NCBI GenBank assembly: GCA_963737265.1
Contig: CAVTRY010000011.1
Span: 1,120,001 to 1,184,000, forward strand
Length of the DNA: 64,000 nt
Direction of reading: 5' to 3'
From: an uncultured delta proteobacterium
Lineage (GTDB): Bacteria; Myxococcota_A; Polyangia; Fen-1088
The notes under the pieces were generated by a model. That model did no database searches. It saw only the letters and a list, made by a program, of their open reading frames with translations, and had not been told where the DNA came from. The translations under genes were made by a program, and so were the position numbers. This document shows, one piece after another, positions 1-64,000 of the stretch (within the stretch, counting starts at the first letter, position 1; every line of letters starts with the position of its first letter).

Positions 1-374
1 ACCTTCGCAGTCACGGACTTGGGCAATTTGAACACGATCGGGTGCGAATATCCGAGCGCGAACGTTATGGAATCTCCGGCCACTTCGGCGCGGTAGCCGA
101 CGCCGTTGATCTCCAGCTCGCGTTGCCAACCCTCCGTCACACCCTTCACCATGTTGGCGAGATGAGCACGCACGAGGCCGTGCTTGGAGCGGTTCTGTCG
201 CGAGTCGTCCTCGCGCGAGACGACCGCCTTGTCAGCCTCCACCTTGATGGACACGCCGGTCGGCATAGCCTTGGCCAGCTCCCCTTTCGGGCCCTTGACC
301 GCAAACTGCCCCGCCTTCTGAAGAACCGACACCCCCTTGGGAAGCGTCACGGGCTTACGTCCGATGCGTGACAT
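1..374 (-). CDS. rplF: 50S ribosomal protein L6, 5' part (runs off window)
   Basis: Manual translation MSRIGRKPV..., immediately after rpsH in spc order. Confidence 0.95.
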   Translation of the reverse strand, partial: MSRIGRKPVTLPKGVSVLQKAGQFAVKGPKGELAKAMPTGVSIKVEADKAVVSREDDSRQNRSKHGLVRAHLANMVKGVTEGWQRELEINGVGYRAEVAGDSITFALGYSHPIVFKLPKSVTAK

Positions 375-776
375 CTACCAAACCTCGCAAAGAAGCTCGC
401 CGCCGATACCGGCCTTGCGCGCGGCCCGGTCGGTCATGAGACCGTTTGACGTGGAGAGTATTGCAATCCCGAGCCCCGATCTAATCTTGGGAATCCGGTC
501 GCGTCCGACATACACGCGTTGCCCCGGGCGGGATCGTCGACGCAAGCCTGTGATTGCGTTCGAGCCCGGCTCTGGCCAGCGCAGACGAACGATCAATTCG
601 GCGTGGCCGTCGAAGCCAGGCCGAACATCGTGGCCCTGGATGTAGCCCTCTTCTTTCAGCACCTCGGCGATGCGGACCTTGAGCGTGGACGACGGGCAAA
701 CCACGTCACCCCGGCGGGCCATGATGGCGTTGCGAATTCGCGTGAGAAAATCAGCAATTGGATCGGTCATTGGCAT
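375..776 (-). CDS. rpsH: 30S ribosomal protein S8
   Basis: MTDPIADFLTRIRNA...GGELLCEVW. Confidence 0.98.
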   Translation of the reverse strand: MPMTDPIADFLTRIRNAIMARRGDVVCPSSTLKVRIAEVLKEEGYIQGHDVRPGFDGHAELIVRLRWPEPGSNAITGLRRRSRPGQRVYVGRDRIPKIRSGLGIAILSTSNGLMTDRAARKAGIGGELLCEVW

Positions 777-956
777 CTACCAGCTCGATTTGATGACCCC
801 GGGGATATCACCACGGAGAGAAAGCAATCTGAAACAAATACGGCACAGCTCGAATTTTCTGAGAAATCCACGCGACCGACCGCACTGTTTGCAGCGATTG
901 TGGTGCCGAACTCCGAACTTCGGGGTCTTGGGTAACATGTCGACAGTCTTCGCCAT
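777..956 (-). CDS. rpsN: 30S ribosomal protein S14, Zn-binding type
   Basis: Not in ORF track; manual translation [43 protein letters not shown]...GVIKSSW, 59 aa with two CxxC. Confidence 0.96.
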
Positions 957-962
957 GATTCG

Positions 963-1706
963 CTAGCTCCTAAACGGCATTCCAAGGTGGCGCAACAAGG
1001 CGCGCCCCTGTTCGTCGCTGCGCGCGGTTGTCGTGATGGTTATGTTCATGCCTTTGGATTTTTCCAGCTTCTCGATGCTGGTTTCGGGGAAGATGTTTCC
1101 TTCGCGGATACCCATGGTGTAGTTACCGCGGCCATCGAACCCCTTGGGGGACACGCCCTTGAAATCGCGAACCCGCGGCAAGGCGAAGGAAATCAACCGA
1201 TCCAAGAATTCATACATGCCATCGCGCCGCAGCGTCACCATGGCGCCAATCTTCTGACCACCCTTGAGTTTGAAGGCAGCGATGGCCTTGGCCGACTTCG
1301 TCACGACCGGCCGCTGTCCCGTGATGGCAGCCAGATCCTCTACCCCGGAATCGAGAATCTTGGGGTTGGTGATTGCCTCGCCGAGCCCCATGTTGATGGT
1401 GACCTTGGTCAGGCGCGGGCACTGCATGACGTTTGTCAACCCAAGCTCCGTCATCAAGCGACCACGAACCTCAGTCTCGTAGATTTTGCGCAGGCGAGCT
1501 GGCTCGGTACGCTTGACCTTCTCAGTCGCGAGCGCTGACTTCTGTCCGCCGCCCTTGCCGAAATCCTTGCCCTTGCCGCCCTTGCCCGCGGCACGAGCTG
1601 CCTTCTTGGCGGCGGCTTCCGCCTCCTGCTCCGGAGTCAGCGTCGGCTTGCCGGCCTTGGGCGCCTTCTCGGTTGCCTTTTCGGCCTTCTCGTTCTCATC
1701 AGCCAT
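963..1706 (-). CDS. rplE: 50S ribosomal protein L5 with long N-terminal extension
   Basis: [22 protein letters not shown] motifs. Confidence 0.97.
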
Positions 1707-1733
1707 CTTGAGTGTTCCTTCTACCCGCGGACG

Positions 1734-2051
1734 CTACGTCGACTCGAACAGTGTTCCGCATTTCACACACACCCGGCGCTTCTTCTGCCCTTCCCGTATC
1801 TCCGCCTTCGCCCGCCTGCCAGCGCCGCACTTTCCACACCACAGCGCCACGTTGGCAACGGCGACCGACCCTTCCTTTTCGAGGATTCCACCGCGCTGGT
1901 TGGCCTGGCTCGGCTTGGTGTGCCGCTTGACCATGTTCACCCGCTCCACCACGAGGCGCTCTTTTTCAGTGACGACGCGCAGAACACGCCCGCGCTTGCC
2001 CTTCTCTTTTCCGGCGGTCACCACCACCGTATCGCCCTTGCGAACGTGCAT
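1734..2051 (-). CDS. rplX: 50S ribosomal protein L24
   Basis: KGDTVVVTAGKEKGKRG KOW motif. Confidence 0.97.
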   Translation of the reverse strand: MHVRKGDTVVVTAGKEKGKRGRVLRVVTEKERLVVERVNMVKRHTKPSQANQRGGILEKEGSVAVANVALWCGKCGAGRRAKAEIREGQKKRRVCVKCGTLFEST

Positions 2052-2419
2052 TACAAAACCTCCGGCGCGAGCGAGATGATTTTCATGAAGCGTTTGGCTC
2101 GTAGCTCGCGTGCCACGGGGCCAAAGATGCGCGTCCCGATGGGCTCGTTGTCCTTGTCGACCAACACGGCCGAATTCGAGTCAAAGCGGATGTAAGAGCC
2201 ATCCTGGCGCGAGACTTCCTTCTTCGTCCGCACGATAACGGCGCGGGCGACCTCGCCCTTCTTGACTTTGGAGTTGGCGATCGCTTCCTTGACGGACACC
2301 ACGATCACGTCCCCCAAGGATGCATATTTCCTCTTCGTGCCGCCGAGCACGCGGATGCACATGATTTTCTTGGCACCCGAATTGTCGGCTACATCGAGGG
2401 TTGTTGTCGTTTGGACCAT
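2051..2419 (-). CDS. rplN: 50S ribosomal protein L14
   Basis: VADNSGAK...IISLAPEVL. Confidence 0.98.
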
Positions 2420-2461
2420 GTTGTGAACCTGCCGTCTCTGTTGTTCCTCAGCCAGGCCTGC

Positions 2462-2776
2462 CTAAACGTCCTGCGGCCGCTCCAGGAGGCGTTGCACGCG
2501 CCACCGCTTCTCGCGCGAGAGCGGGCGAGACTCGATGATTTCAACGCGGTCGCCAACGTGATACTCGTTCTTCTCGTCGTGCGCCTTGTACTTCGTTCGC
2601 CGGGTCATGTACTTCCCGTACTTCGAGTGGGCCAGGCGGCGCTCGACCACGACCACACGGGTCTTGTCCATTTTGTCGCCGATCACGACGCCAACCAGCT
2701 TGCGCTTCGTGCTCTGATCCCGCCCCGCCACGTCGGGCGTTGTGGCGGCTGCGGAGGGTGAGTATTCTTTCGCCAC
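2462..2776 (-). CDS. rpsQ: 30S ribosomal protein S17
   Basis: GVVIGDKMDKT...ESRPLSREKRW. Confidence 0.96.
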   Translation of the reverse strand: MAKEYSPSAAATTPDVAGRDQSTKRKLVGVVIGDKMDKTRVVVVERRLAHSKYGKYMTRRTKYKAHDEKNEYHVGDRVEIIESRPLSREKRWRVQRLLERPQDV

Positions 2777-2779
2777 GGT

Positions 2780-3010
2780 CTATTTCTCCTTGGCAGCCGT
2801 CACCGCCGCTACACGCGACTTCTCGGCAAGCACCGTACAAACACGGGCAATATCGCGACGGGTAGTCCGAATCACCATGGTGTTCTCAATCTGATTGGTG
2901 TTGTGCTTGAGGCGCTGTTGGAAGAGATCCTCCTGCAGCTTCCGCAAGGTTCGCTCCAACTCGGCGGTCTCGTTGCCGCGCAGGTCTTTTGCCTGAATCT
3001 TGCTCTTCAT
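2780..3010 (-). CDS. rpmC: 50S ribosomal protein L29
   Basis: Position and [15 protein letters not shown] motif. Confidence 0.93.
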
Positions 3011-3423
3011 AGCACCTGCTCCCGTCCGATGACGCGCGTCCTAACCGACAGCTTGTGCTCGGCGAGGTGAAACGCCGCCTTGGCGAGATCGGAAGACACG
3101 CCTTCGAGCTCGTAGAGAACGCGACCTGGCCGCACGACCGCCACCCATTCTTCCGGAGCGCCCTTTCCCTTTCCCATGCGGGTTTCGGCCGGCTTCTTCG
3201 AAATCGGCTTGTCGGGAAAGATGCGAACGTACAGCTTTCCGCCGCGCTTCACGTGGCGCGAGATGGCGGTACGCGCCGCTTCGATCTGTCGCGCCGTCAC
3301 GAATCCACAGGTCAGCGCCTGCAATCCGAACTCGCCGAAGGCCACCACGGTGCCACCCTTGGAGACACCGCGCATCTTGCCCTTCTGCTGTTTGCGCCAC
3401 TTAACTCTATCTGGTGCTAGCAT
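3007..3423 (-). CDS. rplP: 50S ribosomal protein L16
   Basis: [22 protein letters not shown]. Confidence 0.98.
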
Positions 3424-3454
3424 GACTTCCTCTCGTCGCTGTCGCCGCTATCGA

Positions 3455-4102
3455 CTAGGCCAGACGGCCGGTCCGCTGGGGCAGGACCTCGCCTTTGAAG
3501 ATCCAGCACTTCACGCCAATGGCGCCGTACGTGGTGTGGGCCTCGGTCGTTCCGTATTCGATGTCGGCACGGAGGGTATGCAAGGGCACGCGGCCCTCGT
3601 GATACCATTCGTAGCGTGCCATTTCCGCGCCGCCGAGACGGCCCGAGCAGGCCAGGCGAATGCCCTTGGCGCCGAACTTCATGGCAGTCTGAACCGCCTT
3701 CTTCATGGCGCGACGAAAGGCCACGCGTCGCTCCAGCTGGGTCGCCACGTTCTCGGCAACCAACTGCGCGTTGGTCTCGGCCTTGCGAACTTCCTGGATG
3801 TTGAGAAAGACCTCGCTCGTCGTCAGCGCCTGGACTTCCTTCTTCAGGGTCTCCACGCCCGCGCCCCGCTTGCCGATGACGATGCCGGGACGCGCGGTGT
3901 AGATATTGATCTTCACCTTGTTCGCCGCCCGTTCCACCTCGACCGAGGCAACGCCGGCGTGTCCCAACTTCTCCTTCACGAATTTCTTGAGGCGCAGATC
4001 CTCATGCAGCCATTTCGCGAAGTCCTTCTCGGAATACCACTGCGACGACCATCCCCGGACGACGCCGAGGCGAAAGCCTATTGGATTGGTTTTCTGACCC
4101 AT
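3455..4102 (-). CDS. rpsC: 30S ribosomal protein S3
   Basis: [13 protein letters not shown]...[12 protein letters not shown]. Confidence 0.98.
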
Positions 4103-4106
4103 CTGA

Positions 4107-4442
4107 TTACTCCTGCGACACGTCGACCACGATGGTCACGTTGGAGGTCCGTCGATTGATGCGATTGGCGCGACCCATGGAACGTGCCAGCCACCGTTTT
4201 TCGACCGGTCCGGGATCCACGGTAATCTTCGTCACCATGAGAGCGTCGGCGTCGGCCTTTTCATTGGTCGTCGCATTCGCGACCGCGGAGCCAAGGACCT
4301 TGCTCAACATCTTGGCAGCCTTGCGCTGCTGAAAATTCAGGATGGAGAACGCATCAGCCACCTGGCGCCCACGAATCATGTCCGCGACCATGCGCACCTT
4401 GCGGGGCGATTGACGAAATTTTCTCAACACTGCGTGTGCCAT
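4107..4442 (-). CDS. rplV: 50S ribosomal protein L22
   Basis: [16 protein letters not shown]; start placed at MAHAVLRK. Confidence 0.95.
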
Positions 4443-4458
4443 GTGAGCTCTGCCTTCC

Positions 4459-4812
4459 CTACTTCTTTGCCGCCGACGCCGCCGGTGCGGCGGCCGCGGG
4501 CGCGGCACCGGGAGCAGCGCCCCCTGCCGACGATCCACCTGCCGCGGCTTTGCGATCACCCGAGTGAGACACGAAAGTTCGCGTCGGCGAAAATTCACCA
4601 AGCTTATGGCCAACCATGTTCTCGGTGATAAAAACCGGCAGGAACTTCCGGCCGTTGTGAACCGCAAAGGTGAGAGCGACCATCTCGGGCAGAATGGTCG
4701 ACCGACGCGACCAGGTCTTGATGACCTTCTTTGATTTTTGCTTCTGCATCTCGACCACCTTGGCCAAAAGGTGGTGATCCACGAAAGCGCCTTTCTTAAC
4801 AGAGCGAGCCAT
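4459..4812 (-). CDS. rpsS: 30S ribosomal protein S19 with Ala-rich tail
   Basis: [22 protein letters not shown]. Confidence 0.98.
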
Positions 4813-4814
4813 GG

Positions 4815-5648
4815 CTAAGCCTTCTTTCCGCGGCGCTTGATGATCATGCGATCCGTCCTCTTGTTCTCACGCGTCTTGAGCCCCTTGGCCAACTGCCCCC
4901 AGGGCGAGCAAGGATGGCGACCACCCGACGATCGGCCTTCGCCGCCGCCCATGGGGTGATCCACCGGGTTCATCGTGACGCCACGGTTGTGGGGTCGGCG
5001 ACCAGCCCAGCGCGTACGACCGGCCTTGCCCCCCTGGACGCTGCTGTGCTCGACGTTGCCGAGCTGGCCAATGGTTGCGCGGCAGTCCAGGTGAACCTTG
5101 CGAACCTCGCCCGACGGCAGTCGAACCTGACCCCAATCCCCTTCTTTGGCCATCAGCTGCGCGCCATCGCCGGCCGACCGCACCAATTGGGCGCGTCCGG
5201 CAACGTGAAGGCTGACATTATGGATGGTGGTGCCAAGGGGAACATAGCGCAGCGGGAGGCTGTTTCCTGGCTTGATGTCCGCCTCGCGCGACGACACCAC
5301 CGTATCGCCGACCTTCAATCCGACCGGCCAAAGAATATAGCGCTTCTCGCCATCCGCGTAGTTGAGCAGAGCAAGCCGCGCGCTGCGGTTTGGATCGTAC
5401 TCGATGCTCGCGACCTTGGCCGGCACGCCAATCTTGTCGCGGCGAAAGTCGACAATGCGGAAACGCCTCTTGTGACCGCCGCCGCGAAAACGCGACGTGA
5501 TTCGGCCAAAGTGATTGCGTCCACCTGACGACGGCTCGGCCCTCGTCAGCGACTTGAGCGGCTCGTTCCCTTTGGTGAGCTCGGAGAAATCCGGCGCCAC
5601 TCTTCCCCGCACGCCAGGCGTGGTCGGGTTCATTGTACGAAGGCCCAT
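4815..5648 (-). CDS. rplB: 50S ribosomal protein L2
   Basis: [22 protein letters not shown]. Confidence 0.98.
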
Positions 5649-5651
5649 GTC

Positions 5652-5984
5652 CTAGACTCCTTCGAAGAATTCGATCTTCTGCCCAGGCGCAAGCGTCACC
5701 AGGGCACGTTTCCAATTGGGACGGCGACCGAGATAACGGCCGACGCGCTTCTGCTTGCCGCGAACGATAGCCGTCCGCACCTTGAGAACGTTCACGTTCC
5801 ACAGCTTCTCGACTGCGTGCTTGATCTCGATCTTGTTCGCGTCGCGCGCGACTTCGATGAGCAACTGCGGCGGGACCTGTTCGGGATCGCCGATGTCCTC
5901 TTCCGCTCGGCCGCCGGTATCCTTGAGGAAGGTGCCCTTCTCGGTGAGAAGCGGGCGCTTAATGATGGTTTCAGGAGAACGCAT
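5652..5984 (-). CDS. rplW: 50S ribosomal protein L23
   Basis: [10 protein letters not shown]...[14 protein letters not shown]. Confidence 0.96.
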
Positions 5985-5995
5985 GATGTGCCTCT

Positions 5996-6640
5996 TTACG
6001 CTACGCTGGCGTCGGTTTCAGCCCCAACGATGCGAGCCTCGACCGCCTTGATTGCGTCCTTCGCAATGACCAATCCCCCATGGTTGAGGATGTCGTAGAC
6101 ATTCAGACCTTCAGGCGGCAAACAATCGTGCGCCGTCAGATTGCGGATGGACTTGACGAGGTTATGGTTGCCCTTGGCGTCCACCACCAGTGCCGAGGCA
6201 AATCCGAGCGCCTTCAGCATGCCGGCGATGCGCTTTGACTTCGGCGCTTCGATGACGATCTTGTCAACAACGACCAACTTCTTCTCTTGGGCTCGCAACG
6301 ACAGTGCGGATGCCAGCGCCGCCCTCTTGACCTTCTTGGGCAAGGTGTATTCGTAACTGCGGGGATGGGGGCCGAAGACGACGCCGCCGCCGACAAAATT
6401 GGGCGATCGGATGGACCCCTGGCGTGCATTGCCGGTCCCCTTCTGCCGGTACGGTTTCTTGCCGCCGCCGCGGACGAACTTGCGCGTCTTGGTCGAATGC
6501 GTTCCCGCGCGCTTAGCAGCCTGCTGGGCCTTCACCGATTCCCAGAGCAACGGCTCTTTGACCTTGGTCGCGAAGACTTCGTCCGCGATTTCCATCTGGC
6601 CGACTTTGCGGCCATCAATATCTACGACATCGATCTGCAT
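5996..6640 (-). CDS. rplD: 50S ribosomal protein L4
   Basis: [19 protein letters not shown]. Confidence 0.98.
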
Positions 6641-6648
6641 GGCCGTCC

Positions 6649-6954
6649 TCAGGTCTTGATCTCGACGTCCACGCCCGCCGACAGGTCGAGCTTCATGAGG
6701 GCGTCCAGCGTCTGTTGCGTTGGATCCAAGATGTCAAGCAGCCGCTTATGCGTTCGAATCTCGAATTGCTCGCGCGACTTCTTGTCGACGTGGGGCGAGC
6801 GCAACACGCAGTATTTGTTGATCTTCGTCGGCAGCGGTATTGGACCAGCAACCTTGGCACCTGTCCGTTTGGCGGTGTCGACGATCTCGCCCGCCGATTG
6901 GTCAAGCAGGCGGTGGTCGTAGGCCTTTAGCCGTATTCTGATTTTGGGTGTCAC
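6649..6954 (-). CDS. rpsJ: 30S ribosomal protein S10
   Basis: [29 protein letters not shown]; GTG start after a G-rich SD. Confidence 0.97.
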
Positions 6955-7000
6955 GTTGTGCCCCCTTTTACTTTGCTCTCTTGAACTCCGCCAGCGTTTC

Positions 7001-8197
7001 TTACGCAATAATCTTGGTAACGACGCCGGCGCCAACGGTCTTGCCGCCTTCGCGTATTGCGAAACGCAGACCCTCTTGGCACGCAATCGGTGTAATGAGC
7101 GTGATTTCCATGCTCACGTTGTCTCCAGGCATCACCATCTCCATCCCGTCGGGCAACTTCACGTCGCCAGTCACGTCCGTCGTCCGGAAGTAGAACTGCG
7201 GCCGGTATCCCTTGAAAAACGGCGTGTGCCGCCCGCCCTCTTCCTTCTTCAGAACGTAAACCTCTCCCATGAAGTTCTTGTGCGGCGTGATCGATCCCGG
7301 CTTCGCCAACACCTGACCACGCTCGATGTCTTCTCGCTTCGTTCCGCGCAACAGCGCCCCAACGTTGTCCCCCGCCCGACCTTCGTCCAGCAGCTTTCGG
7401 AACATTTCCACCCCGGTCACCGTCGTCTTCGCCGTGTCCTTGAACCCCACGATCTCAACTTCCTCTCCCACCTTGACGATCCCGCGCTCGATACGCCCGG
7501 TCACCACCGTTCCACGACCTGAAATCGTGAACACGTCTTCAATGGGCATCAGGAATGGCTTGTCCGTCTCTCGCTTCGGCTCCGGTATGAAACTGTCGAG
7601 TGCGTCCATCAGTTTCGCGATCGACCCTTCGCCGATTTCCGACGGATCCCCTTCCAGCGCCTTGAGCGCACTCCCGCGAATGATTGGCGTCGTGTCGCCG
7701 GGAAACTGGTACTTCGAAAGCAACTCCCGCAGCTCTAGCTCGACCAGGTCCATCAGCTCCGCGTCTTCCTTCGCCACCATGTCCACCTTGTTCAGGTACA
7801 CCACGATCGAAGGAACACCCACCTGCCGCGCCAACAGAATGTGCTCCCGCGTCTGCGGCATCGGTCCGTCCGGCGCCGACACCACCAACACCGCCCCGTC
7901 CATCTGCGCTGCGCCCGTGATCATGTTCTTGATGTAGTCCGCGTGCCCAGGGCAATCCACGTGCGCGTAGTGCCGCTTCTCCGTCGCGTATTCCACGTGC
8001 GCAATCGCGATCGTGATGCCCCGCTCTCGTTCTTCGGGCGCCTTGTCTATCTGGTCGTACGCCGTGAACGTCGCCAGGTTTCGCTTCGCCAGCGACTTCG
8101 TGATCGCCGCCGTCAGCGTCGTCTTGCCATGGTCCACGTGTCCGATCGTCCCTACGTTCAGGTGCGGCTTATTTCGTACGAATTTTTCTTTGGCCAT
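7001..8197 (-). CDS. tuf: Elongation factor Tu (str operon copy)
   Basis: [21 protein letters not shown]. Confidence 0.99.
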
Positions 8198-8226
8198 GGT
8201 GCGTATCCTCCTACCGACGAAGCTGA

Positions 8227-10305
8227 TTACGAACTGCGCACGCGATTGGCAATGCCATCGACCACGTGGTTCGGAACTGCGGCAAAGCGCAGAAACTGCA
8301 TAGTGAACGTAGCCCGCCCCTGCGTCAACGAGCGAACATCCGTTGAGTAACCAAACATGCTGGAAAGTGGAACCTCGGCGCTGACCGCCTGCGCCCCGCC
8401 CCGCGGCTCGACGCCCACGATCCGGGCGCGCCTTGCCGAAAGGTTTCCGACCACGGCACCGACATACTGATCCGGCACAACAACATCGAGCGACATCAAG
8501 GGTTCAAGCAATACGGGGCCAGCCTGCGCAACTGCATCGGCGATCGCCTGCGCCGTGGCGATTTGGAAGGCCATCTCGTTCGAGTCTAGCGGATGGTAGG
8601 CGCCGTCAAGCAGCGTTACCACAGCGTCTTCAATTGGGTAGCCGCCGACAGAACCACGGGCCAGCGCGGTCCGCGCGCCCCGCTCCACTGCAATGACAAA
8701 TTCACGAGGCACTGCGCGCGTCGATGCCTGATTGTGAAAGACAAACCCAGAACGCTCGTCGCGCGGCTCAACGCGCAACTTCACTCGCGCGAAGAGCCCG
8801 CGCCCGCCGATCGAATGCTCAAAATGTCCCTCGGCTTCCGCCGATCGAGTAATGGCTTCGCGGTAGGCGACCTGGGGCCGTCCGATTGAGGCTTGCAGGT
8901 TGAATTCACGAATCAGACGGTCAACGATGATCTCAAGGTGCAATTCGCCCATGCCCGAAATCACGGTCTGTCCCGTCTCACCATCGGTCTTCAGACTAAA
9001 GGACGGATCCTCGACGGCTAATCTCTCCAGCGCCCTCAGCAGCTCTTGTTGCCCGGCACTTGTTTTGGCCTCGATAGCGACCGAGCAAGTCGGCTGAGGA
9101 AAATCGATAAGCTCAAGCGTGATGGGCGCGTCGACGTCACAAAGGGTGTCGCCGGTCGACGTCGTACGCAGCCCAACGGCCGCCGCGATGTTACCGCAGG
9201 TGACCTGGCGAATCTCTTCGCGCCGGTTGGCGTGCATGCGCAGAAGACGTCCGATTCGCTCGCGCTTGCCCTTGGTCGCGTTGAACACCGTGGCACCGGT
9301 AGCCACTCGCCCCGAATAGACGCGGAAATAGGTGAGCGGCTCCGAGACGACATCACCCATGATTTTGAAGGCGAGCGCGGAGAACGGCTCTTCGTTCGTC
9401 GCGCGGCGGGTGGCCGGCTGGCCATCCTGGGTGCGGCCGGTCACCGGCGGCATGTCAGCCGGCGACGGCAGATAGTCAACGACGGCGTCGAGCAGAGGCT
9501 GCACGCCCTTGTTTTTGAAAGCCGATCCCAGCAATACAGGGACTGCCTTGCCAGAAATAGTCGCTCGGCGAAGCGCGGCGCGAAGGTTCTTCGAGGAAAT
9601 CTCTGCGCCTTCGACGTAGAGCGCAAGAATCTCGTCATCCACCTCGCCCAGCGCCTCGATCATCGCCACCCGGGCATTTTTCGCCGCCTTTACCAAACTG
9701 GCAGGCACCTGCCGCTCCATGAAAACCGCGCCCGTCGTGTCGCCAACCCATTCGAGAACACGCATTTCGACCAGGTCCACGACGCCTGCAAACGAATCCT
9801 CAATGCCGAGTGGAATCTGCGTCAAGACGGGATGTGCCTTGATGCGATCGCGAATCTGATGCACGCAGCGCCACGGATCCGCTCCCGGCCGGTCGCACTT
9901 GTTGATGAATGCGATGCGCGGGACACTGTACTTGTCCGCCTGGCGCCAAACTGTTTCGGATTGCGGTTCCACGCCGCCGACTGCGCAGAAAACCGTCACC
10001 GCGCCATCGAGCACGCGCAGGCAACGCTCGACTTCGACGGTGAAATCGACGTGCCCAGGAGTGTCGATGATATTCACGCGATGGTCGCGCCAAAAGCAGG
10101 TCGTGGCGGCGGCGGTAATGCTGATGCCGCGCTCCTGTTCCTGTTCCATCCAGTCCATGACCGCGGTGCCGTCATGCACCTCACCTAAGGTCCGCGACAC
10201 GCCTGTGTAGAACAGGATACGCTCGGTAGTCGTGGTTTTCCCCGCATCGATATGCGCCATAATCCCGATATTCCGGGTATGATCTATGGGTACTTGCCGA
10301 GCCAC
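8227..10305 (-). CDS. fusA: Elongation factor G (divergent)
   Basis: [27 protein letters not shown]; between rpsG and tuf. Confidence 0.93.
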
Positions 10306-10540
10306 GATTTGTGTTTTTCTCCGCGCTCAAGTGGATCAATTGACGGGCTTCTCGCCCTCAGTTGACCACAGGGTCCGCGGTCCCTACTTACCTGGTCAAG
10401 AATTGGTCCAGGCCACTTCGGTCGGCTGGAAGGATTGGCAAAAGCAACTTACCTTTGCCAATCCCTTCAACGACCTATCGAGCCCGAATCTTCCCGCCGC
10501 TATTTGTTTCTTCCCTGTTCGCTGCCGATCCCTTGTTCTT

Positions 10541-11032
10541 CTACCAGCGGTAATGCGCGAACGCCTTGTTCGCTTCCGCCATCTTGTGCGTATCTTCGCG
10601 CTTCTTCACCGCGGATCCCTTGTTATTCGATGCATCCAGCAGCTCAGCCGCAAGCTTTTCGCGCATGGTGCGTCCGTCGGAGCGATCGCGCGCCGAATGG
10701 ATGAGCCAACGCATCCCGAGCGCCAACGCGCGATCCGGTCGAACATCGACGGGAACCTGGTAGGTCGCGCCACCAACGCGCCGTGACTTCACCTCAATTT
10801 TGGGCTGGACATTGGTCATCGCCTTGTCCCAGACCTTGACCGGATCATCGGCGGACTTTTCGGCCACCAAGTCGAAGGCGCCATACACGATCCCCTCGGC
10901 AATGGCCTTCTTGCCCGACTCCATGACGGTATTAACGAACTTGGTAATCCGCCGGCGAACGTCAACTGTCTGATCCGTAAACTTCGGATCCGGAAGTGGT
11001 TTGCGCTTGGGAACTTCACCTTTACGTGGCAT
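10541..11032 (-). CDS. rpsG: 30S ribosomal protein S7
   Basis: [24 protein letters not shown]. Confidence 0.98.
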
Positions 11033-11074
11033 CTATCGACAACTCCGTGTGGGCAGCAAGTCCGTATTGGCCCG

Positions 11075-11446
11075 TTACTTGGGCCGCTTGGCCCCGTATT
11101 TAGAACGCCCCTGCCGGCGATTGCTAACGCCGGCCGTATCGAGGCTGCCGCGGATAACGTGATACCGGACACCTGGCAAATCCTTGACGCGACCGCCGCG
11201 AATCAGCACCACCGAGTGCTCTTGCAGGTTGTGTCCTTCGCCCGGGATGTAAGTGGTGACTTCCATCCCGTTGGTCAGGCGAACACGGGCGACCTTGCGC
11301 AAAGCCGAGTTCGGCTTCTTCGGCGTGGTCGTGTAGACACGCACACACACACCGCGGCGCTGGGGACAACCCTTGAGCGCGGGCGAATCGGTTTTCCGCC
11401 GCATGACTTGGCGGCCGAATTTTACGAGCTGATTGACTGTAGGCAT
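11075..11446 (-). CDS. rpsL: 30S ribosomal protein S12
   Basis: MPTVNQLV...[11 protein letters not shown]. Confidence 0.98.
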
Positions 11447-11530
11447 CTTTGTTTCTTCTTCGGGAAACAGACACTCCAGACTTTGGAATGCCGGCTCCAC
11501 CCGGCAATTACCAGGCCCGAGGAGTGGTGC

Positions 11531-11558
11531 ATTATAGGGATCGCGATCTCAATGTCAA
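11531..11558 (-). promoter_or_regulatory. sigma70-type promoter of the str operon
   Basis: Minus strand TTGACA-N16-TATAAT about 85 bp upstream of rpsL. Confidence 0.85.
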
Positions 11559-11613
11559 CGATAACTTCAGGTTTCTAACTGCCTGAATTTATGCGCCCTG
11601 GTAGCCGGCACGC

Positions 11614-15798
<4,185 letters not shown>

Positions 15799-15835
15799 AG
15801 CTGGTCACTCCCGTGGCGGATCGTCATCGATCAGT

Positions 15836-20050
<4,215 letters not shown>

Positions 20051-20185
20051 TTGCGTTCTCCCCTCGCCGTTAGTTATCTACGAACTCCAAACAGTCGAAT
20101 GCCGGAGGGCACCTAGGCGCCCCCGGCCACGACCGTTTCCGAATGTCGACTGATGTCGACTGTGTATTCTCAACTGTCGACGTGC

Positions 20186-20572
20186 CTACTTTATTTCAAC
20201 TTTCGCGCCCGCATCTTCGAGCTTCTTCTTGAAGCTCTCGGCGTCGGCCTTGGAGACGCCTTCCTTGACGTTCTTCGGGGCGCCGTCCACCAGGTCCTTG
20301 GCTTCCTTCAAACCGAGCTGGGTAAGCTCACGTACGGCCTTGATAACTTCGATCTTCTTGGCACCCGCCTCCTTGAGGACGACCGTGAACTCGGTCTGCT
20401 CCGCGGCGGCGGCGGCGCCACCAGCGGCGGGCGCTGCGCCCGCGGCAGCAACGGCAACGGGAGCCGCCTTGACGCCCCACTTATCCTCGAGCTCCCTGGT
20501 GAGGGAAGCGATGTCCATCACGGACAGCTGGGAAAGAAAATCAACAACTTGCTCCTTCGTCACATCGGCCAT
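20186..20572 (-). CDS. rplL: 50S ribosomal protein L7/L12
   Basis: [10 protein letters not shown]...[14 protein letters not shown]. Confidence 0.98.
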
Positions 20573-20638
20573 ATCAAGGTCTCCTTCTGGGTTTCAAAAT
20601 CGTGTTGGTGAAATTTCGCGGTCGGGTGCGGGCTCGGG

Positions 20639-21169
20639 CTACTTCTTCTCGCTGTCCTTGAGACCGCCCTCGCGCGCGGATAACAGGTAAACAAAGTTCT
20701 GCGGTGCAGCGCCAAGCAGGCGCAGGAAGCCCTGGGGTGCGGCCAGCAACGTTGCCAGGAAGGTCGCGCGAGCCTCGTCTTTGCCGGGCAGCGTGGAAAG
20801 AGCTTCGACACCCTTCTGGTCTAGCAACCGGCCGCCGATGTAGCCACCCTTGATGACGAACTTGCTCTCGGCCTTGGCCACCTTGGTCGCGACCTTGGCG
20901 GGCGCGGACGGATCCTCGACCGAGTAGGCGATCGCGGTCGGACCAGCGAGGAGCTTTTCGAGCACCTCCATGGCCGTGCCCTTGACCGCCTTACCGAGCA
21001 ATGTGTTCTTGACGACTTGGTATTCGCAGCCCACGGCGCGAAATTCGCGTCGCAGTTTGTTGTCGCTCTCGACGGTGAGACCGCGAAAATCGGCGATGAT
21101 TAGGCTCTGCGCCGAAGCAAGCCGCGTCTTGAGTGCGTCGATATTGGCGTTTTTTTCTGTGGAATTCAC
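20639..21169 (-). CDS. rplJ: 50S ribosomal protein L10
   Basis: ADFRGLTV, VVKNTL; position. Confidence 0.96.
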   Translation of the reverse strand: MNSTEKNANIDALKTRLASAQSLIIADFRGLTVESDNKLRREFRAVGCEYQVVKNTLLGKAVKGTAMEVLEKLLAGPTAIAYSVEDPSAPAKVATKVAKAESKFVIKGGYIGGRLLDQKGVEALSTLPGKDEARATFLATLLAAPQGFLRLLGAAPQNFVYLLSAREGGLKDSEKK

Positions 21170-21183
21170 GATGAAAGTCCTTC

Positions 21184-21897
21184 CTATTGCACGCCGAATT
21201 CGGCGACGAGCGGGACGGTGTCAACCTTGATCCCAGGACCCATCGTAGTGGAAAGAGTAACCGACCTCATGTACGTGCCTTTTGCCGAGGCCGGTTTCAT
21301 CTTGATGAGCGTCTCGACCATGACACGCGCGTTGGCGAGAAGCTTGTCCCCGCCAAAGGAGGCTTTGCCGATTCTCGCATGAACCACGCCAGCCTTCTCG
21401 ACGCGAAACTCGACGCGCCCGGCTTTGAGCTCGCGCACGGCCTTGGCCACATCGGTGGTCACCGTTCCGACCTTGGGGTTCGGCATGAGACCCTTGGGAC
21501 CAAGCACCCGCCCCAAACGGCCAACCAAACCCATCATGTCGGGCGTGGCAACCATGGAGTCGAAATCGGTCCAGTTTTCCTTCTGAATCTTTTCGACTAA
21601 GTCCTCCGCGCCGACGAAGTCAGCGCCGGCGTCCTTGGCGTCCTTGGCCTTGTCGCCCTTGGCGATGACAGCCACGCGCAGGGTTTTGCCGGTTCCGTGG
21701 GGCAGCACGACCGCGCCACGTACCATCTGATCGGCATGTTTAGGATCGACGCCGAGCCGAACTGCGATGTCGACGCTCTCGTCGAACTTCGCGACCTTGG
21801 TCTCGGGCAATAATTTGCATGCGTCCGCCAAGGTGTATCGCTTGGTGCGATCCACCTTCGCCTCGGCCTTCTTGTACTTCTTTCCTGTTTTGGGCAT
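21184..21897 (-). CDS. rplA: 50S ribosomal protein L1
   Basis: [16 protein letters not shown]. Confidence 0.98.
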
Positions 21898-21917
21898 GTT
21901 TTCCTACTCTGCGGCGG

Positions 21918-22364
21918 TCAGCCTTCCACCTCGACGCCCATCGATTTTGCGGTTCCCGCAATGGTCCGCATCGCCGATTCGACGCTGGTGGTGTTGAGGT
22001 CAGGGAGCTTGGTGGTGGCGATGTCGCGCAGCTGTTTCTTGCTGAGCTTACCCACCTTGACTTTGTTGGGCTCTTTCGAGCCGGATCCCGGTTTCTTGGC
22101 CGTGGACAGCCCGACGGCTTTCTTGATTAGCACGGCCGCGGGTGGCGTTTTGGTAATAAACGTAAATGAGCGATCCGAAAACACCGTGATGACCACGGGG
22201 ATCGTCATCTCGTCCTTCGCCTGAGCCTGCGTGCGCGCGTTGAACTGCTTGCAGAAGTCCATGATGTTCACGCCGTGCTGACCCAGCGCGGGCCCAACGG
22301 GTGGTGCCGGATTGGCCTTGCCGGCTGGAATCTGGAGCTTGATGTATCCTGTTACTTTCTTCAT
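21918..22364 (-). CDS. rplK: 50S ribosomal protein L11
   Basis: [26 protein letters not shown]. Confidence 0.98.
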
Positions 22365-22381
22365 GGAATCAACCTAGCGGT

Positions 22382-22909
22382 TCAGACTTTCTCGACCTGA
22401 GCGAAGTCGAGCTCGACCGGGGTAGCCCGGCCGAAGATGGAAAGATTCACGCGAAGCTTCTGCTTCTCTTGCTTCACTTCGACAACGATGCCCGTGAAGT
22501 TCGCAAACGGCCCTTCGGTCACGCGAACATTGTCGTTCTCTTTGAAATTCTCTCGCGGCCGAGGGCGCGACGCACCCTCGGTAATAGCCGTATTGATATT
22601 TTGGATCTCGGTTTCCTTCACCGGTTGCGGGTTCATCCCGCCCAGAAACCCCGTGATGCGCGGCGTGTTCTTCACCAGGTGGAAGGTTTCCTGGTCCAAA
22701 TCCATCTGTACGAACATGTAGCCAGGGAAGAATTTCCGCGTCGTGGAGCGCTTCTGCCCCTTCACCAATTCGACAACCGTGTCGGTGGGAATGAGAACAC
22801 TGCCGAACTTTTCGTTCAGCCCAGCCTGTCGCACCCGATCGAGCAACGACAAACGTGCTTTGTTCTCATGTCCCGAATACGTATGCACGACATACCATTT
22901 CATCGCCAT
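22382..22909 (-). CDS. nusG: Transcription termination/antitermination factor NusG
   Basis: KWYVVHTYSGHE, FFPGY, IFGRATPVEL. Confidence 0.97.
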   Translation of the reverse strand: MAMKWYVVHTYSGHENKARLSLLDRVRQAGLNEKFGSVLIPTDTVVELVKGQKRSTTRKFFPGYMFVQMDLDQETFHLVKNTPRITGFLGGMNPQPVKETEIQNINTAITEGASRPRPRENFKENDNVRVTEGPFANFTGIVVEVKQEKQKLRVNLSIFGRATPVELDFAQVEKV

Positions 22910-22929
22910 GGAGCTCACCGCCTCAGGTG

Positions 22930-23286
22930 TCACTTGAGGATCTTGCCCGCAAGAAACGCCCAAATAACGTCGAAAAACGACAGAATGAGCGTTGCGATGA
23001 GGACCGTAACGATTACAACAATCGTTGCGTAATAGGTTTCCTTCTTGGTCGGCCAGGTGACCTTCTCGAGCTCCCTGGTCACGTCGGATGCCGTCGCGAA
23101 CACACGTTCGTTGCGATAGGCAATAACGCCTCCGACGACGCCACAAACCAGCGCGACCCCCTGCATCGCCAACTCGTTCGGCTTGGCGAAGTAACTCCAG
23201 ATCCAGTCCCCAGTCTTATAGATCAGGAACGAGAGCAAGAGCACTCCGACGGCGAATGTCAAATGGATGTATTTATTAGGGCCCAT
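22930..23286 (-). CDS. secE: Preprotein translocase subunit SecE
   Basis: ELEKVTWPTKKET motif, three hydrophobic segments, upstream of nusG. Confidence 0.94.
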   Translation of the reverse strand: MGPNKYIHLTFAVGVLLLSFLIYKTGDWIWSYFAKPNELAMQGVALVCGVVGGVIAYRNERVFATASDVTRELEKVTWPTKKETYYATIVVIVTVLIATLILSFFDVIWAFLAGKILK

Positions 23287-23318
23287 GATTGCCCGCTAAG
23301 CTCCCCGTGAAATCGCAG

Positions 23319-23391
23319 CAGGGCAGGAGGGACTCGAACCCACAACACGCGGTTTTGGAGACCGCTGCTCTACCATTGGAGCTACTGCCCT
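23319..23391 (-). tRNA. tRNA-Trp (CCA)
   Basis: Cloverleaf AGGGCAG...CTGCCCT, anticodon loop CTCCAAA, GTTCGA T-loop; 3' CCA not encoded. Confidence 0.96.
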
Positions 23392-23397
23392 ATTGTA

Positions 23398-23669
23398 ATG
23401 GGAACCCTGGGAGGGTTCCCAAACCCTCCCGCGCTCTGGCTGCGGCGGGCATAGCTCGCCTACGCCAACGCGACCGATGGGAACTTCGCTGGGAACCCTG
23501 AAAGGGTTCCCATACCCTCCCGCGATGGTCCGCGGCGAGCCAAGCTCGCCGACTCCCCACGCGCCGTTGGGAACCCACGATGGACCGGAGGTGACGCACT
23601 GGCGAAGGCGGGCTTTGCCTGCCGGAGCCAGAGCGCGGGTGGGTTTGGGAACCCTCCCAGGATTCCCAT
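23398..23669. repeat. REP/BIME- or MITE-like palindromic repeat cluster
   Basis: 70-bp units at 23398-23467 and 23600-23669 are inverted copies (63/70 identical); degenerate third copy about 23490-23550; each opens with hairpin GGGAACCCT-NNN-AGGGTTCCC. Confidence 0.8.
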
Positions 23670-23681
23670 CAAAATAACCCA

Positions 23682-23840
23682 TCACTTCGCCTCCTTGTGC
23701 TCCGTGTGCTTGCGGCAGCGGCTGCAAAACTTCGACAGCTTGAGCTTTTCCGCATTCGCGCGCTTGTTCTTCGTACTGGAGTAGTTGCGCTCGCGACATT
23801 CTTGACACTCCAGGGTAATGATGACTCGCGCGGTGGCCAC
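23682..23840 (-). CDS. rpmG: 50S ribosomal protein L33, Zn-binding type
   Basis: Not in ORF track; manual translation [26 protein letters not shown]...[16 protein letters not shown]. Confidence 0.96.
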
Positions 23841-23875
23841 GGGCGTCCTCCTCGTTCAGTTTCCGTTGAAGGTCG

Positions 23876-25072
<1,197 letters not shown>

Positions 25073-25151
25073 CGTCTGATCTCCGGAAGAGCGTCTCGTT
25101 TGTTCTGTTCAGCCCTGTCGACAATCTTGCTCAAGTATCTTGCTCACGCAG

Positions 25152-25225
<74 letters not shown>

Positions 25226-25320
25226 GACCCCTATCTGCTTTGGTTAGTTCCGCTTTTCGAATCCCCTTCTACATCGTTCTTTGGGCATTCTGCCAGGATT
25301 GGGTAGCAGCCTGCCCGCTG

Positions 25321-25393
<73 letters not shown>

Positions 25394-25445
25394 ATCGATT
25401 CTCGCTATTTTGTTTTCGGTCCGTTCCAAGAAAGCCCGCTGTATC

Positions 25446-25530
<85 letters not shown>

Positions 25531-25618
25531 GAAACACGTCTTCTCCGACAATGCACCCGGCCATATGTAGAAACCGAACGCTTCGTTATTTTTTCTATGG
25601 ATTCCTCGATAGGTGCGG

Positions 25619-25690
25619 AGCTGGCGATGGGAATCGAACCCGCAGCCTGCTGATTACAAATCAGCTGCTCTACCATTGAGCTACGCCAGC
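25619..25690 (-). tRNA. tRNA-Thr (TGT)
   Basis: GCTGGCG...CGCCAGC, loop TTTGTAA. Confidence 0.96.
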
Positions 25691-25782
25691 GCCGGGTTTT
25701 CATCAGATTTCCTGTGATTTCGCCTAGTTAATCGGTCTCGCCCTGCGGGTGCAGCTATATCCTCCGCACGCAGAGGCGCGAA

Positions 25783-25811
25783 CGTATATGTCGGTATTGG
25801 GAGCCTGTCAA
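25783..25811 (-). promoter_or_regulatory. Probable sigma70 promoter of the tRNA-tuf operon
   Basis: Minus strand TTGACA-N17-TATACG about 90 bp upstream of the first tRNA. Confidence 0.6.
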
Positions 25812-25882
25812 GCAGAATCCTGGCCGAGCAGCCTTGCTCGGCTCGAAACAGGCCGCGGCTCTCCAATCCCAGGCGCATGACA

Positions 25883-27151
25883 TCATAAGACGTGGCGTCT
25901 TATTGCGTCACCTTCACTCGGCGACGATTCTTCCGGGGACTCGCCGCGACGGAGCGGCGCCTTGGGCACGGGCGGAGCCACCGGGTCCGGGCTCGGCAAG
26001 GGCGCGCTGTTCTTGAGGCTGTCGTCATCTCCGGGCGGCAGCTTGGGATCGAGCAGCCGGAGCAGCTTGGCGTAGGCCAATTTGCTCTTCGCCGCCCAAT
26101 CGGTCGTGACGCCGAGGCGTTCGACCATCAACAAGTTTTCGCGCTGCCAGCGCATGGACTTTTCAAGCAGGATGCGAATCTTCTTGTGCAGCTCTTCCTG
26201 ATATACCTCGCGCGCCTCGGCGTTCAGCTCGGGTGGGATGGGCACGTTCATGAATGCGTCGTAGAGCTCCTCGTAGAGAGAGCCGACCTGAAAACCCGCT
26301 GCGGACGCCCACGCTGGGTTGCCGAACTTGATGGTATCGATGTAGGCACGCTGGGCGGTTAGAAGCAGGTGCGCCTTCTCCTCGAGATCCTTGTCGAGTC
26401 GCGCTTCCGGAAGTCGCAACGCCGCGTTGCGAAAGCGCAGATGATAAATCTGCCCCAGGTGGTACTGCGAAAAAGCCAGGTAGAAGTCCGTCGCGAGGCG
26501 CTCCTCGGTCTCGATGCGCTGCTTGTACGACATGGCTGCGCGAAAGGTCTTCTCGGCTGTATCGAGATCGCCCAGGTTGAACTGGGCAAAGCCGCGTCGG
26601 GCGATGGCTTCGATGTGGTCATCCGCATTCAGATCGGTTCGTTCGAGGATGCGAGCGAAGACCTCGGCCGATGCGGGCCAGTTGGTTTGCTCGGCGTAGC
26701 AGGCGCCTAGCTGAAACAGCGAGTCCTTGGCGTCGGGGTGTTTCGGGTACTTTTCGACCAGCACTTTGAACGACTCGATGGCGGCTGGCCAGTCCGCCTG
26801 ACCGACCTGGGCCAGGCCAAGATTGTAGAGCGCGGGGCGGGCGTAGGACGACTCGGGGAAGTTCTTGAGCAGTTTGCCGTAGGTCTTCACCGCGTCCTCC
26901 AAGCGCTTCTCGGACAACGCGGTGCCTGCCTGTTCGAACAGCTCCGGCGCATCGAAAGCATCCATGTGGATGCCGTCGGCGCTGCTCGTGGCCTCGATCT
27001 TGATGGGATCCATGTCGAGGTGAAGCGCCGGCTCGGGGCCGGCCGCGGGCGGCTGCCGCTGGGCCGTGGTCCCGCAACCGGCCGCGAAGCCCAACATGAC
27101 CAGCAGCAGGTACCTTTGCGCTTTGTCCTTTGTTTGGTTGAAATTCCTCAT
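25883..27151 (-). CDS. TPR-repeat lipoprotein (BamD/CpoB-like repeats)
   Basis: Lipobox-like LGFAAGC; repeats such as ALYNLGLAQ and SLFQLGACY; start inferred at MRNF. Confidence 0.8.
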   Translation of the reverse strand: MRNFNQTKDKAQRYLLLVMLGFAAGCGTTAQRQPPAAGPEPALHLDMDPIKIEATSSADGIHMDAFDAPELFEQAGTALSEKRLEDAVKTYGKLLKNFPESSYARPALYNLGLAQVGQADWPAAIESFKVLVEKYPKHPDAKDSLFQLGACYAEQTNWPASAEVFARILERTDLNADDHIEAIARRGFAQFNLGDLDTAEKTFRAAMSYKQRIETEERLATDFYLAFSQYHLGQIYHLRFRNAALRLPEARLDKDLEEKAHLLLTAQRAYIDTIKFGNPAWASAAGFQVGSLYEELYDAFMNVPIPPELNAEAREVYQEELHKKIRILLEKSMRWQRENLLMVERLGVTTDWAAKSKLAYAKLLRLLDPKLPPGDDDSLKNSAPLPSPDPVAPPVPKAPLRRGESPEESSPSEGDAIRRHVL

Positions 27152-27225
27152 GGTGCCCCCTGCCCCTATGGACAACCCATCCCCGGCCGGGTTCCAGTCT
27201 ATCTTATCGGCGGAAGGAGAAGGCT

Positions 27226-27801
27226 TTGGATCATAGTTTCCCAAACAACATCGTACCACCGCCCCAGCTCATTTCGGCCGCGCAAATCGCCACCCGGGTA
27301 GCCACGCTGGGCCGCGAAATCGGGTCGGCGCTGCCTGACGGGACAATCCACGTCATCGGCGTTCTGCGGGGCGCCTTCGTCTTCATGTCGGATCTCGTTC
27401 GTGTGCTGCCCAGGGAAACGCGCTGCGATTTTCTGGCCGTACGCAGCTACGGCTCGACCACCGAAACCTCGGGCGTCGTCGAGATCACCCACGACCTAGG
27501 CTTGCCCATCGCCGGTGAGCACGTCCTCCTGGTCGAAGACATCGTGGACACCGGCCTCACGCTCCTTTATCTGCTCGATGTCCTGAAAGCCCGCCAGCCC
27601 GCCAGCGTGAGCGTGTGCGCCCTCCTCAACAAGCCTTCCCGCCGCCGGGTGGAGGTTCCGCTCGACTTCCACGACTTCACTATCCCCGATCTGTTTGTCG
27701 TCGGCTATGGACTCGACTACGATCAACGCTATCGAAATCTCCCGTACATCGGCGTCATCCAAGAACACACCAAGCAAGAACACACAGAGCAAGGCCAATG
27801 A
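27226..27801 (+). CDS. hpt: Hypoxanthine phosphoribosyltransferase
   Basis: VLLVEDIVDTGLTL, FVVGYGLDYDQRYRNLPYIG; start uncertain. Confidence 0.95.
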   Translation: MDHSFPNNIVPPPQLISAAQIATRVATLGREIGSALPDGTIHVIGVLRGAFVFMSDLVRVLPRETRCDFLAVRSYGSTTETSGVVEITHDLGLPIAGEHVLLVEDIVDTGLTLLYLLDVLKARQPASVSVCALLNKPSRRRVEVPLDFHDFTIPDLFVVGYGLDYDQRYRNLPYIGVIQEHTKQEHTEQGQ

Positions 27802-28544
27802 GACAAGCCATCGTTCTTCAGCACGTCGATCGTGAAGGGCCGGGGTACATCGCGGACCTTTGCCGGCAGCGCGGGTTCAGCGTGCACATCCTTCGCCTGG
27901 ATCTCGGCGTCCCAGTGCCGGCCTCGCTAAGCGACGGTGATCTGCTGGTGGTCATGGGCGGATCGATGGGCATCGGGGATCTCGAGGACGCCCGCTTTCC
28001 CTTTCTCGCCCGCGAGGTCGGCCTTCTTCGCGAAGTCCTGGCGCGGGGGCAGCCGGTGCTCGGCGTGTGTCTCGGCGCTCAGCTGCTCGCGCACGCGGCC
28101 GGCAGCCGCGTGTATCCCAACCAACGCCGAGACGAACACGGCGTCTTGCGACCAGCGCGCGAGGTTGGATTCGGCGAGGTTCGCCTGCTGGAAACCCCGC
28201 GCGAGCCGGCTTTCGCGGGATTTGGCAAGACCATCAAGGTGCTGCACTGGCACGGCGATACTTTCGATCTGCCGGCCGGATCGGTGCATTTGGCGGCGAG
28301 CGACGCCTGCGCGAACCAGGCATTTCGCATCGGTCGGCGCGCCTTCGGGCTGCAGTTTCACGTCGAAACCGACGCCGAGTTGGTGCGCCAGTGGGCGAAT
28401 GATGATTCCGACTTCGCCGTCAGCGCGCTCGGTCCCGACGGCCCCGCGACCGTCGCAGCGATGAGCGAGCAAGGCGCGCGCGAAGTCGGCGCGACGGGAA
28501 GAAAGCTCATCGAGAACATTCTCGGCGAGATGCTGACAGAGTAG
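27798..28544 (+). CDS. Class I glutamine amidotransferase (GMP synthase-like)
   Basis: LGVCLGAQLLA, WHGDTF, GLQFHVE triad motifs. Confidence 0.92.
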   Translation: MRQAIVLQHVDREGPGYIADLCRQRGFSVHILRLDLGVPVPASLSDGDLLVVMGGSMGIGDLEDARFPFLAREVGLLREVLARGQPVLGVCLGAQLLAHAAGSRVYPNQRRDEHGVLRPAREVGFGEVRLLETPREPAFAGFGKTIKVLHWHGDTFDLPAGSVHLAASDACANQAFRIGRRAFGLQFHVETDAELVRQWANDDSDFAVSALGPDGPATVAAMSEQGAREVGATGRKLIENILGEMLTE

Positions 28545-28635
28545 AGCCGCTGCTCTTTTTCGGGGCGAGGAGCAAATCGAACCTGGCAGGTAACACTTCT
28601 GCGCAGCGCCGGTGTTCTGGTAGGAGAGAGCCCGC

Positions 28636-29130
28636 ATGGCGGTAGACATCGAAAGCTTCTATCGGCTTCACGGACCGATGGTTCTGCGTCGGTGCCGCCG
28701 TCTCCTGCGGGACGAAGCAAAGGCGGTGGATGCCATGCACGACGTTTTCGTTGAAATTTTGCGCCGCAAGGACACCCTGGACGCAAGCGCGCCCGCCGGG
28801 CTGCTGCTGACCACGGCGACCCACGTCTGCCTCAATCGGCTACGCGGCGATCGCCGCAAACCAGAGGATTCCGACGACGAGATGATGTTTCACATCGCGG
28901 CGCTCGGAAGCGGGGCGAACCCCGAAACACGCACGCTGGCTGGCCGGATCCTGGACCGACTGTTTGCCGGCCAGCCCGAGTCGACCCGCCTCATCGCCGT
29001 TCTCCACTATGTCGATCGCCTGACGCTCGAAGAAGTGGCCAGCGAGGTTGGCCTGTCCGTGTCCGGCGTACGCAAGCGTCTGCGAACGCTCAAAGAACGC
29101 TTGCCAGCCGCGGTGGAGGCAGCGTCGTGA
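28636..29130 (+). CDS. ECF-family RNA polymerase sigma factor
   Basis: Region 2 (AVDAMHDVFV) and region 4 HTH (LTLEEVASEVGLSVSGVRKRL). Confidence 0.9.
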   Translation: MAVDIESFYRLHGPMVLRRCRRLLRDEAKAVDAMHDVFVEILRRKDTLDASAPAGLLLTTATHVCLNRLRGDRRKPEDSDDEMMFHIAALGSGANPETRTLAGRILDRLFAGQPESTRLIAVLHYVDRLTLEEVASEVGLSVSGVRKRLRTLKERLPAAVEAAS

Positions 29131-29918
29131 AGCCCACCGACGAAAGAGCTCCTGACTGGCTAGTCGAACGATTGGCCGCGGGCGAATTGCCCGAAGCGCG
29201 GGCGAACGATCTGCGCGCCCGACTGCACGCGCGCGGCGAAGAACACCGCATGTCCGCTCTTGTCTCCTCCAACGCAGAGATTTTGGCTGCGCTGCCGCCG
29301 GAACGCGCGCTGCCCGAGATTCGGCGCCGAGCAGACCGCCAGCCACGGAATGTGCCGCGGCCTACCCGCTTGTGGTGGACGCTGTCGATGGCCACGGCTG
29401 GCGTCGCAGCCTTCGCCATGATTCTTGCCGTGCAAGAGCACAAGGGATCGCGAGCGCCGGATCAGGTTTCAGAAGATCCGCTTTCTGAATCGGAACAGGC
29501 CGAGGGCATCGGCATCAAAGGCGACCTCAAACCCGTGCTGCGCATTTATCGCAAGTCCGCGGCGGGCGCGGAGGCGCTGCGACCCGGCGCAAAGATTTAC
29601 CAAGGCGACGCTTTACAGATCCGCTATGTGGCCGCCGGGCGGCGTTTCGGGATCATCGCTTCGATCGATGCCCGCGGAACCATCACGCTTCATCTGCCGG
29701 AAACACCGGGCCGGGCCGTTGCGCTCGAACGCGACGGAGAGCGAGCCCTTCCTCACGCCTACGAGCTCGACGATGCCCCTGGCTTCGAACGATTCGTGTT
29801 CGTGACCGCGGACTCGCCTTTCGATTCTGCCGACGTGACCCGCGCGCTCGGAAGCGGTGGCGCCCTGCCCGCTCCGCTCACTTCGTTCGACCTTACCTTG
29901 AAGAAGGAAAGACCATGA
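29127..29918 (+). CDS. Membrane-anchored putative anti-sigma factor (ActD-like)
   Basis: PDWLVERLAAGEL N-terminus, single TM, overlaps the sigma stop codon. Confidence 0.65.
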   Translation: MKPTDERAPDWLVERLAAGELPEARANDLRARLHARGEEHRMSALVSSNAEILAALPPERALPEIRRRADRQPRNVPRPTRLWWTLSMATAGVAAFAMILAVQEHKGSRAPDQVSEDPLSESEQAEGIGIKGDLKPVLRIYRKSAAGAEALRPGAKIYQGDALQIRYVAAGRRFGIIASIDARGTITLHLPETPGRAVALERDGERALPHAYELDDAPGFERFVFVTADSPFDSADVTRALGSGGALPAPLTSFDLTLKKERP

Positions 29919-32174
29919 CCCGCGCCATCCTATTTTTAGCCGCTGTGCTCGGATTCGCCGGACCGTCCCTGGCCGCCGAGTCTCCCGCCGAGGCAACCGC
30001 GCTCCGCCGGTTCGCCCTCGTGGCGTCGTCGAACGACGGCGGACCAGGCCGCGCAAGGCTGCGTTTTGCCAACTCCGACGGCGACTCGGTTGCGCGCATC
30101 CTCGCCAGTCTGGGCGGCGTGCACGCGGACGACCTGCTCGTCGTCCGCGACGCCACGCGAGCCCGTTTGCTCCAGGCCTTTGGCGAGCTCAAGACCGAGA
30201 TCGGGCGCGAACGGCGGCCGTTCGTGCGCCGCGAGGTGTTCGTGTACTACTCGGGACATTCGGACGAAGAAGGTCTTCTTCTCGGAGAAGAACGCGTCGG
30301 CTACCGCGAGTTACGCCAGTGGATCGATGGTGTGGGCGCCGACGTCCGCATCGCCATTCTCGACTCGTGCGCCTCGGGGACACTCATTCGGCTTAAAGGC
30401 GGCGTCCATCGCGCACCCTTTCTTAGCGATGTTTCCACCCAAGCGCGCGGCCACGCCTTTCTTACCGCCAGCTCCGCCGACGAAGCCGCGCAGGAGTCGG
30501 ACCGCGTGGGCGCCGCCTTCTTCACCCACTACCTGCTTTCCGGCATGCGCGGCGCTGCCGACGCCAACCACGACCAGCGCGTGACCCTCAACGAAGCCTA
30601 CCAGTTCGCCTACAACGAGACCCTGCAGCGAACGGAAACCTCGCGCGCGGGTGCGCAACATCCCGCCTACGATATTCAGCTCGCCGGCACCGGCGATCTC
30701 GTGATGACCGACTTGCACGCCTCCGGCTCGCGCCTGGTGCTGGCGCGCGAGCTTTCCGGCCGCATCTACATCCGCGACGCTGGCGGTCGTCTGGTGGTGG
30801 AATTGCACAAAGAACCCACCTATCCCGTTCGAGCTCGGTCTTGAACCTGGTTCGTACCGCGTCGTTCTCGACAGTGACGGCCGCATTTCCGAGGGTACGT
30901 TCGATCTCGCGGGCAACGGCCGCGTGGAGCTATCTGCCGACCAGCTCAAACCCGTCGCGGCGCTCGTCAGCACCCGGCGTGGCGACGAGCCGACCGGTGT
31001 GCTGCCCGCGGCTTCCCCGTCCGTGGCGGCCGAGCCAGAGACAAATCGACACTACCGCCACGTCGGTTTCGATCTCGTTCTGGCGCCAGGCTTCCGCATG
31101 TCCGGGGACACCGGCCTTCCGGTCGAGCACGGATTTGTCCTGGGCGTCGTCGGCCATTCCGATAGCCTGCGCGGCGCCCAGCTTTCGCTCGCCGGCAACA
31201 TCGCCCAGGATGGCGTGGTCGGTGCCCAGGTCGGCGGCGCCTTCGCGCTCAGCTATGGACCCGTTCTCGGCGCCCAGCTGGCGGCCTACAACATGGCGAT
31301 GAGCGGCCTGCGCGGCGCCCAAGTCGGCTGGATTGCGAACGTCGCGCGCGGTCCCGTGCGAGGCGCGCAAGTCAGCATGGTCAATGTGGCCAATGGCCCC
31401 ACTCGCGGCGCGCAAGTTGGATTGGTCAACGTGGAAAAGGGCGACATCAACGGCGCCCAGATCGGCCTCGTCAACGTCGATAGGCCCGCCGCCGAATCAC
31501 GAGGTGCTCAGATCGGCTTGGTCAACGCCACCGGGGGAACGGGCGCCCGCACGGCTTCGAGCGTGGGCCTTGTGAATGTGGCGACCAAGCAGCACGGCGT
31601 CCAGGTCGGATTGGTCAACGTCGTCGACGAGATCGACGGGGTTCAGGTCGGGCTGGTCAGCTTCGCACGCAAGAACAACGGCGCATCCATCGCGCTCGTC
31701 CCCATCGTTCTCGACGGCGACAATCGCTTGACCCTGGGCTGGAGCGACGCCAGCGCTGGCAATCTCGGCTTCAAGCTCGGAACCCGCCGGTTCTACGTCG
31801 CGGCTGCCTTGGGCATCACGCGCGACATCGACCGCGACGGGCATCGCGAGTATTCGAGCACGTTTGGACTTGGCGTTCATATCATCCCGCGCGGGAATCC
31901 GTTCTTCCTCGATGTGGACGCATCGAGCGCGAGCTTCGCGACCCTCGCCCACGCCCACGACGAGCAGCGCTGGATCCACAGCCTGCGCCTGCAAGTCGGC
32001 TATGCGCTCGCCAAGCACCTCGCTCTCGTCGCTGGCCCGAGCTTGAACGTGCAGGAAGCCCGCGGCGACGATGACCGACGACCACGTGGTGTGAGCTTTG
32101 CCGAGCAGATGTGGACCAGTGGCCGGACCACGGTGCGCATGTATCCTGGCATCAGCGCTGGGCTCGAGTTCTAG
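29915..32174 (+). CDS. Caspase-family (C14) protease with GAQxGLVN repeats and probable C-terminal beta-barrel; +1 frameshift near 30828
   Basis: Signal peptide; YYSGHS and LDSCAS dyad; removing one T joins ORFs 29915-30844 and 30924-32174 (YPVELGLEPGSYR); ends in Phe. Confidence 0.8.
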
Positions 32175-32589
32175 CCCGACGTCTAGCTAGCTTCCTCGCC
32201 AACGGCACATCCGCCGGCGGCATCATCGTCTTCACCAGCTGGCGGCGCGGAACCCAGGCGAGCGCTTCGACCGTTACGGGACGGGCGAGGCCGGCGACGA
32301 TGCGAGCGCGATACACCAGCATGAGCAGGTCGAAATCCGGGTAGGCGTGATACACGACCTCGACAATGTCATCCACGCGAATCGCACAGCCAAGCTCCTC
32401 GCAGATCTCGCGCTGCAAGGCTGCCGCGGGTGATTCCCCCGCTTCCACCTTTCCGCCGGGGAATTCCCAGGCCAGTGGAAACGACTGATCGGCGCGGCGC
32501 TGAGACAGAAGAATTCGGCCGCGTTGCTCGACCAGTGCCGCAACCACCAGCAGCCGCTGACGCTCAGGTTTGCGCCTGGCTCGCGCCAA
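32152..32589 (-). CDS. NUDIX hydrolase, MutT-like
   Basis: WEFPGGKVEAGESPAAALQREICEELG Nudix box. Confidence 0.9.
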   Translation of the reverse strand: MARARRKPERQRLLVVAALVEQRGRILLSQRRADQSFPLAWEFPGGKVEAGESPAAALQREICEELGCAIRVDDIVEVVYHAYPDFDLLMLVYRARIVAGLARPVTVEALAWVPRRQLVKTMMPPADVPLARKLARRRARTRAQR

Positions 32590-34562
32590 CCCGGACCTCG
32601 ATCAGCTCCAGAAGCTCGCGCAACTGGAACGGCTTGTTGATACAGGTGATGTCGGGATCTTCCAAAAAGCGCCGAGCCTCGGCGGAGAAGGCCCCGCCGG
32701 TAATGAAGATGAATCGGTCGGCCAGCTCCGGCCATTGCTGCTTGACCGCGGTGTACAACTCGACGCCCGACATGTCGGGCATCTGCAGGTCGCACAGAAC
32801 GACGTCGAAGCGCCGATCCTGACCGAAGTAGCGCAAGGCCTCGCGCGCGCCCAGCTTGGTTTCGATATCGTGATGGGACACCAACATGCGCTGAAAGGCC
32901 TTGAGAAGGAGCGCCTCGTCGTCGATGGCAAGAACGCGCCGCCGCTGGATCGCCTTGAGGGAGGTCAAGCTGGTGCGCGTCCTGGCCATCGGCACCCCGA
33001 CGGCGGCGGGCAAGCGCACGCGAAAAATCGCGCCTCTGCCAGCCTCGCTCTCGGCGGTCAGCTCGCCGCCCGCACGACGGACGATATCCAGCGATATGGG
33101 AAGTCCCAGTCCCGTCCCTAGCTCGGGCGGCTTGGTGGTGAAGAACGATTTCGAAGATGCGCGGCATGATCTCGGGCGAGATGCCCGGCCCGTTGTCCTC
33201 GATCTCGACGACCACATGATTGCCGTCATCGCGGCTGCGCACGTACAGCCGATTTCGCCGCGGATGAAGATCCGCCAGGGCGTGCGCGGCGTTGACCAGC
33301 AGATTCAGGAACACCTGTCCGAGCCGGGCCGCGCTGGCGCGCACCAGTTTGGTCGCACGCAGACTTCGTTCGACCGTCGCACGGTAGCGCAGCTCGCTGC
33401 GCAGCATGGTGAGCGCGGAGTCCACCGCGGAATTCACGTCGGAAAGCGAATTGGCGTCGTCGTCGACGCGCGAGAAAGAATGCAAATCGCGGGCAATGCG
33501 ATGAATGCGCGCCATGCCTTCCTTCGACTCCTGCACCACGGTCATGGCGTCGAAAAGCATGGTCGCCAGGCTGCCATTGTTCGCGTAGATGTTGTCGAAG
33601 CGCAGAGTCTCGTCGACCTTACGCAGAATTCCGGCCAGCGAGTCCACGTTGGCTAAGACGAAAGACGCCGGATTGTTAATCTCGTGCGCTACGCCCGCGG
33701 CGAGCATGCCGATGGAGGCGAGCTTTTCCGACTGAAGTCGGCGCAGCTCACGGTCGCGTTCCTCGGTGACGTCGCGCACGTAGACCAGGGCTCGGCCGCC
33801 GGCCGCGGGATTCGCGCGCACGTCAAGTTGCCGTTCCTTCCAGGTAAGGGTGCGGTTGCACGTCGTGTTCTGCTGAATCGCCTCGCGCGCGAACTCGGCG
33901 AGCGAGTCGCGGAAGTTGCGGCGACTTGTCCCGTCGAGCGCATCCCGAAAGGACACCGGTTGCGGCGTCACCGACGGCTGATCGAGCAAACGACGCCCGG
34001 CTGTGTTCTCGATCAGCACCACGCCGTTGGCGTCGAGCAGAAGCAACCCGTCTTGAAAAACATCGAAGGTCTCGCGAAGAGCGTCGCGTTCGATGCGGAG
34101 CTCTCCCGCCAGCTCTTCCAGCTGGCGTGTCCGCTCGACGACCTTCTCCGCCAATTCGTGGTTGTGGCGTCGCACCTCGTCGGCGAGCGCCTTCGACCGC
34201 AGGGTGGAACCAATGCGGGCCACGATCTCGATCGAGTCGATCGGCTGCACGATGAAATCAGAGGCACCGCTGTCGAGACCGCGCTGGCGGTTTTCGGCCT
34301 GGCGGTCCGATCGGGCGAGAAGGATGACCGGCAGGTTGTTCGTGCGCACATCCGCCTGGATGCGGCGACACACCTCGAAGCCGTCCAGATCCGGCAGATC
34401 GGTCTGCACCAGCGCCAAGTCGCAGGGAGCTCGACCAAGCTCACGCAGAGCCTCGACGCCACTGCTGACGACAAAAACGTCGTGCGCGCTCCGCGCACGC
34501 AACGCCTCCACCACCGAAGACTGCTGCTCGCCGTCCTGTGCGACAAGCAGAATGCGAGCCAT
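32564..34562 (-). CDS. Hybrid sensor kinase (REC-PAS-HisKA-HATPase-REC); +1 frameshift near 33150
   Basis: AGVAHEINNP H-box, QVFLNLLVNA, DNGPGI; other frame continues FFTTK...GTGLGL and a receiver LCDLQMP. Confidence 0.85.
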
Positions 34563-34578
34563 TGGTCTCGCGATCCCC

Positions 34579-35394
34579 TTAGACGGCGCCGACGCGGGTC
34601 TGTCCGGCGGATTCGGGAGAATGCGGCACGGTAAAGCTGAACCGCGAACCCGCCCCAACCGTGCTCGAAACCCACAAATCGCCCCCCATGCGAATGACCA
34701 AGCGGCGGCTCAAGGTCAGCCCCAATCCGCAGCCGTGCAGGTCCTTGCCCGGGCCGCTCTCGACTTGGAAAAAGTCCTCGAATAGTTTGGGGATCTGCGC
34801 GGCGGAAATTCCTATCCCGGTGTCGACCACGTGAACGGCCACCGACCGATCGTACAATTCGGTAGAAACCGTAACCTGGCCGCGGCCGGTAAACTTGATC
34901 GCATTCGCTACCAGGTTCGACAGGACCTGCACGACGCGAGCCGCATCCGCCAGCACGGCTGGCAATGCCCGCGCCGACGGTTCGACCACCAATCCAAGCT
35001 CCTTAGCGCGAGCCGCCGCTTTCTGCTGGCGCACAGCGGTCTGGATCGCATCTTCAAGATTCATCGGCTTGGGATGGAGTGCCAAGTCGCCGCCCTCGAG
35101 GCGCAGAAGATCGATGTAGTCAGCGACGCGCTGGGAAGTCCGCGTGGCGTTGCCCGCGAGGGACTCGATGCACTTGCGCTGCTCTTGAGTCAGCTTCCCG
35201 AGTGCCCCGTCGAGCAAGCGGCGGCACTGCTCGATGGATTCGTCAACGGGCGCGGCCACCTCGTCGCTGAGACGAGCCAGGATGGCCGATGTCTTTGAGC
35301 CGCCACCCTGAAATGCGGCGTGCTCTTGGGTTTTGCGAAGGCGTTTTGTCAGTATGCTTGATTCGTTGCTCATGACTCCCCGTTCGGACGCCAT
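34579..35394 (-). CDS. Histidine kinase-like ATPase lacking the phosphoacceptor His
   Basis: NLVANAIKFT, DTGIGI, GCGLGL; H-box reads LSDEVAAP. Confidence 0.8.
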   Translation of the reverse strand: MASERGVMSNESSILTKRLRKTQEHAAFQGGGSKTSAILARLSDEVAAPVDESIEQCRRLLDGALGKLTQEQRKCIESLAGNATRTSQRVADYIDLLRLEGGDLALHPKPMNLEDAIQTAVRQQKAAARAKELGLVVEPSARALPAVLADAARVVQVLSNLVANAIKFTGRGQVTVSTELYDRSVAVHVVDTGIGISAAQIPKLFEDFFQVESGPGKDLHGCGLGLTLSRRLVIRMGGDLWVSSTVGAGSRFSFTVPHSPESAGQTRVGAV

Positions 35395-35515
35395 TATCCG
35401 GCCAGAACCGCCACGGTTTCAACACCGAACGACGCAAAAGTGGAAATAGATCGGTCGTCGACGCCCGGTGGGGTCTATGCGCGTATCCCGCGGAGTCGTT
35501 GTATAGTTCCGTCCG

Positions 35516-36355
35516 ATGTATTCGGTTCGCGACGTTAGCGCGGTTCTTGGGATTAGCGTTGCGCGACTCCGATCCTACCTCCGCTCGGGGCTGGTGACGC
35601 CGAGCCGCGACGAGAGTCGAAGGTACCATTTCACCTTTCAAGACCTAGTCCTACTGCGCAAAGCGGAGGGGCTTGTCGATCAGCGCATTGCACCTCGACG
35701 AGTTCACCACGCACTACGCGCCCTGATTGAGCACATGCCGCATGGGGTTACCACCGCGGGCGTGCGTTTGTTTGGTGAAGGCAACGAGGTCGTTGTCGAT
35801 GACGGTTCCAGCCTGTGGCACGCGCGGTCCGGACAGACGCTCTTCGACTTCACCTCGCAACCGCTGGCAGACCAGGGGTCGCCGGTCATTCCCTTCAGCC
35901 AGGGCAAGCGCGCCGCGGCCGACGACCCGCAGTCCCCGGCTCTGACGGTGAACGAAATGTATGGACGAGCTTGCGCTCTCGAAGCCACGGCGCCGGAAGA
36001 AGCCAAGGTCGCGTACCGAAACGTTCTCGAACGCGAACCCGAATTCGCGGACGCACACGTCAATCTAGGCCGTCTTCTTCATGAGTCGGGCGAGGTCTAC
36101 GCAGCCCTGGTGCACTACCGCGCGGCTTTGTCCATTCGTCCGAGCGATGCTACCGCAGCGTTCAATGCTGGCGTCGCCCTCGAGGATCTGGGCGCGAACG
36201 CCGATGCCATCGCCGCCTATCGCCGCGCCATCGAAAGCGAACCGCGCAATCCCGACGCCCACTACAATCTGGCCCGGCTATTGGAACAGGCGGGAAAGCC
36301 CGACCTGGCAGTCCGCCACCTGCTGCTTTACCGCCAGCTGCTGAAGAAGCGATGA
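35516..36355 (+). CDS. MerR-type HTH plus TPR protein
   Basis: [13 protein letters not shown]...RYHFTFQDL; TPRs [20 protein letters not shown]. Confidence 0.85.
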
Positions 36356-36843
36356 CCGACGGCGCCGCAAACCTACGATTGTGCGTCGGCACGGCCGCGG
36401 AGATGCAGCAGATCTCCGCGTCCCTTGGCCGCGTGGTCGAGGTGGGGGATGTCGTCGCCCTCACCGGTCCCCTCGGCGCCGGGAAAACCACCTTCGTGCA
36501 GGGCCTGGCCCGCGGCCTCGGCGTCCCCGCCGACCGCCACGTGGCAAGCCCAACCTTCGCGCTCGTCAACGAGCATCCCGGTCGCATCGACTTCGTTCAC
36601 GTGGACTTCTACCGCATCAGTAGTCCGGCCGAGCTCCCCGAGCTCGGCATCGAGGAAGCCTACGACCGCGCCGTCACCGCCATCGAGTGGGCCGAAAGAT
36701 TTCCTGACTGGCTGCCTACCGACACGCTGCACGTCACCATCGAGCCCGAGGTCAGCGGCGCGCGCGTCGTGTACGCCCGCGGCGGCGGCCCGCGCAGCCA
36801 GGCACTGCTTCGCCGTTGGGCGATTTTCGATGGCCAAAGCTGA
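36352..36843 (+). CDS. tsaE: tRNA threonylcarbamoyladenosine biosynthesis ATPase TsaE
   Basis: [29 protein letters not shown]. Confidence 0.95.
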
Positions 36844-37000
36844 AGAACTGTCCAAAAATTGGACAGTTCTTCAGCAGCCGAGCCAAGGGCTCGGCCGCAG
36901 GTGGGGTGAAGTCCGCGAATTTACTTCGCGGACGAGGGGAGGGCAGCAGCCCTCCCTTCAAAAATCTTCAAGACGGGTCCATTTATGGACACGTCTTGAG
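36839..37000 (+). repeat. 162-bp multi-hairpin dispersed repeat, copy 1
   Basis: Inverted near-identical copy at 42232-42393 (2 differences seen). Confidence 0.9.
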
Positions 37001-37014
37001 GCCGCGACCGGTCC

Positions 37015-37554
37015 TCAACCCGTTCGGCACTCAAGAAAGGCCGCCGGCATCGGCACGGCGACCACTTCGCCTCGGGCCGTGGCAACTCCGCCGGCAAACA
37101 CCGTCGTCTCGATGGTGATCTTGCGCCCCTTGATTTCCTTTACCCTCCCGCGCAGCTCCAACTCGCCGTCGATCGGAGTTGGCTTGAGGAAGTCCACATG
37201 CAGCGCCGCCGTGACGTAGCGAAGCCGAGGCTCGGATTCCATGGCGCGACCTTCTGCCCGGTGGGCCGCCGCGGCTGCGGTTCCGGTCCCGTGGCAGTCG
37301 ATGAGAGAGGCGATGAGCCCGCCGTACACGAATCCGGGAATCGCCGTGTGGTACGGGCGCGGTCGGTAGCGAGTAACGCTCTCATCGCCCGCCCAGAAGG
37401 TCCTGATTCGCAGACCGTCTGCATTCAGGCGTCCGCACCCATAGCATTGGGCAACGTTTTCGGGATAGTGGTCCTGGAAAGCTTTTTCCGCCTCGGCAGT
37501 GTTTTGATTCGGATCGTTTGGAATGGCGTGATCGTCGTTACTCATGCTCGCCAT
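37015..37554 (-). CDS. PaaI/hotdog-fold thioesterase
   Basis: CYGCG, GFVYGGLIASLIDCHG, VTAALHVDFLKPTP; start inferred. Confidence 0.88.
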   Translation of the reverse strand: MASMSNDDHAIPNDPNQNTAEAEKAFQDHYPENVAQCYGCGRLNADGLRIRTFWAGDESVTRYRPRPYHTAIPGFVYGGLIASLIDCHGTGTAAAAAHRAEGRAMESEPRLRYVTAALHVDFLKPTPIDGELELRGRVKEIKGRKITIETTVFAGGVATARGEVVAVPMPAAFLECRTG

Positions 37555-37652
37555 CTTGGTCGGTCGATTCACGCAAGTCACGCGGATCTCGACCGCTCCG
37601 CCGGAGTGCGCTCGCACGAGGGACATTCCGGCGGTGGCGGAAGAGTCAGCTA

Positions 37653-39251
37653 TTAGAAAATATAGAAGCCCGAGAACTGCACGCGGTTGTTGGTTCCCTT
37701 GGTACCGTCGAGGTAGGTCTGGCGGAACCAGGCGTATTCCAGGCCGAAGCGGATGGATTGGGTGGCGTCCACGAACAGGTTTCCGTCGGCGAAGTCCGAC
37801 TTGTCGAAGATCTTGCTCGTGGTGTTGGGGCCAGCCTTGTCGACGACGTTCGCGATGTCGTCCGAATTCATGTGCGAGTAGTTGCCGGAAATCCACATGC
37901 GGAACGGTGTGGTGGGGAAGTAGTACTGCACGCCGACGAGAATCGCCTGCCAGCGAATCGCGTGCATCTGGCCGTTGCCGGGCGTGAACACGACCAGTCC
38001 ATTGTCGATATCGGAGGTGAAGTTCGAGGTTGTTCCAGCAGCCGCGGCGGGCGTGGCAAGGCTGACGCCGCCCGTGAGGCCGGTGAACATGTCCGCAATC
38101 GCCTGTCCTCGCGCCAACGAACCCGTCAGGGTGAGGGCATTGTCCCAGTTCGACGCGGTGGCGGGAACAACCGGCAGCAGCGCGTCGACGGAGATACCAT
38201 ACCCGTCGATGGTCTGGGTCTGGTCCGCTGGCTGCACGGCATTGAAAATAGGCAGGCGGAAGCGGCGGGCGACTCCGGAAACGCCGACAGAGAGAGCATC
38301 GACCGACGTGCCCGTTCCACCGGCCGTGCGCATGCCCTTCCAGTCATTGACGATGAGGCGCAAGCCAGCTTGTCCATCCGGCAAGCCGGAATCACGCTGG
38401 GGCGGACGGACGGCCGCGACCGCGACTTCTACGTTCACGACATCGGTCTTGAACATGTGGCTCAGCCGCAATTGAGGCGCACGGGAGTACACCTGGCCCG
38501 GCAGGCCCTGCATGTCGACGCTGTTGGGGTGGAAGTTAGACTGCCATCCGAAGAGCTCCCAGTACTGACCGGCCAACACGTCGACGATGGGCGTCTCGAG
38601 CTTGAGTGCCATGTGGCGAATGCGAAAGGTCGGGCTGGCGAAATACGAGGATTCCGACACCGCGGGCGAGCCGGCCGGGCTGGGCGAGCCTTGCGGCTGG
38701 TTGCCGAGGAAGTCCATCTCGGCGATGCCCGAGGACTTGATCATTTCGCTTTCGGGGCCCTTGAGCTTGAAGCCGAGGCGCGAGTTGCGCGCACCGAAGA
38801 TCATGCGGTCATTGTTTGCCGCGAATGAACCGCTGCGTGCGATTGCAGCGTTTCCAGCCAGGTCGTTGAGGCTTTGGGTGGAGTCATGAATGAAGTCGGC
38901 CTCGACGAATCCGTAAAACGTCGCGCTGAATTTCGACGTCACCGACGGAGGGCCGGACGGCGCGGGCGGGATTGGACTAGTCGGCATCATGAGCGCGGAC
39001 GCCGGCATCGCTGCGGGAGCAGGCGCCGGAGCAGCGACCGGCGGGGCCGCTGCCGGGCTTGAAACAGCGGCGGAGCCGGCTGACTCCGTGGCAGGGGCAC
39101 TGGTTCCGCCGCCTTCCGTCCCTGCCTGGCTGTCGCCCGACTGGGCGAAGGCCGGAGAGGCAGTTGCCAATAGCAGAGAGCCGAGAAGCAGCGGGGACAA
39201 GTGCAAATGAAGCGCCAACGACGAGGCGCGACCCGGGATCTTTCGTTCCAT
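37653..39251 (-). CDS. Outer-membrane porin (DcaP-like)
   Basis: Signal peptide, FYGFVEAD, NSRLGFK, RIRHM motifs, C-terminal YIF; strong SD. Confidence 0.75.
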   Translation of the reverse strand: MERKIPGRASSLALHLHLSPLLLGSLLLATASPAFAQSGDSQAGTEGGGTSAPATESAGSAAVSSPAAAPPVAAPAPAPAAMPASALMMPTSPIPPAPSGPPSVTSKFSATFYGFVEADFIHDSTQSLNDLAGNAAIARSGSFAANNDRMIFGARNSRLGFKLKGPESEMIKSSGIAEMDFLGNQPQGSPSPAGSPAVSESSYFASPTFRIRHMALKLETPIVDVLAGQYWELFGWQSNFHPNSVDMQGLPGQVYSRAPQLRLSHMFKTDVVNVEVAVAAVRPPQRDSGLPDGQAGLRLIVNDWKGMRTAGGTGTSVDALSVGVSGVARRFRLPIFNAVQPADQTQTIDGYGISVDALLPVVPATASNWDNALTLTGSLARGQAIADMFTGLTGGVSLATPAAAAGTTSNFTSDIDNGLVVFTPGNGQMHAIRWQAILVGVQYYFPTTPFRMWISGNYSHMNSDDIANVVDKAGPNTTSKIFDKSDFADGNLFVDATQSIRFGLEYAWFRQTYLDGTKGTNNRVQFSGFYIF

Positions 39252-39370
39252 GTAAGTCTCCTTTTCCTTTGGAATGTTGACCGGAACAGCATCCACGCGG
39301 CTTGTGACAAGAGTGTTACGATGCGGAAACAAATCGGTCTTGTTTCCGAGAGCGCGCAGCCAACCAGCAA

Positions 39371-39402
39371 CGCGCCCGCGCACAAAAAGATGCGCGGGCG
39401 CG
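39371..39402. terminator. GC-rich hairpin, possible terminator
   Basis: CGCGCCCGCGCA-N8-TGCGCGGGCGCG. Confidence 0.45.
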
Positions 39403-39432
39403 ATGAACGGTCAGGCGGAAAAATGAGCGCGG

Positions 39433-39907
39433 CTATTCGCTCGAACTGCTGCAGGGCCGCTTGAATGATCTGCGCCAGATCGACCTGCGGTTGGGCGGGG
39501 GTGCTCCCCGACGTAGACGATGTCGAACTGTAGCTTTGCACATGATGGTGGTGGTGGTGACCAGAAGCGCCTTGCTGCTGCCCAGCGGGCTGCAAATCGG
39601 GCATCTGACCGGTTTGTGCGGCCTGGTCGAACTTGTTGGCCAGATCGGTCAGGCGCTGTGCCTGCGGCCCGGTTGCATTCTGGGCGTCGGCTTTCAAAGT
39701 GTCCGCGATACTCGACATCACCGACTTGAACTTGTCGGGATCGGATTGCTGCAATTGCTGAAGCTGGTTGAGCAGGCTGGCCATCGGCGACATTTGGGTT
39801 GAGTCGCTGACGCTGGCACCGCCCGTGGCGGCCGTCTGTGCGGTCGCAGCTTGCGTGGGATCGAGTGTCGTAATGCCGTAGTTGTTGCCGATACTGCTGA
39901 TGTCCAT
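39433..39907 (-). CDS. Gln/Ser-rich hypothetical protein with His6 tract (stop reached after removing one base near 39444)
   Basis: GGAGG SD before MDISSIG; GHHHHHHV; uncorrected frame would run about 260 bp into the porin gene. Confidence 0.6.
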
Positions 39908-40085
39908 GGTGTCCTCCAAACGTGTTTCTCCCGGCCGTGCTGGCCTACCTAGGCTATCGGAGCTTAGCGAGCCGGTCCTGAGCGGCAATCTTGGCACCGG
40001 CGTGCACGGCCAATTTCGCAGCGGGACGTGCGAACTCTGCAGGCCGATCGGGATCGGCGGCAACCGGCCATCGGCGAAACGGGGG

Positions 40086-40574
40086 CTACGGGTTGGCCTT
40101 CTGAGCCGGCGCACGGTGAAGCTCGATGCGGTCGTTGCGCATCCGACCGGTCCTCGTCATGTTGGGCTCGATGGGATCCTCGGAGCCGCGCCCGGTGGCC
40201 ACCAACTGGTCGGTACCCGCACCTTTGAGCGCCAGCGCATATTTGATCGCCTCGGCTCGCTTCTTCGACAGCGCCAGATCCTTCTTGGCGTCGCCGTTGT
40301 CCGCGGTGTGGCTGACGATTTCCAAGCGAACCGTCGCCTCCCTTACCAGCGCGGCGGCCAAGGCATCCAAAAAGGGCTGTGCTGAATCCGATATCTTGGC
40401 CGTCATGCCGTCGAACCTGATTTCCCGCGCCCGGTCGAGCAGGTCGCTGACGGTTTGGACGTGCGCGGATGAACCGCCGACCTGGCCAGCGGTTCCTGCG
40501 TTACCAGCAAACACAGCCAGCGCGGGCAGCGCAAGGCCGGCGCAAACGAGTGCAAGAAAGCTATGTCGCCGCAT
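40086..40574 (-). CDS. OmpA-family peptidoglycan-binding domain protein
   Basis: Signal peptide; SHTAD...LSKKRAEAIK...GRGSEDP...NDRIE. Confidence 0.85.
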   Translation of the reverse strand: MRRHSFLALVCAGLALPALAVFAGNAGTAGQVGGSSAHVQTVSDLLDRAREIRFDGMTAKISDSAQPFLDALAAALVREATVRLEIVSHTADNGDAKKDLALSKKRAEAIKYALALKGAGTDQLVATGRGSEDPIEPNMTRTGRMRNDRIELHRAPAQKANP

Positions 40575-40668
40575 CGTCGTCGAACCCCATCTGGTTAGGC
40601 CGCTAGTATAGCGCATCGGAACGACGACTTTTCTTGATTGAATCGCCGGCCGTACCTAACGTGAAGGT

Positions 40669-41370
40669 GTGGAGCTCTTCGAAGTCGCGCTGGGTGACTT
40701 GCACCGGGTGGTCGCCGCACCTTGGTGCGAGGTCATCTGCGTCGTCATGGCGTTCGTGTGTGGCGCCATCGTGGGGTTCGAGCGGGAAAAGGGCCACAAG
40801 CCGGCGGGCCTGCGCACGCAGATCCTCATTTGCGTCGGTTCGGCCATTTTCACGGTGATTTCCATGTCGCCCGCCCTCGGCGGCCACGAGCCCGCGCGCA
40901 TCGCCGCGCAAATCGTGACTGGCGTGGGATTTCTAGGCGCGGGCTCGATTCTGCGCGACCGCCACCAGATCACCGGGCTAACCACGGCGGCGACGATCTG
41001 GACGGTTTCCGCCATCGGCATGGCGGCGGGCGCCGGCTACGTCACCGCGGCAGTGCTGCTTTCGCTGGGGGTCTTGTTGGTCCTTGGCAGCTTCCGCAAG
41101 GTCGAGTTCCTGCTCGGCGGCCGTTGCACCTCGGCCAGCGTGGTGATTGTGTATCGTTCGGACCGAGGCAAGACCCGTGCCCTCATCCAAGACGTCCTCG
41201 ACGAGGCCCACGGTCCGGTTCACGTCGCCGCGGAGCAAGATCGCCCGGATGGCACGTCCGAGCTCGCCATGCGCTTCTGCGATAAACACCGCGATCACCG
41301 GGCATTCCTGGCCGTGCTGGCCGCCATGCCGGGCATCGAGGCTCTGGGAAAAGGCACGGCGCCGGAATAG
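40669..41370 (+). CDS. MgtC/SapB family membrane protein
   Basis: GFERE...AGLRT, RIAAQIVTGVGFLGAG, GLTTAATIW. Confidence 0.92.
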   Translation: MELFEVALGDLHRVVAAPWCEVICVVMAFVCGAIVGFEREKGHKPAGLRTQILICVGSAIFTVISMSPALGGHEPARIAAQIVTGVGFLGAGSILRDRHQITGLTTAATIWTVSAIGMAAGAGYVTAAVLLSLGVLLVLGSFRKVEFLLGGRCTSASVVIVYRSDRGKTRALIQDVLDEAHGPVHVAAEQDRPDGTSELAMRFCDKHRDHRAFLAVLAAMPGIEALGKGTAPE

Positions 41371-41415
41371 GGTTGCTTCCTGTATCATCGCGCACACGCT
41401 CGGGCTTGACTGCCG

Positions 41416-41976
41416 ATGAATCGCAGCTTGGAAAATCGCGCCCGCCGCGCGCTCGTCGGTGGCTCGTGGCGAATCGCGCTTGCGGCGGGCACCATCGCCG
41501 GGCTGGCGCTGTGGGGATACGCGGCGGGGCCGGATTCGCCGTGGTTTGCCACCACCGCCGGGTTCACCCTGCTCGGCCTTCTCGACCTGGCCCGATACTT
41601 CGTTCGCCTGTCGCCGCCCCTCGGCGGGGTCAGGCGCTGGGAGCGGCGAAGCGCCTTGTACCGCGTCCTCGGCGTGCGGGCGTTCGGAAGGCTGCTCCGC
41701 CGGCCACCGCGCCGGTTTCTTAATCGCCACGTCTATCGTGTCGCCAGCCACGACGGCAAGAGGCTGTTGCGCGAGCTCGAGGGCGCCGAAGCCGCCCACA
41801 CGATTGCCCTCCTGCTGGTCAGCGTCCACCTGGGACTGGCCGCAGTCGAGGGATGGTGGCGGGCCTTCGCAGGGCTCGCCATCCTCAACCTCGCGGGGAA
41901 TCTCTATCCGATCCTGCACCTGCGCCTGCGCCTCTCGCGCGCCCGCGTGGCGGCGCTCCCGGCGCGCGGTCATTGA
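41416..41976 (+). CDS. Membrane protein, possibly CrtO-like acyltransferase family
   Basis: WE...YRVLGVRAF, AEAAH, NLYPI motifs recalled from that family. Confidence 0.5.
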   Translation: MNRSLENRARRALVGGSWRIALAAGTIAGLALWGYAAGPDSPWFATTAGFTLLGLLDLARYFVRLSPPLGGVRRWERRSALYRVLGVRAFGRLLRRPPRRFLNRHVYRVASHDGKRLLRELEGAEAAHTIALLLVSVHLGLAAVEGWWRAFAGLAILNLAGNLYPILHLRLRLSRARVAALPARGH

Positions 41977-42231
41977 ACCAATATTGAGAAGAGAGGCGCC
42001 TTTCCAGGATCGACCCGCCAACCAGTCGGAGCGATGAATGGTGGTCGTAAACGTCGTCGTGGTCGTGGTGGTGGCCGTGGCCGACTGAATAGGTCAAGAC
42101 ATCTTTGACACTTTCGTGCCAAGACAATGGTTGACACGTATATGTCGGTGGGGACGTTTCCGGAAGGCATTTCCGACGCGGCGAACGGCGAGGACGGCCT
42201 GGCGGCGATGCCGAAAGAAGCCGACTCGGCA

Positions 42232-42393
42232 CTCAAGACGTGTCCATAAATGGACCCGTCTTGAAGATTTTTGAAGGGAGGGCCGCTGCCCTCCCCTCGT
42301 CCGCGAAGTAAATTCGCGGACTTCACCCCACCTGCGGTCGAGCCCTTGGCTCGGCTGCTGAAGAACTGTCCAATTTTTGGACAGTTCTTCAGC
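42232..42393 (-). repeat. 162-bp multi-hairpin dispersed repeat, copy 2
   Basis: Reverse complement of 36839-37000. Confidence 0.9.
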
Positions 42394-44635
42394 CGCCTTT
42401 CACCAGCGCCCGGAGATCCGCCTCGCCGCGTTTGCGCCCGTCCTCTTCGAACCACACCACGAATTTGCAGCCCTCGCGCCACCGGCTGCATCCCCAGCCG
42501 CGTTTGCCCACAATCACCTGGCCCTGCTTGCACGCGGGACAAACCAGATCGGCGATGCCCTGCCCGAGCTGCTGCGGCTCGCTGTCCTCAGCCTTGGCGA
42601 GCTTCCGGCGCGGTCGACGCGCGCCTGTTGCGCCGGTCGGCTTGTGCGCGGGCTTTTGCACCATGATGGGCACGTTGACCATGGGCCCGGACGCGCGGAT
42701 GGCATCGACGGTCTCCTTCACGTAGCGACCGATATCGCCCATGAAAACCGCTCGCTGCTCCTCGCCGCGCGCGATGCGCGCCAAGCGCGCCTCCCAGTTT
42801 CCCGTGAGCTCGGGCGAAGCCAAGCTCTGCGTCGGCAGCGCGGCGATGAGTCCCATGCCCATGGGCGTGGGCACGACGTGTTTGCCCTCGCGAACCACGA
42901 AGGCGCGCTTGAGCAAGGTTTCGATAATAGACGCGCGCGTGGCCGGCGTGCCAAGGCCGCTGTCCTTCATCGCCGCACGCAGCTCTTCGTCCTCCACCAA
43001 CTTGCCGGCGTTTTCCATGGCCGCGAGCAAAGTCGCCTCGGTGTGGCGCGACGGCGGTTTGGTCTTCTTGGCCACTGCCTCGAAGCTGCCAGCCAGCCGG
43101 TCTCCCTCGGCCAACGCCGGCAAGGTTGAGGTCGCACTTTCGTCCTCGTCCTCGTCCTTCTTCTTGCCCTTCTTGCCGGCCTTGTCGTCGGCGTCGTCGC
43201 CGAAACCGGCCACCTCCTGCCAACCCGCCACCAGGCGCACCTTTCCCCGCGCCAAGAACCGGTCGGGCGAAGGCGGCACGGCCAAGATGTTGCCGCTTTC
43301 GTCAGCGCTGGACGGCTTCGTCGGCGTCGGATGGTACGGACTGTCCGGTCCAACCCGCACGACGACTTCCGTCTGGGCGAATTCGGCGTCGGGATAGAAC
43401 ACGCCGAGAAACCGGCGCACCACGAGATCGAAGATGCGCTGCTCATCGCGACCGAGCGATTTCGGATCGATGGTCTTGCCGGTGGGAATGATCGCGTGGT
43501 GGTCGGAGACCTTGCTGTCGTCGAACACGCGTTTGCCAAGCTTGGGTGGCTGGTCGAGCAAAGGACGGGCGAGCTCGGCGTAGCCCGCAATATTTTCCAC
43601 GCCGCCCACGATGCGCGCCATTTCCTTGGCCATGTCGCCGGACAAGTGGCGCGAATCCGTGCGCGGATAGGTCAGCACCTTGAAACGTTCGTAGAGCGCT
43701 TGCGCGGCTTCCAGCGTCGCTTTGGCGGAAAGGCCGAAGCGCTTGTTGGCCGTGCGTTGCAGGGACGTCAGATCGAAAAGCAGCGGCGCCGGCTCGCGCG
43801 TCTTGCTTTGTTTCAGGCTCTCTACGATCGGCCCCAATGGATCGGCGGCCGAACCGTGCTCGCGATCTCGGTCGCGCACCGTCTCGGCCAGCTCGGCATT
43901 GGCGAAGTGGCTGGCCTTGCCGAGCACGAAACCCGCGGGAAATTTCGCGCCCCCAGAAGTGACGAATTCCGCCTTGAGCAGCCAAAAATCCTGCGGCACG
44001 AAGGCGCGGATTTGCTTTTCGCGCTCGACCAGAATGGCCAGCGTCGGCGTCTGCACGCGGCCGATGGAGAACAGGGTCGAGCTGTCGCCCTTGCGATGCC
44101 GGATGGTGACCGCTCGCGTGGCGTTGAGCCCGACCAGCCAGTCGGCCTCGGAGCGGCAGCGAGCCGCATCGGCCAGCGCTTCGAGGTCGCGCCCCGGCTT
44201 GAGCGCCGCGAATCCACGCCGAATCGCATCGTCGGTGAGCGAAAAGATCCACAAGCGCCGGATCGGCAGCCGGCTACTCGCCAGTTGGTAGACGTAGCGA
44301 AAAATCAGCTCGCCCTCGCGGCCGGCGTCGCAGGCGTTGATGACCTCGCTAAATCGCTGGTCACGCAAAAGATCGCACACCGCGCGCAACTGGTCGCGCG
44401 TGGACGGCACCGCCCGCAGCTTGAATTCGTCCGGCACCATGGGCAGCGTGTCCATGCGCCAGGCCTTCCAGCGCCCGTCGTAGCTGGCCGGCTCGTCCAG
44501 CTCGACCAGGTGGCCGATGCACCAGGTGATGACCTTGTCCTTGCCCTCGAAGCAAGCTTTGCCCGACGGGCGCACCTCCAGCACGCGCGCCAGGTCGCGC
44601 GCCACGGACGGCTTTTCCGCAATCACGAGTTGCAC
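42389..44635 (-). CDS. topB: DNA topoisomerase III
   Basis: IAEKPSVA, ACDAGREGELI, GRVQTPTL, TYPRTDS, GLGTPATRA; C-terminal Zn ribbon. Confidence 0.94.
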   Translation of the reverse strand: MQLVIAEKPSVARDLARVLEVRPSGKACFEGKDKVITWCIGHLVELDEPASYDGRWKAWRMDTLPMVPDEFKLRAVPSTRDQLRAVCDLLRDQRFSEVINACDAGREGELIFRYVYQLASSRLPIRRLWIFSLTDDAIRRGFAALKPGRDLEALADAARCRSEADWLVGLNATRAVTIRHRKGDSSTLFSIGRVQTPTLAILVEREKQIRAFVPQDFWLLKAEFVTSGGAKFPAGFVLGKASHFANAELAETVRDRDREHGSAADPLGPIVESLKQSKTREPAPLLFDLTSLQRTANKRFGLSAKATLEAAQALYERFKVLTYPRTDSRHLSGDMAKEMARIVGGVENIAGYAELARPLLDQPPKLGKRVFDDSKVSDHHAIIPTGKTIDPKSLGRDEQRIFDLVVRRFLGVFYPDAEFAQTEVVVRVGPDSPYHPTPTKPSSADESGNILAVPPSPDRFLARGKVRLVAGWQEVAGFGDDADDKAGKKGKKKDEDEDESATSTLPALAEGDRLAGSFEAVAKKTKPPSRHTEATLLAAMENAGKLVEDEELRAAMKDSGLGTPATRASIIETLLKRAFVVREGKHVVPTPMGMGLIAALPTQSLASPELTGNWEARLARIARGEEQRAVFMGDIGRYVKETVDAIRASGPMVNVPIMVQKPAHKPTGATGARRPRRKLAKAEDSEPQQLGQGIADLVCPACKQGQVIVGKRGWGCSRWREGCKFVVWFEEDGRKRGEADLRALVKGG

Positions 44636-44761
44636 CTTGGCATTGTATCGGAAGCGAGCTCGAAGTTGTTGCCAACAAATGAACCCGATCGGTCAGGTAG
44701 CTTTCTCGCCCGGTCGCGCCCGGTCGTGAATACCTCCTTCCTCACATCCCTCGGGGCATCG

Positions 44762-45120
44762 TCACTTGGCGCGCGGCTTACAGGTCCGGCTCTTCTTGTC
44801 GCAGCTCAGCCCGGGACAGCAGGACTTGTCCTCTCGGCAGCGGTGGCGCTTGGGCGCGCCGAAGATGAAGTCGTTGTCCTTCAACGCGACCGGCTCACGC
44901 ACTCCGCGGGCAATGGCCGCATGTCGAGGAAACCTCTCATGGTCGAGCGCCGCCTCGACGAACATGGGCAGTGTGCGTTCGCCAAGGTCACGACGCTGGC
45001 GCGCTCCGCGCCGATGTCGAAGCCAGCAGAGGCGGATTCGATCACGACATTGGCACCAAGCGAAGCCGATACCGTGGGCGCCACCGTCGCCGCCACTCGT
45101 ACGAGGCGGTCGGTTCCCTC
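44762..45120 (-). pseudogene. Possible 3' remnant of a gene with a Cys-rich C-terminus
   Basis: Ends CREDKSCCPGLSCDKKSRTC; no clear start, abuts the intI remnant. Confidence 0.3.
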
Positions 45121-45129
45121 GGCCGGGCC

Positions 45130-45460
45130 TTCGGCCACCCCGAAAGAATGGATCTGGCAGTGGGTCTTTCCCGCAACCCGCACGTACACCGATCTCGCAA
45201 GTCGGGAAGTTCGTCGCCACCACCTGCACGAATCCGTCATCCAGCGCGCCGTTCGCCGCGCCGCCGTGGCCGCGCGCATTCCCAAGCTGGTCAGCCCCCA
45301 CACCTAGTGTCATTCCTTCGCCACCCACCTGCTGGAAGACGGCTACGACATCCGCACCATTCAGGAGTTGCTAGGCCACAAAGACGTGGCCACGACCATG
45401 GTCTACACCCACGTCCTGAACCGCGGCGCTGGCGGAGTCCGAAGCCCTCTCGACCACTGA
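45130..45460 (+). pseudogene. intI: Integron integrase remnant (C-terminal about 110 aa, internal stop)
   Basis: IntI-specific EWIWQWVFPA...RRHHLHES; [26 protein letters not shown]...YTHVLNRG; TAG at 45305-45307. Confidence 0.92.
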
Positions 45461-45619
45461 CAACGGGCGCAAAGAACGTGGCTCCCATATTTATCCGGCC
45501 GCCGCGCCGTTATTATCAGGCAGGCCGGCTGGTCGCCTCGCATGAAGCAGACGCATCCAAGTCCGCGAAATGACTGGAACGGCACCCCCGCTTTCAGCCA
45601 TCACGGCGTGCATCCAGCG

Positions 45620-45661
45620 TTGGGATATTGATTATTCTTCGTGGGATAATGGTAGTTCGAC
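45620..45661 (+). other. Probable attI site, crossover G|TTCGAC at 45655/45656
   Basis: AT-rich ...GGATAATGGTAGTTCGAC; GTTCGAC is the exact complement of cassette 1 R'' GTCGAAC. Confidence 0.65.
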
Positions 45662-45712
45662 GGAGCGGATCTTTTGTGGAACTCCCTTCAACTAGCGTTG
45701 TCTGAGATTGCT

Positions 45713-46339
45713 ATGGAACCAACGAACTCGACGCCCGGAGCATCTATTCCCCGCCGCTCCTTGCTTGCATCGGTTTTCGCGTTCCTACCGTTCTTCGTCT
45801 TCCCTCGCTGGACTCAGGCGGCTCAGCCAGTCAACGGGCATTGGAGGAACTCTCAGGCCTACAGCACCTCGACATCAGCAGCACTTCGAGCGGTCGCGAA
45901 CGATAGGACCCTGGACCGGAAGGCACGGGTGCGTGCGATCTTCTCGCTGTTCGCGAGCTATGTCCGGCCGCCGGCAAACGGCGCAACGATGGCCGATATC
46001 ATGAGCCCAGCAACATGGCTGGTCGAATGCCGCTTGGACGGGGTCTACGCTCTTGGAGGCAAGATTCCCGTCGAGATGGGCATTACCGAGACGGCTTTCT
46101 GTCTTCGTCTCTTCCCAAACTTGGAGGGCTGGAGCGAGTGGGTCATCTACTTCACGTTGCCAGGCGGGCGAGGAAGGCCGGTTTCGGACGCTCGCGACTT
46201 TCTTGCTGGCAAGGTACCTGGAAGTCAGGAACTCCGGATGAACGAATTCGCCTTGTGTTTTCCTGCCGAAGGCAAGGCACGGATGGGGCGCACGGAACGA
46301 TTCACCGCGAGAGGCATTGGTGTCTACGGTCCGTGGTGA
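45713..46339 (+). CDS. Gene cassette 1, hypothetical exported protein
   Basis: ORF between attI and attC1; PRRSLL plus hydrophobic stretch (Tat-like). Confidence 0.7.
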   Translation: MEPTNSTPGASIPRRSLLASVFAFLPFFVFPRWTQAAQPVNGHWRNSQAYSTSTSAALRAVANDRTLDRKARVRAIFSLFASYVRPPANGATMADIMSPATWLVECRLDGVYALGGKIPVEMGITETAFCLRLFPNLEGWSEWVIYFTLPGGRGRPVSDARDFLAGKVPGSQELRMNEFALCFPAEGKARMGRTERFTARGIGVYGPW

Positions 46340-46504
46340 GCGCGCCCGTCGAACAAGCCGTTGCAGCGCTCGTAGGCAGTGCAAGTAAAAAGAACAGGGA
46401 GTGATTCGGGTCGTCTGGGCACACGAGATCCGTTCCGCGGTCAGGAAGATGCGGTGGAAAGGATCAGGTGCGCGAAGAAGATTTGAGCGGGCGAGAGATC
46501 GGGA

Positions 46505-46860
46505 GGCAATCGGCCTGGTAATCGAAACGCTCCAGTAGGATGTCCGCGAGGGCCGGCATCGAGTCAGCTTGCAACGGAGATTGGGTCAGGTCGATGGATC
46601 CTCAGGGTGCCTCGAAACAGACAGCGCTCTTGCACAAGGCAGAGATGAGCTTCAACAGGAGGTCACCCGTCGGATATCTCACACGTTCAAGGAATTGGTT
46701 TGCTTTGGTTGTTTGCTCCTTTTCTGCAAGTGGGTCTGACCAAGATGGACAGGGTCAGATCAAAAATCCTCAGGGTGCCTCAAGACAGACGGCGCTCTTG
46801 CACATGGCAGAGATACGCTGCAACAGAAGGTCACCCTTCGGAAATCTAGAATGTTCAACA
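46505..46860 (-). ncRNA. Predicted bridge/seek RNA: two target-binding loops and one donor-binding loop
   Basis: 93-bp direct repeats 46598-46690 and 46766-46858 fold as stem/internal loop/stem with attC-matching guides; 46508-46595 carries matches to the element ends. Confidence 0.75.
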
Positions 46861-46884
46861 TGGGTCGTCCCCATACCAGCATGG

Positions 46885-48174
46885 CTACACCGTCACCTGC
46901 AGACGGCGGGTGTCGAAGAGCTTGCTGCTATCAAAGGTGCCACCGCGACCGACGTGGTACAGCCCCTTGGCCAGCTTGCGCATCAGCGCGACGGCAGCTC
47001 GCGAGGCTCGGCCGCCGTCTCGTTGCTTTTTGCGCTGGTACCAGGCGTTGGCGATGGGATCATCCTGAATCCAGCGGAAGATGGCGAGCCAGAGTAGCTG
47101 GCGTACGCGGGATGGACCACGCTTGGTGATCTTGATCTGACCGTGCATGGTACCGCTGCTTTTCTCCTTGAGGTTGAGGCCCATGGCTTTGAGGAAAGCG
47201 CGTGTACACGAGTACGATCGTGCATCACCGACCTCGGCGAAGATGGCGGCAGCGGTGGTGCGGCCGACGACGGGGGCAAGCGCGGCGGCGGGCGTGGTGG
47301 CGGCGAGTTTTTCGACTTTCGTCTTGGCCGTGCTGAAGGCCCGGTGGGCGTCATAGGCCTCTTCGGCGATTACCATCAAAGCGTCGCGTTCAAGCCCGAC
47401 CATCGGGACGCCGACGGAGGTGCTGGCCGAGGCGACAACGGCAGCAACGTCGTCGTCGGCAATCAGCCTGTGACTGATACCACGAAGGAGCTTCGTCGCC
47501 TTGTCCGGGGCAGCGGCGACATCGGCAGGACCGCCGATACGCGCGACCAGCGCCATAAGCGATGCCGAGGTCAAATCAAGCAGGCTGGGCAACTCGGGCC
47601 AGTGGCGAGCGAGCCAGCTTTCCAAGCGATGCACGAGCTGCAGGTAGCGCTCCTGGTGCAGATCCATGATGGCCAGTGCTGCCTTGAGCTGCCGACGTTC
47701 TGGGACTTCGTCAGGCAGGCGGGTGGAAAGGCCGTCGGCGTGCAGCCTGGCGATGATGGCGGCAGCCTTGGCGTCGTGAAGACTGGGCACGCCGTCGAAG
47801 ATTTCCTTCGCATCGTGGGTGCGCTTGCCGCTGACCATGAAGATCGGAAAGCGGTCCTGTTCGAGCTGGTGGCGAAGCACATCGCCGTAGGTTCCGGAAG
47901 GCTCCATGACGGCTTCGACGATGATGCCGGCGGTGCGGTAGCCGCGCAGGATGGAGAGCACCGTGGGGTTCTGCTCTGGGGCCTTCCAAGAGATGGTGTG
48001 CAGCACACGCCCGTCGGCGCCAGCGAACGCTGCAACCATGTCGACCTTGGCGACGTCGATGGCGAGGACCAGCTTGCCGCCCAGGTCGGCGGGCGAGATG
48101 CTTTGTGGTTGAAAATCATTGACGGGCATTCTGCGATAGATACGCTTCTTCATGGGGATGACATCCTTCGTCAT
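46885..48174 (-). CDS. IS110-family transposase/recombinase
   Basis: LAIDVAK, VMEPSGTY, HDAKAA, KEKSSG (catalytic Ser), ITKRGPSRVR; start 48174 or 48153. Confidence 0.92.
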   Translation of the reverse strand: MTKDVIPMKKRIYRRMPVNDFQPQSISPADLGGKLVLAIDVAKVDMVAAFAGADGRVLHTISWKAPEQNPTVLSILRGYRTAGIIVEAVMEPSGTYGDVLRHQLEQDRFPIFMVSGKRTHDAKEIFDGVPSLHDAKAAAIIARLHADGLSTRLPDEVPERRQLKAALAIMDLHQERYLQLVHRLESWLARHWPELPSLLDLTSASLMALVARIGGPADVAAAPDKATKLLRGISHRLIADDDVAAVVASASTSVGVPMVGLERDALMVIAEEAYDAHRAFSTAKTKVEKLAATTPAAALAPVVGRTTAAAIFAEVGDARSYSCTRAFLKAMGLNLKEKSSGTMHGQIKITKRGPSRVRQLLWLAIFRWIQDDPIANAWYQRKKQRDGGRASRAAVALMRKLAKGLYHVGRGGTFDSSKLFDTRRLQVTV

Positions 48175-48308
48175 GGTTTCGGACTTCGGCACTTTTGGGA
48201 CGTCCCCGTTTCCATTTGCAACTACCTTTAGCTGACTGACGCAGTCGCCGCAGGGGAATTGGGGTAACATCAAAGAACCGCTCGTGCGGCGCCCGCGCCG
48301 CTGAACGG

Positions 48309-50194
48309 GTGCGCCCAGCATGGGCGTCGTCTTGGGGGTGCAAGTCCCCCCGAAAGGAGACCATCCCAAACGAAGCGAACTGCAACTGCGAAAGGGCGAC
48401 CAATCGTGGGGAGGAAGCAGGGAGCGAAACCGCGGGCTGATGAACAAAAACCGGATAAGAGGCGGCGCCGAGCGGGGCGAGTGGGCCCGTTGCCACAAAG
48501 CCTCGATGGTCAAAGCTCAGGCTACGTAGATCCGGCGGTCGTGCGGGGAAGGACGACGTACTTACCTGGGGAGATCTCGCCTTGTGCCTGAAAGGGCGAC
48601 GGCGCGGACGCGACGGGGCGAGAAGTCAGCAGAGGTCGTAGTAGCGAAGTCGAAGCCGGGGCGGCGATATCACCGACGCCGGAAGTCTTTGGCGATGCGA
48701 AGGACTGAACGAGAAGGAGAGCGAAACGAACATGCGTCTCGGAAGCAAACGGCCTCAGATGACCAGGCAACTGGAGCTAACGTTTTCAAATAGGGGTGAA
48801 ACCCCGACGGGAAAACGAAGCGAGGAAGCGCCGACGGCGACGTGTGAAAACGAGCGCTCGGGAGCGAGCGGCCTGATGGAGAGGGTGTGCGAACGCCCGA
48901 ACCTTTTGGCCGCGCTGAAGCGAGTGAGAAGGAACAAGGGCAGTCCCGGCATCGACGGGATGACGGTGGATGAATTGCCGATACACCTGCGCGAATACTG
49001 GCCACGGCTGCGCGAGGAACTGCTCGCGGGGACGTACCAGCCCGCGCTTGTGAAGGAGCAACTCATACCGAAGGCCAGCGGAGGAATGCGCAAGCTTGGC
49101 ATTCCGACGGTGGTCGACCGATTCATCCAGCAGGCTGTATTGCAGGTTCTGCAACCGATGTTCGACCCGGACTTCTCAAAGCACAGCCACGGTTTCCGGC
49201 CTGGGCACCGTGCGCACGACGCCATCGTCGAGGCGCAGGGGTATATCCAGGGCGGACGCAAGTGGGTGGTAGACGTGGACTTGGAGCAATTCTTTGACCG
49301 CGTGAACCACGACGTGCTGATGGGAAGACTGGCGAAACGCATCGGCGACCGTCGTTTGCTGGGGCTCATCCGGCGTTACCTCGGGGCCGGCATTATGGCT
49401 GGCGGGGTGGCGACGGAGCGGTACGAGGGAACGCCACAAGGCGGCCCCTTGTCACCGCTGCTAGCCAACGTGCTGCTCGACGAAGTGGACAAGGAGCTGG
49501 AGAAACGCGGGCACGCATTCTGCCGGTACGCTGATGACTGCAACGTATACCTTCGGTCGCGGCGTGCGGGCGAGCGTGTGATGGGGCTGCTACGGCGGCT
49601 CTACGCGGGACTGCGACTTCAAGTCAATGAAACGAAAAGCGCGGTGGGCTTGGCGTGGAACCGGAAAATCCTGGGTTACACATTCTGGGTAAACCGGGAA
49701 GGAACGGTGAAGCGCGCGGTGGCAGACAAAGCCCTTGCCACGATGAAGGACAAAGTCCGGAACATCACGAGGCGGACGGGCGGGCAAAGCATTGGCCAGG
49801 TCTGCAAACGGCTGGGGGAATATCTGCGTGGTTGGAAGGAATACTTCCGGCTCGCGGACACGCCTCGGGTCTTTGGCAACTTGGACAAATGGATTCGCCG
49901 TCGCCTACGGGCTCTCCACTTGAAACACTGGGGACAACAATCGACCGTCTATCGGGAACTGCGGGCTCGGGGGATGTCCCATGACGCAGCAAGCGTAGTG
50001 GCCGTGAACTGTCGCCGCTGGTGGAAAAACTCGGCTAGTATGATGAACGTGGCATTTCCCATTCGCTACTTTGACCAGTTGGGGGTACCCCGGCTGGCCA
50101 CGTAACCTCAACTTCCCGAACCGCCCGGTGCGGACCCGCACGCCGGGTGGTGTGGCAGGGGTCCTTGACGATCTGTCGAGGCCCCTATGCCGAT
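48309..50194 (+). mobile_element. Group IIC intron inserted in attC1
   Basis: 5' GTGCGCCCAGCATGGGCG; short domain V with CGC triad at about 50118-50155; 3' end CTATGCCGAT; flanks rejoin the attC. Confidence 0.93.
48732..50105 (+). CDS. ltrA: Group II intron reverse transcriptase/maturase, no endonuclease domain
   Basis: SPGIDG, RKLGIPTVVDR, GTPQGGPLSPLL, RYADD. Confidence 0.95.
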   Translation: MRLGSKRPQMTRQLELTFSNRGETPTGKRSEEAPTATCENERSGASGLMERVCERPNLLAALKRVRRNKGSPGIDGMTVDELPIHLREYWPRLREELLAGTYQPALVKEQLIPKASGGMRKLGIPTVVDRFIQQAVLQVLQPMFDPDFSKHSHGFRPGHRAHDAIVEAQGYIQGGRKWVVDVDLEQFFDRVNHDVLMGRLAKRIGDRRLLGLIRRYLGAGIMAGGVATERYEGTPQGGPLSPLLANVLLDEVDKELEKRGHAFCRYADDCNVYLRSRRAGERVMGLLRRLYAGLRLQVNETKSAVGLAWNRKILGYTFWVNREGTVKRAVADKALATMKDKVRNITRRTGGQSIGQVCKRLGEYLRGWKEYFRLADTPRVFGNLDKWIRRRLRALHLKHWGQQSTVYRELRARGMSHDAASVVAVNCRRWWKNSASMMNVAFPIRYFDQLGVPRLAT

Positions 50195-50396
50195 CAAGGC
50201 GTTCGACAGACTGGGGAGTGGTATGGACCGCTGCCGCCTACGATCTCACCGTTGGGGGACCACTTGAGTAACCGGCATTGAGGGTAGGCTCGACCGGGAG
50301 TTCGTGATATAGGTCGGTTTCCTTGCTCGCGCAGGCCCTGTAAGCGAACAACAGGGCAAGCGTGTCGACTCAGCGAGGCTACAAAGGAGACCTCCG

Positions 50397-50771
50397 GTGA
50401 CAAAGCTCTTCATGGTCATGGCGCTGGTGATGACGATCGTGGCAGCCGGATCCGCCCTCGCCGGCGAAACGGTGCTGCTGAAGGACGGCTTCGACGCAGG
50501 TCAGCTCGCCCTCACCTTCACGGCCAAGGAGGAAGGAGCCAAGCTTGAGCTGAAAGTGAAGAACCAGACGAACGTAGCACTGATCGTCACCATCGAGTCT
50601 GGTACCACCACTTTTCATCTCGGCCAACAGACGATCGTCATCTCGACGAACGCGCCGAAGAAGCTGAATGTCGACGCTTCGGCGGAGTTGACCGTTCTGC
50701 TGGACCAGGGTGGTGGCGCACGTATGACCAAGGGATCGATGACGGTGAGCAAGAAGCCGCCCAAGAAGTAG
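50397..50771 (+). CDS. Gene cassette 2, hypothetical secreted protein
   Basis: AAGGAG SD, signal peptide ending SALA, followed by attC2. Confidence 0.8.
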   Translation: MTKLFMVMALVMTIVAAGSALAGETVLLKDGFDAGQLALTFTAKEEGAKLELKVKNQTNVALIVTIESGTTTFHLGQQTIVISTNAPKKLNVDASAELTVLLDQGGGARMTKGSMTVSKKPPKK

Positions 50772-50801
50772 GAGCGCAACCAACCGCGCCCCCGACGCGC
50801 T

Positions 50802-50905
50802 GTCGAACAAGCCGTTGCAGCTGACAATCCCGCCGCAGGGACATCGTGTAGAATAGAAGCGCCGACTCGGCGGCGGGCTTGCAGCTGAACGGCAAGGCGT
50901 TCGGC
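50802..50905 (+). other. attC2, intact (104 bp)
   Basis: R'' GTCGAAC, L'' TTGCAGCT, inner stem CCCGCCGC/GCGGCGGG, L' AGCTGAA, R' GTTCGGC. Confidence 0.9.
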
Positions 50906-50922
50906 AGACGTGAGGTGTACCC

Positions 50923-51537
50923 ATGCTGATGCAAAAGATGGTTCTTGGTCCTCGACTTGGCCCCGTGATGGCGGCCGCCTGCGAGTTCGAGTGGGCAATC
51001 CTCTTCCTCATCGACGCCCATCCTCAGGCGAAGAAACTCAGCACCGACTACCGCCACCGGATGGCCGCAAGCAACGGCTTCGCCAAGTTGAGCAAACTGC
51101 TCTCGATCCTGATGTCCAGCTGTGGAATCAGGAATCCGCAGGAGTCCGACTTTCTCGAGAGGTGCCTGCGTCTCAGGAATATGTTGGTTCATGGATCCTA
51201 CAGAAATGCGGCGCAGACGCTGAGTGAGTTGCCGCAGATGCGAGTCCTTGAGGAGAACGTGGTCTCTTTCGACCCCGCACGTGGCTTCGCGGTGCCGTCA
51301 TTCGAAACGGCACTCGGCGAAGCCATGATGTTCGTGAACGAACCCCGGCTAGGTGCTGCGATGATCGAAGCCTTCGATGCGGGATGCCTTCTCCTTCACC
51401 TTCGCATAGACCAGCACCATGCGAAGAGGCTTGGCACTTCGCCAACTATGACGGTCAAGGAACGCTCAAATTCTCAAAGCTCGGCCGATCCCGGGCCGAC
51501 GCACACACCAACTCTCCAAGGAGATTCCAATGATTAG
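50923..51537 (+). CDS. Gene cassette 3, hypothetical protein
   Basis: GAGGTG SD right after attC2; LRNMLVH resembles an RxxxxH motif. Confidence 0.65.
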   Translation: MLMQKMVLGPRLGPVMAAACEFEWAILFLIDAHPQAKKLSTDYRHRMAASNGFAKLSKLLSILMSSCGIRNPQESDFLERCLRLRNMLVHGSYRNAAQTLSELPQMRVLEENVVSFDPARGFAVPSFETALGEAMMFVNEPRLGAAMIEAFDAGCLLLHLRIDQHHAKRLGTSPTMTVKERSNSQSSADPGPTHTPTLQGDSND

Positions 51538-51733
51538 TCCGGTTCTTCTGGCCGTGATCCTCGGGCAGAGTGGTCAGCCACGCGATCTGACGGCGGAGAT
51601 GTACAGCCATGCCTGCAACACCGGTATGGCTGTGGCGCAGCGGGTACTGCCACAGGTCTCCGAGGAACAGCGGGCCGACTTTCTCCGTCGCGGATACGAC
51701 AGCTGTCGTGGAAGCCTATCGCGGATACAAAAG
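51530..51733 (+). pseudogene. Second cassette-3 ORF truncated by ISL3
   Basis: AAGGAG SD; frame runs into the ISL3 end. Confidence 0.45.
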
Positions 51734-53145
51734 CGCCCATCACGCTTTCGGGTGAGCTTCCGTCGAGGGTCAGTGGCAGCATGAGAAATACAGGATCTGC
51801 ATGAGGTTGTCGGGGTTGCGGTAGCCGTGGCCACGCTGGCTGATGCCGCGAACACGTGAATTGTTGCCTTCGAGGGCTGCGTTGGAAAGACCGTGCTTGG
51901 CCCAGGCAATAACGCCCGACCAATGGCGCTTAATCATGTTCCAGAATCGCTGCCCCATACGACGTCGAACTGCTCCTTGAGCAGGTACGCTACCTGGAGA
52001 CGTCGGTTGAGGCGGAATAGCTCGTCAAGCTCGCGACGGCGACGCCAGTGAAGACGACGACGCTTCTTGAGCAGGAGGAACTTCTTGCCTCGGATGGCCT
52101 CGCGATACAGGCCACCCTTGCGCCAAAATTCCGCCTTGCGGACCTGGTCGACGGCGTCGGTGAGGTGGTGCTCGATGTGGAATCGGTCGAAGACGAGGTC
52201 AGCCTGTGGGGCATGTTCGCAGATGGCGTTGATGTAGCCTTGGGCCATGTCCAGCGTGACTGCCACCAGCCGATGCGACCGGCGCGGTCCCAGCTTCACG
52301 AAAAACTGCTTGAGTGTTTCCTCCTGCTTGCCCTCGCCGATCCAAACCACGTGTCCGGCCTCGTGGTCCCAGACGATGGTCAGATACTTGTTCTGGCCTC
52401 GGCCGTAGCTGACCTCGTCGACGCCGATGATGCGAAGCTTGCGATGGAAGCGGCGCTCGACCGCATCCTCGACCCAGTGGGTGATGAGGCGCATGACGGT
52501 AGTCCAGTGCAGCCCGAGTTGGCGGCACACGCCGGCAATGGAAGTCGTGCGGGCACGCCGCAGGACCTCCGCCTCGAACATGTGAGTCATGCGCGAGCCG
52601 GTGCGCGCCCACGGGACCTGTTCGACCCGGATCCCACAGCGGCGACAGCGCACGCGCCGCAGAGGCGCGATGACGACCGTGCGGATGCCCCAACCGTCGA
52701 GATGACGCCAGGCCCGGGCGCAATTCTTGATATCCAGCGCGCAGCGCTTGGTCTCTCCACAGCCGGAGCACACAGCCGACTGCCTGGTCGGATACAGGTG
52801 TACATGCCAGGAGCCATCGGTACCGCTGTAGCTGTCGAAACTGACACGCCAGCCGTTTGCAATGGCCAGCTGCAATGCCAAAATACCAGGGACGGACGTT
52901 CGTTGGGAGTTCCTCGTGATTTGCATAAACCCGAAGGATCACCGACGGACGTCCACTTTTCATTTCGCGCACCGTCGCGCGCGGCGACGAGATCCTCGTC
53001 GTCGCATAGCAGCACCTGAGCCGCCAGCGAGGAGGCCGTCACCCGTAGGGCCGGAGCGAAGCGGAGGAGGCGCGAAGCGCCTTGACGGCCCCCGGAGCGG
53101 CGGCTACGCCGTTGCCTTCGCAATCACCCGAACGCGCGATGAACC
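51734..53145 (-). mobile_element. ISL3-family insertion sequence (defective)
   Basis: Imperfect terminal IRs GGTTCATCGCGCGTTCGGGTGA / CGCCCATCACGCTTTCGGGTGA; no matching TSD. Confidence 0.8.
51770..52926 (-). pseudogene. ISL3 transposase with frameshift/deletion near 51955
   Basis: Zn finger, IGVDE, VTLDM, FDRFH; SNAALEGNNSRVR...GYRN lies in another frame. Confidence 0.88.
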
Positions 53146-54062
53146 TGATTTTCTTGTCGCGCGTGCGGAAGACGACCTCGTTGTCATCGACGTGCAGCAG
53201 CCGCTGGTTGGAGATGGCGACCCGGTGGGTGTACAGGCCAAGGTATTGAAAGAGAGCATCGGGGTTTTGGAAGGGTGCCTTCGCATAGACCACCCAGTTC
53301 TTTTCGTAGAGAGCATTCTTGAGGTGGGCGAAGGCGGCGGGCTCGAACGAGAGCGGCGACGGCTTTGGGAGGGCGCAGACCGGGTTTGAGTTTGCCGTCG
53401 GCAACCAGGCGATTCAGGCCATCGAGGAATTTCCCGCGAAACAGTTTGCCGAGGACTTTGACCGGAAGCAGATACTTTTCAGGCGAATCGACCCACGCGC
53501 CGTCGGCGCCGAGGCCGCCGCCGGTGACGATGCAATGAAGGTGCGGGTGAAAGATGAGATTGCGTCCCCACGTATGGACGACGCCGGTGACGCCGACCAG
53601 TGCACCGATCCGTTGCGCGTCGTGTGCGAGTGCAAGGATGGTTTCGCTGGCCGCTTTGAACAGCAGGTCGAGAAGCAAGACCTTGTATTCGCGAACCAGC
53701 GGGCGCAATTCGGCGGGCAGGGTGAAGACGACGTGAAAGTGGCGCACGGGCAGTGCGCGCTCCATGCGCGCGGCGACCCAGCGGGCTTGTCGCAAAGCCT
53801 GGCACTTGGGGCAGTGCCGATTGCGACACGAATTGTAGACCACGCGCGCGTCGCCGCAGTTTGCGCACACGTCCTTATGGCCGCCGAGCGCGCCCGTGCG
53901 GCAGACGGAGATGTCCCGCAACGCCCGGCGCTCCATGGCGCCGAGCGCGTGAGTTTGCTGAAAGGCCTGCCCGTGGTCGCGGAATATTTTTCCGATATCA
54001 CGGGCAGACGAGAGCCCCCGCCCGGCCGCGCAGGCGGGAGACTCGTCGTGCGCCGACTTCAT
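53146..54062 (-). pseudogene. IS91-family (Y2) transposase, 3'-truncated by ISL3
   Basis: YNSCRNRHCPKCQ, HVVFTLP, HPHLHCIVTGGG, WVVYAK, YLGLYTHRVAISN; +1 shift near 53346. Confidence 0.9.
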
Positions 54063-54065
54063 CGG

Positions 54066-54309
54066 TCAGCGCGGTGGTTGCGGGTGTTTTACTTTTCGTC
54101 GTCGCAGCGTCGGGCATGCACTCGTCGCGCGGGCAAGGTCGACTTTGCCGTCGCCCAGGGCATCGAGCGGACTGGTCACGCTAGCCAAGTGCTGCTTCGA
54201 CACTTGCAGATAGCGTGTCGTGTTTCGGATCGACTGATGCCCCAGCAGGACCTGGATGGTGCGCAGGTCTTCGCCCGATTCGAGAAGATGCGTGGCGAAG
54301 GAATGCCTG
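54066..54309 (-). pseudogene. 3' part of the tyrosine recombinase gene of the IS91-like element
   Basis: [24 protein letters not shown]...TTRY; continues from 63689-64000. Confidence 0.88.
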
Positions 54310-55005
54310 TTATGCCGAGCTCGGCATGACAGGCATTATGCCGAGTGCCCGGTTATGCCGAGTGAGTCTTTCGATCTCGCTCGATCATCGGAGATTCCCT
54401 CGGCAGATGGGCTTGCAGACTCGGCATAACCAGGGCGTCGTCGTCTCTTTCTGGCTACTGGGCCGAAGGAGGACACATGCCCCGGATGCACGACGACTTT
54501 GTGGAATGGCAACGACTGCGTAGCGGCCCCTTGGGTCCGCACCTGGACACGTTTGCGGCGACGCTCACCGAGAAGGGATATTCGCCCGCCACCGTGGCGC
54601 TGAAGGTGCGCGTGGCAGCGAAATTCGGACAGTGGCTTGGACGGCGAGGACTCGCTATCGGTGAGGTCGACGAGCAAGTCGTAGTCCGCTTCGTCCAGGG
54701 CCATCCTTGCTCGCCCCGGCGTGGGGACGCGGCGACACTGCGTGTTCTACTTGAACAGGTCCGTTCTGCCGGCCTGGCCCCGCCAGCCCCAACTAAGGTC
54801 GATGACACTGCGATCGGGCGGATCGTGAGCGAATTCGGCCGGTATCTGTTGGTAGACCGTGGCCTGTCCGTCTCGACTCGGATCAGCTACCTGTGCTGAG
54901 CGACAATTACATCTCCCCAAAGACGACAGCTACGTCGCCCCGCTTTGAGGCGCGACGGTGACCGTGAGGTAGACCTCCAAGCCCGCAAGCGGGCAGGAGG
55001 CACCT

Positions 55006-56505
55006 TTGAAGCCGGTCACCGACGCCCAAGTGAGGCGTTTGATGGAAGAGATGAGCAAGATTGGAAAAGTAGGCCAGGCCGCCATGAAGGCGGGCATGGA
55101 CCGGAAGACAGGGCGGCGATACATCGCCGCGGGCAAGCTACCGTCGGAGCTACGGCAGCCGCGGTGGTGGCGGACGCGCCCTGACGCGTTCGCCGAGGAC
55201 TGGCCAGCCGTGGCCAAGTTGCTGGAGGAAACGCCTGGGCTGGAGGCTCAGACGGTGCTGGAGCTGCTGGAGGCGAAGCAGCCAGGGCGGTACAACGAGA
55301 GCCATCTTCGGACAATGCAGCGGCGAATCCGTCGCTGGCGGGCCGAGCATGGTCCTGCGCGTGAGATTTGGTTCACGCAGGCGCATCGGCCCGGTGAAGC
55401 CGCGCAAACCGACTTCACGTCGACGGCGGAGCTTGGTGTGACGATCGTGGGCCAGCTATTTGTGCACCTTTTGTGCGTGACGGTGCTGCCGTACTCGAAC
55501 TGGCAATGGGCGACCGCGTGTCTGTCGGAGTCTCTGGCAGCGCTTCGGCGAGGGATCCAGTCGGCGCTGTTCCAGCTTGGGCGGGTGCCGCGATACCACC
55601 AAACCGACCACTCGACGGCGGCGACACATCAGATCGCTCGCGATGCGGAAGATCGCACTTTCAACGATGAATACAAGGCGGTCATGCGGCACCTCGGAAT
55701 GGAGCCACGAACTACAGCCGTCGGGGCCAAGGAACAAAACGGCGATGTGGAGGCCAGCAACGGCGCGCTCAAGCGTCGGCTTGAACAAGCGTTGCTGGTG
55801 CGTGGCAGCCGCGACTTCGCGGACCAAGACGACTACGAACGCTTCGTAGCCAAGGTGGTCCGCAAAGCCAACGCTTCGCGAGGCCCGCGCGTCGCCGAGG
55901 AGATCGAAGCCATGCGGCCGCTGGTGGTGGAGCGTTTGCCGGAGTACGCAGAAATGACGGCACCTGTGGCGTCGACGAGCACCATCCGGGTCAAGTCGTG
56001 CGCCTACTCGGTGCCGTCGAGGCTGATCGGCGCACGGGTGAGAGTCCGCGTGTTCGAGCACCGAATCGAGGTGTACTACGCCGACAACTTGGAATTGGCC
56101 TGCGACAGGCTGCGAGGCAAGACCGCGCGCATCGACTACCGGCACGTCATCTGGTCTTTGGTGCGCAAGCCGGGCGCGTTTTCTCGCTACGTCTACCGAG
56201 AAGAGCTGTTTCCAAGCGTGACTTTCAGGCGGGCATACGACGCGATCCAGGCGACCAAGCCTGGAATCAAAGGCGACGTTGAATACCTGCGCATTCTTCA
56301 CCTGGCCGCCAGCACGATGGAAGCCGATGTCGAGCAAGCGCTCACGACTCTGCTTGCCGATGGGACCATCTTGACGGCGGATGCAACCAAGAAGAGATGC
56401 ACACAGGCGACGGACAGTACCTATCCACCGAGCGTCCCCGCGCTCGAAGCACCGCTGGTCGATCTCGCGTCCTACGACCTGCTCCTCGAACAGGTGGCAT
56501 CATGA
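55006..56505 (+). CDS. istA: IS21 transposase IstA
   Basis: PGEAAQTDF, QTDH, NGDVE, YSVPSRLIG. Confidence 0.92.
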   Translation: MKPVTDAQVRRLMEEMSKIGKVGQAAMKAGMDRKTGRRYIAAGKLPSELRQPRWWRTRPDAFAEDWPAVAKLLEETPGLEAQTVLELLEAKQPGRYNESHLRTMQRRIRRWRAEHGPAREIWFTQAHRPGEAAQTDFTSTAELGVTIVGQLFVHLLCVTVLPYSNWQWATACLSESLAALRRGIQSALFQLGRVPRYHQTDHSTAATHQIARDAEDRTFNDEYKAVMRHLGMEPRTTAVGAKEQNGDVEASNGALKRRLEQALLVRGSRDFADQDDYERFVAKVVRKANASRGPRVAEEIEAMRPLVVERLPEYAEMTAPVASTSTIRVKSCAYSVPSRLIGARVRVRVFEHRIEVYYADNLELACDRLRGKTARIDYRHVIWSLVRKPGAFSRYVYREELFPSVTFRRAYDAIQATKPGIKGDVEYLRILHLAASTMEADVEQALTTLLADGTILTADATKKRCTQATDSTYPPSVPALEAPLVDLASYDLLLEQVAS

Positions 56506-57351
56506 CCAACGTCTCCGTAGACACGGTCAAGCCGAGCGCGCTCGAACGCTCTGCTGGTGCTTCTGCGCGCGCTCAAGCTGCCTGCCTTCACCCGGCACGC
56601 CGAGGAGATCGCGATCAAGGCCAGCCGCGAGGGGTGGACCTTCAGCCAATACCTCCAGCACCTGGCCGAACTGGAAATCGAAGAGCGCCGAACCCGTCGC
56701 ATCGATCGCGCGCTTCGCGATTCGGACCTTCCCACGGAGAAAACCCTGGCCACCCTGGAACGTGGTCGGCTGTCACCCAAGGTGATGAAGCAGATGGCGA
56801 GCCTGTGTGAGGGTGGCTTTGTCGAACGTGGGGAGAACCTGCTCGTCTTCGGACTGCCCGGCCGAGGCAAAAGTCACGTTGTGGCTGCCATCGGCCACGA
56901 ACTCATCCGGCGCGGCTACCGGGTCCTCTTCACGCCGACCTTCGCGCTTGTCCAGAGGCTGCTGGCCGCCAAGCGCGACCTTCGCCTGGAACGAGAACTG
57001 GCCGCGCTCAACATCTATCACGCCGTGATCCTCGACGACATCGGCTACGTCCAGCAGAGCCGCGATGAAATGGAGGTCCTTTTCACCTTCCTGGCCGAGC
57101 GGTACGAACGCAAGAGCGTCCTCATCACCAGCAACCTGGTCTTCAGCGATTGGATCCGCATTTTCAAGGATCCCATGACCACCGCCGCCGCCATCGACCG
57201 ACTGGTCCACCACGCGGTCATCCTTGAGATGACCGGCCCCAGCTACCGCAGCGAAGAAGCACGAAAGAGAGGCGTCACCACCCCAGCGACAACTACGACA
57301 ACTACCGATCAACCAACGACAACTACCCCCGACAACAATGGGGCGATGTAA
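56502..57351 (+). CDS. istB: IS21 helper ATPase IstB (+1 shift near 56546)
   Basis: GLPGRGKSH, ILDDIGY, ITSN, AAIDRLVHH; ATGA overlap with istA. Confidence 0.92.
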
Positions 57352-58515
57352 TTGACGTCACCGGGTGAATGTAGTTGACGTCCAGCACTACCTGCCCATT
57401 GTCCGCTCGTTCCTCGCGGAGCGGTTCGATGGCAGGAAGGTGCACCTCAATGCGCTCGGGCCCCAGGATGCGGGTGAATTCCTGGTCCGGCATGTTCACG
57501 TGGTCCATCCAAAGAGAGCCGCTCTGATGGTGACCGCCCTACGCAGTCTTCTACGGTGGGCGCATTTGAAAGGAGCCCTGGCAGCGGACCTAGCGGCGAC
57601 GGTACCCGCGGTCGCCTGCTGGCGCTTCTCAACGGTGCCGAAATCGATTCCGGCGCGGGACGTTCGAGCATCTTCTGCGCCGCTGTCGACGAAGAAGCTC
57701 CGAAGCCGGCCTGCGCGACCACGCGGTCCTGATGCTGATGGCACGACTCGGCCTTCGCGGTGGAGAAGTCGTGAGCCTGGATCTGGCAGACTTCGACTGG
57801 GCCGCCGGCACGGTGCGGGTCCACGGCAAGGGTGGGCGGCAAGACGTCCTCCCGTTGCCGTCCGATGTCGGCAAGGCCGTCGCCCGGTACTTGCGCCATG
57901 GCCGCCCAGCATGCTCGTGCCGGAGAGTCTTCGTCCGCGCGAGAGCACCACGACGTGGCTTCACAACCACGGGCGCAATCTGTACGATCGTGAGGCGTGC
58001 ACTGGAGCTCGCCGGACTGGACCCACCATGCAAGGGCGGGCACATTCTTCGCCATGCGCTCGCCTGCTCGATGCTGCATCGAGGAGCGACCCTCACCGAG
58101 ATCGGACAGGTCCTGCGACACCGTCGAGCCGACACGACGACGATTTACGCGAAGGTAGATCTCCAGGCACTACGTGCTCTCGCTCCTGCATGGCCGGGAG
58201 GCAGGCGATGAGTACGCTCTGCGAAGGCGTCGAGGCGTACCTGTCGCTGCGACGTCGGCTGGGCTACAAACTGGACCGCTCGTGTTCCGAGGCGGTGTGA
58301 GTGCGGCTGAGCGGCGGGAGATTGTGCTCCCTCCGTGATGGCATCGGTTGGACAATCGCCATCATTCCCGTCGTGGAAATGTTCATGGCGGCTTGCGGGG
58401 AATCAGGGTAGTGGCGGCAGGGAAAGGAGGAGCATCGGCATCTCGCTGGCCGCAGCTATGTAGGTGACCAGGAGGGCGTATCCACCACCCTGCCTGGTCG
58501 TGCTCCGCACCCGAC

Positions 58516-59148
58516 GTGAAAGGAAACGAAAGGAACGGAGCGCTTCAGACAATCGTGCATGGCAAGGTCGGGGTCAAGCTCTGGTTGGCGGCAGTGCCAG
58601 GCGTGGACTTGCTCAGACCGAGCACCTGCCCTCTATGTGGACGAGCTGGCTGTCCGCCGGGAGCAAGTCTTGGGATCATCGGGCACGGGCTGCGCTCAAG
58701 ACAGTTTTGGGGACCGCCAGGACCGGGGCAAGTGCCCAAGATGGTCTTGCTGCTCGTCCGTCGCTTTCTCTGCAAGTGCGGCGCCGTGCTCACCGTGGTT
58801 CCTTGCGAAACGATACCGGGACGGCTTTACACCTCGTCTGCGGTCGGGTGGGCGTTGGCCTTGTTCGGGGTGCAGAAATTGTCTATTGCGGAAGTGCGGC
58901 GACAGACGAGTCCGCGGACGATCATCGGCGAGACCGCCATCACCGGTTGGGCCACGTTGCGGCGCTGGATTCGCGCCATTCGTGCGGGCACGCTGCTGTC
59001 CGGACTGCGCGCTTCGCCGTCGGATTTCACCGCACGGCAGGCGGCTGAGCGGGCGGCGTTGGGACTCGCTTCACTCGGGCCGCCGCCCTCGAACGAGGCG
59101 TCTGTGGCAACCCGGGCTTTCCAAGGAGCGACGCTCGCTATGCGATGA
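58516..59148 (+). CDS. Transposon-associated Zn-finger/HTH protein
   Basis: CPLC...GHG...RRFLCKCG...TLRRW; start uncertain. Confidence 0.7.
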   Translation: MKGNERNGALQTIVHGKVGVKLWLAAVPGVDLLRPSTCPLCGRAGCPPGASLGIIGHGLRSRQFWGPPGPGQVPKMVLLLVRRFLCKCGAVLTVVPCETIPGRLYTSSAVGWALALFGVQKLSIAEVRRQTSPRTIIGETAITGWATLRRWIRAIRAGTLLSGLRASPSDFTARQAAERAALGLASLGPPPSNEASVATRAFQGATLAMR

Positions 59149-59265
59149 CCATCAGACTTTTCCCGTCGCTGGGACTTCGCCCACCCGCGAAGATCCCTGC
59201 CAGGCGTGGCCGGAATGAAGCATGGCTTTACCTGCATCGCACACCGCGATTGCAGAAGGGACACC

Positions 59266-60630
59266 ATGACCGACCTACAAAGCCTGAAGCCCAAGGACCA
59301 TGCCGAGGAGGTAGCCATCTTTCGCAGCGAGATCGTCGGCGCACTCACCCGGCGAGATCTCGACCACGGAGAGTTGGCGGCGACGCTGAAAGATCTGGCC
59401 GCCGAGCGCTACCGGCCGCCGGGAGCGGACAGCACGCGCAGATTCTCCATTCCGACGCTGGAGCGTTGGTACTACGCCTACAAAGCTGGAAGCCTAGATG
59501 CCCTGCGCCCCGAACCACGCAGCGATAGTGGACGCGCGCAGGAGCTGACAGCGGAGCAGCGCACGCTTCTGTGCGACATCCGGCGCGAGCACCCCTCGGC
59601 TTCGGTGCCCTTGATCCTTCGCACCCTGACCCTCGACGGACGATTGAGCAAGGACGCGGTGTCGGCCTCGACGGTGCGGCGGCTTTTCGCCGACGAGGGA
59701 CTGGACCGCATTCCCATGCGCGATAGCAAGGGGCCGAAGACCAGGCTGCGCTGGGAAGCCGAGCGGCCTGGGGCGCTCTGGCACGGTGATGTCTGTTACG
59801 GCCCGGCGATTTCGGTCGACGGCAAAAACATGCCGGTGCGAATTCACGGACTTCTCGACGATGCCTCTCGCTTCATCATCGCGCTGGAAGCGCACCACAC
59901 CGAGCGCGAGGTGGATATGCTCGGCATGTTTGTGCGCGCCCTGCGCAGGCATGGGCCACCCGATGCCTTGTACCTCGACAACGGCAGCACCTATCGCGGC
60001 GACATCTTGTCCACGGCTTGTGCGCGCATGGGCGTCTCCCTGTTGCACGCGCGTCCCTACGACCCGCAGGCACGTGGAAAAATGGAGCGCTTCTGGCGCA
60101 CCCTGCGCCAGGGATGTCTCGACTTTCTTGGCCAGGTGTCGTCGTTACACGACATCAACGTGCGACTGTGGGCCTTTCTCGACGAGCACTACCACAAGGC
60201 GCCGCACGCGTCGCTGCTCGGCCGCGCGCCCGCGCGCGTGTACGAGGCAGCCGAACGTCCCACCGACCGCTTTGACGAGCACAAGCTGCGCGAGGCGCTG
60301 ACCGTGCGCGTGCGCCGCCGCGTACGCCGAGATACCACGCTGCCACTGGAGGGTACGGACTGGGAGCTTGACCAGGGCTTCCTCGCAGGGCGACTGGTCA
60401 TGGTGGCCCGTTGCCTCGTCGACATGAACGAAGCTCCGTGGGTCGAGCACGAGGGAAAGGCGCTGCCTCTTCATCCCGTCGACCCTGCTAAGAACGCCCG
60501 CCGAAAGCGCTCAAATCGTGGCGGGGGACATGCGACAAAAGCCTCGCGACCGGTGCCCTTCGATCCGCCCTCCGTGCTGCTCGACCGAGCCGTCGGCCGA
60601 AACCCTTCGCCACAAGGAGGTGACCGATGA
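59266..60630 (+). CDS. DDE transposase (rve core, Mu/TnsB-like)
   Basis: LWHGD, LDDASR, YLDNGS, GKMERFW. Confidence 0.92.
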   Translation: MTDLQSLKPKDHAEEVAIFRSEIVGALTRRDLDHGELAATLKDLAAERYRPPGADSTRRFSIPTLERWYYAYKAGSLDALRPEPRSDSGRAQELTAEQRTLLCDIRREHPSASVPLILRTLTLDGRLSKDAVSASTVRRLFADEGLDRIPMRDSKGPKTRLRWEAERPGALWHGDVCYGPAISVDGKNMPVRIHGLLDDASRFIIALEAHHTEREVDMLGMFVRALRRHGPPDALYLDNGSTYRGDILSTACARMGVSLLHARPYDPQARGKMERFWRTLRQGCLDFLGQVSSLHDINVRLWAFLDEHYHKAPHASLLGRAPARVYEAAERPTDRFDEHKLREALTVRVRRRVRRDTTLPLEGTDWELDQGFLAGRLVMVARCLVDMNEAPWVEHEGKALPLHPVDPAKNARRKRSNRGGGHATKASRPVPFDPPSVLLDRAVGRNPSPQGGDR

Positions 60631-61442
60631 CGCCTGCCTATCTCGGCCACTTCGCCCTCGAACGCGCCCCCTTCTCCAAGGAGATTGCCGACGTCGACCT
60701 GTGGATGCCGCCTTCCAAGGAGGCCCTGGTACACGAGCTGTGCGAGGCGCTCCATGAGCGTGCGTCCATTATCCTCACTGGCGATCCCGGCGCCGGCAAA
60801 ACCTGCGTCCTGCGTGCCTTGCGCCACAGGCTGCCGCAAACTGGTTTCCGTCTGACCTACTGCCACAACGCCACTCTCGGCCGCCGCGATTTCTATCGCC
60901 AGCTTTGTCTCGCCTTGGGGCTCGCGCCTTCCGCCGCCGCCGCGGCTCTCTTCTTCGCCGTCTCCTCCCACGTCGAAGATCTTGGCCGCGAGCGTGTTCA
61001 CCCGGTCTTCCTCTTGGATGAGGCCCACCTGCTCCACCAAGACATGCTGGATCATCTGCACATTTTGCTGAACTACCAGTGGGACAGTAGGGCGCTCCTG
61101 TCCCTCGTCCTCGTCGGCCTGCCAGAACTTTCCGACAGGCTCGTCCTCCGTCGCAATCGATCCTTGTACTCGCGCATTTACACCCGGCTCAATGTCGCGC
61201 CCCTGACCCCGGACGACACCGCCGACTACATTCGCTCCAGACTCAAACAATCAGGCTGCGACCGCGAGCTTGTCACGGCCGACGCCTTGGCCATGCTCCA
61301 CGAAGCCGCCGCCGGATCTTTGCGCGACCTCGACCGGCTCGCCACCGCCGCCCTTCGCGACGCCGCCCGCAGAAAGCGAAAACTCGTCGAGCGCGATGCC
61401 ATCACCCGTATCGTCGACTCCGAACCCAGGGATCCAGCATGA
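60627..61442 (+). CDS. ExeA/TnsC-like AAA ATPase
   Basis: GDPGAGKT, LLDEAH, LVGLPEL. Confidence 0.92.
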   Translation: MTPAYLGHFALERAPFSKEIADVDLWMPPSKEALVHELCEALHERASIILTGDPGAGKTCVLRALRHRLPQTGFRLTYCHNATLGRRDFYRQLCLALGLAPSAAAAALFFAVSSHVEDLGRERVHPVFLLDEAHLLHQDMLDHLHILLNYQWDSRALLSLVLVGLPELSDRLVLRRNRSLYSRIYTRLNVAPLTPDDTADYIRSRLKQSGCDRELVTADALAMLHEAAAGSLRDLDRLATAALRDAARRKRKLVERDAITRIVDSEPRDPA

Positions 61443-61663
61443 GGCGCCCACCGCCACCACACGCCCAGATCCATCTGCCTCCAATGGACGCATCGTATGC
61501 CCTGACCATCGTCGACGTGTTCGAGCGGGCCATCGCAGCCATCTGGCGTGCCCATGGCGATGCCATCGCCGACCTGCAGGCGTTGCGCGGGATCGAAACA
61601 CCCAGGCCCCCTGACGCCGTCTGGGAATCTGTCCCCGACGGCCCTCACGACGACTGCTTCTGA
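61439..61663 (+). CDS. Small hypothetical transposon protein
   Basis: ATGA overlap with the ATPase gene, inside transposon ends. Confidence 0.55.
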   Translation: MRRPPPPHAQIHLPPMDASYALTIVDVFERAIAAIWRAHGDAIADLQALRGIETPRPPDAVWESVPDGPHDDCF

Positions 61664-62631
61664 ACCGACCCAATGATGGGCATCACGGAAGTGACAGGCA
61701 CCCTGTCACCTTCGCGATGCCCATCTGCTATCTGGACCGCAAACCCATCAGCCTGTTTGCGTGGCAACAGCTCGGGACGGTTACTGCTGCAGTTCGTGTC
61801 CTTCATGGAGCAGCGGAAGGCGCCGTTCATCACCAGCGATCTGGCCCGCGAGTGGGCCATGCTGCCGACCAAGGCCCAGCCCGGGTATTGGGCCAGCCGC
61901 CTCTCGGCGGTTCGGCTCTTTGCGCAGTATCGGCGCGCCACCGATTCTCGCACCGAGGTCCCTGCCCTCGGGCTCCTCCGGGCTCGGTATCAGCGCAAGC
62001 GCCCCTACATATACAGCGAGGACGATATCGCGCGGCTGATGGGTGCGGCGGTACAACTTGCATCACCGACGGGCCTTCGTGCTCAGACCTATGTCACGCT
62101 GCTTGGCCTGCTCACCGTGACCGGCTTGAGGATCAGCGAAGCGATCGCTCTCGACCGCGAGGATGGCGATCTCGAAGGCGGGATCCTGACGATCCGCCAG
62201 ACCAAATTCGGGAAGACCCGGCTGGTGCCCGTTCATAGATCGACATCGCTGGCTCTGCGCCGGTACGCACGTTTCCGAGATGGCGTTCATCCCAGACCAC
62301 GGACGAGTAGCTTCCTGGTCGGCGAGGCAGGTGCCCGGTTGGTGAAGAACACCGCAGAAGACACCTTCGTCCAACTATCTCGCCGAATTGGACTTCGTGG
62401 TCCTGAAGGTCGTCACGGTCATGGTCCGCGTCTGCATGACCTTCGTCATCGGTGGGCCGTGGACACCATGCTGCGCTGGTACCGGGCAGGCCTCGATGTG
62501 GAGCGGCACCTGCCGCAACTGTCGACCTACCTCGGGCACACTCACGTGAGCGACACCTACTGGTACCTGACCGCAGTGCCGGAGTTGATGAGCCTCGCCA
62601 TGTCGCTCCTGGAGCGAGATAGGACGTCGCC

Positions 62632-63597
62632 GTGAGGCCCTCCCCTGAATTCCCTGCGCTGCTCGAGTCCTTCTTCGTGGACCATCTTCTGCGCCAGCGC
62701 CGGGCAAGTCAGCATACGGTGCAGAGTTATCGCGACACTTTCCGCCTGCTGCTAGCCTTCACAAAGCAACACCTGAAGAAGGCTCCCTCGGCGCTCGCAC
62801 TGGACGACCTCGACACGCCAGCGATTAGCGCGTTCCTGGATCACATAGAGAAGGAGCGTGGCAACTCTCCGCGCACGCGAAACGCCAGGCTCGCGGCGAT
62901 CCACTCCTTCTTCCAGTACGCCGCCCTGCAGGCGCCCGACCACAGCGCCGTCATCCAGAGGGTCCTGGCCATACAGGGCAAGAAGTACGATCGCGAGATC
63001 GTCCACTTTCTGTCCCGGCCCGAGATCGACGCGCTCCTCGAAGCTCCCGACAGAGCCACATGGTCCGGCAGGCGCGATCGCGCCCTGCTTCTCGTGGCCG
63101 TGCAGACCGGACTGCGCGTATCCGAGCTGACCGGGCTCCGCGTGCAGGACGTGGTCCTCGGAATCGGTGCGCACGTCCACTGCCTCGGCAAGGGTCGCAA
63201 GGAACGCTGCACGCCTCTGCGCAAAGAGGCCGTCGCTGTCCTCCGGGCGTGGCTGCGCGAACGCTCCGCCACCGCGACCGAGCCCCTCTTCCCCAACGCG
63301 CGGGGCGGTTTCCTCAGTCGCGACGGCGTCGAGTACCTGCTCGCGAAACACGTGCAGACCGCTCGGATCCGTTGCCCATCGCTGAAGGAGAAATGTGTGT
63401 CTCCGCACGTGCTGCGCCACTCGACGGCGATGGATCTCCTTCAAGCCGGTGTCGATAGCTCGGTGATCGCGCTCTGGCTTGGTCACGAGTCGGTCGAGAC
63501 CACGCAGATCTATTTCGCTGCCACGACGCCCTCGGGGACGCGACCCACTCGCTTCCGTCCCGATGACAAGCTCCTCGCCTTCCTACAGAGCCTTTGA
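62632..63597 (+). CDS. RIT recombinase C
   Basis: TGLRVSEL, GKGRKER, HVLRHS, LWLGH, TTQIY; C-terminus may carry a short deletion. Confidence 0.9.
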   Translation: MRPSPEFPALLESFFVDHLLRQRRASQHTVQSYRDTFRLLLAFTKQHLKKAPSALALDDLDTPAISAFLDHIEKERGNSPRTRNARLAAIHSFFQYAALQAPDHSAVIQRVLAIQGKKYDREIVHFLSRPEIDALLEAPDRATWSGRRDRALLLVAVQTGLRVSELTGLRVQDVVLGIGAHVHCLGKGRKERCTPLRKEAVAVLRAWLRERSATATEPLFPNARGGFLSRDGVEYLLAKHVQTARIRCPSLKEKCVSPHVLRHSTAMDLLQAGVDSSVIALWLGHESVETTQIYFAATTPSGTRPTRFRPDDKLLAFLQSL

Positions 63598-63688
63598 TTA
63601 TGCCGAGTCGGGTACTTAAACGAACCCGGAATCCTCGTGATTCCTGCATCCGATGGCGAACAACTCGGCATAACCGGGCACTCGGCAT

Positions 63689-64000
63689 AATGCCTGAAGG
63701 CGCGGATGGTCACACGACGGGTGATGCCGAGCTCGGCCGAGGCGCGGTGGACAGCGCGACGGACGGTGTCGGGGCAGAGCTGCTTGGCCGGGTTTTGCCC
63801 TGGGAACACCAGCGGCCCTGGCGGTTTGGCGAGCCGCCAATAGTCGCGCAGGGATTCGAGCAGCCGCTTCGGCAGCGTGACCAGGCGTGGGCGGTCGCCT
63901 TTGCCGTGGCGTACGTGGATGAGCCCCGTCTTGCCGTCAATGTCACCGCATTCGAGCGCCAGGATCTCCGAGATGCGCAGGCCGGTTCCGTAGGCGGTCA
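63689..64000 (-). pseudogene. Middle part of the tyrosine recombinase gene interrupted by the RIT element (runs off window)
   Basis: AYGTGLRISE...HVRHGKGDRPR...VTIRAFRH joins SFATHLL near 54302. Confidence 0.88.

Follow-up and report, generated by a model that had tools for sequence, protein, structure and literature searches.

Results

A divergent IS110-family element occupies an integron attC site

The window, that is the whole 64-kb stretch of DNA analysed here, carries an insertion sequence whose transposase gene is preceded by 84 nt between left end and start codon and followed by a 3' non-coding region of 516 nt that reaches from the stop codon to the right end (Table 1). Four full-length copies (98–100% identity) and one interrupted copy are present in the same genome and share these ends, whose placement is uncertain by the 2-nt core that is common to ends and flanks. 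Profile searches of the transposase returned PF02371 with 54.3 bits (cut-off 21.3), PF01548 with 27.0 bits, slightly below its cut-off of 29, and an end-to-end match (30–405) to the NCBIfam IS110 model NF033542 with 112 bits, below the cut-off of 140. Precomputed matches place both Pfam domains in the relatives of the protein as well. Judged by these profiles, the element is a divergent member of the IS110 family.

Table 1. Features of the element and of its insertion site (positions in the window; tip sequences in transposase orientation).
Feature	Position	Strand	Description
Whole insertion sequence	46369..48237	-	1869 bp; ends common to 5 copies in genome
Transposase gene	46885..48153	-	422 aa + stop; DEDD/IS110-type RNA-guided recombinase by profile matches
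Left-end tip	48230..48237	-	AGTCAGCT; first two bases AG = core
Right-end tip	46369..46385	-	...CTTGCACTGCCTACGAG
Predicted target-binding-loop unit B	46761..46850	-	adjoins transposase gene; covariance model 109.4 bits; 5' guide GUUGCAGCG (46816-46824), 3' guide GCCGUCUG (46786-46793)
B-A spacer	46683..46760	-	hairpin + conserved A-rich stretch; mean pairwise identity 0.64
Predicted target-binding-loop unit A	46593..46682	-	nearer right end; covariance model 106.2 bits; 5' guide GUUGAAGCU (46648-46656), 3' guide GCUGUCUG (46618-46625)
Loop D, candidate donor-binding loop	46510..46594	-	between A and right end; outer stem UCGACCUG/CAGGCCGA, inner stem GAUGCCG/CGG(A)CAUC
attC half, right-end side	46352..46368	+	AACAAGCC GTTGCAGCG; same motif begins 27 attC-like sites in genome
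attC half, left-end side	48238..48241	+	GACG
Unoccupied attC-like site	50806..50826	+	AACAAGCC GTTGCAG CT GACA; part 50814-50826 = GTTGCAGCTGACA

By its layout, the element is organised like members of the IS1111 group, with the long non-coding region downstream of the transposase gene and the order of strand matches described below. Thus, the preliminary description of this DNA, which had called it IS1111-type, holds as IS110 family with IS1111-like organisation. According to Siddiquee et al. (2024, PMC11187229), IS1111 transposases comprise about 330–350 aa and carry the motif GL-P----S(t)G. With 422 aa, the transposase studied here falls outside this size range, and the corresponding region reads GLNLKEKSSG, in which the SG is present and L replaces P. 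The best local match for a sub-terminal inverted repeat aligns AGGTAGTTGCAAAT, 10 nt from the left tip, with AGGCAG-TGCAAGT, 5 nt from the right tip; its score was reached by 296 out of 2000 shuffles, and the repeat search of the window did not list it. Such repeats comprise 7–17 bp in the IS1111 group. A scan for consensus promoters and terminators returned nothing useful within the element. The left tip is identical in nearly all relatives, L098 and L100 having CG as core, and TACGAG at the right end is invariant among the collected right ends except for L113 (TAAGAG).

All five copies in the genome are located after the sequence AACAAGCC GTTGCAG of attC-like sites, that is at a fixed place and in a fixed orientation. 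Copy L001 has a full integron integrase gene next to it, and an integrase fragment is found at positions 45137–45457 of the window. Within this genome, 5 of 21 GTTGCAG sites are occupied versus 0 of 6 GTTGAAG sites, a difference that is not significant alone. Alternative boundaries, which would make the target two bases longer (GTTGCAGCG-CT-GACG), were ruled out by paralogous empty sites with the shorter spacing.

Relatives of the transposase number in the hundreds, are metagenomic, and many likewise have 422 aa. The genome search for insertions covered the same 89 genomes at order and at family level, the order level adding no insertions. Plasmid records yielded only weak matches to the C-terminal domain of the transposase, the best staying below 60% identity and covering at most 28% of the protein.

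Two paralogous loop units precede a candidate donor loop

The repeat search recovered two direct repeats of 93 nt (46598–46690 and 46766–46858) that are 168 nt apart and identical at 79 of 93 positions (85%), exactly as previously described for this DNA. Building a covariance model from homologues had been proposed there as a check. Relatives provided 84 distinct units, 78 of which were aligned, and in the 64-kb window the resulting model has exactly two matches, units B and A, both on the minus strand. The shared fold consists of an outer stem, GGGUG(A)CCUU/GAGGCACCC, a large internal loop and an inner stem, CUCUGC/GC(A)AGAG, with a short helix outside, and is 98.6% paired across the 78 units. 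Single-sequence folding returned the expected fold as minimum-free-energy structure for B (z = -2.49), and for A in the centroid only, not as minimum-free-energy structure (z = -0.59). The outer stem contains a U-G pair in 72 of the 78 units, which would be C-A on the opposite strand and thereby supports the transposase strand as the one that folds. Compensatory evidence for the target-type loops is thin, amounting to one compensatory pair in the 78-unit alignment, because the stems hardly vary. With these qualifications, the stem/internal-loop fold that had been proposed on the transposase strand is borne out.

The guide and flank letters given in the preliminary description were likewise all correct. 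The reverse complement of 46816–46824 in B is GTTGCAGCG, which equals the left flank at 46360–46368 exactly, and that of 46648–46656 in A is GTTGAAGCT. Both flanks, 46360–46368 and 48238–48241 (GACG), are thus represented by the guides of B. In both units, the GUUGCAGCG-type 5' guide, which is the complement of the top strand on the right, stands ahead of the CGUC-type 3' guide, which has the sense of the top strand on the left. IS1111 elements are described with the same order, their RNA carrying the match to the top strand upstream (5') of that to the bottom strand (PMC11187229).

Rfam contains no family for the loops; its matches were the neighbouring group II intron and two chance-level matches. 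Contigs from RNA libraries spanning A, the spacer and B were found in four runs at 85% likeness. They stem from relatives, with 25–27 differences in about 200 nt, and may represent carried-over DNA; they document no more than the existence of pieces that join A, spacer and B, and nothing follows from the parts left uncovered.

A third loop, D, shares the bulged-A design of its inner stem with the target-type loops. Its fold is conserved, being 93.1% paired across 39 distinct sequences with compensatory changes at three pairs, and none of 500 shuffles was as good. Folding of the single sequence fails to recover it (z = +1.12). The 5' side of D, AGCUGACU (46562–46569), is complementary to the left tip AGTCAGCT, and even with one mismatch allowed the left tip is the sole top-strand match of this sequence within the element. 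The 3' side of D, GAGCG (46528–46532), is composed of the three terminal bases of the right end followed by the core. Since its 5' side is complementary to the element's own left tip, D is likely the donor loop. Four relatives (L111, L115, L122 and L141) have the usual left tip, yet their D loops lack AGCUGACU. A pairing of CCUAC in D with CCTAC of the right end was considered as well and dropped, as CCUAC does not track right-end variants such as CCGTACGAG. Within D, a further internal stem CUCC/GGAG is possible, which is 92% paired and shows no compensatory change; its GGAG overlaps the proposed donor guide.

As the complement of the left tip is carried by the separate loop D, A would not simply be a donor loop, and A and B would both be of the target type. 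In agreement, the target AGCTTCAAC of the A 5' guide and the sequence GCTGTCTG of its 3' guide occur at no element tip when one mismatch is allowed, the sole further match being a one-mismatch bottom-strand site across the left tip. This is in favour of the earlier proposal that both repeats are target-binding loops. The element hence contains two target-type units and one donor-type loop, which is a composition different from that of a canonical two-loop bridge RNA.

The second unit probably arose once and was kept

Searches of the relatives with the covariance model revealed elements with one, two and three units. A single unit is present in all distant relatives (38–63% protein identity) and in a few closer ones, two units occur in about 30 elements at 80% identity or more, and one element, L019, has three. 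In the single-loop relatives, the unit has the same distance to the right end as A (about -298) and A-like flanks, which indicates that A is the original unit and that B was added. All 31 multi-loop rows fall on one side of a branch with an SH-aLRT support of 94 in a quick tree of 52 rows, which was restricted to near-full transposase matches and uncut loop regions and leaves out the single-loop elements L020, L021, L121 and L122/L141, so that loops may have been lost inside the clade. The rows of this tree fit a single duplication that was followed by no loss.

Conservation was compared in 27 two-loop elements, the spacer being scored over 66 reference positions. Mean pairwise identity was 0.95–0.99 in the stems of both units and 0.80–0.89 in the guides, as compared to 0.64 in the spacer. 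For A alone, the stems are 95–98% conserved and the two sets of guide positions reach 0.89 and 0.81. That the stems are far better conserved than the spacer argues that both units are kept by selection. Judged from tree and conservation together, the target loop was duplicated and then maintained by selection, and the duplication proposed in the preliminary description thus turns out to be an old one, retained in all 31 multi-loop elements of the tree, with one-loop and three-loop relatives existing besides. In every element, A is located directly upstream of D. The guides of B and A differ from each other in all elements except L110, and the A guide is nearly constant (GTTGAAGCT) across many elements.

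Insertion sites follow the guide of B

To relate guides to flanks, we scored the 5' guide at 8 of its 9 positions, position 7 being omitted as it frequently has U or A whatever base it faces. The comparison comprised 44 of the 47 distinct insertions; L016, L017 and L066 were dropped since duplicated end/flank pieces shift their flanks. Classification by loop pattern assigned L019 to the two-loop group, despite its three loops, and L069 and L083 to the single-loop group, despite their two. The single-loop insertions (n = 12) matched their flanks at 7.08 of 8 positions as compared to 6.44 after permutation (p = 0.0008), and unit B of the two-loop insertions (n = 32) at 7.22 versus 6.75 (p about 1e-4), p-values that overstate the evidence as insertions are related by descent and host. 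For unit A of the same 32 insertions, 6.125 positions matched versus 6.148 after permutation (p = 0.69), that is, no covariation with flanks was detected. Hence, the expectation that guides co-vary with flanks in homologues came true for B and failed for A. The better fit was provided by B in 24 of the 32 two-loop insertions and by A in three, with five ties; one of the three is the three-loop element L019, whose best loop was missed by the pattern. In the other cases, L065 and L070, A beats B with 8 versus 7 and 7 versus 5 of 8 positions, respectively. Exact matches of guide and flank were found in L099 (GTTGCACCC), in L098 and L100 (both GTTGCAGCG) and for the first loop of L019 (ATTGCAGCG).

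The use of sites within single genomes points in the same direction. In G036, with the B guide GTTGAAUCG, insertions of the element are present at 3 of 8 attC-like sites of the GTTGAA type versus 0 of 29 of the GTTGCAG type (Fisher about 0.007), and the A guide GTTGTGGCT (GTTGTGG) matches none of the 37 attC-like sites found. In the genome of the window, GTTGCAGCG flanks 4 of the 5 copies, with GACG wherever the left side is readable, one copy has the mixed flanks GTTGCAGCT-GACA, and GTTGAAGCT flanks none. The two flank classes GTTGCAGCG-GACG and GTTGAAGCT-GACA that had been predicted from the two guides were therefore not found. Two sites reading GTTGAAGCTGTCG match the A 5' guide at 9 of 9 positions, and both are empty. 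Copy L004 has a left flank, TGTC, that fits the 3' guide CUGUC of A, and a right flank that fits B at position 5. On the basis of these comparisons, B is the working target loop and the sites in use follow B, and a guide function of A is unproven. The idea of a re-programmed multi-guide array accordingly survives in part: the target loop is duplicated, re-lettered and conserved beside a separate donor loop, whereas a guiding role of both copies stays conjectural. Given the absence of two flank classes, of covariation of A with flanks and of an A-type site in G036, it remains an inference that such an array covers the sequence diversity of attC sites.

The junctions have a mixed core

Opposite the first base of the 2-nt crossover core stands the last guide letter, which is G in B and U in A. 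The preliminary description had taken this G/T difference to reflect two attC variants, which does not hold as the letter lies at the crossover core, whose first base probably derives from the donor and not from an attC variant, to judge by the following comparison of sites, junctions and guides. Empty sites in this genome mostly read GTTGCAG-CT-GAC, one having -CG- instead. The right-end junction has CG in 4 of the 5 copies, the left-end junction has AG (CT on the plus strand) in all copies with a readable left end, and the donor guide of D reads GAG-CG. The 5' and 3' guides, the GAG+NN of D and both junctions carry identical core letters in the single-loop relatives, namely AG in L020, L087, L093, L097 and L121, and CG in L098 and L100. 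Most simply, the core of the target would be kept at the left junction and that of the donor at the right junction. Such a distribution would be the outcome of an exchange of the top strands only, as proposed for another IS110 element in a preprint (10.1101/2025.10.25.684509). The mixed core, AG on the left and CG on the right, bears on the question whether the top strand only or both strands are exchanged.

Discussion

Our analysis suggests the following scenario. The 3' non-coding region would be transcribed on the transposase strand and give rise to a seek/bridge RNA system in which three loops bind the protein. Of these, D, the last one, would read the element's own ends as donor loop, and B and A, both ahead of D, would be tandem paralogues of the target-binding loop. 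Right of the crossover, the 5' side of each target loop is predicted to pair with the top strand (GUUGxAxCN), and left of it the 3' side with the bottom strand (..GUC plus two core bases). A would be the original loop, and B would stem from one duplication at the base of the clade and would have been retained since. In two-loop elements, the guide that matches the sites in use is the one of B. A, held intact by selection and carrying other guide letters, would most likely be taken up by the transposase as a further target guide in less frequent use. We give about an even chance to this overall explanation, that is, an attC-targeting IS110 element with donor loop D and tandem target loops, of which B is the working one and A a less-used alternative guide. 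A more far-reaching version, which we hold tentatively and rate somewhat short of even, is that the 3' region represents a natural guide array. That is, its units might be cut out as separate seekRNAs and loaded on the transposase, might be gained by duplication (one, two, three) and become re-programmed, and might either address several attC classes or hold the old and the new site for direct transfer. If true, this would extend to bridge/seek RNAs a principle of multiplexing that has so far been known for CRISPR arrays.

A could also have lost its reading function altogether. In this case, B alone would select targets and A would be a scaffold, forming with D the ancestral long RNA composed of target and donor loop, which might be required for loading of the transposase, processing of the transcript or the synaptic complex. 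The missing covariation between the A guide and flanks (p = 0.69) and the lack of a matching site in G036 are what this model predicts, A stems are as conserved as B stems, and A directly upstream of D in every element would suit a joint RNA. Moreover, long seekRNAs of 145–170 nt that extend past the short form are known (PMC11187229). We nevertheless consider a pure scaffold rather unlikely: the guide positions of A (0.89, 0.81) are more conserved than the spacer (0.64), which an unread guide need not be, the insertions L065 and L070 fit A better than B, and the linker between loops is dispensable in engineered split guides according to a 2026 review (PMC13604230). It appears improbable that the two target loops cooperate, one holding the resident junction or attC site and the other a second site, in a circle-free direct transfer or in attC-attC recombination leading to cassette loss or inversion. 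For CazIS110-1, the preprint 10.1101/2025.10.25.684509 indeed reports that an RNA with the target loop only supports transfer out of the old left junction into a new target, the guides of B and A differ in all elements but L110, and duplicated end/flank pieces occur at the junctions of L016, L017 and L066. However, the published pathway still requires the full bridge RNA for its second step, and two target loops would have to occupy both halves of the tetramer in this lineage.

Two simpler accounts are already contradicted by the data. In the first, the pair would be a canonical bridge RNA, the two loops of which serve target and donor, respectively (Durrant et al. 2024, PMC11208160), so that B would read the target and A the donor. 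The near-constant guide GTTGAAGCT of A is indeed what one would expect of a donor guide. We judge this assignment very improbable, as the loop at the position of A in single-loop relatives matches flanks and not ends, and the complement of the left tip resides in the separate loop D. That the repeat reflects a neutral tandem duplication of recent date or an error of assembly is scarcely credible, even if near-identical tandem non-coding repeats beside IS110 transposase genes have been interpreted as local expansion (2026 preprint 10.64898/2026.08.14.744561). The two units are only 85% identical, the same architecture recurs in the 5 copies of this genome as well as in about 30 diverged relatives, which come from independent assemblies, and it traces to a single origin in the tree with stems far better conserved than the spacer.

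The closest known counterparts are the attC-targeting elements ISKpn4, ISPst6 and ISPa25, as characterised by Siddiquee et al. (2024, PMC11187229). [quoted passage not shown] IS1111 seekRNAs, including those of these three elements, are described there as single short loops with a longer precursor, that is one seekRNA of 82–86 nt plus a longer form of about 150 nt, whereas two or three target-loop units are present here. Their transposases have about 340 aa as compared to 422 aa, and the target of ISKpn4 is CGGCTTGAACGAATTGTTAG according to Table 1 of the review PMC13604230, in contrast to GTTG(C/A)AG-CT-GAC. ISKpn4 and ISPst6 occur on plasmids, whereas no plasmid relative of the present element covers more than 28% of the protein; the comparison with these elements draws on their published descriptions. 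The short IS1111 seekRNA suffices for transposition of ISEc11, so that an RNA with a target loop only is a functional unit (PMC11187229), and in the CazIS110-1 system an RNA of this kind supports one step of the direct-transfer pathway (10.1101/2025.10.25.684509). The stand-alone target-loop RNA of CazIS110-1 takes part beside the full RNA, a situation resembling that proposed here, but is described as a shortened product of a single bridge RNA gene with the same guide, whereas the element in the window has a second gene copy with its own guide.

Bridge RNAs of the IS621 type, as presented by Durrant et al. (2024) and Hiraizumi et al. (2024 and 2026), likewise have separate target and donor loop types that read both strands around a 2-nt core, with core letters common to guides, target and donor. 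They comprise one target and one donor loop, lie 5' of the gene and have the left guide on the 5' side, whereas the present element has its RNA region downstream of the gene, with the guides in reversed order and the target loop in two copies. The tandem units reported in 10.64898/2026.08.14.744561 are also head-to-tail non-coding repeats beside an IS110-family transposase gene. As described, those are at least 95% identical and reflect ongoing expansion through half-site recombination, and the passages describing them leave their guide content aside; the units studied here, in contrast, are 85% alike, old, clade-wide and under selection, and differ mainly in their guide letters.

Full-text searches, which cover main texts and not the supplements that may show loop numbers in other IS1111 elements, and passages of the papers cited here gave us no natural RNA with more than one target loop. 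Bridge/seek recombinases are worded as one protein plus a single programmable RNA in the text of the 2026 review PMC13604230, and passages of a survey of bridge RNA variants mention two-loop structures only (2026 preprint 10.64898/2026.10.21.760802). A clade in which the target loop was duplicated once, kept in every sampled descendant and re-lettered indicates that nature varies the number of guides per element. Should the second loop be read, it would provide a natural precedent for multi-target or two-site bridge editing and explain how such elements cope with the sequence diversity of attC sites. Should it be unread, it would offer a clean case for separating the protein-binding from the guiding parts of a loop. 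In addition, the family provides many natural guide-target pairs together with a position, guide position 7, at which mismatches are tolerated.

Possible recombination traces at the element's ends

Several relatives of the insertion sequence (L016/L060, L066 and L017/L051) carry short duplicated pieces at their right junctions, namely a doubled CGAG, a doubled CGTACGAG, or 12 nt of left-flank sequence repeated beyond the right end, which suggests slipped or half-site recombination. At some attC-like sites, only the final 55–75 nt of the right end are present, fused straight to typical left-flank sequence (...CCGACCATC), and these sites look like remnants or mini-derivatives from one-sided recombination. 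Five empty attC-like sites, all of them outside the window, read GTTG(C/A)AG-ACT-G.. in place of GTTGCAG-CT-G..; the added A matches the base that precedes the core at the left tip of the insertion sequence, and these sites could thus be either excision scars or natural variants.

Comparison of the 5' guide (46816–46824) with the flanks of relatives revealed that guide position 7 is frequently U or A regardless of whether the flank base is G or C, suggesting that this position is unread or flipped out.

Genomic neighbourhood and unrelated repeats

A group II intron, whose ORF encodes reverse transcriptase and maturase domains, is located ~150 nt away from the insertion sequence, and both apparently share one attC site. 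This neighbouring pair represents two distinct mobile elements that are both attC-seeking. In addition, an integron integrase gene fragment lies ~900 nt ahead of the insertion sequence, and a full-length integron integrase (L143) is found ~430 nt ahead of the element copy L001, on a different contig from that of the window.

Coordinates of features in the window and at other loci (C, contig of genome G000)
Feature	Location	Strand	Details
Integron integrase gene fragment	window 45137–45457	+	model positions 208–314; one in-frame stop
Full-length integron integrase (L143)	C17:93644–94585		456 bits (cut-off 265)
Group II intron	window 48390–50105	+	Rfam D1–D4 and ORF
Intron, Rfam D1–D4 match, first stretch	window 48390–48561		100.6 bits
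Intron, Rfam D1–D4 match, second stretch	window 48597–48705		
Intron ORF	window 48732–50105	+	
Right-end-only site (L010/L006)	C11:1196710–1196781		
Right-end-only sites (L011, L013)	C7:295572–296249		
Right-end-only site (L025)			
Extra-A attC-like sites	C11:1185071, 1191073, 1195958; C13:370598, 460769		

The attC pattern scan also returned an unrelated multi-copy sequence starting GGTTTTCGAACCAGGCCATGCAAATGCAGAGG, which occurs at ~29 places in the genome, none of them within the window, and is probably the end of a different mobile element. An 18-nt inverted repeat (83% complementary) between the attC flank/right-end junction (46360–46377) and a stretch inside the transposase gene (48019–48036), the latter including CGCTGCAAC on the bottom strand, is probably due to chance.

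What the first reader, a model, noticed from the sequence alone, without database searches (positions are those of the whole stretch)
48300..50207. Group IIC intron inserted on the top strand of attC between L' and R', with a matching EBS1
Seen: the intron is in the same orientation as the cassettes, at ...CGCTGAACGG|CAAGGCGTTCGAC, immediately 3' of the top-strand attC stem. The hairpin GTGG-GC-CCGTT-GCCAC (48481-48496) in domain I displays CCGTT, the exact complement of the last five exon bases AACGG. attC2 has the same unoccupied site. Established: described IIC-attC introns such as S.ma.I2 insert in the bottom strand near R'', opposite to cassette transcription. Inference: a separate attC-targeting specificity in which cassette transcription expresses the intron and splicing restores the attC in RNA.
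Basis: partly seen in the sequence, partly recalled or inferred. Interest (0 to 1): 0.74.

Follow-up and report, generated by a model that had tools for sequence, protein, structure and literature searches.

The report
Sense-strand attC-homing group IIC intron
A recently mobile bacterial group II intron sits in the coding-sense strand of integron recombination sites, guided by a five-base pairing, which is a rare but not unprecedented variant of the known antisense attC introns.

Summary
A complete group IIC intron lies at window 48309-50194 on the + strand. It encodes a reverse transcriptase/maturase with no endonuclease domain. It sits in the top, cassette-sense strand of an integron attC site at ...GCTGAACGG|CAAGGCGTTCGAC, between L' and R'. 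The loop CCGUU (48487-48491) is EBS1: across 54 distinct homologues its first three bases covary with the last three exon bases.

The genome holds four near-identical full copies and one decayed copy. Four of these five sit at the same AACGG|C position in different attC sites. One follows an ordinary hairpin.

Two intron lineages use this attC family at two registers, each with a matching EBS1. A junction-pattern scan of metagenomes found 36 distinct junctions with attC-type 3' exons.

- In the wider family, 54 of 64 scorable homologues follow ordinary hairpins, including the closest genome relative.
- Top-strand attC insertion by a IIC intron is already in print (Enterobacter cloacae 2012; a same-orientation intron noted in Shewanella algae 2022). 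I also found one in a Shewanella class 1 integron.
- Expression and splicing from cassette transcripts were not tested.

Verdict: a real new variant of a known kind, of moderate interest.

The parts
45137..45460 (+). Remnant of an integron integrase gene (C-terminal part, with one in-frame TAG). It points the same way as the cassettes.
   Evidence: TIGR02249 positions 208-314, 167 bits, 1 TAG. Phage_integrase 4.8e-13 on 45311-45457.
45674..46339 (+). Cassette 1 ORF (221 aa, no Pfam family). It ends 9 nt before attC1.
46348..46367 (+). attC1 5' half: R'' GTCGAAC (46348-46354), spacer AAGCC, L'' GTT-G-CAGC with an extrahelical G.
   Evidence: Read. Same layout as attC2 and as the aadA1 attC in L092.
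46368..48236 (-). IS110-family insertion sequence inserted in attC1 at GTTGCAGC|TGAC (ends +/-4 nt). Transposase at 46888-48153 on the minus strand. A 3' non-coding region holds two 93-nt direct repeats (46598-46690 and 46766-46858).
   Evidence: Pfam Transposase_20 1.8e-14; DEDD_Tnp_IS110 27 bits, below its cut-off of 29. Further copies in the genome, four of them with left junctions read, all at the same attC position. Repeats.
48237..48308 (+). attC1 variable part and L' (GCTGAAC), ending in the 5' exon end AACGG (IBS1, 48304-48308).
48309..50194 (+). Group IIC intron, 1886 nt: 5' GUGCG, 3' ...CCCCUAUGCCGAU.
   Evidence: Rfam RF02001 100.6 bits. Boundaries from the empty site and from 80 homologues. 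Four full copies in the genome at 99.9-100% identity.
48487..48491 (+). EBS1, CCGUU, in the loop of hairpin 48481-48496. It pairs with the exon end AACGG.
   Evidence: Covariation: 140 of 162 Watson-Crick cells at positions 1-3 in 54 distinct introns, against a shuffle mean of 66 and maximum of 83 in 2000 shuffles. Compensatory change GCG:AACGC in L156.
48732..50105 (+). Intron-encoded protein, 457 aa: reverse transcriptase plus maturase (X), no endonuclease domain. The YADD motif is present.
   Evidence: Pfam RVT_1 and GIIM only. YADDCNVY was among the peptide patterns taken from it.
50120..50192 (+). Domains V (about 50120-50151) and VI (about 50153-50192). Unpaired A at 50187, with 7 nt between it and the 3' splice site.
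   Evidence: Fold -48.6 kcal/mol, z -4.2
50195..50207 (+). 3' exon: spacer CAAGGC and R' GTTCGAC of attC1. The first base, C, is IBS3.
   Evidence: The cassette shared with contig C7 begins here.
50397..50771 (+). Cassette 2 ORF (124 aa, no Pfam family).
   Evidence: The same cassette lies in contig C7.
50802..50905 (+). attC2, unoccupied. The target point is between 50892 and 50893 (AACGG|C).
   Evidence: Folds of both strands: -32.4 and -31.5 kcal/mol, z about -5.

Best explanation
This is a recently active bacterial class C (IIC) group II intron. It belongs to a small lineage that homes into the top, cassette-sense strand of the attC sites of a chromosomal integron.

The target is recognised in the usual IIC way. 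The intron uses a DNA stem-loop, here the L''/L' stem of the folded attC top strand. It adds a short pairing of EBS1 (CCGUU) with the last exon bases (AACGG). The first 3' exon base is C.

The L'-spacer-R' stretch is conserved among the attC sites of this integron family. One EBS1 therefore fits many sites, and the intron has spread to several of them. It can still use an ordinary hairpin that ends in CGG.

The lineage arose inside a clade whose members mostly insert after intrinsic terminators. The change appears to be simple retargeting of EBS1. A second lineage did the same, 3 nt upstream, with EBS1 UUC or UUA.

Shown here: anatomy, strand, site, EBS1, copy number, independent insertions, and lineage structure.

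Inferred: reverse splicing into single-stranded DNA at replication forks, transcription with the cassettes, and splicing. It is also inferred that the DNA insertion separates L' from R' by 1.9 kb and so disables that attC for recombination.
For: Intron identity: Rfam and Pfam matches and the D5/D6 fold.

Strand:
- Cassette ORFs on the + strand end just before each attC.
- The extrahelical base lies in the L'' arm and the longer spacer on the ' side, as in the aadA1 attC of L092, whose sense is fixed by annotation. The rule that extrahelical bases lie near L'' comes from a passage in PMC5027507.
- The cassette shared by C11 and C7 runs from R' to R'.
- A complete integron integrase (456 bits) stands next to one such array.

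EBS1:
- In 54 distinct introns, positions 1-3 pair in 140 of 162 cells, plus 15 G-U. None of 2000 shuffles reached that.
- Within-lineage compensatory changes are seen.

Mobility:
- Copies on C17, C14 and C11 are 100% identical and the C7 copy differs by 1 base over 1886 nt.
- Their flanks are only 59-68% alike in global alignment, so these are separate insertions.

Site preference:
- Four of five copies sit at AACGG|CAA(G/A)GCGTT in attC sites, and at least 10 empty attC sites carry the motif.
- In metagenomes, 39 of 82 readable junctions carry an R' signature that the search pattern did not require. These give 36 distinct 3' exons: 30 at this register and 9 three nt upstream.

Trees:
- WIN and 4 metagenomic RTs form a clade with SH-aLRT 100, all at attC register 0.
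- L048/L079 and 3 others form a second clade with support 100, all at register CGG.
- Both lie inside a 73-row clade (support 99) that excludes the classic IIC-attC intron L091 and the class 1 integron top-strand intron L092.
Against: - The metagenomic relatives were picked by the junction itself. Their uniform attC location is partly built in. Only the five copies in this genome are an unbiased sample of the lineage.
- In the unbiased genome sample of the wider family, 54 of 64 scorable homologues follow ordinary hairpins, 2 sit in attC sites and 8 have no hairpin within 12 nt. The nearest genome relative, L001 (79%), follows a terminator.
- One copy in this genome also follows an ordinary hairpin.
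- In the family as a whole, only EBS1 positions 1-3 covary. Positions 4 and 5 pair in 22 of 51 and 15 of 50 cells, so the 5-bp pairing here could be partly chance.
- IBS1 lies inside the predicted stem. The stem must open there, or a more distal stem is the one recognised.
- No attC covariance model was run. attC calls in other loci were made by eye and by short motifs.
- Transcription, splicing and retrohoming were not observed.
Confidence: 0.85

Rival explanations
1. This is a generic terminator-seeking IIC intron with no attC specificity. attC top-strand hairpins are just further stem-loops that happen to end in CGG, and the several attC copies reflect chance.
For: Most of the wider family follows ordinary hairpins (54 of 64). 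One copy in this genome does too. Family-wide, EBS1 is only 3 bp.
Against: Four of five copies in the genome sit at one register of one repeat family, although the genome must hold far more ordinary hairpins. The 5-bp pairing is kept through a compensatory change in L156. Two separate lineages each hold one register. There are 36 distinct attC-type junctions in metagenomes.
Confidence: 0.1
2. The strand is misassigned. The + strand is really the attC bottom strand, because intI usually points away from the cassettes. On this reading it is an ordinary IIC-attC arrangement.
For: The intI remnant and the complete intI on C17 point the same way as the attC arrays. That is the opposite of the classical layout.
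Against: Cassette ORFs are on the + strand and stop just before the attC sites. The extrahelical base and spacer asymmetry match the top strand of the aadA1 attC. The cassette shared between arrays is bounded at the + strand R' sites, not at R''. The RT is 42% identical to a classic IIC-attC RT and lies outside its branch. The site is not TTGT/T.
Confidence: 0.03
3. The copies spread by duplication or cassette shuffling of an already invaded attC, not by repeated retrohoming.
For: The same cassette occurs in two arrays, so cassettes do move or duplicate in this genome.
Against: The 300-nt flanks on both sides of the four full copies are only 59-68% alike. The shared cassette carries the intron at a different attC in each array, and each array has the other site empty. 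An intron between L' and R' should block excision of that attC.
Confidence: 0.02

Closest known systems
Group IIC-attC introns (S.ma.I2, Kl.pn.I1 and relatives). The representative examined here is L091, next to blaIMP-26 on an E. cloacae IncN plasmid.
   Same: Both are class C introns without an endonuclease domain. Both use an integron attC hairpin in place of a terminator, with a short IBS1. Both split the attC.
   Different: Those introns insert in the bottom strand, inside R'' at TTGT|T, antisense to the cassettes (passages in PMC3001079 and PMC7923331; L091). This one is in the top strand, between L' and R' at AACGG|C, in sense. Its RT is 42% identical to L091's and lies outside that branch.
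The 'unusual' IIC intron of Enterobacter cloacae (Rodriguez-Martinez, Nordmann and Poirel, J Bacteriol 2012). A likely counterpart, L092, lies in a Shewanella xiamenensis class 1 integron.
   Same: [quoted passage not shown] L092 lies between aadA1 and qacEdelta1 in sense.
   Different: L092 is inserted inside R' at GCGT|TAGAT, 8 nt downstream of the position used here. Its RT is 48.6% identical and lies outside the 73-row clade. It sits in a mobile class 1 integron as a single copy. I could not read the 2012 paper, so its exact site is unknown to me. That L092 equals it is a guess.
Terminator-targeting class C introns (B.h.I1 type). Examples here: L001-L005, L089, L090, L093.
   Same: The same ribozyme and protein family, the same rule of a stem-loop plus a 3-bp IBS1, and the nearest relatives. 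One copy in this genome still behaves this way.
   Different: Here the stem-loop is an attC top strand. IBS1 is 5 bp and lies in the 3' arm of the stem. There is no T-run: 1 T in the last 10 nt, against a mode of 5.
IS1111-attC insertion sequences (IS110 family)
   Same: They are another mobile element class that homes to attC sites. The IS in attC1 is of the IS110 family and all copies examined sit at one attC position.
   Different: A DEDD transposase element, not a retroelement. It inserts at GTTGCAGC|TGAC on the L'' side. It is a separate element from the finding. Whether it belongs to the named IS1111-attC group was not tested.

Membership tests
Bacterial class C (IIC) group II intron | Group II ribozyme domains with 5' GUGYG, a domain V hairpin, and domain VI with an unpaired A near the 3' end | tested here: met
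   RF02001 at 100.6 bits; RF01998 at 34.6 bits, just under its cut-off. D5/D6 fold with A at 50187.
Bacterial class C (IIC) group II intron | Intron-encoded protein with RT and maturase domains but no endonuclease domain | tested here: met
   Only RVT_1 (112-318) and GIIM (336-411) in 457 aa
Bacterial class C (IIC) group II intron | Insertion after a DNA stem-loop, with a short IBS1 (3-5 bp) and no IBS2 | tested here: met
   57 of 65 sites (window included) have a hairpin of at least 7 bp ending within 12 nt of the site. EBS1 is 3 bp family-wide and 5 bp here. IBS2 was not looked for.
Bacterial class C (IIC) group II intron | RT groups with class C references, apart from classes A, B, D, E, F, ML and CL | not tested
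   The trees held only relatives of this RT and six plasmid introns. No other classes were included.
Group IIC-attC lineage | RT inside the monophyletic IIC-attC clade | tested here: not met
   L091 is the only classic representative used. It shares 42% identity and is separated from the 73-row clade holding the window by a branch with SH-aLRT 99. One reference only, on a long branch.
Group IIC-attC lineage | Insertion in the attC bottom strand, antisense to the cassettes | tested here: not met
   Top strand, in sense
Group IIC-attC lineage | Target TTGT|T within R'' | tested here: not met
   The site is AACGG|C between L' and R'
Top-strand attC IIC intron of the E. cloacae / L092 type | Top strand of an attC, same orientation as the cassettes | tested here: met
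Top-strand attC IIC intron of the E. cloacae / L092 type | Same insertion point and same RT lineage | tested here: not met
   L092 is inserted at GCGT|T inside R'. RT identity is 48.6% and L092 lies outside the clade. The published intron itself was not seen.
Integron attC site (for the target) | R''/R' and L''/L' imperfect inverted repeats, an extrahelical base near L'', and an unpaired central spacer | tested here: met
   Fold of attC2 on both strands, z about -5. Layout matches the aadA1 attC and the rule in PMC5027507. No attC covariance model was run.
Integron attC site (for the target) | An array next to an integron integrase, with cassettes bounded at R' | tested here: met
   intI at 456 bits on C17:93644-94585, with attC motifs from 94999 onward. 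A remnant lies in the window. The shared cassette is bounded at R'.

The most novel reading that the evidence does not exclude
Sense-strand attC-homing IIC introns may be a distinct and widespread guild of the chromosomal integrons of soil and peat bacteria. At least two lineages exist, each locked to its own register of L'-R' by EBS1.

They would exploit the fact that in most sedentary integrons the attC top strand is the lagging-strand template, which is single-stranded at the fork. They are spliceable from cassette transcripts, yet they lock the invaded attC.

The same intron also sits after ordinary gene-end hairpins in sense. Recombination between such copies could join a gene and its hairpin to an R' site. 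That would be a sense-oriented route to new cassettes.
Probability: 0.15. Interest if true: 0.75.

Novelty: new variant of a known kind. Interest (0 to 1): 0.45.

Why it matters
The known attC introns lie antisense. They block transcription from the integron promoter and supply their own outward promoter (abstract of PMC3001079). A sense-strand intron differs in kind for the array. It can be removed from the cassette transcript by splicing, while in DNA it separates L' from R' and should freeze the two neighbouring cassettes together.

The data give a clean natural example of how a IIC intron changes target: the same scaffold, a new EBS1, and a repeated conserved site. They include filled and empty alleles and compensatory changes.

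The data also show that the attC sites of environmental chromosomal integrons are shared prey of at least two unrelated mobile elements, this intron and an IS110-family IS. Finally, they supply candidates for testing the old idea that IIC introns help to build gene cassettes.

Tried and rejected
- EBS3: I looked for a column in the first 300 nt that pairs with the first 3' exon base. The best column (intron position 221) pairs in 59% of 61 rows, or 87% with G-U. That is not convincing.
- Replication strand: GC skew around the five copies is weak and mixed. C17 and C7 fit the lagging-strand template, the window region does not, and C13 and C14 are flat. No conclusion.
- Public runs: 20 runs hold part of the stretch. 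Contigs of X1, X2, X3 (DNA) and X15 (RNA) laid on 47900-50600 gave no joint across the whole intron and no contig bridging a splice site by 31 nt. This shows nothing about splicing or empty alleles. Loose ends in X1 and X2 run into other attC-like flanks. I treat that only as a hint.
- The R''/R' complementarity test on metagenome loci was uninformative.
- Two E. coli plasmid hits (H88, H70) were not in integrons.
- The ORFs upstream of the C14 copy gave no clear gene context.
- An early idea of a 7-bp target duplication (CGCTCGT) for the IS was wrong. Comparing copies places the IS at GTTGCAGC|TGAC.
- Papers not held: PMC3256610 (the E. cloacae paper), PMC2747902 and PMC2714756. My knowledge of the E. 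cloacae case rests on one passage in PMC7923331.
- Supplements were not opened. Figure S2 of PMC9229058 may show the S. algae case.
- Searches for prior description of this site found no report of a IIC intron between L' and R' on the top strand. Subscription papers are not covered.
Full report
**What is there.**
The + strand of the window reads ...CGCTGAACGG|GTGCGCCCAGC... at 48308|48309. It reads ...CCCCTATGCCGAT|CAAGGCGTTCGAC at 50194|50195. Between these points lie 1886 nt with the marks of a group II intron:
- Rfam RF02001 (group-II-D1D4-3) matches 48390-48561 at 100.6 bits, against a gathering score of 32. RF01998 scores 34.6 bits, just under its cut-off.
- A 457-aa ORF (48732-50105) carries RVT_1 (8.2e-37) and the maturase domain GIIM (1.5e-19), and nothing else.
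- A 3' end folds into a domain V hairpin and a domain VI with an unpaired A at 50187.

The empty form of the site, GCTGAACGGCAAGGCGTTCG, stands once more in the window at 50884-50903. None of 100 shuffles gave a match. All 80 homologous loci fetched from one-genome-per-species contigs end in the same ...CCCTAT[G/C]CCGAT or a near variant. The intron proper is 48309-50194.

**The surroundings are an integron array, and the + strand is its top strand.**
Upstream lies the C-terminal remnant of an integron integrase (window 45137-45457, with one TAG). Next comes an ORF that ends 9 nt before a site beginning GTCGAAC-AAGCC-GTT-G-CAGC. After the intron comes GTTCGAC, then a second ORF (50397-50771), then a second site of the same build (attC2, 50802-50905).

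Both strands of attC2 fold into long imperfect hairpins. The energies are -32.4 and -31.5 kcal/mol, with z about -5. The fold has an R box, an unpaired spacer (2 nt against 5 nt), an L box with one extrahelical base, and a variable end.

The genome of the window (G000, 25 contigs, 6.55 Mb) has a complete integron integrase at C17:93644-94585. It scores 456 bits against a cut-off of 265. It is followed on the same strand by an array of these sites. The integrase therefore points the same way as the cassettes.

Because that layout is unusual, I checked the polarity of the sites in three ways:
1. The cassette ORFs are on the + strand and stop just before the sites.
2. The extrahelical base lies in the 5' arm and the longer spacer in the 3' arm. 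The same holds in the aadA1 attC read from an annotated class 1 integron: GTCTAAC-AATTC-GTT-C-AAGC...GCTT-AAC-TCAAGC-GT|TAGAT (L092). A passage in PMC5027507 states that the extrahelical bases lie near L''.
3. The cassette made of ORF 50397-50771 and attC2 occurs a second time on contig C7. The shared block runs from the R' of the preceding site (window 50195) to the R' of its own site: 698 nt upstream of the target point with one mismatch. Identity is lost after GCGTT. If the other strand were the top strand, the block would be bounded at the R'' ends.

The intron therefore lies in the top strand, in the sense of the cassettes, between L' (GCTGAAC) and R' (GTTCGAC), after the second base of the spacer GG|CAAGGC. 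In the fold of the top strand this point is 1 nt inside the 3' end of the L-box stem.

**EBS1.**
The hairpin 48481-48496 aligns with a stem-loop of the Rfam model. I aligned the first 300 nt of 72 homologues and compared the loop with each 5' exon end.

In 54 distinct introns (window left out), loop positions 1-3 pair with exon positions -1 to -3 in 140 of 162 cells by Watson-Crick pairs, and in 15 more by G-U. Shuffling exons among introns gave a mean of 66 and a maximum of 83 in 2000 shuffles. Forty-seven of 54 introns pair at all three positions. Positions 4 and 5 pair in only 22 of 51 and 15 of 50 cells.

The family norm is 3 bp. The 5-bp match CCGUU:AACGG in this intron goes beyond that norm.

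**Where the relatives sit.**
Of the 80 genome loci (RT 58-79% identical), 72 gave a 5' boundary and 64 have at least 45 nt of 5' exon. Of those 64:
- 56 have a hairpin of at least 7 bp ending within 12 nt of the site.
- By eye, 54 of these 56 are ordinary GC-rich hairpins, mostly with T-rich tails. They include the nearest relatives: L001 (79%) and L002, L003, L005 and L017 (72-74%).
- 2 are attC sites invaded on the top strand. L007 is at CAGCTTAT|CGGCCAGCCGTTGGGC. L048 is at GCAGCTGAA|CGGCAAGGCGTTCGAC.
- The 8 without a nearby hairpin all belong to one multicopy intron of Longimicrobiales.

A second, 5'-truncated intron in L048 has the same type of 3' exon.

**The lineage itself is attC-directed.**
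In the window's own genome there are four full copies. The copies on C17, C14 and C11 are 100% identical, and the C7 copy has one mismatch over 1886 nt. There is also one decayed copy on C13.

The 300-nt flanks of the four full copies are only 59-68% alike on either side, so these are separate insertions. Four of the five sites are attC sites, all at AACGG|CAA(G/A)GCGTT. The fifth (C14) is an ordinary hairpin, GCCGGCCTCGCGGCCGGC, followed by TCATCGG|C. A strict motif search finds at least 10 further empty attC sites with AACGGCAAGGCGTT-like targets.

The C7 and C11 arrays form a double filled/empty pair. In C11 the site before cassette 2 is filled and attC2 is empty. In C7 it is the reverse.

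I then scanned the metagenome contigs for the shared intron 3' end followed, within 0-3 nt, by the spacer and the start of R'. This gave 105 stretches. Eighty loci with 84 matches were returned. Of the 82 matches with at least 20 nt of 3' exon, 39 carry a further signature, GTTNNN[C/G]NGAC. The pattern did not ask for it, and chance would give it about once in 128. These 39 have 36 distinct 3' exons. Thirty are at the window's register and 9 at the register of L048, 3 nt upstream.

Ten matches include a full-length RT:
- Six at or like the window's register are 85.6-93% identical to the window's RT.
- Three at the other register are about 64% identical.
- One (L145) sits on the R'' side after a different hairpin.

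In a tree of 72 RTs, the window and four distinct metagenomic RTs form a clade with SH-aLRT 100. L048, L079 and three metagenomic RTs form another clade with support 100. Both lie within the 73-row clade (support 99) of the first tree. That clade excludes the two plasmid introns described below.

Inside each lineage EBS1 follows the site:
- L156 has GCG where its site has AACGC.
- L116 and L165 have UUA at ...TTAA.
- L098 and L048 have UUC at ...TGAA.

Caveat: these metagenomic loci were chosen by the junction. They cannot show how many lineage members sit elsewhere. The five copies in the genome are the only unbiased sample.

**Comparison with what is known.**
Passages in PMC3001079 and PMC7923331 say three things about group IIC-attC introns:
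- They form a monophyletic subset of class C.
- They insert in the bottom strand of attC at TTGT/T in R''.
- They lie opposite to cassette transcription.

I found such an intron next to blaIMP-26 on an E. cloacae IncN plasmid (L091). Its site is ...GCTTTGT|T and it is antisense to the cassette. Its first 20 nt equal a primer printed in PMC3001079 for Sh.ba.I2. Its RT is 42% identical to the window's.

Top-strand insertion is not new. PMC7923331 cites Rodriguez-Martinez et al. [quoted passage not shown] PMC9229058 notes an intron in the same orientation in S. algae KC-Na-R1.

The order there is cmlA5, blaOXA-10, aadA1, intron, qacEdelta1, all on one strand. The intron is inside R' at GCGT|TAGAT. 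Its RT is 48.6% identical to the window's.

The window's intron differs from all of these in site (the L'-R' spacer), in lineage, in copy number, and in living in a chromosomal array. My searches found no description of this site. Papers in subscription journals were not covered, and three key papers were not held.

**How it most likely works.**
Shown: the parts, the pairing, the strand, recent multiplication, and the lineage pattern.

Inferred from what is established for class C introns (PMC4424553 passages): the ribonucleoprotein reverse-splices into DNA that is single-stranded at a replication fork. It recognises a stem-loop plus IBS1/IBS3 and is copied from a nascent strand, because the protein has no endonuclease.

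A passage in PMC5371416 reports that 25 of 30 sedentary chromosomal integrons have the attC bottom strands on the leading-strand template. The top strands then lie on the lagging-strand template. That would make the top strand the exposed one in such arrays. It is an attractive reason for this strand choice, but my GC-skew check could not test it.

In DNA the intron puts 1.9 kb between L' and R', which should disable that attC. In RNA, a transcript reading through the cassettes could splice it out. For this particular copy, an IS110-family element in the opposite orientation lies about 70 nt upstream in the same attC. Read-through from the first cassette is therefore doubtful.

**Verdict.**
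It overstates the novelty and leaves the expression claim untested. I file it as a new variant of a known kind, of moderate interest.

Noticed in passing
window 46368-48236 (minus-strand transposase 46888-48153); also G000 C17:95022, C17:100028, C17:109229, C13:376757: An IS110-family insertion sequence sits inside attC1. Every other copy examined in the genome sits at the same attC position, GTTGCAGC|TGAC, so it is an attC-homing IS. The non-coding part downstream of the transposase holds two 93-nt direct repeats, 85% alike (46598-46690, 46766-46858). These could be the guide (seek/bridge) RNA region described for this family. Metagenome locus L116 also has this IS end and an intron in one attC.
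   Followed up: partly
G000 C17:93644-94585 and window 45137-45457; C7:303538-303708: The integron integrase gene points the same way as the cassette arrays, which is the 'inverted' layout. There is one complete copy and two C-terminal remnants, each beside an attC array that holds an intron copy.
   Followed up: partly
L048:693-1365; metagenome loci L105, L106, L120, L141, L147, L165; G000 C13:213487-213813: ORF-less derivatives of these introns (550 to about 690 nt; four of them are 688-691 nt) sit in attC top strands in both lineages. They are possibly non-autonomous copies moved in trans.
   Followed up: no
L092 (NZ_AP026733.1, Shewanella xiamenensis plasmid), locus about 1990-3825: A IIC intron lies in sense between aadA1 and qacEdelta1 of a class 1 integron. 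It is inserted in the top strand inside R' at GCGT|TAGAT, the mirror of the classic bottom-strand TTGT|T site.
   Followed up: partly
window 61673-64352 and G000 C14:407412-409817: Several adjacent tyrosine-recombinase genes (weak TIGR02249 matches) occur as a repeated unit at two places in the genome. This looks like a recombinase-in-trio type element.
   Followed up: no
window 51937-52926 (-), 53187-54062 (-), 54062-54330: An ISL3-family transposase, a truncated IS91-family (Y2) transposase and a recombinase fragment follow cassette 3. The array in the window is heavily colonised and broken up. More attC sites follow beyond the window end (C11:1185070-1198900).
   Followed up: no
metagenome locus L145, around 4611: An intron of the same family is inserted on the R'' side of an attC (GTTCAA|CAAGCCGTTGAAC), after an ordinary hairpin. 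This is a third top-strand position.
   Followed up: no
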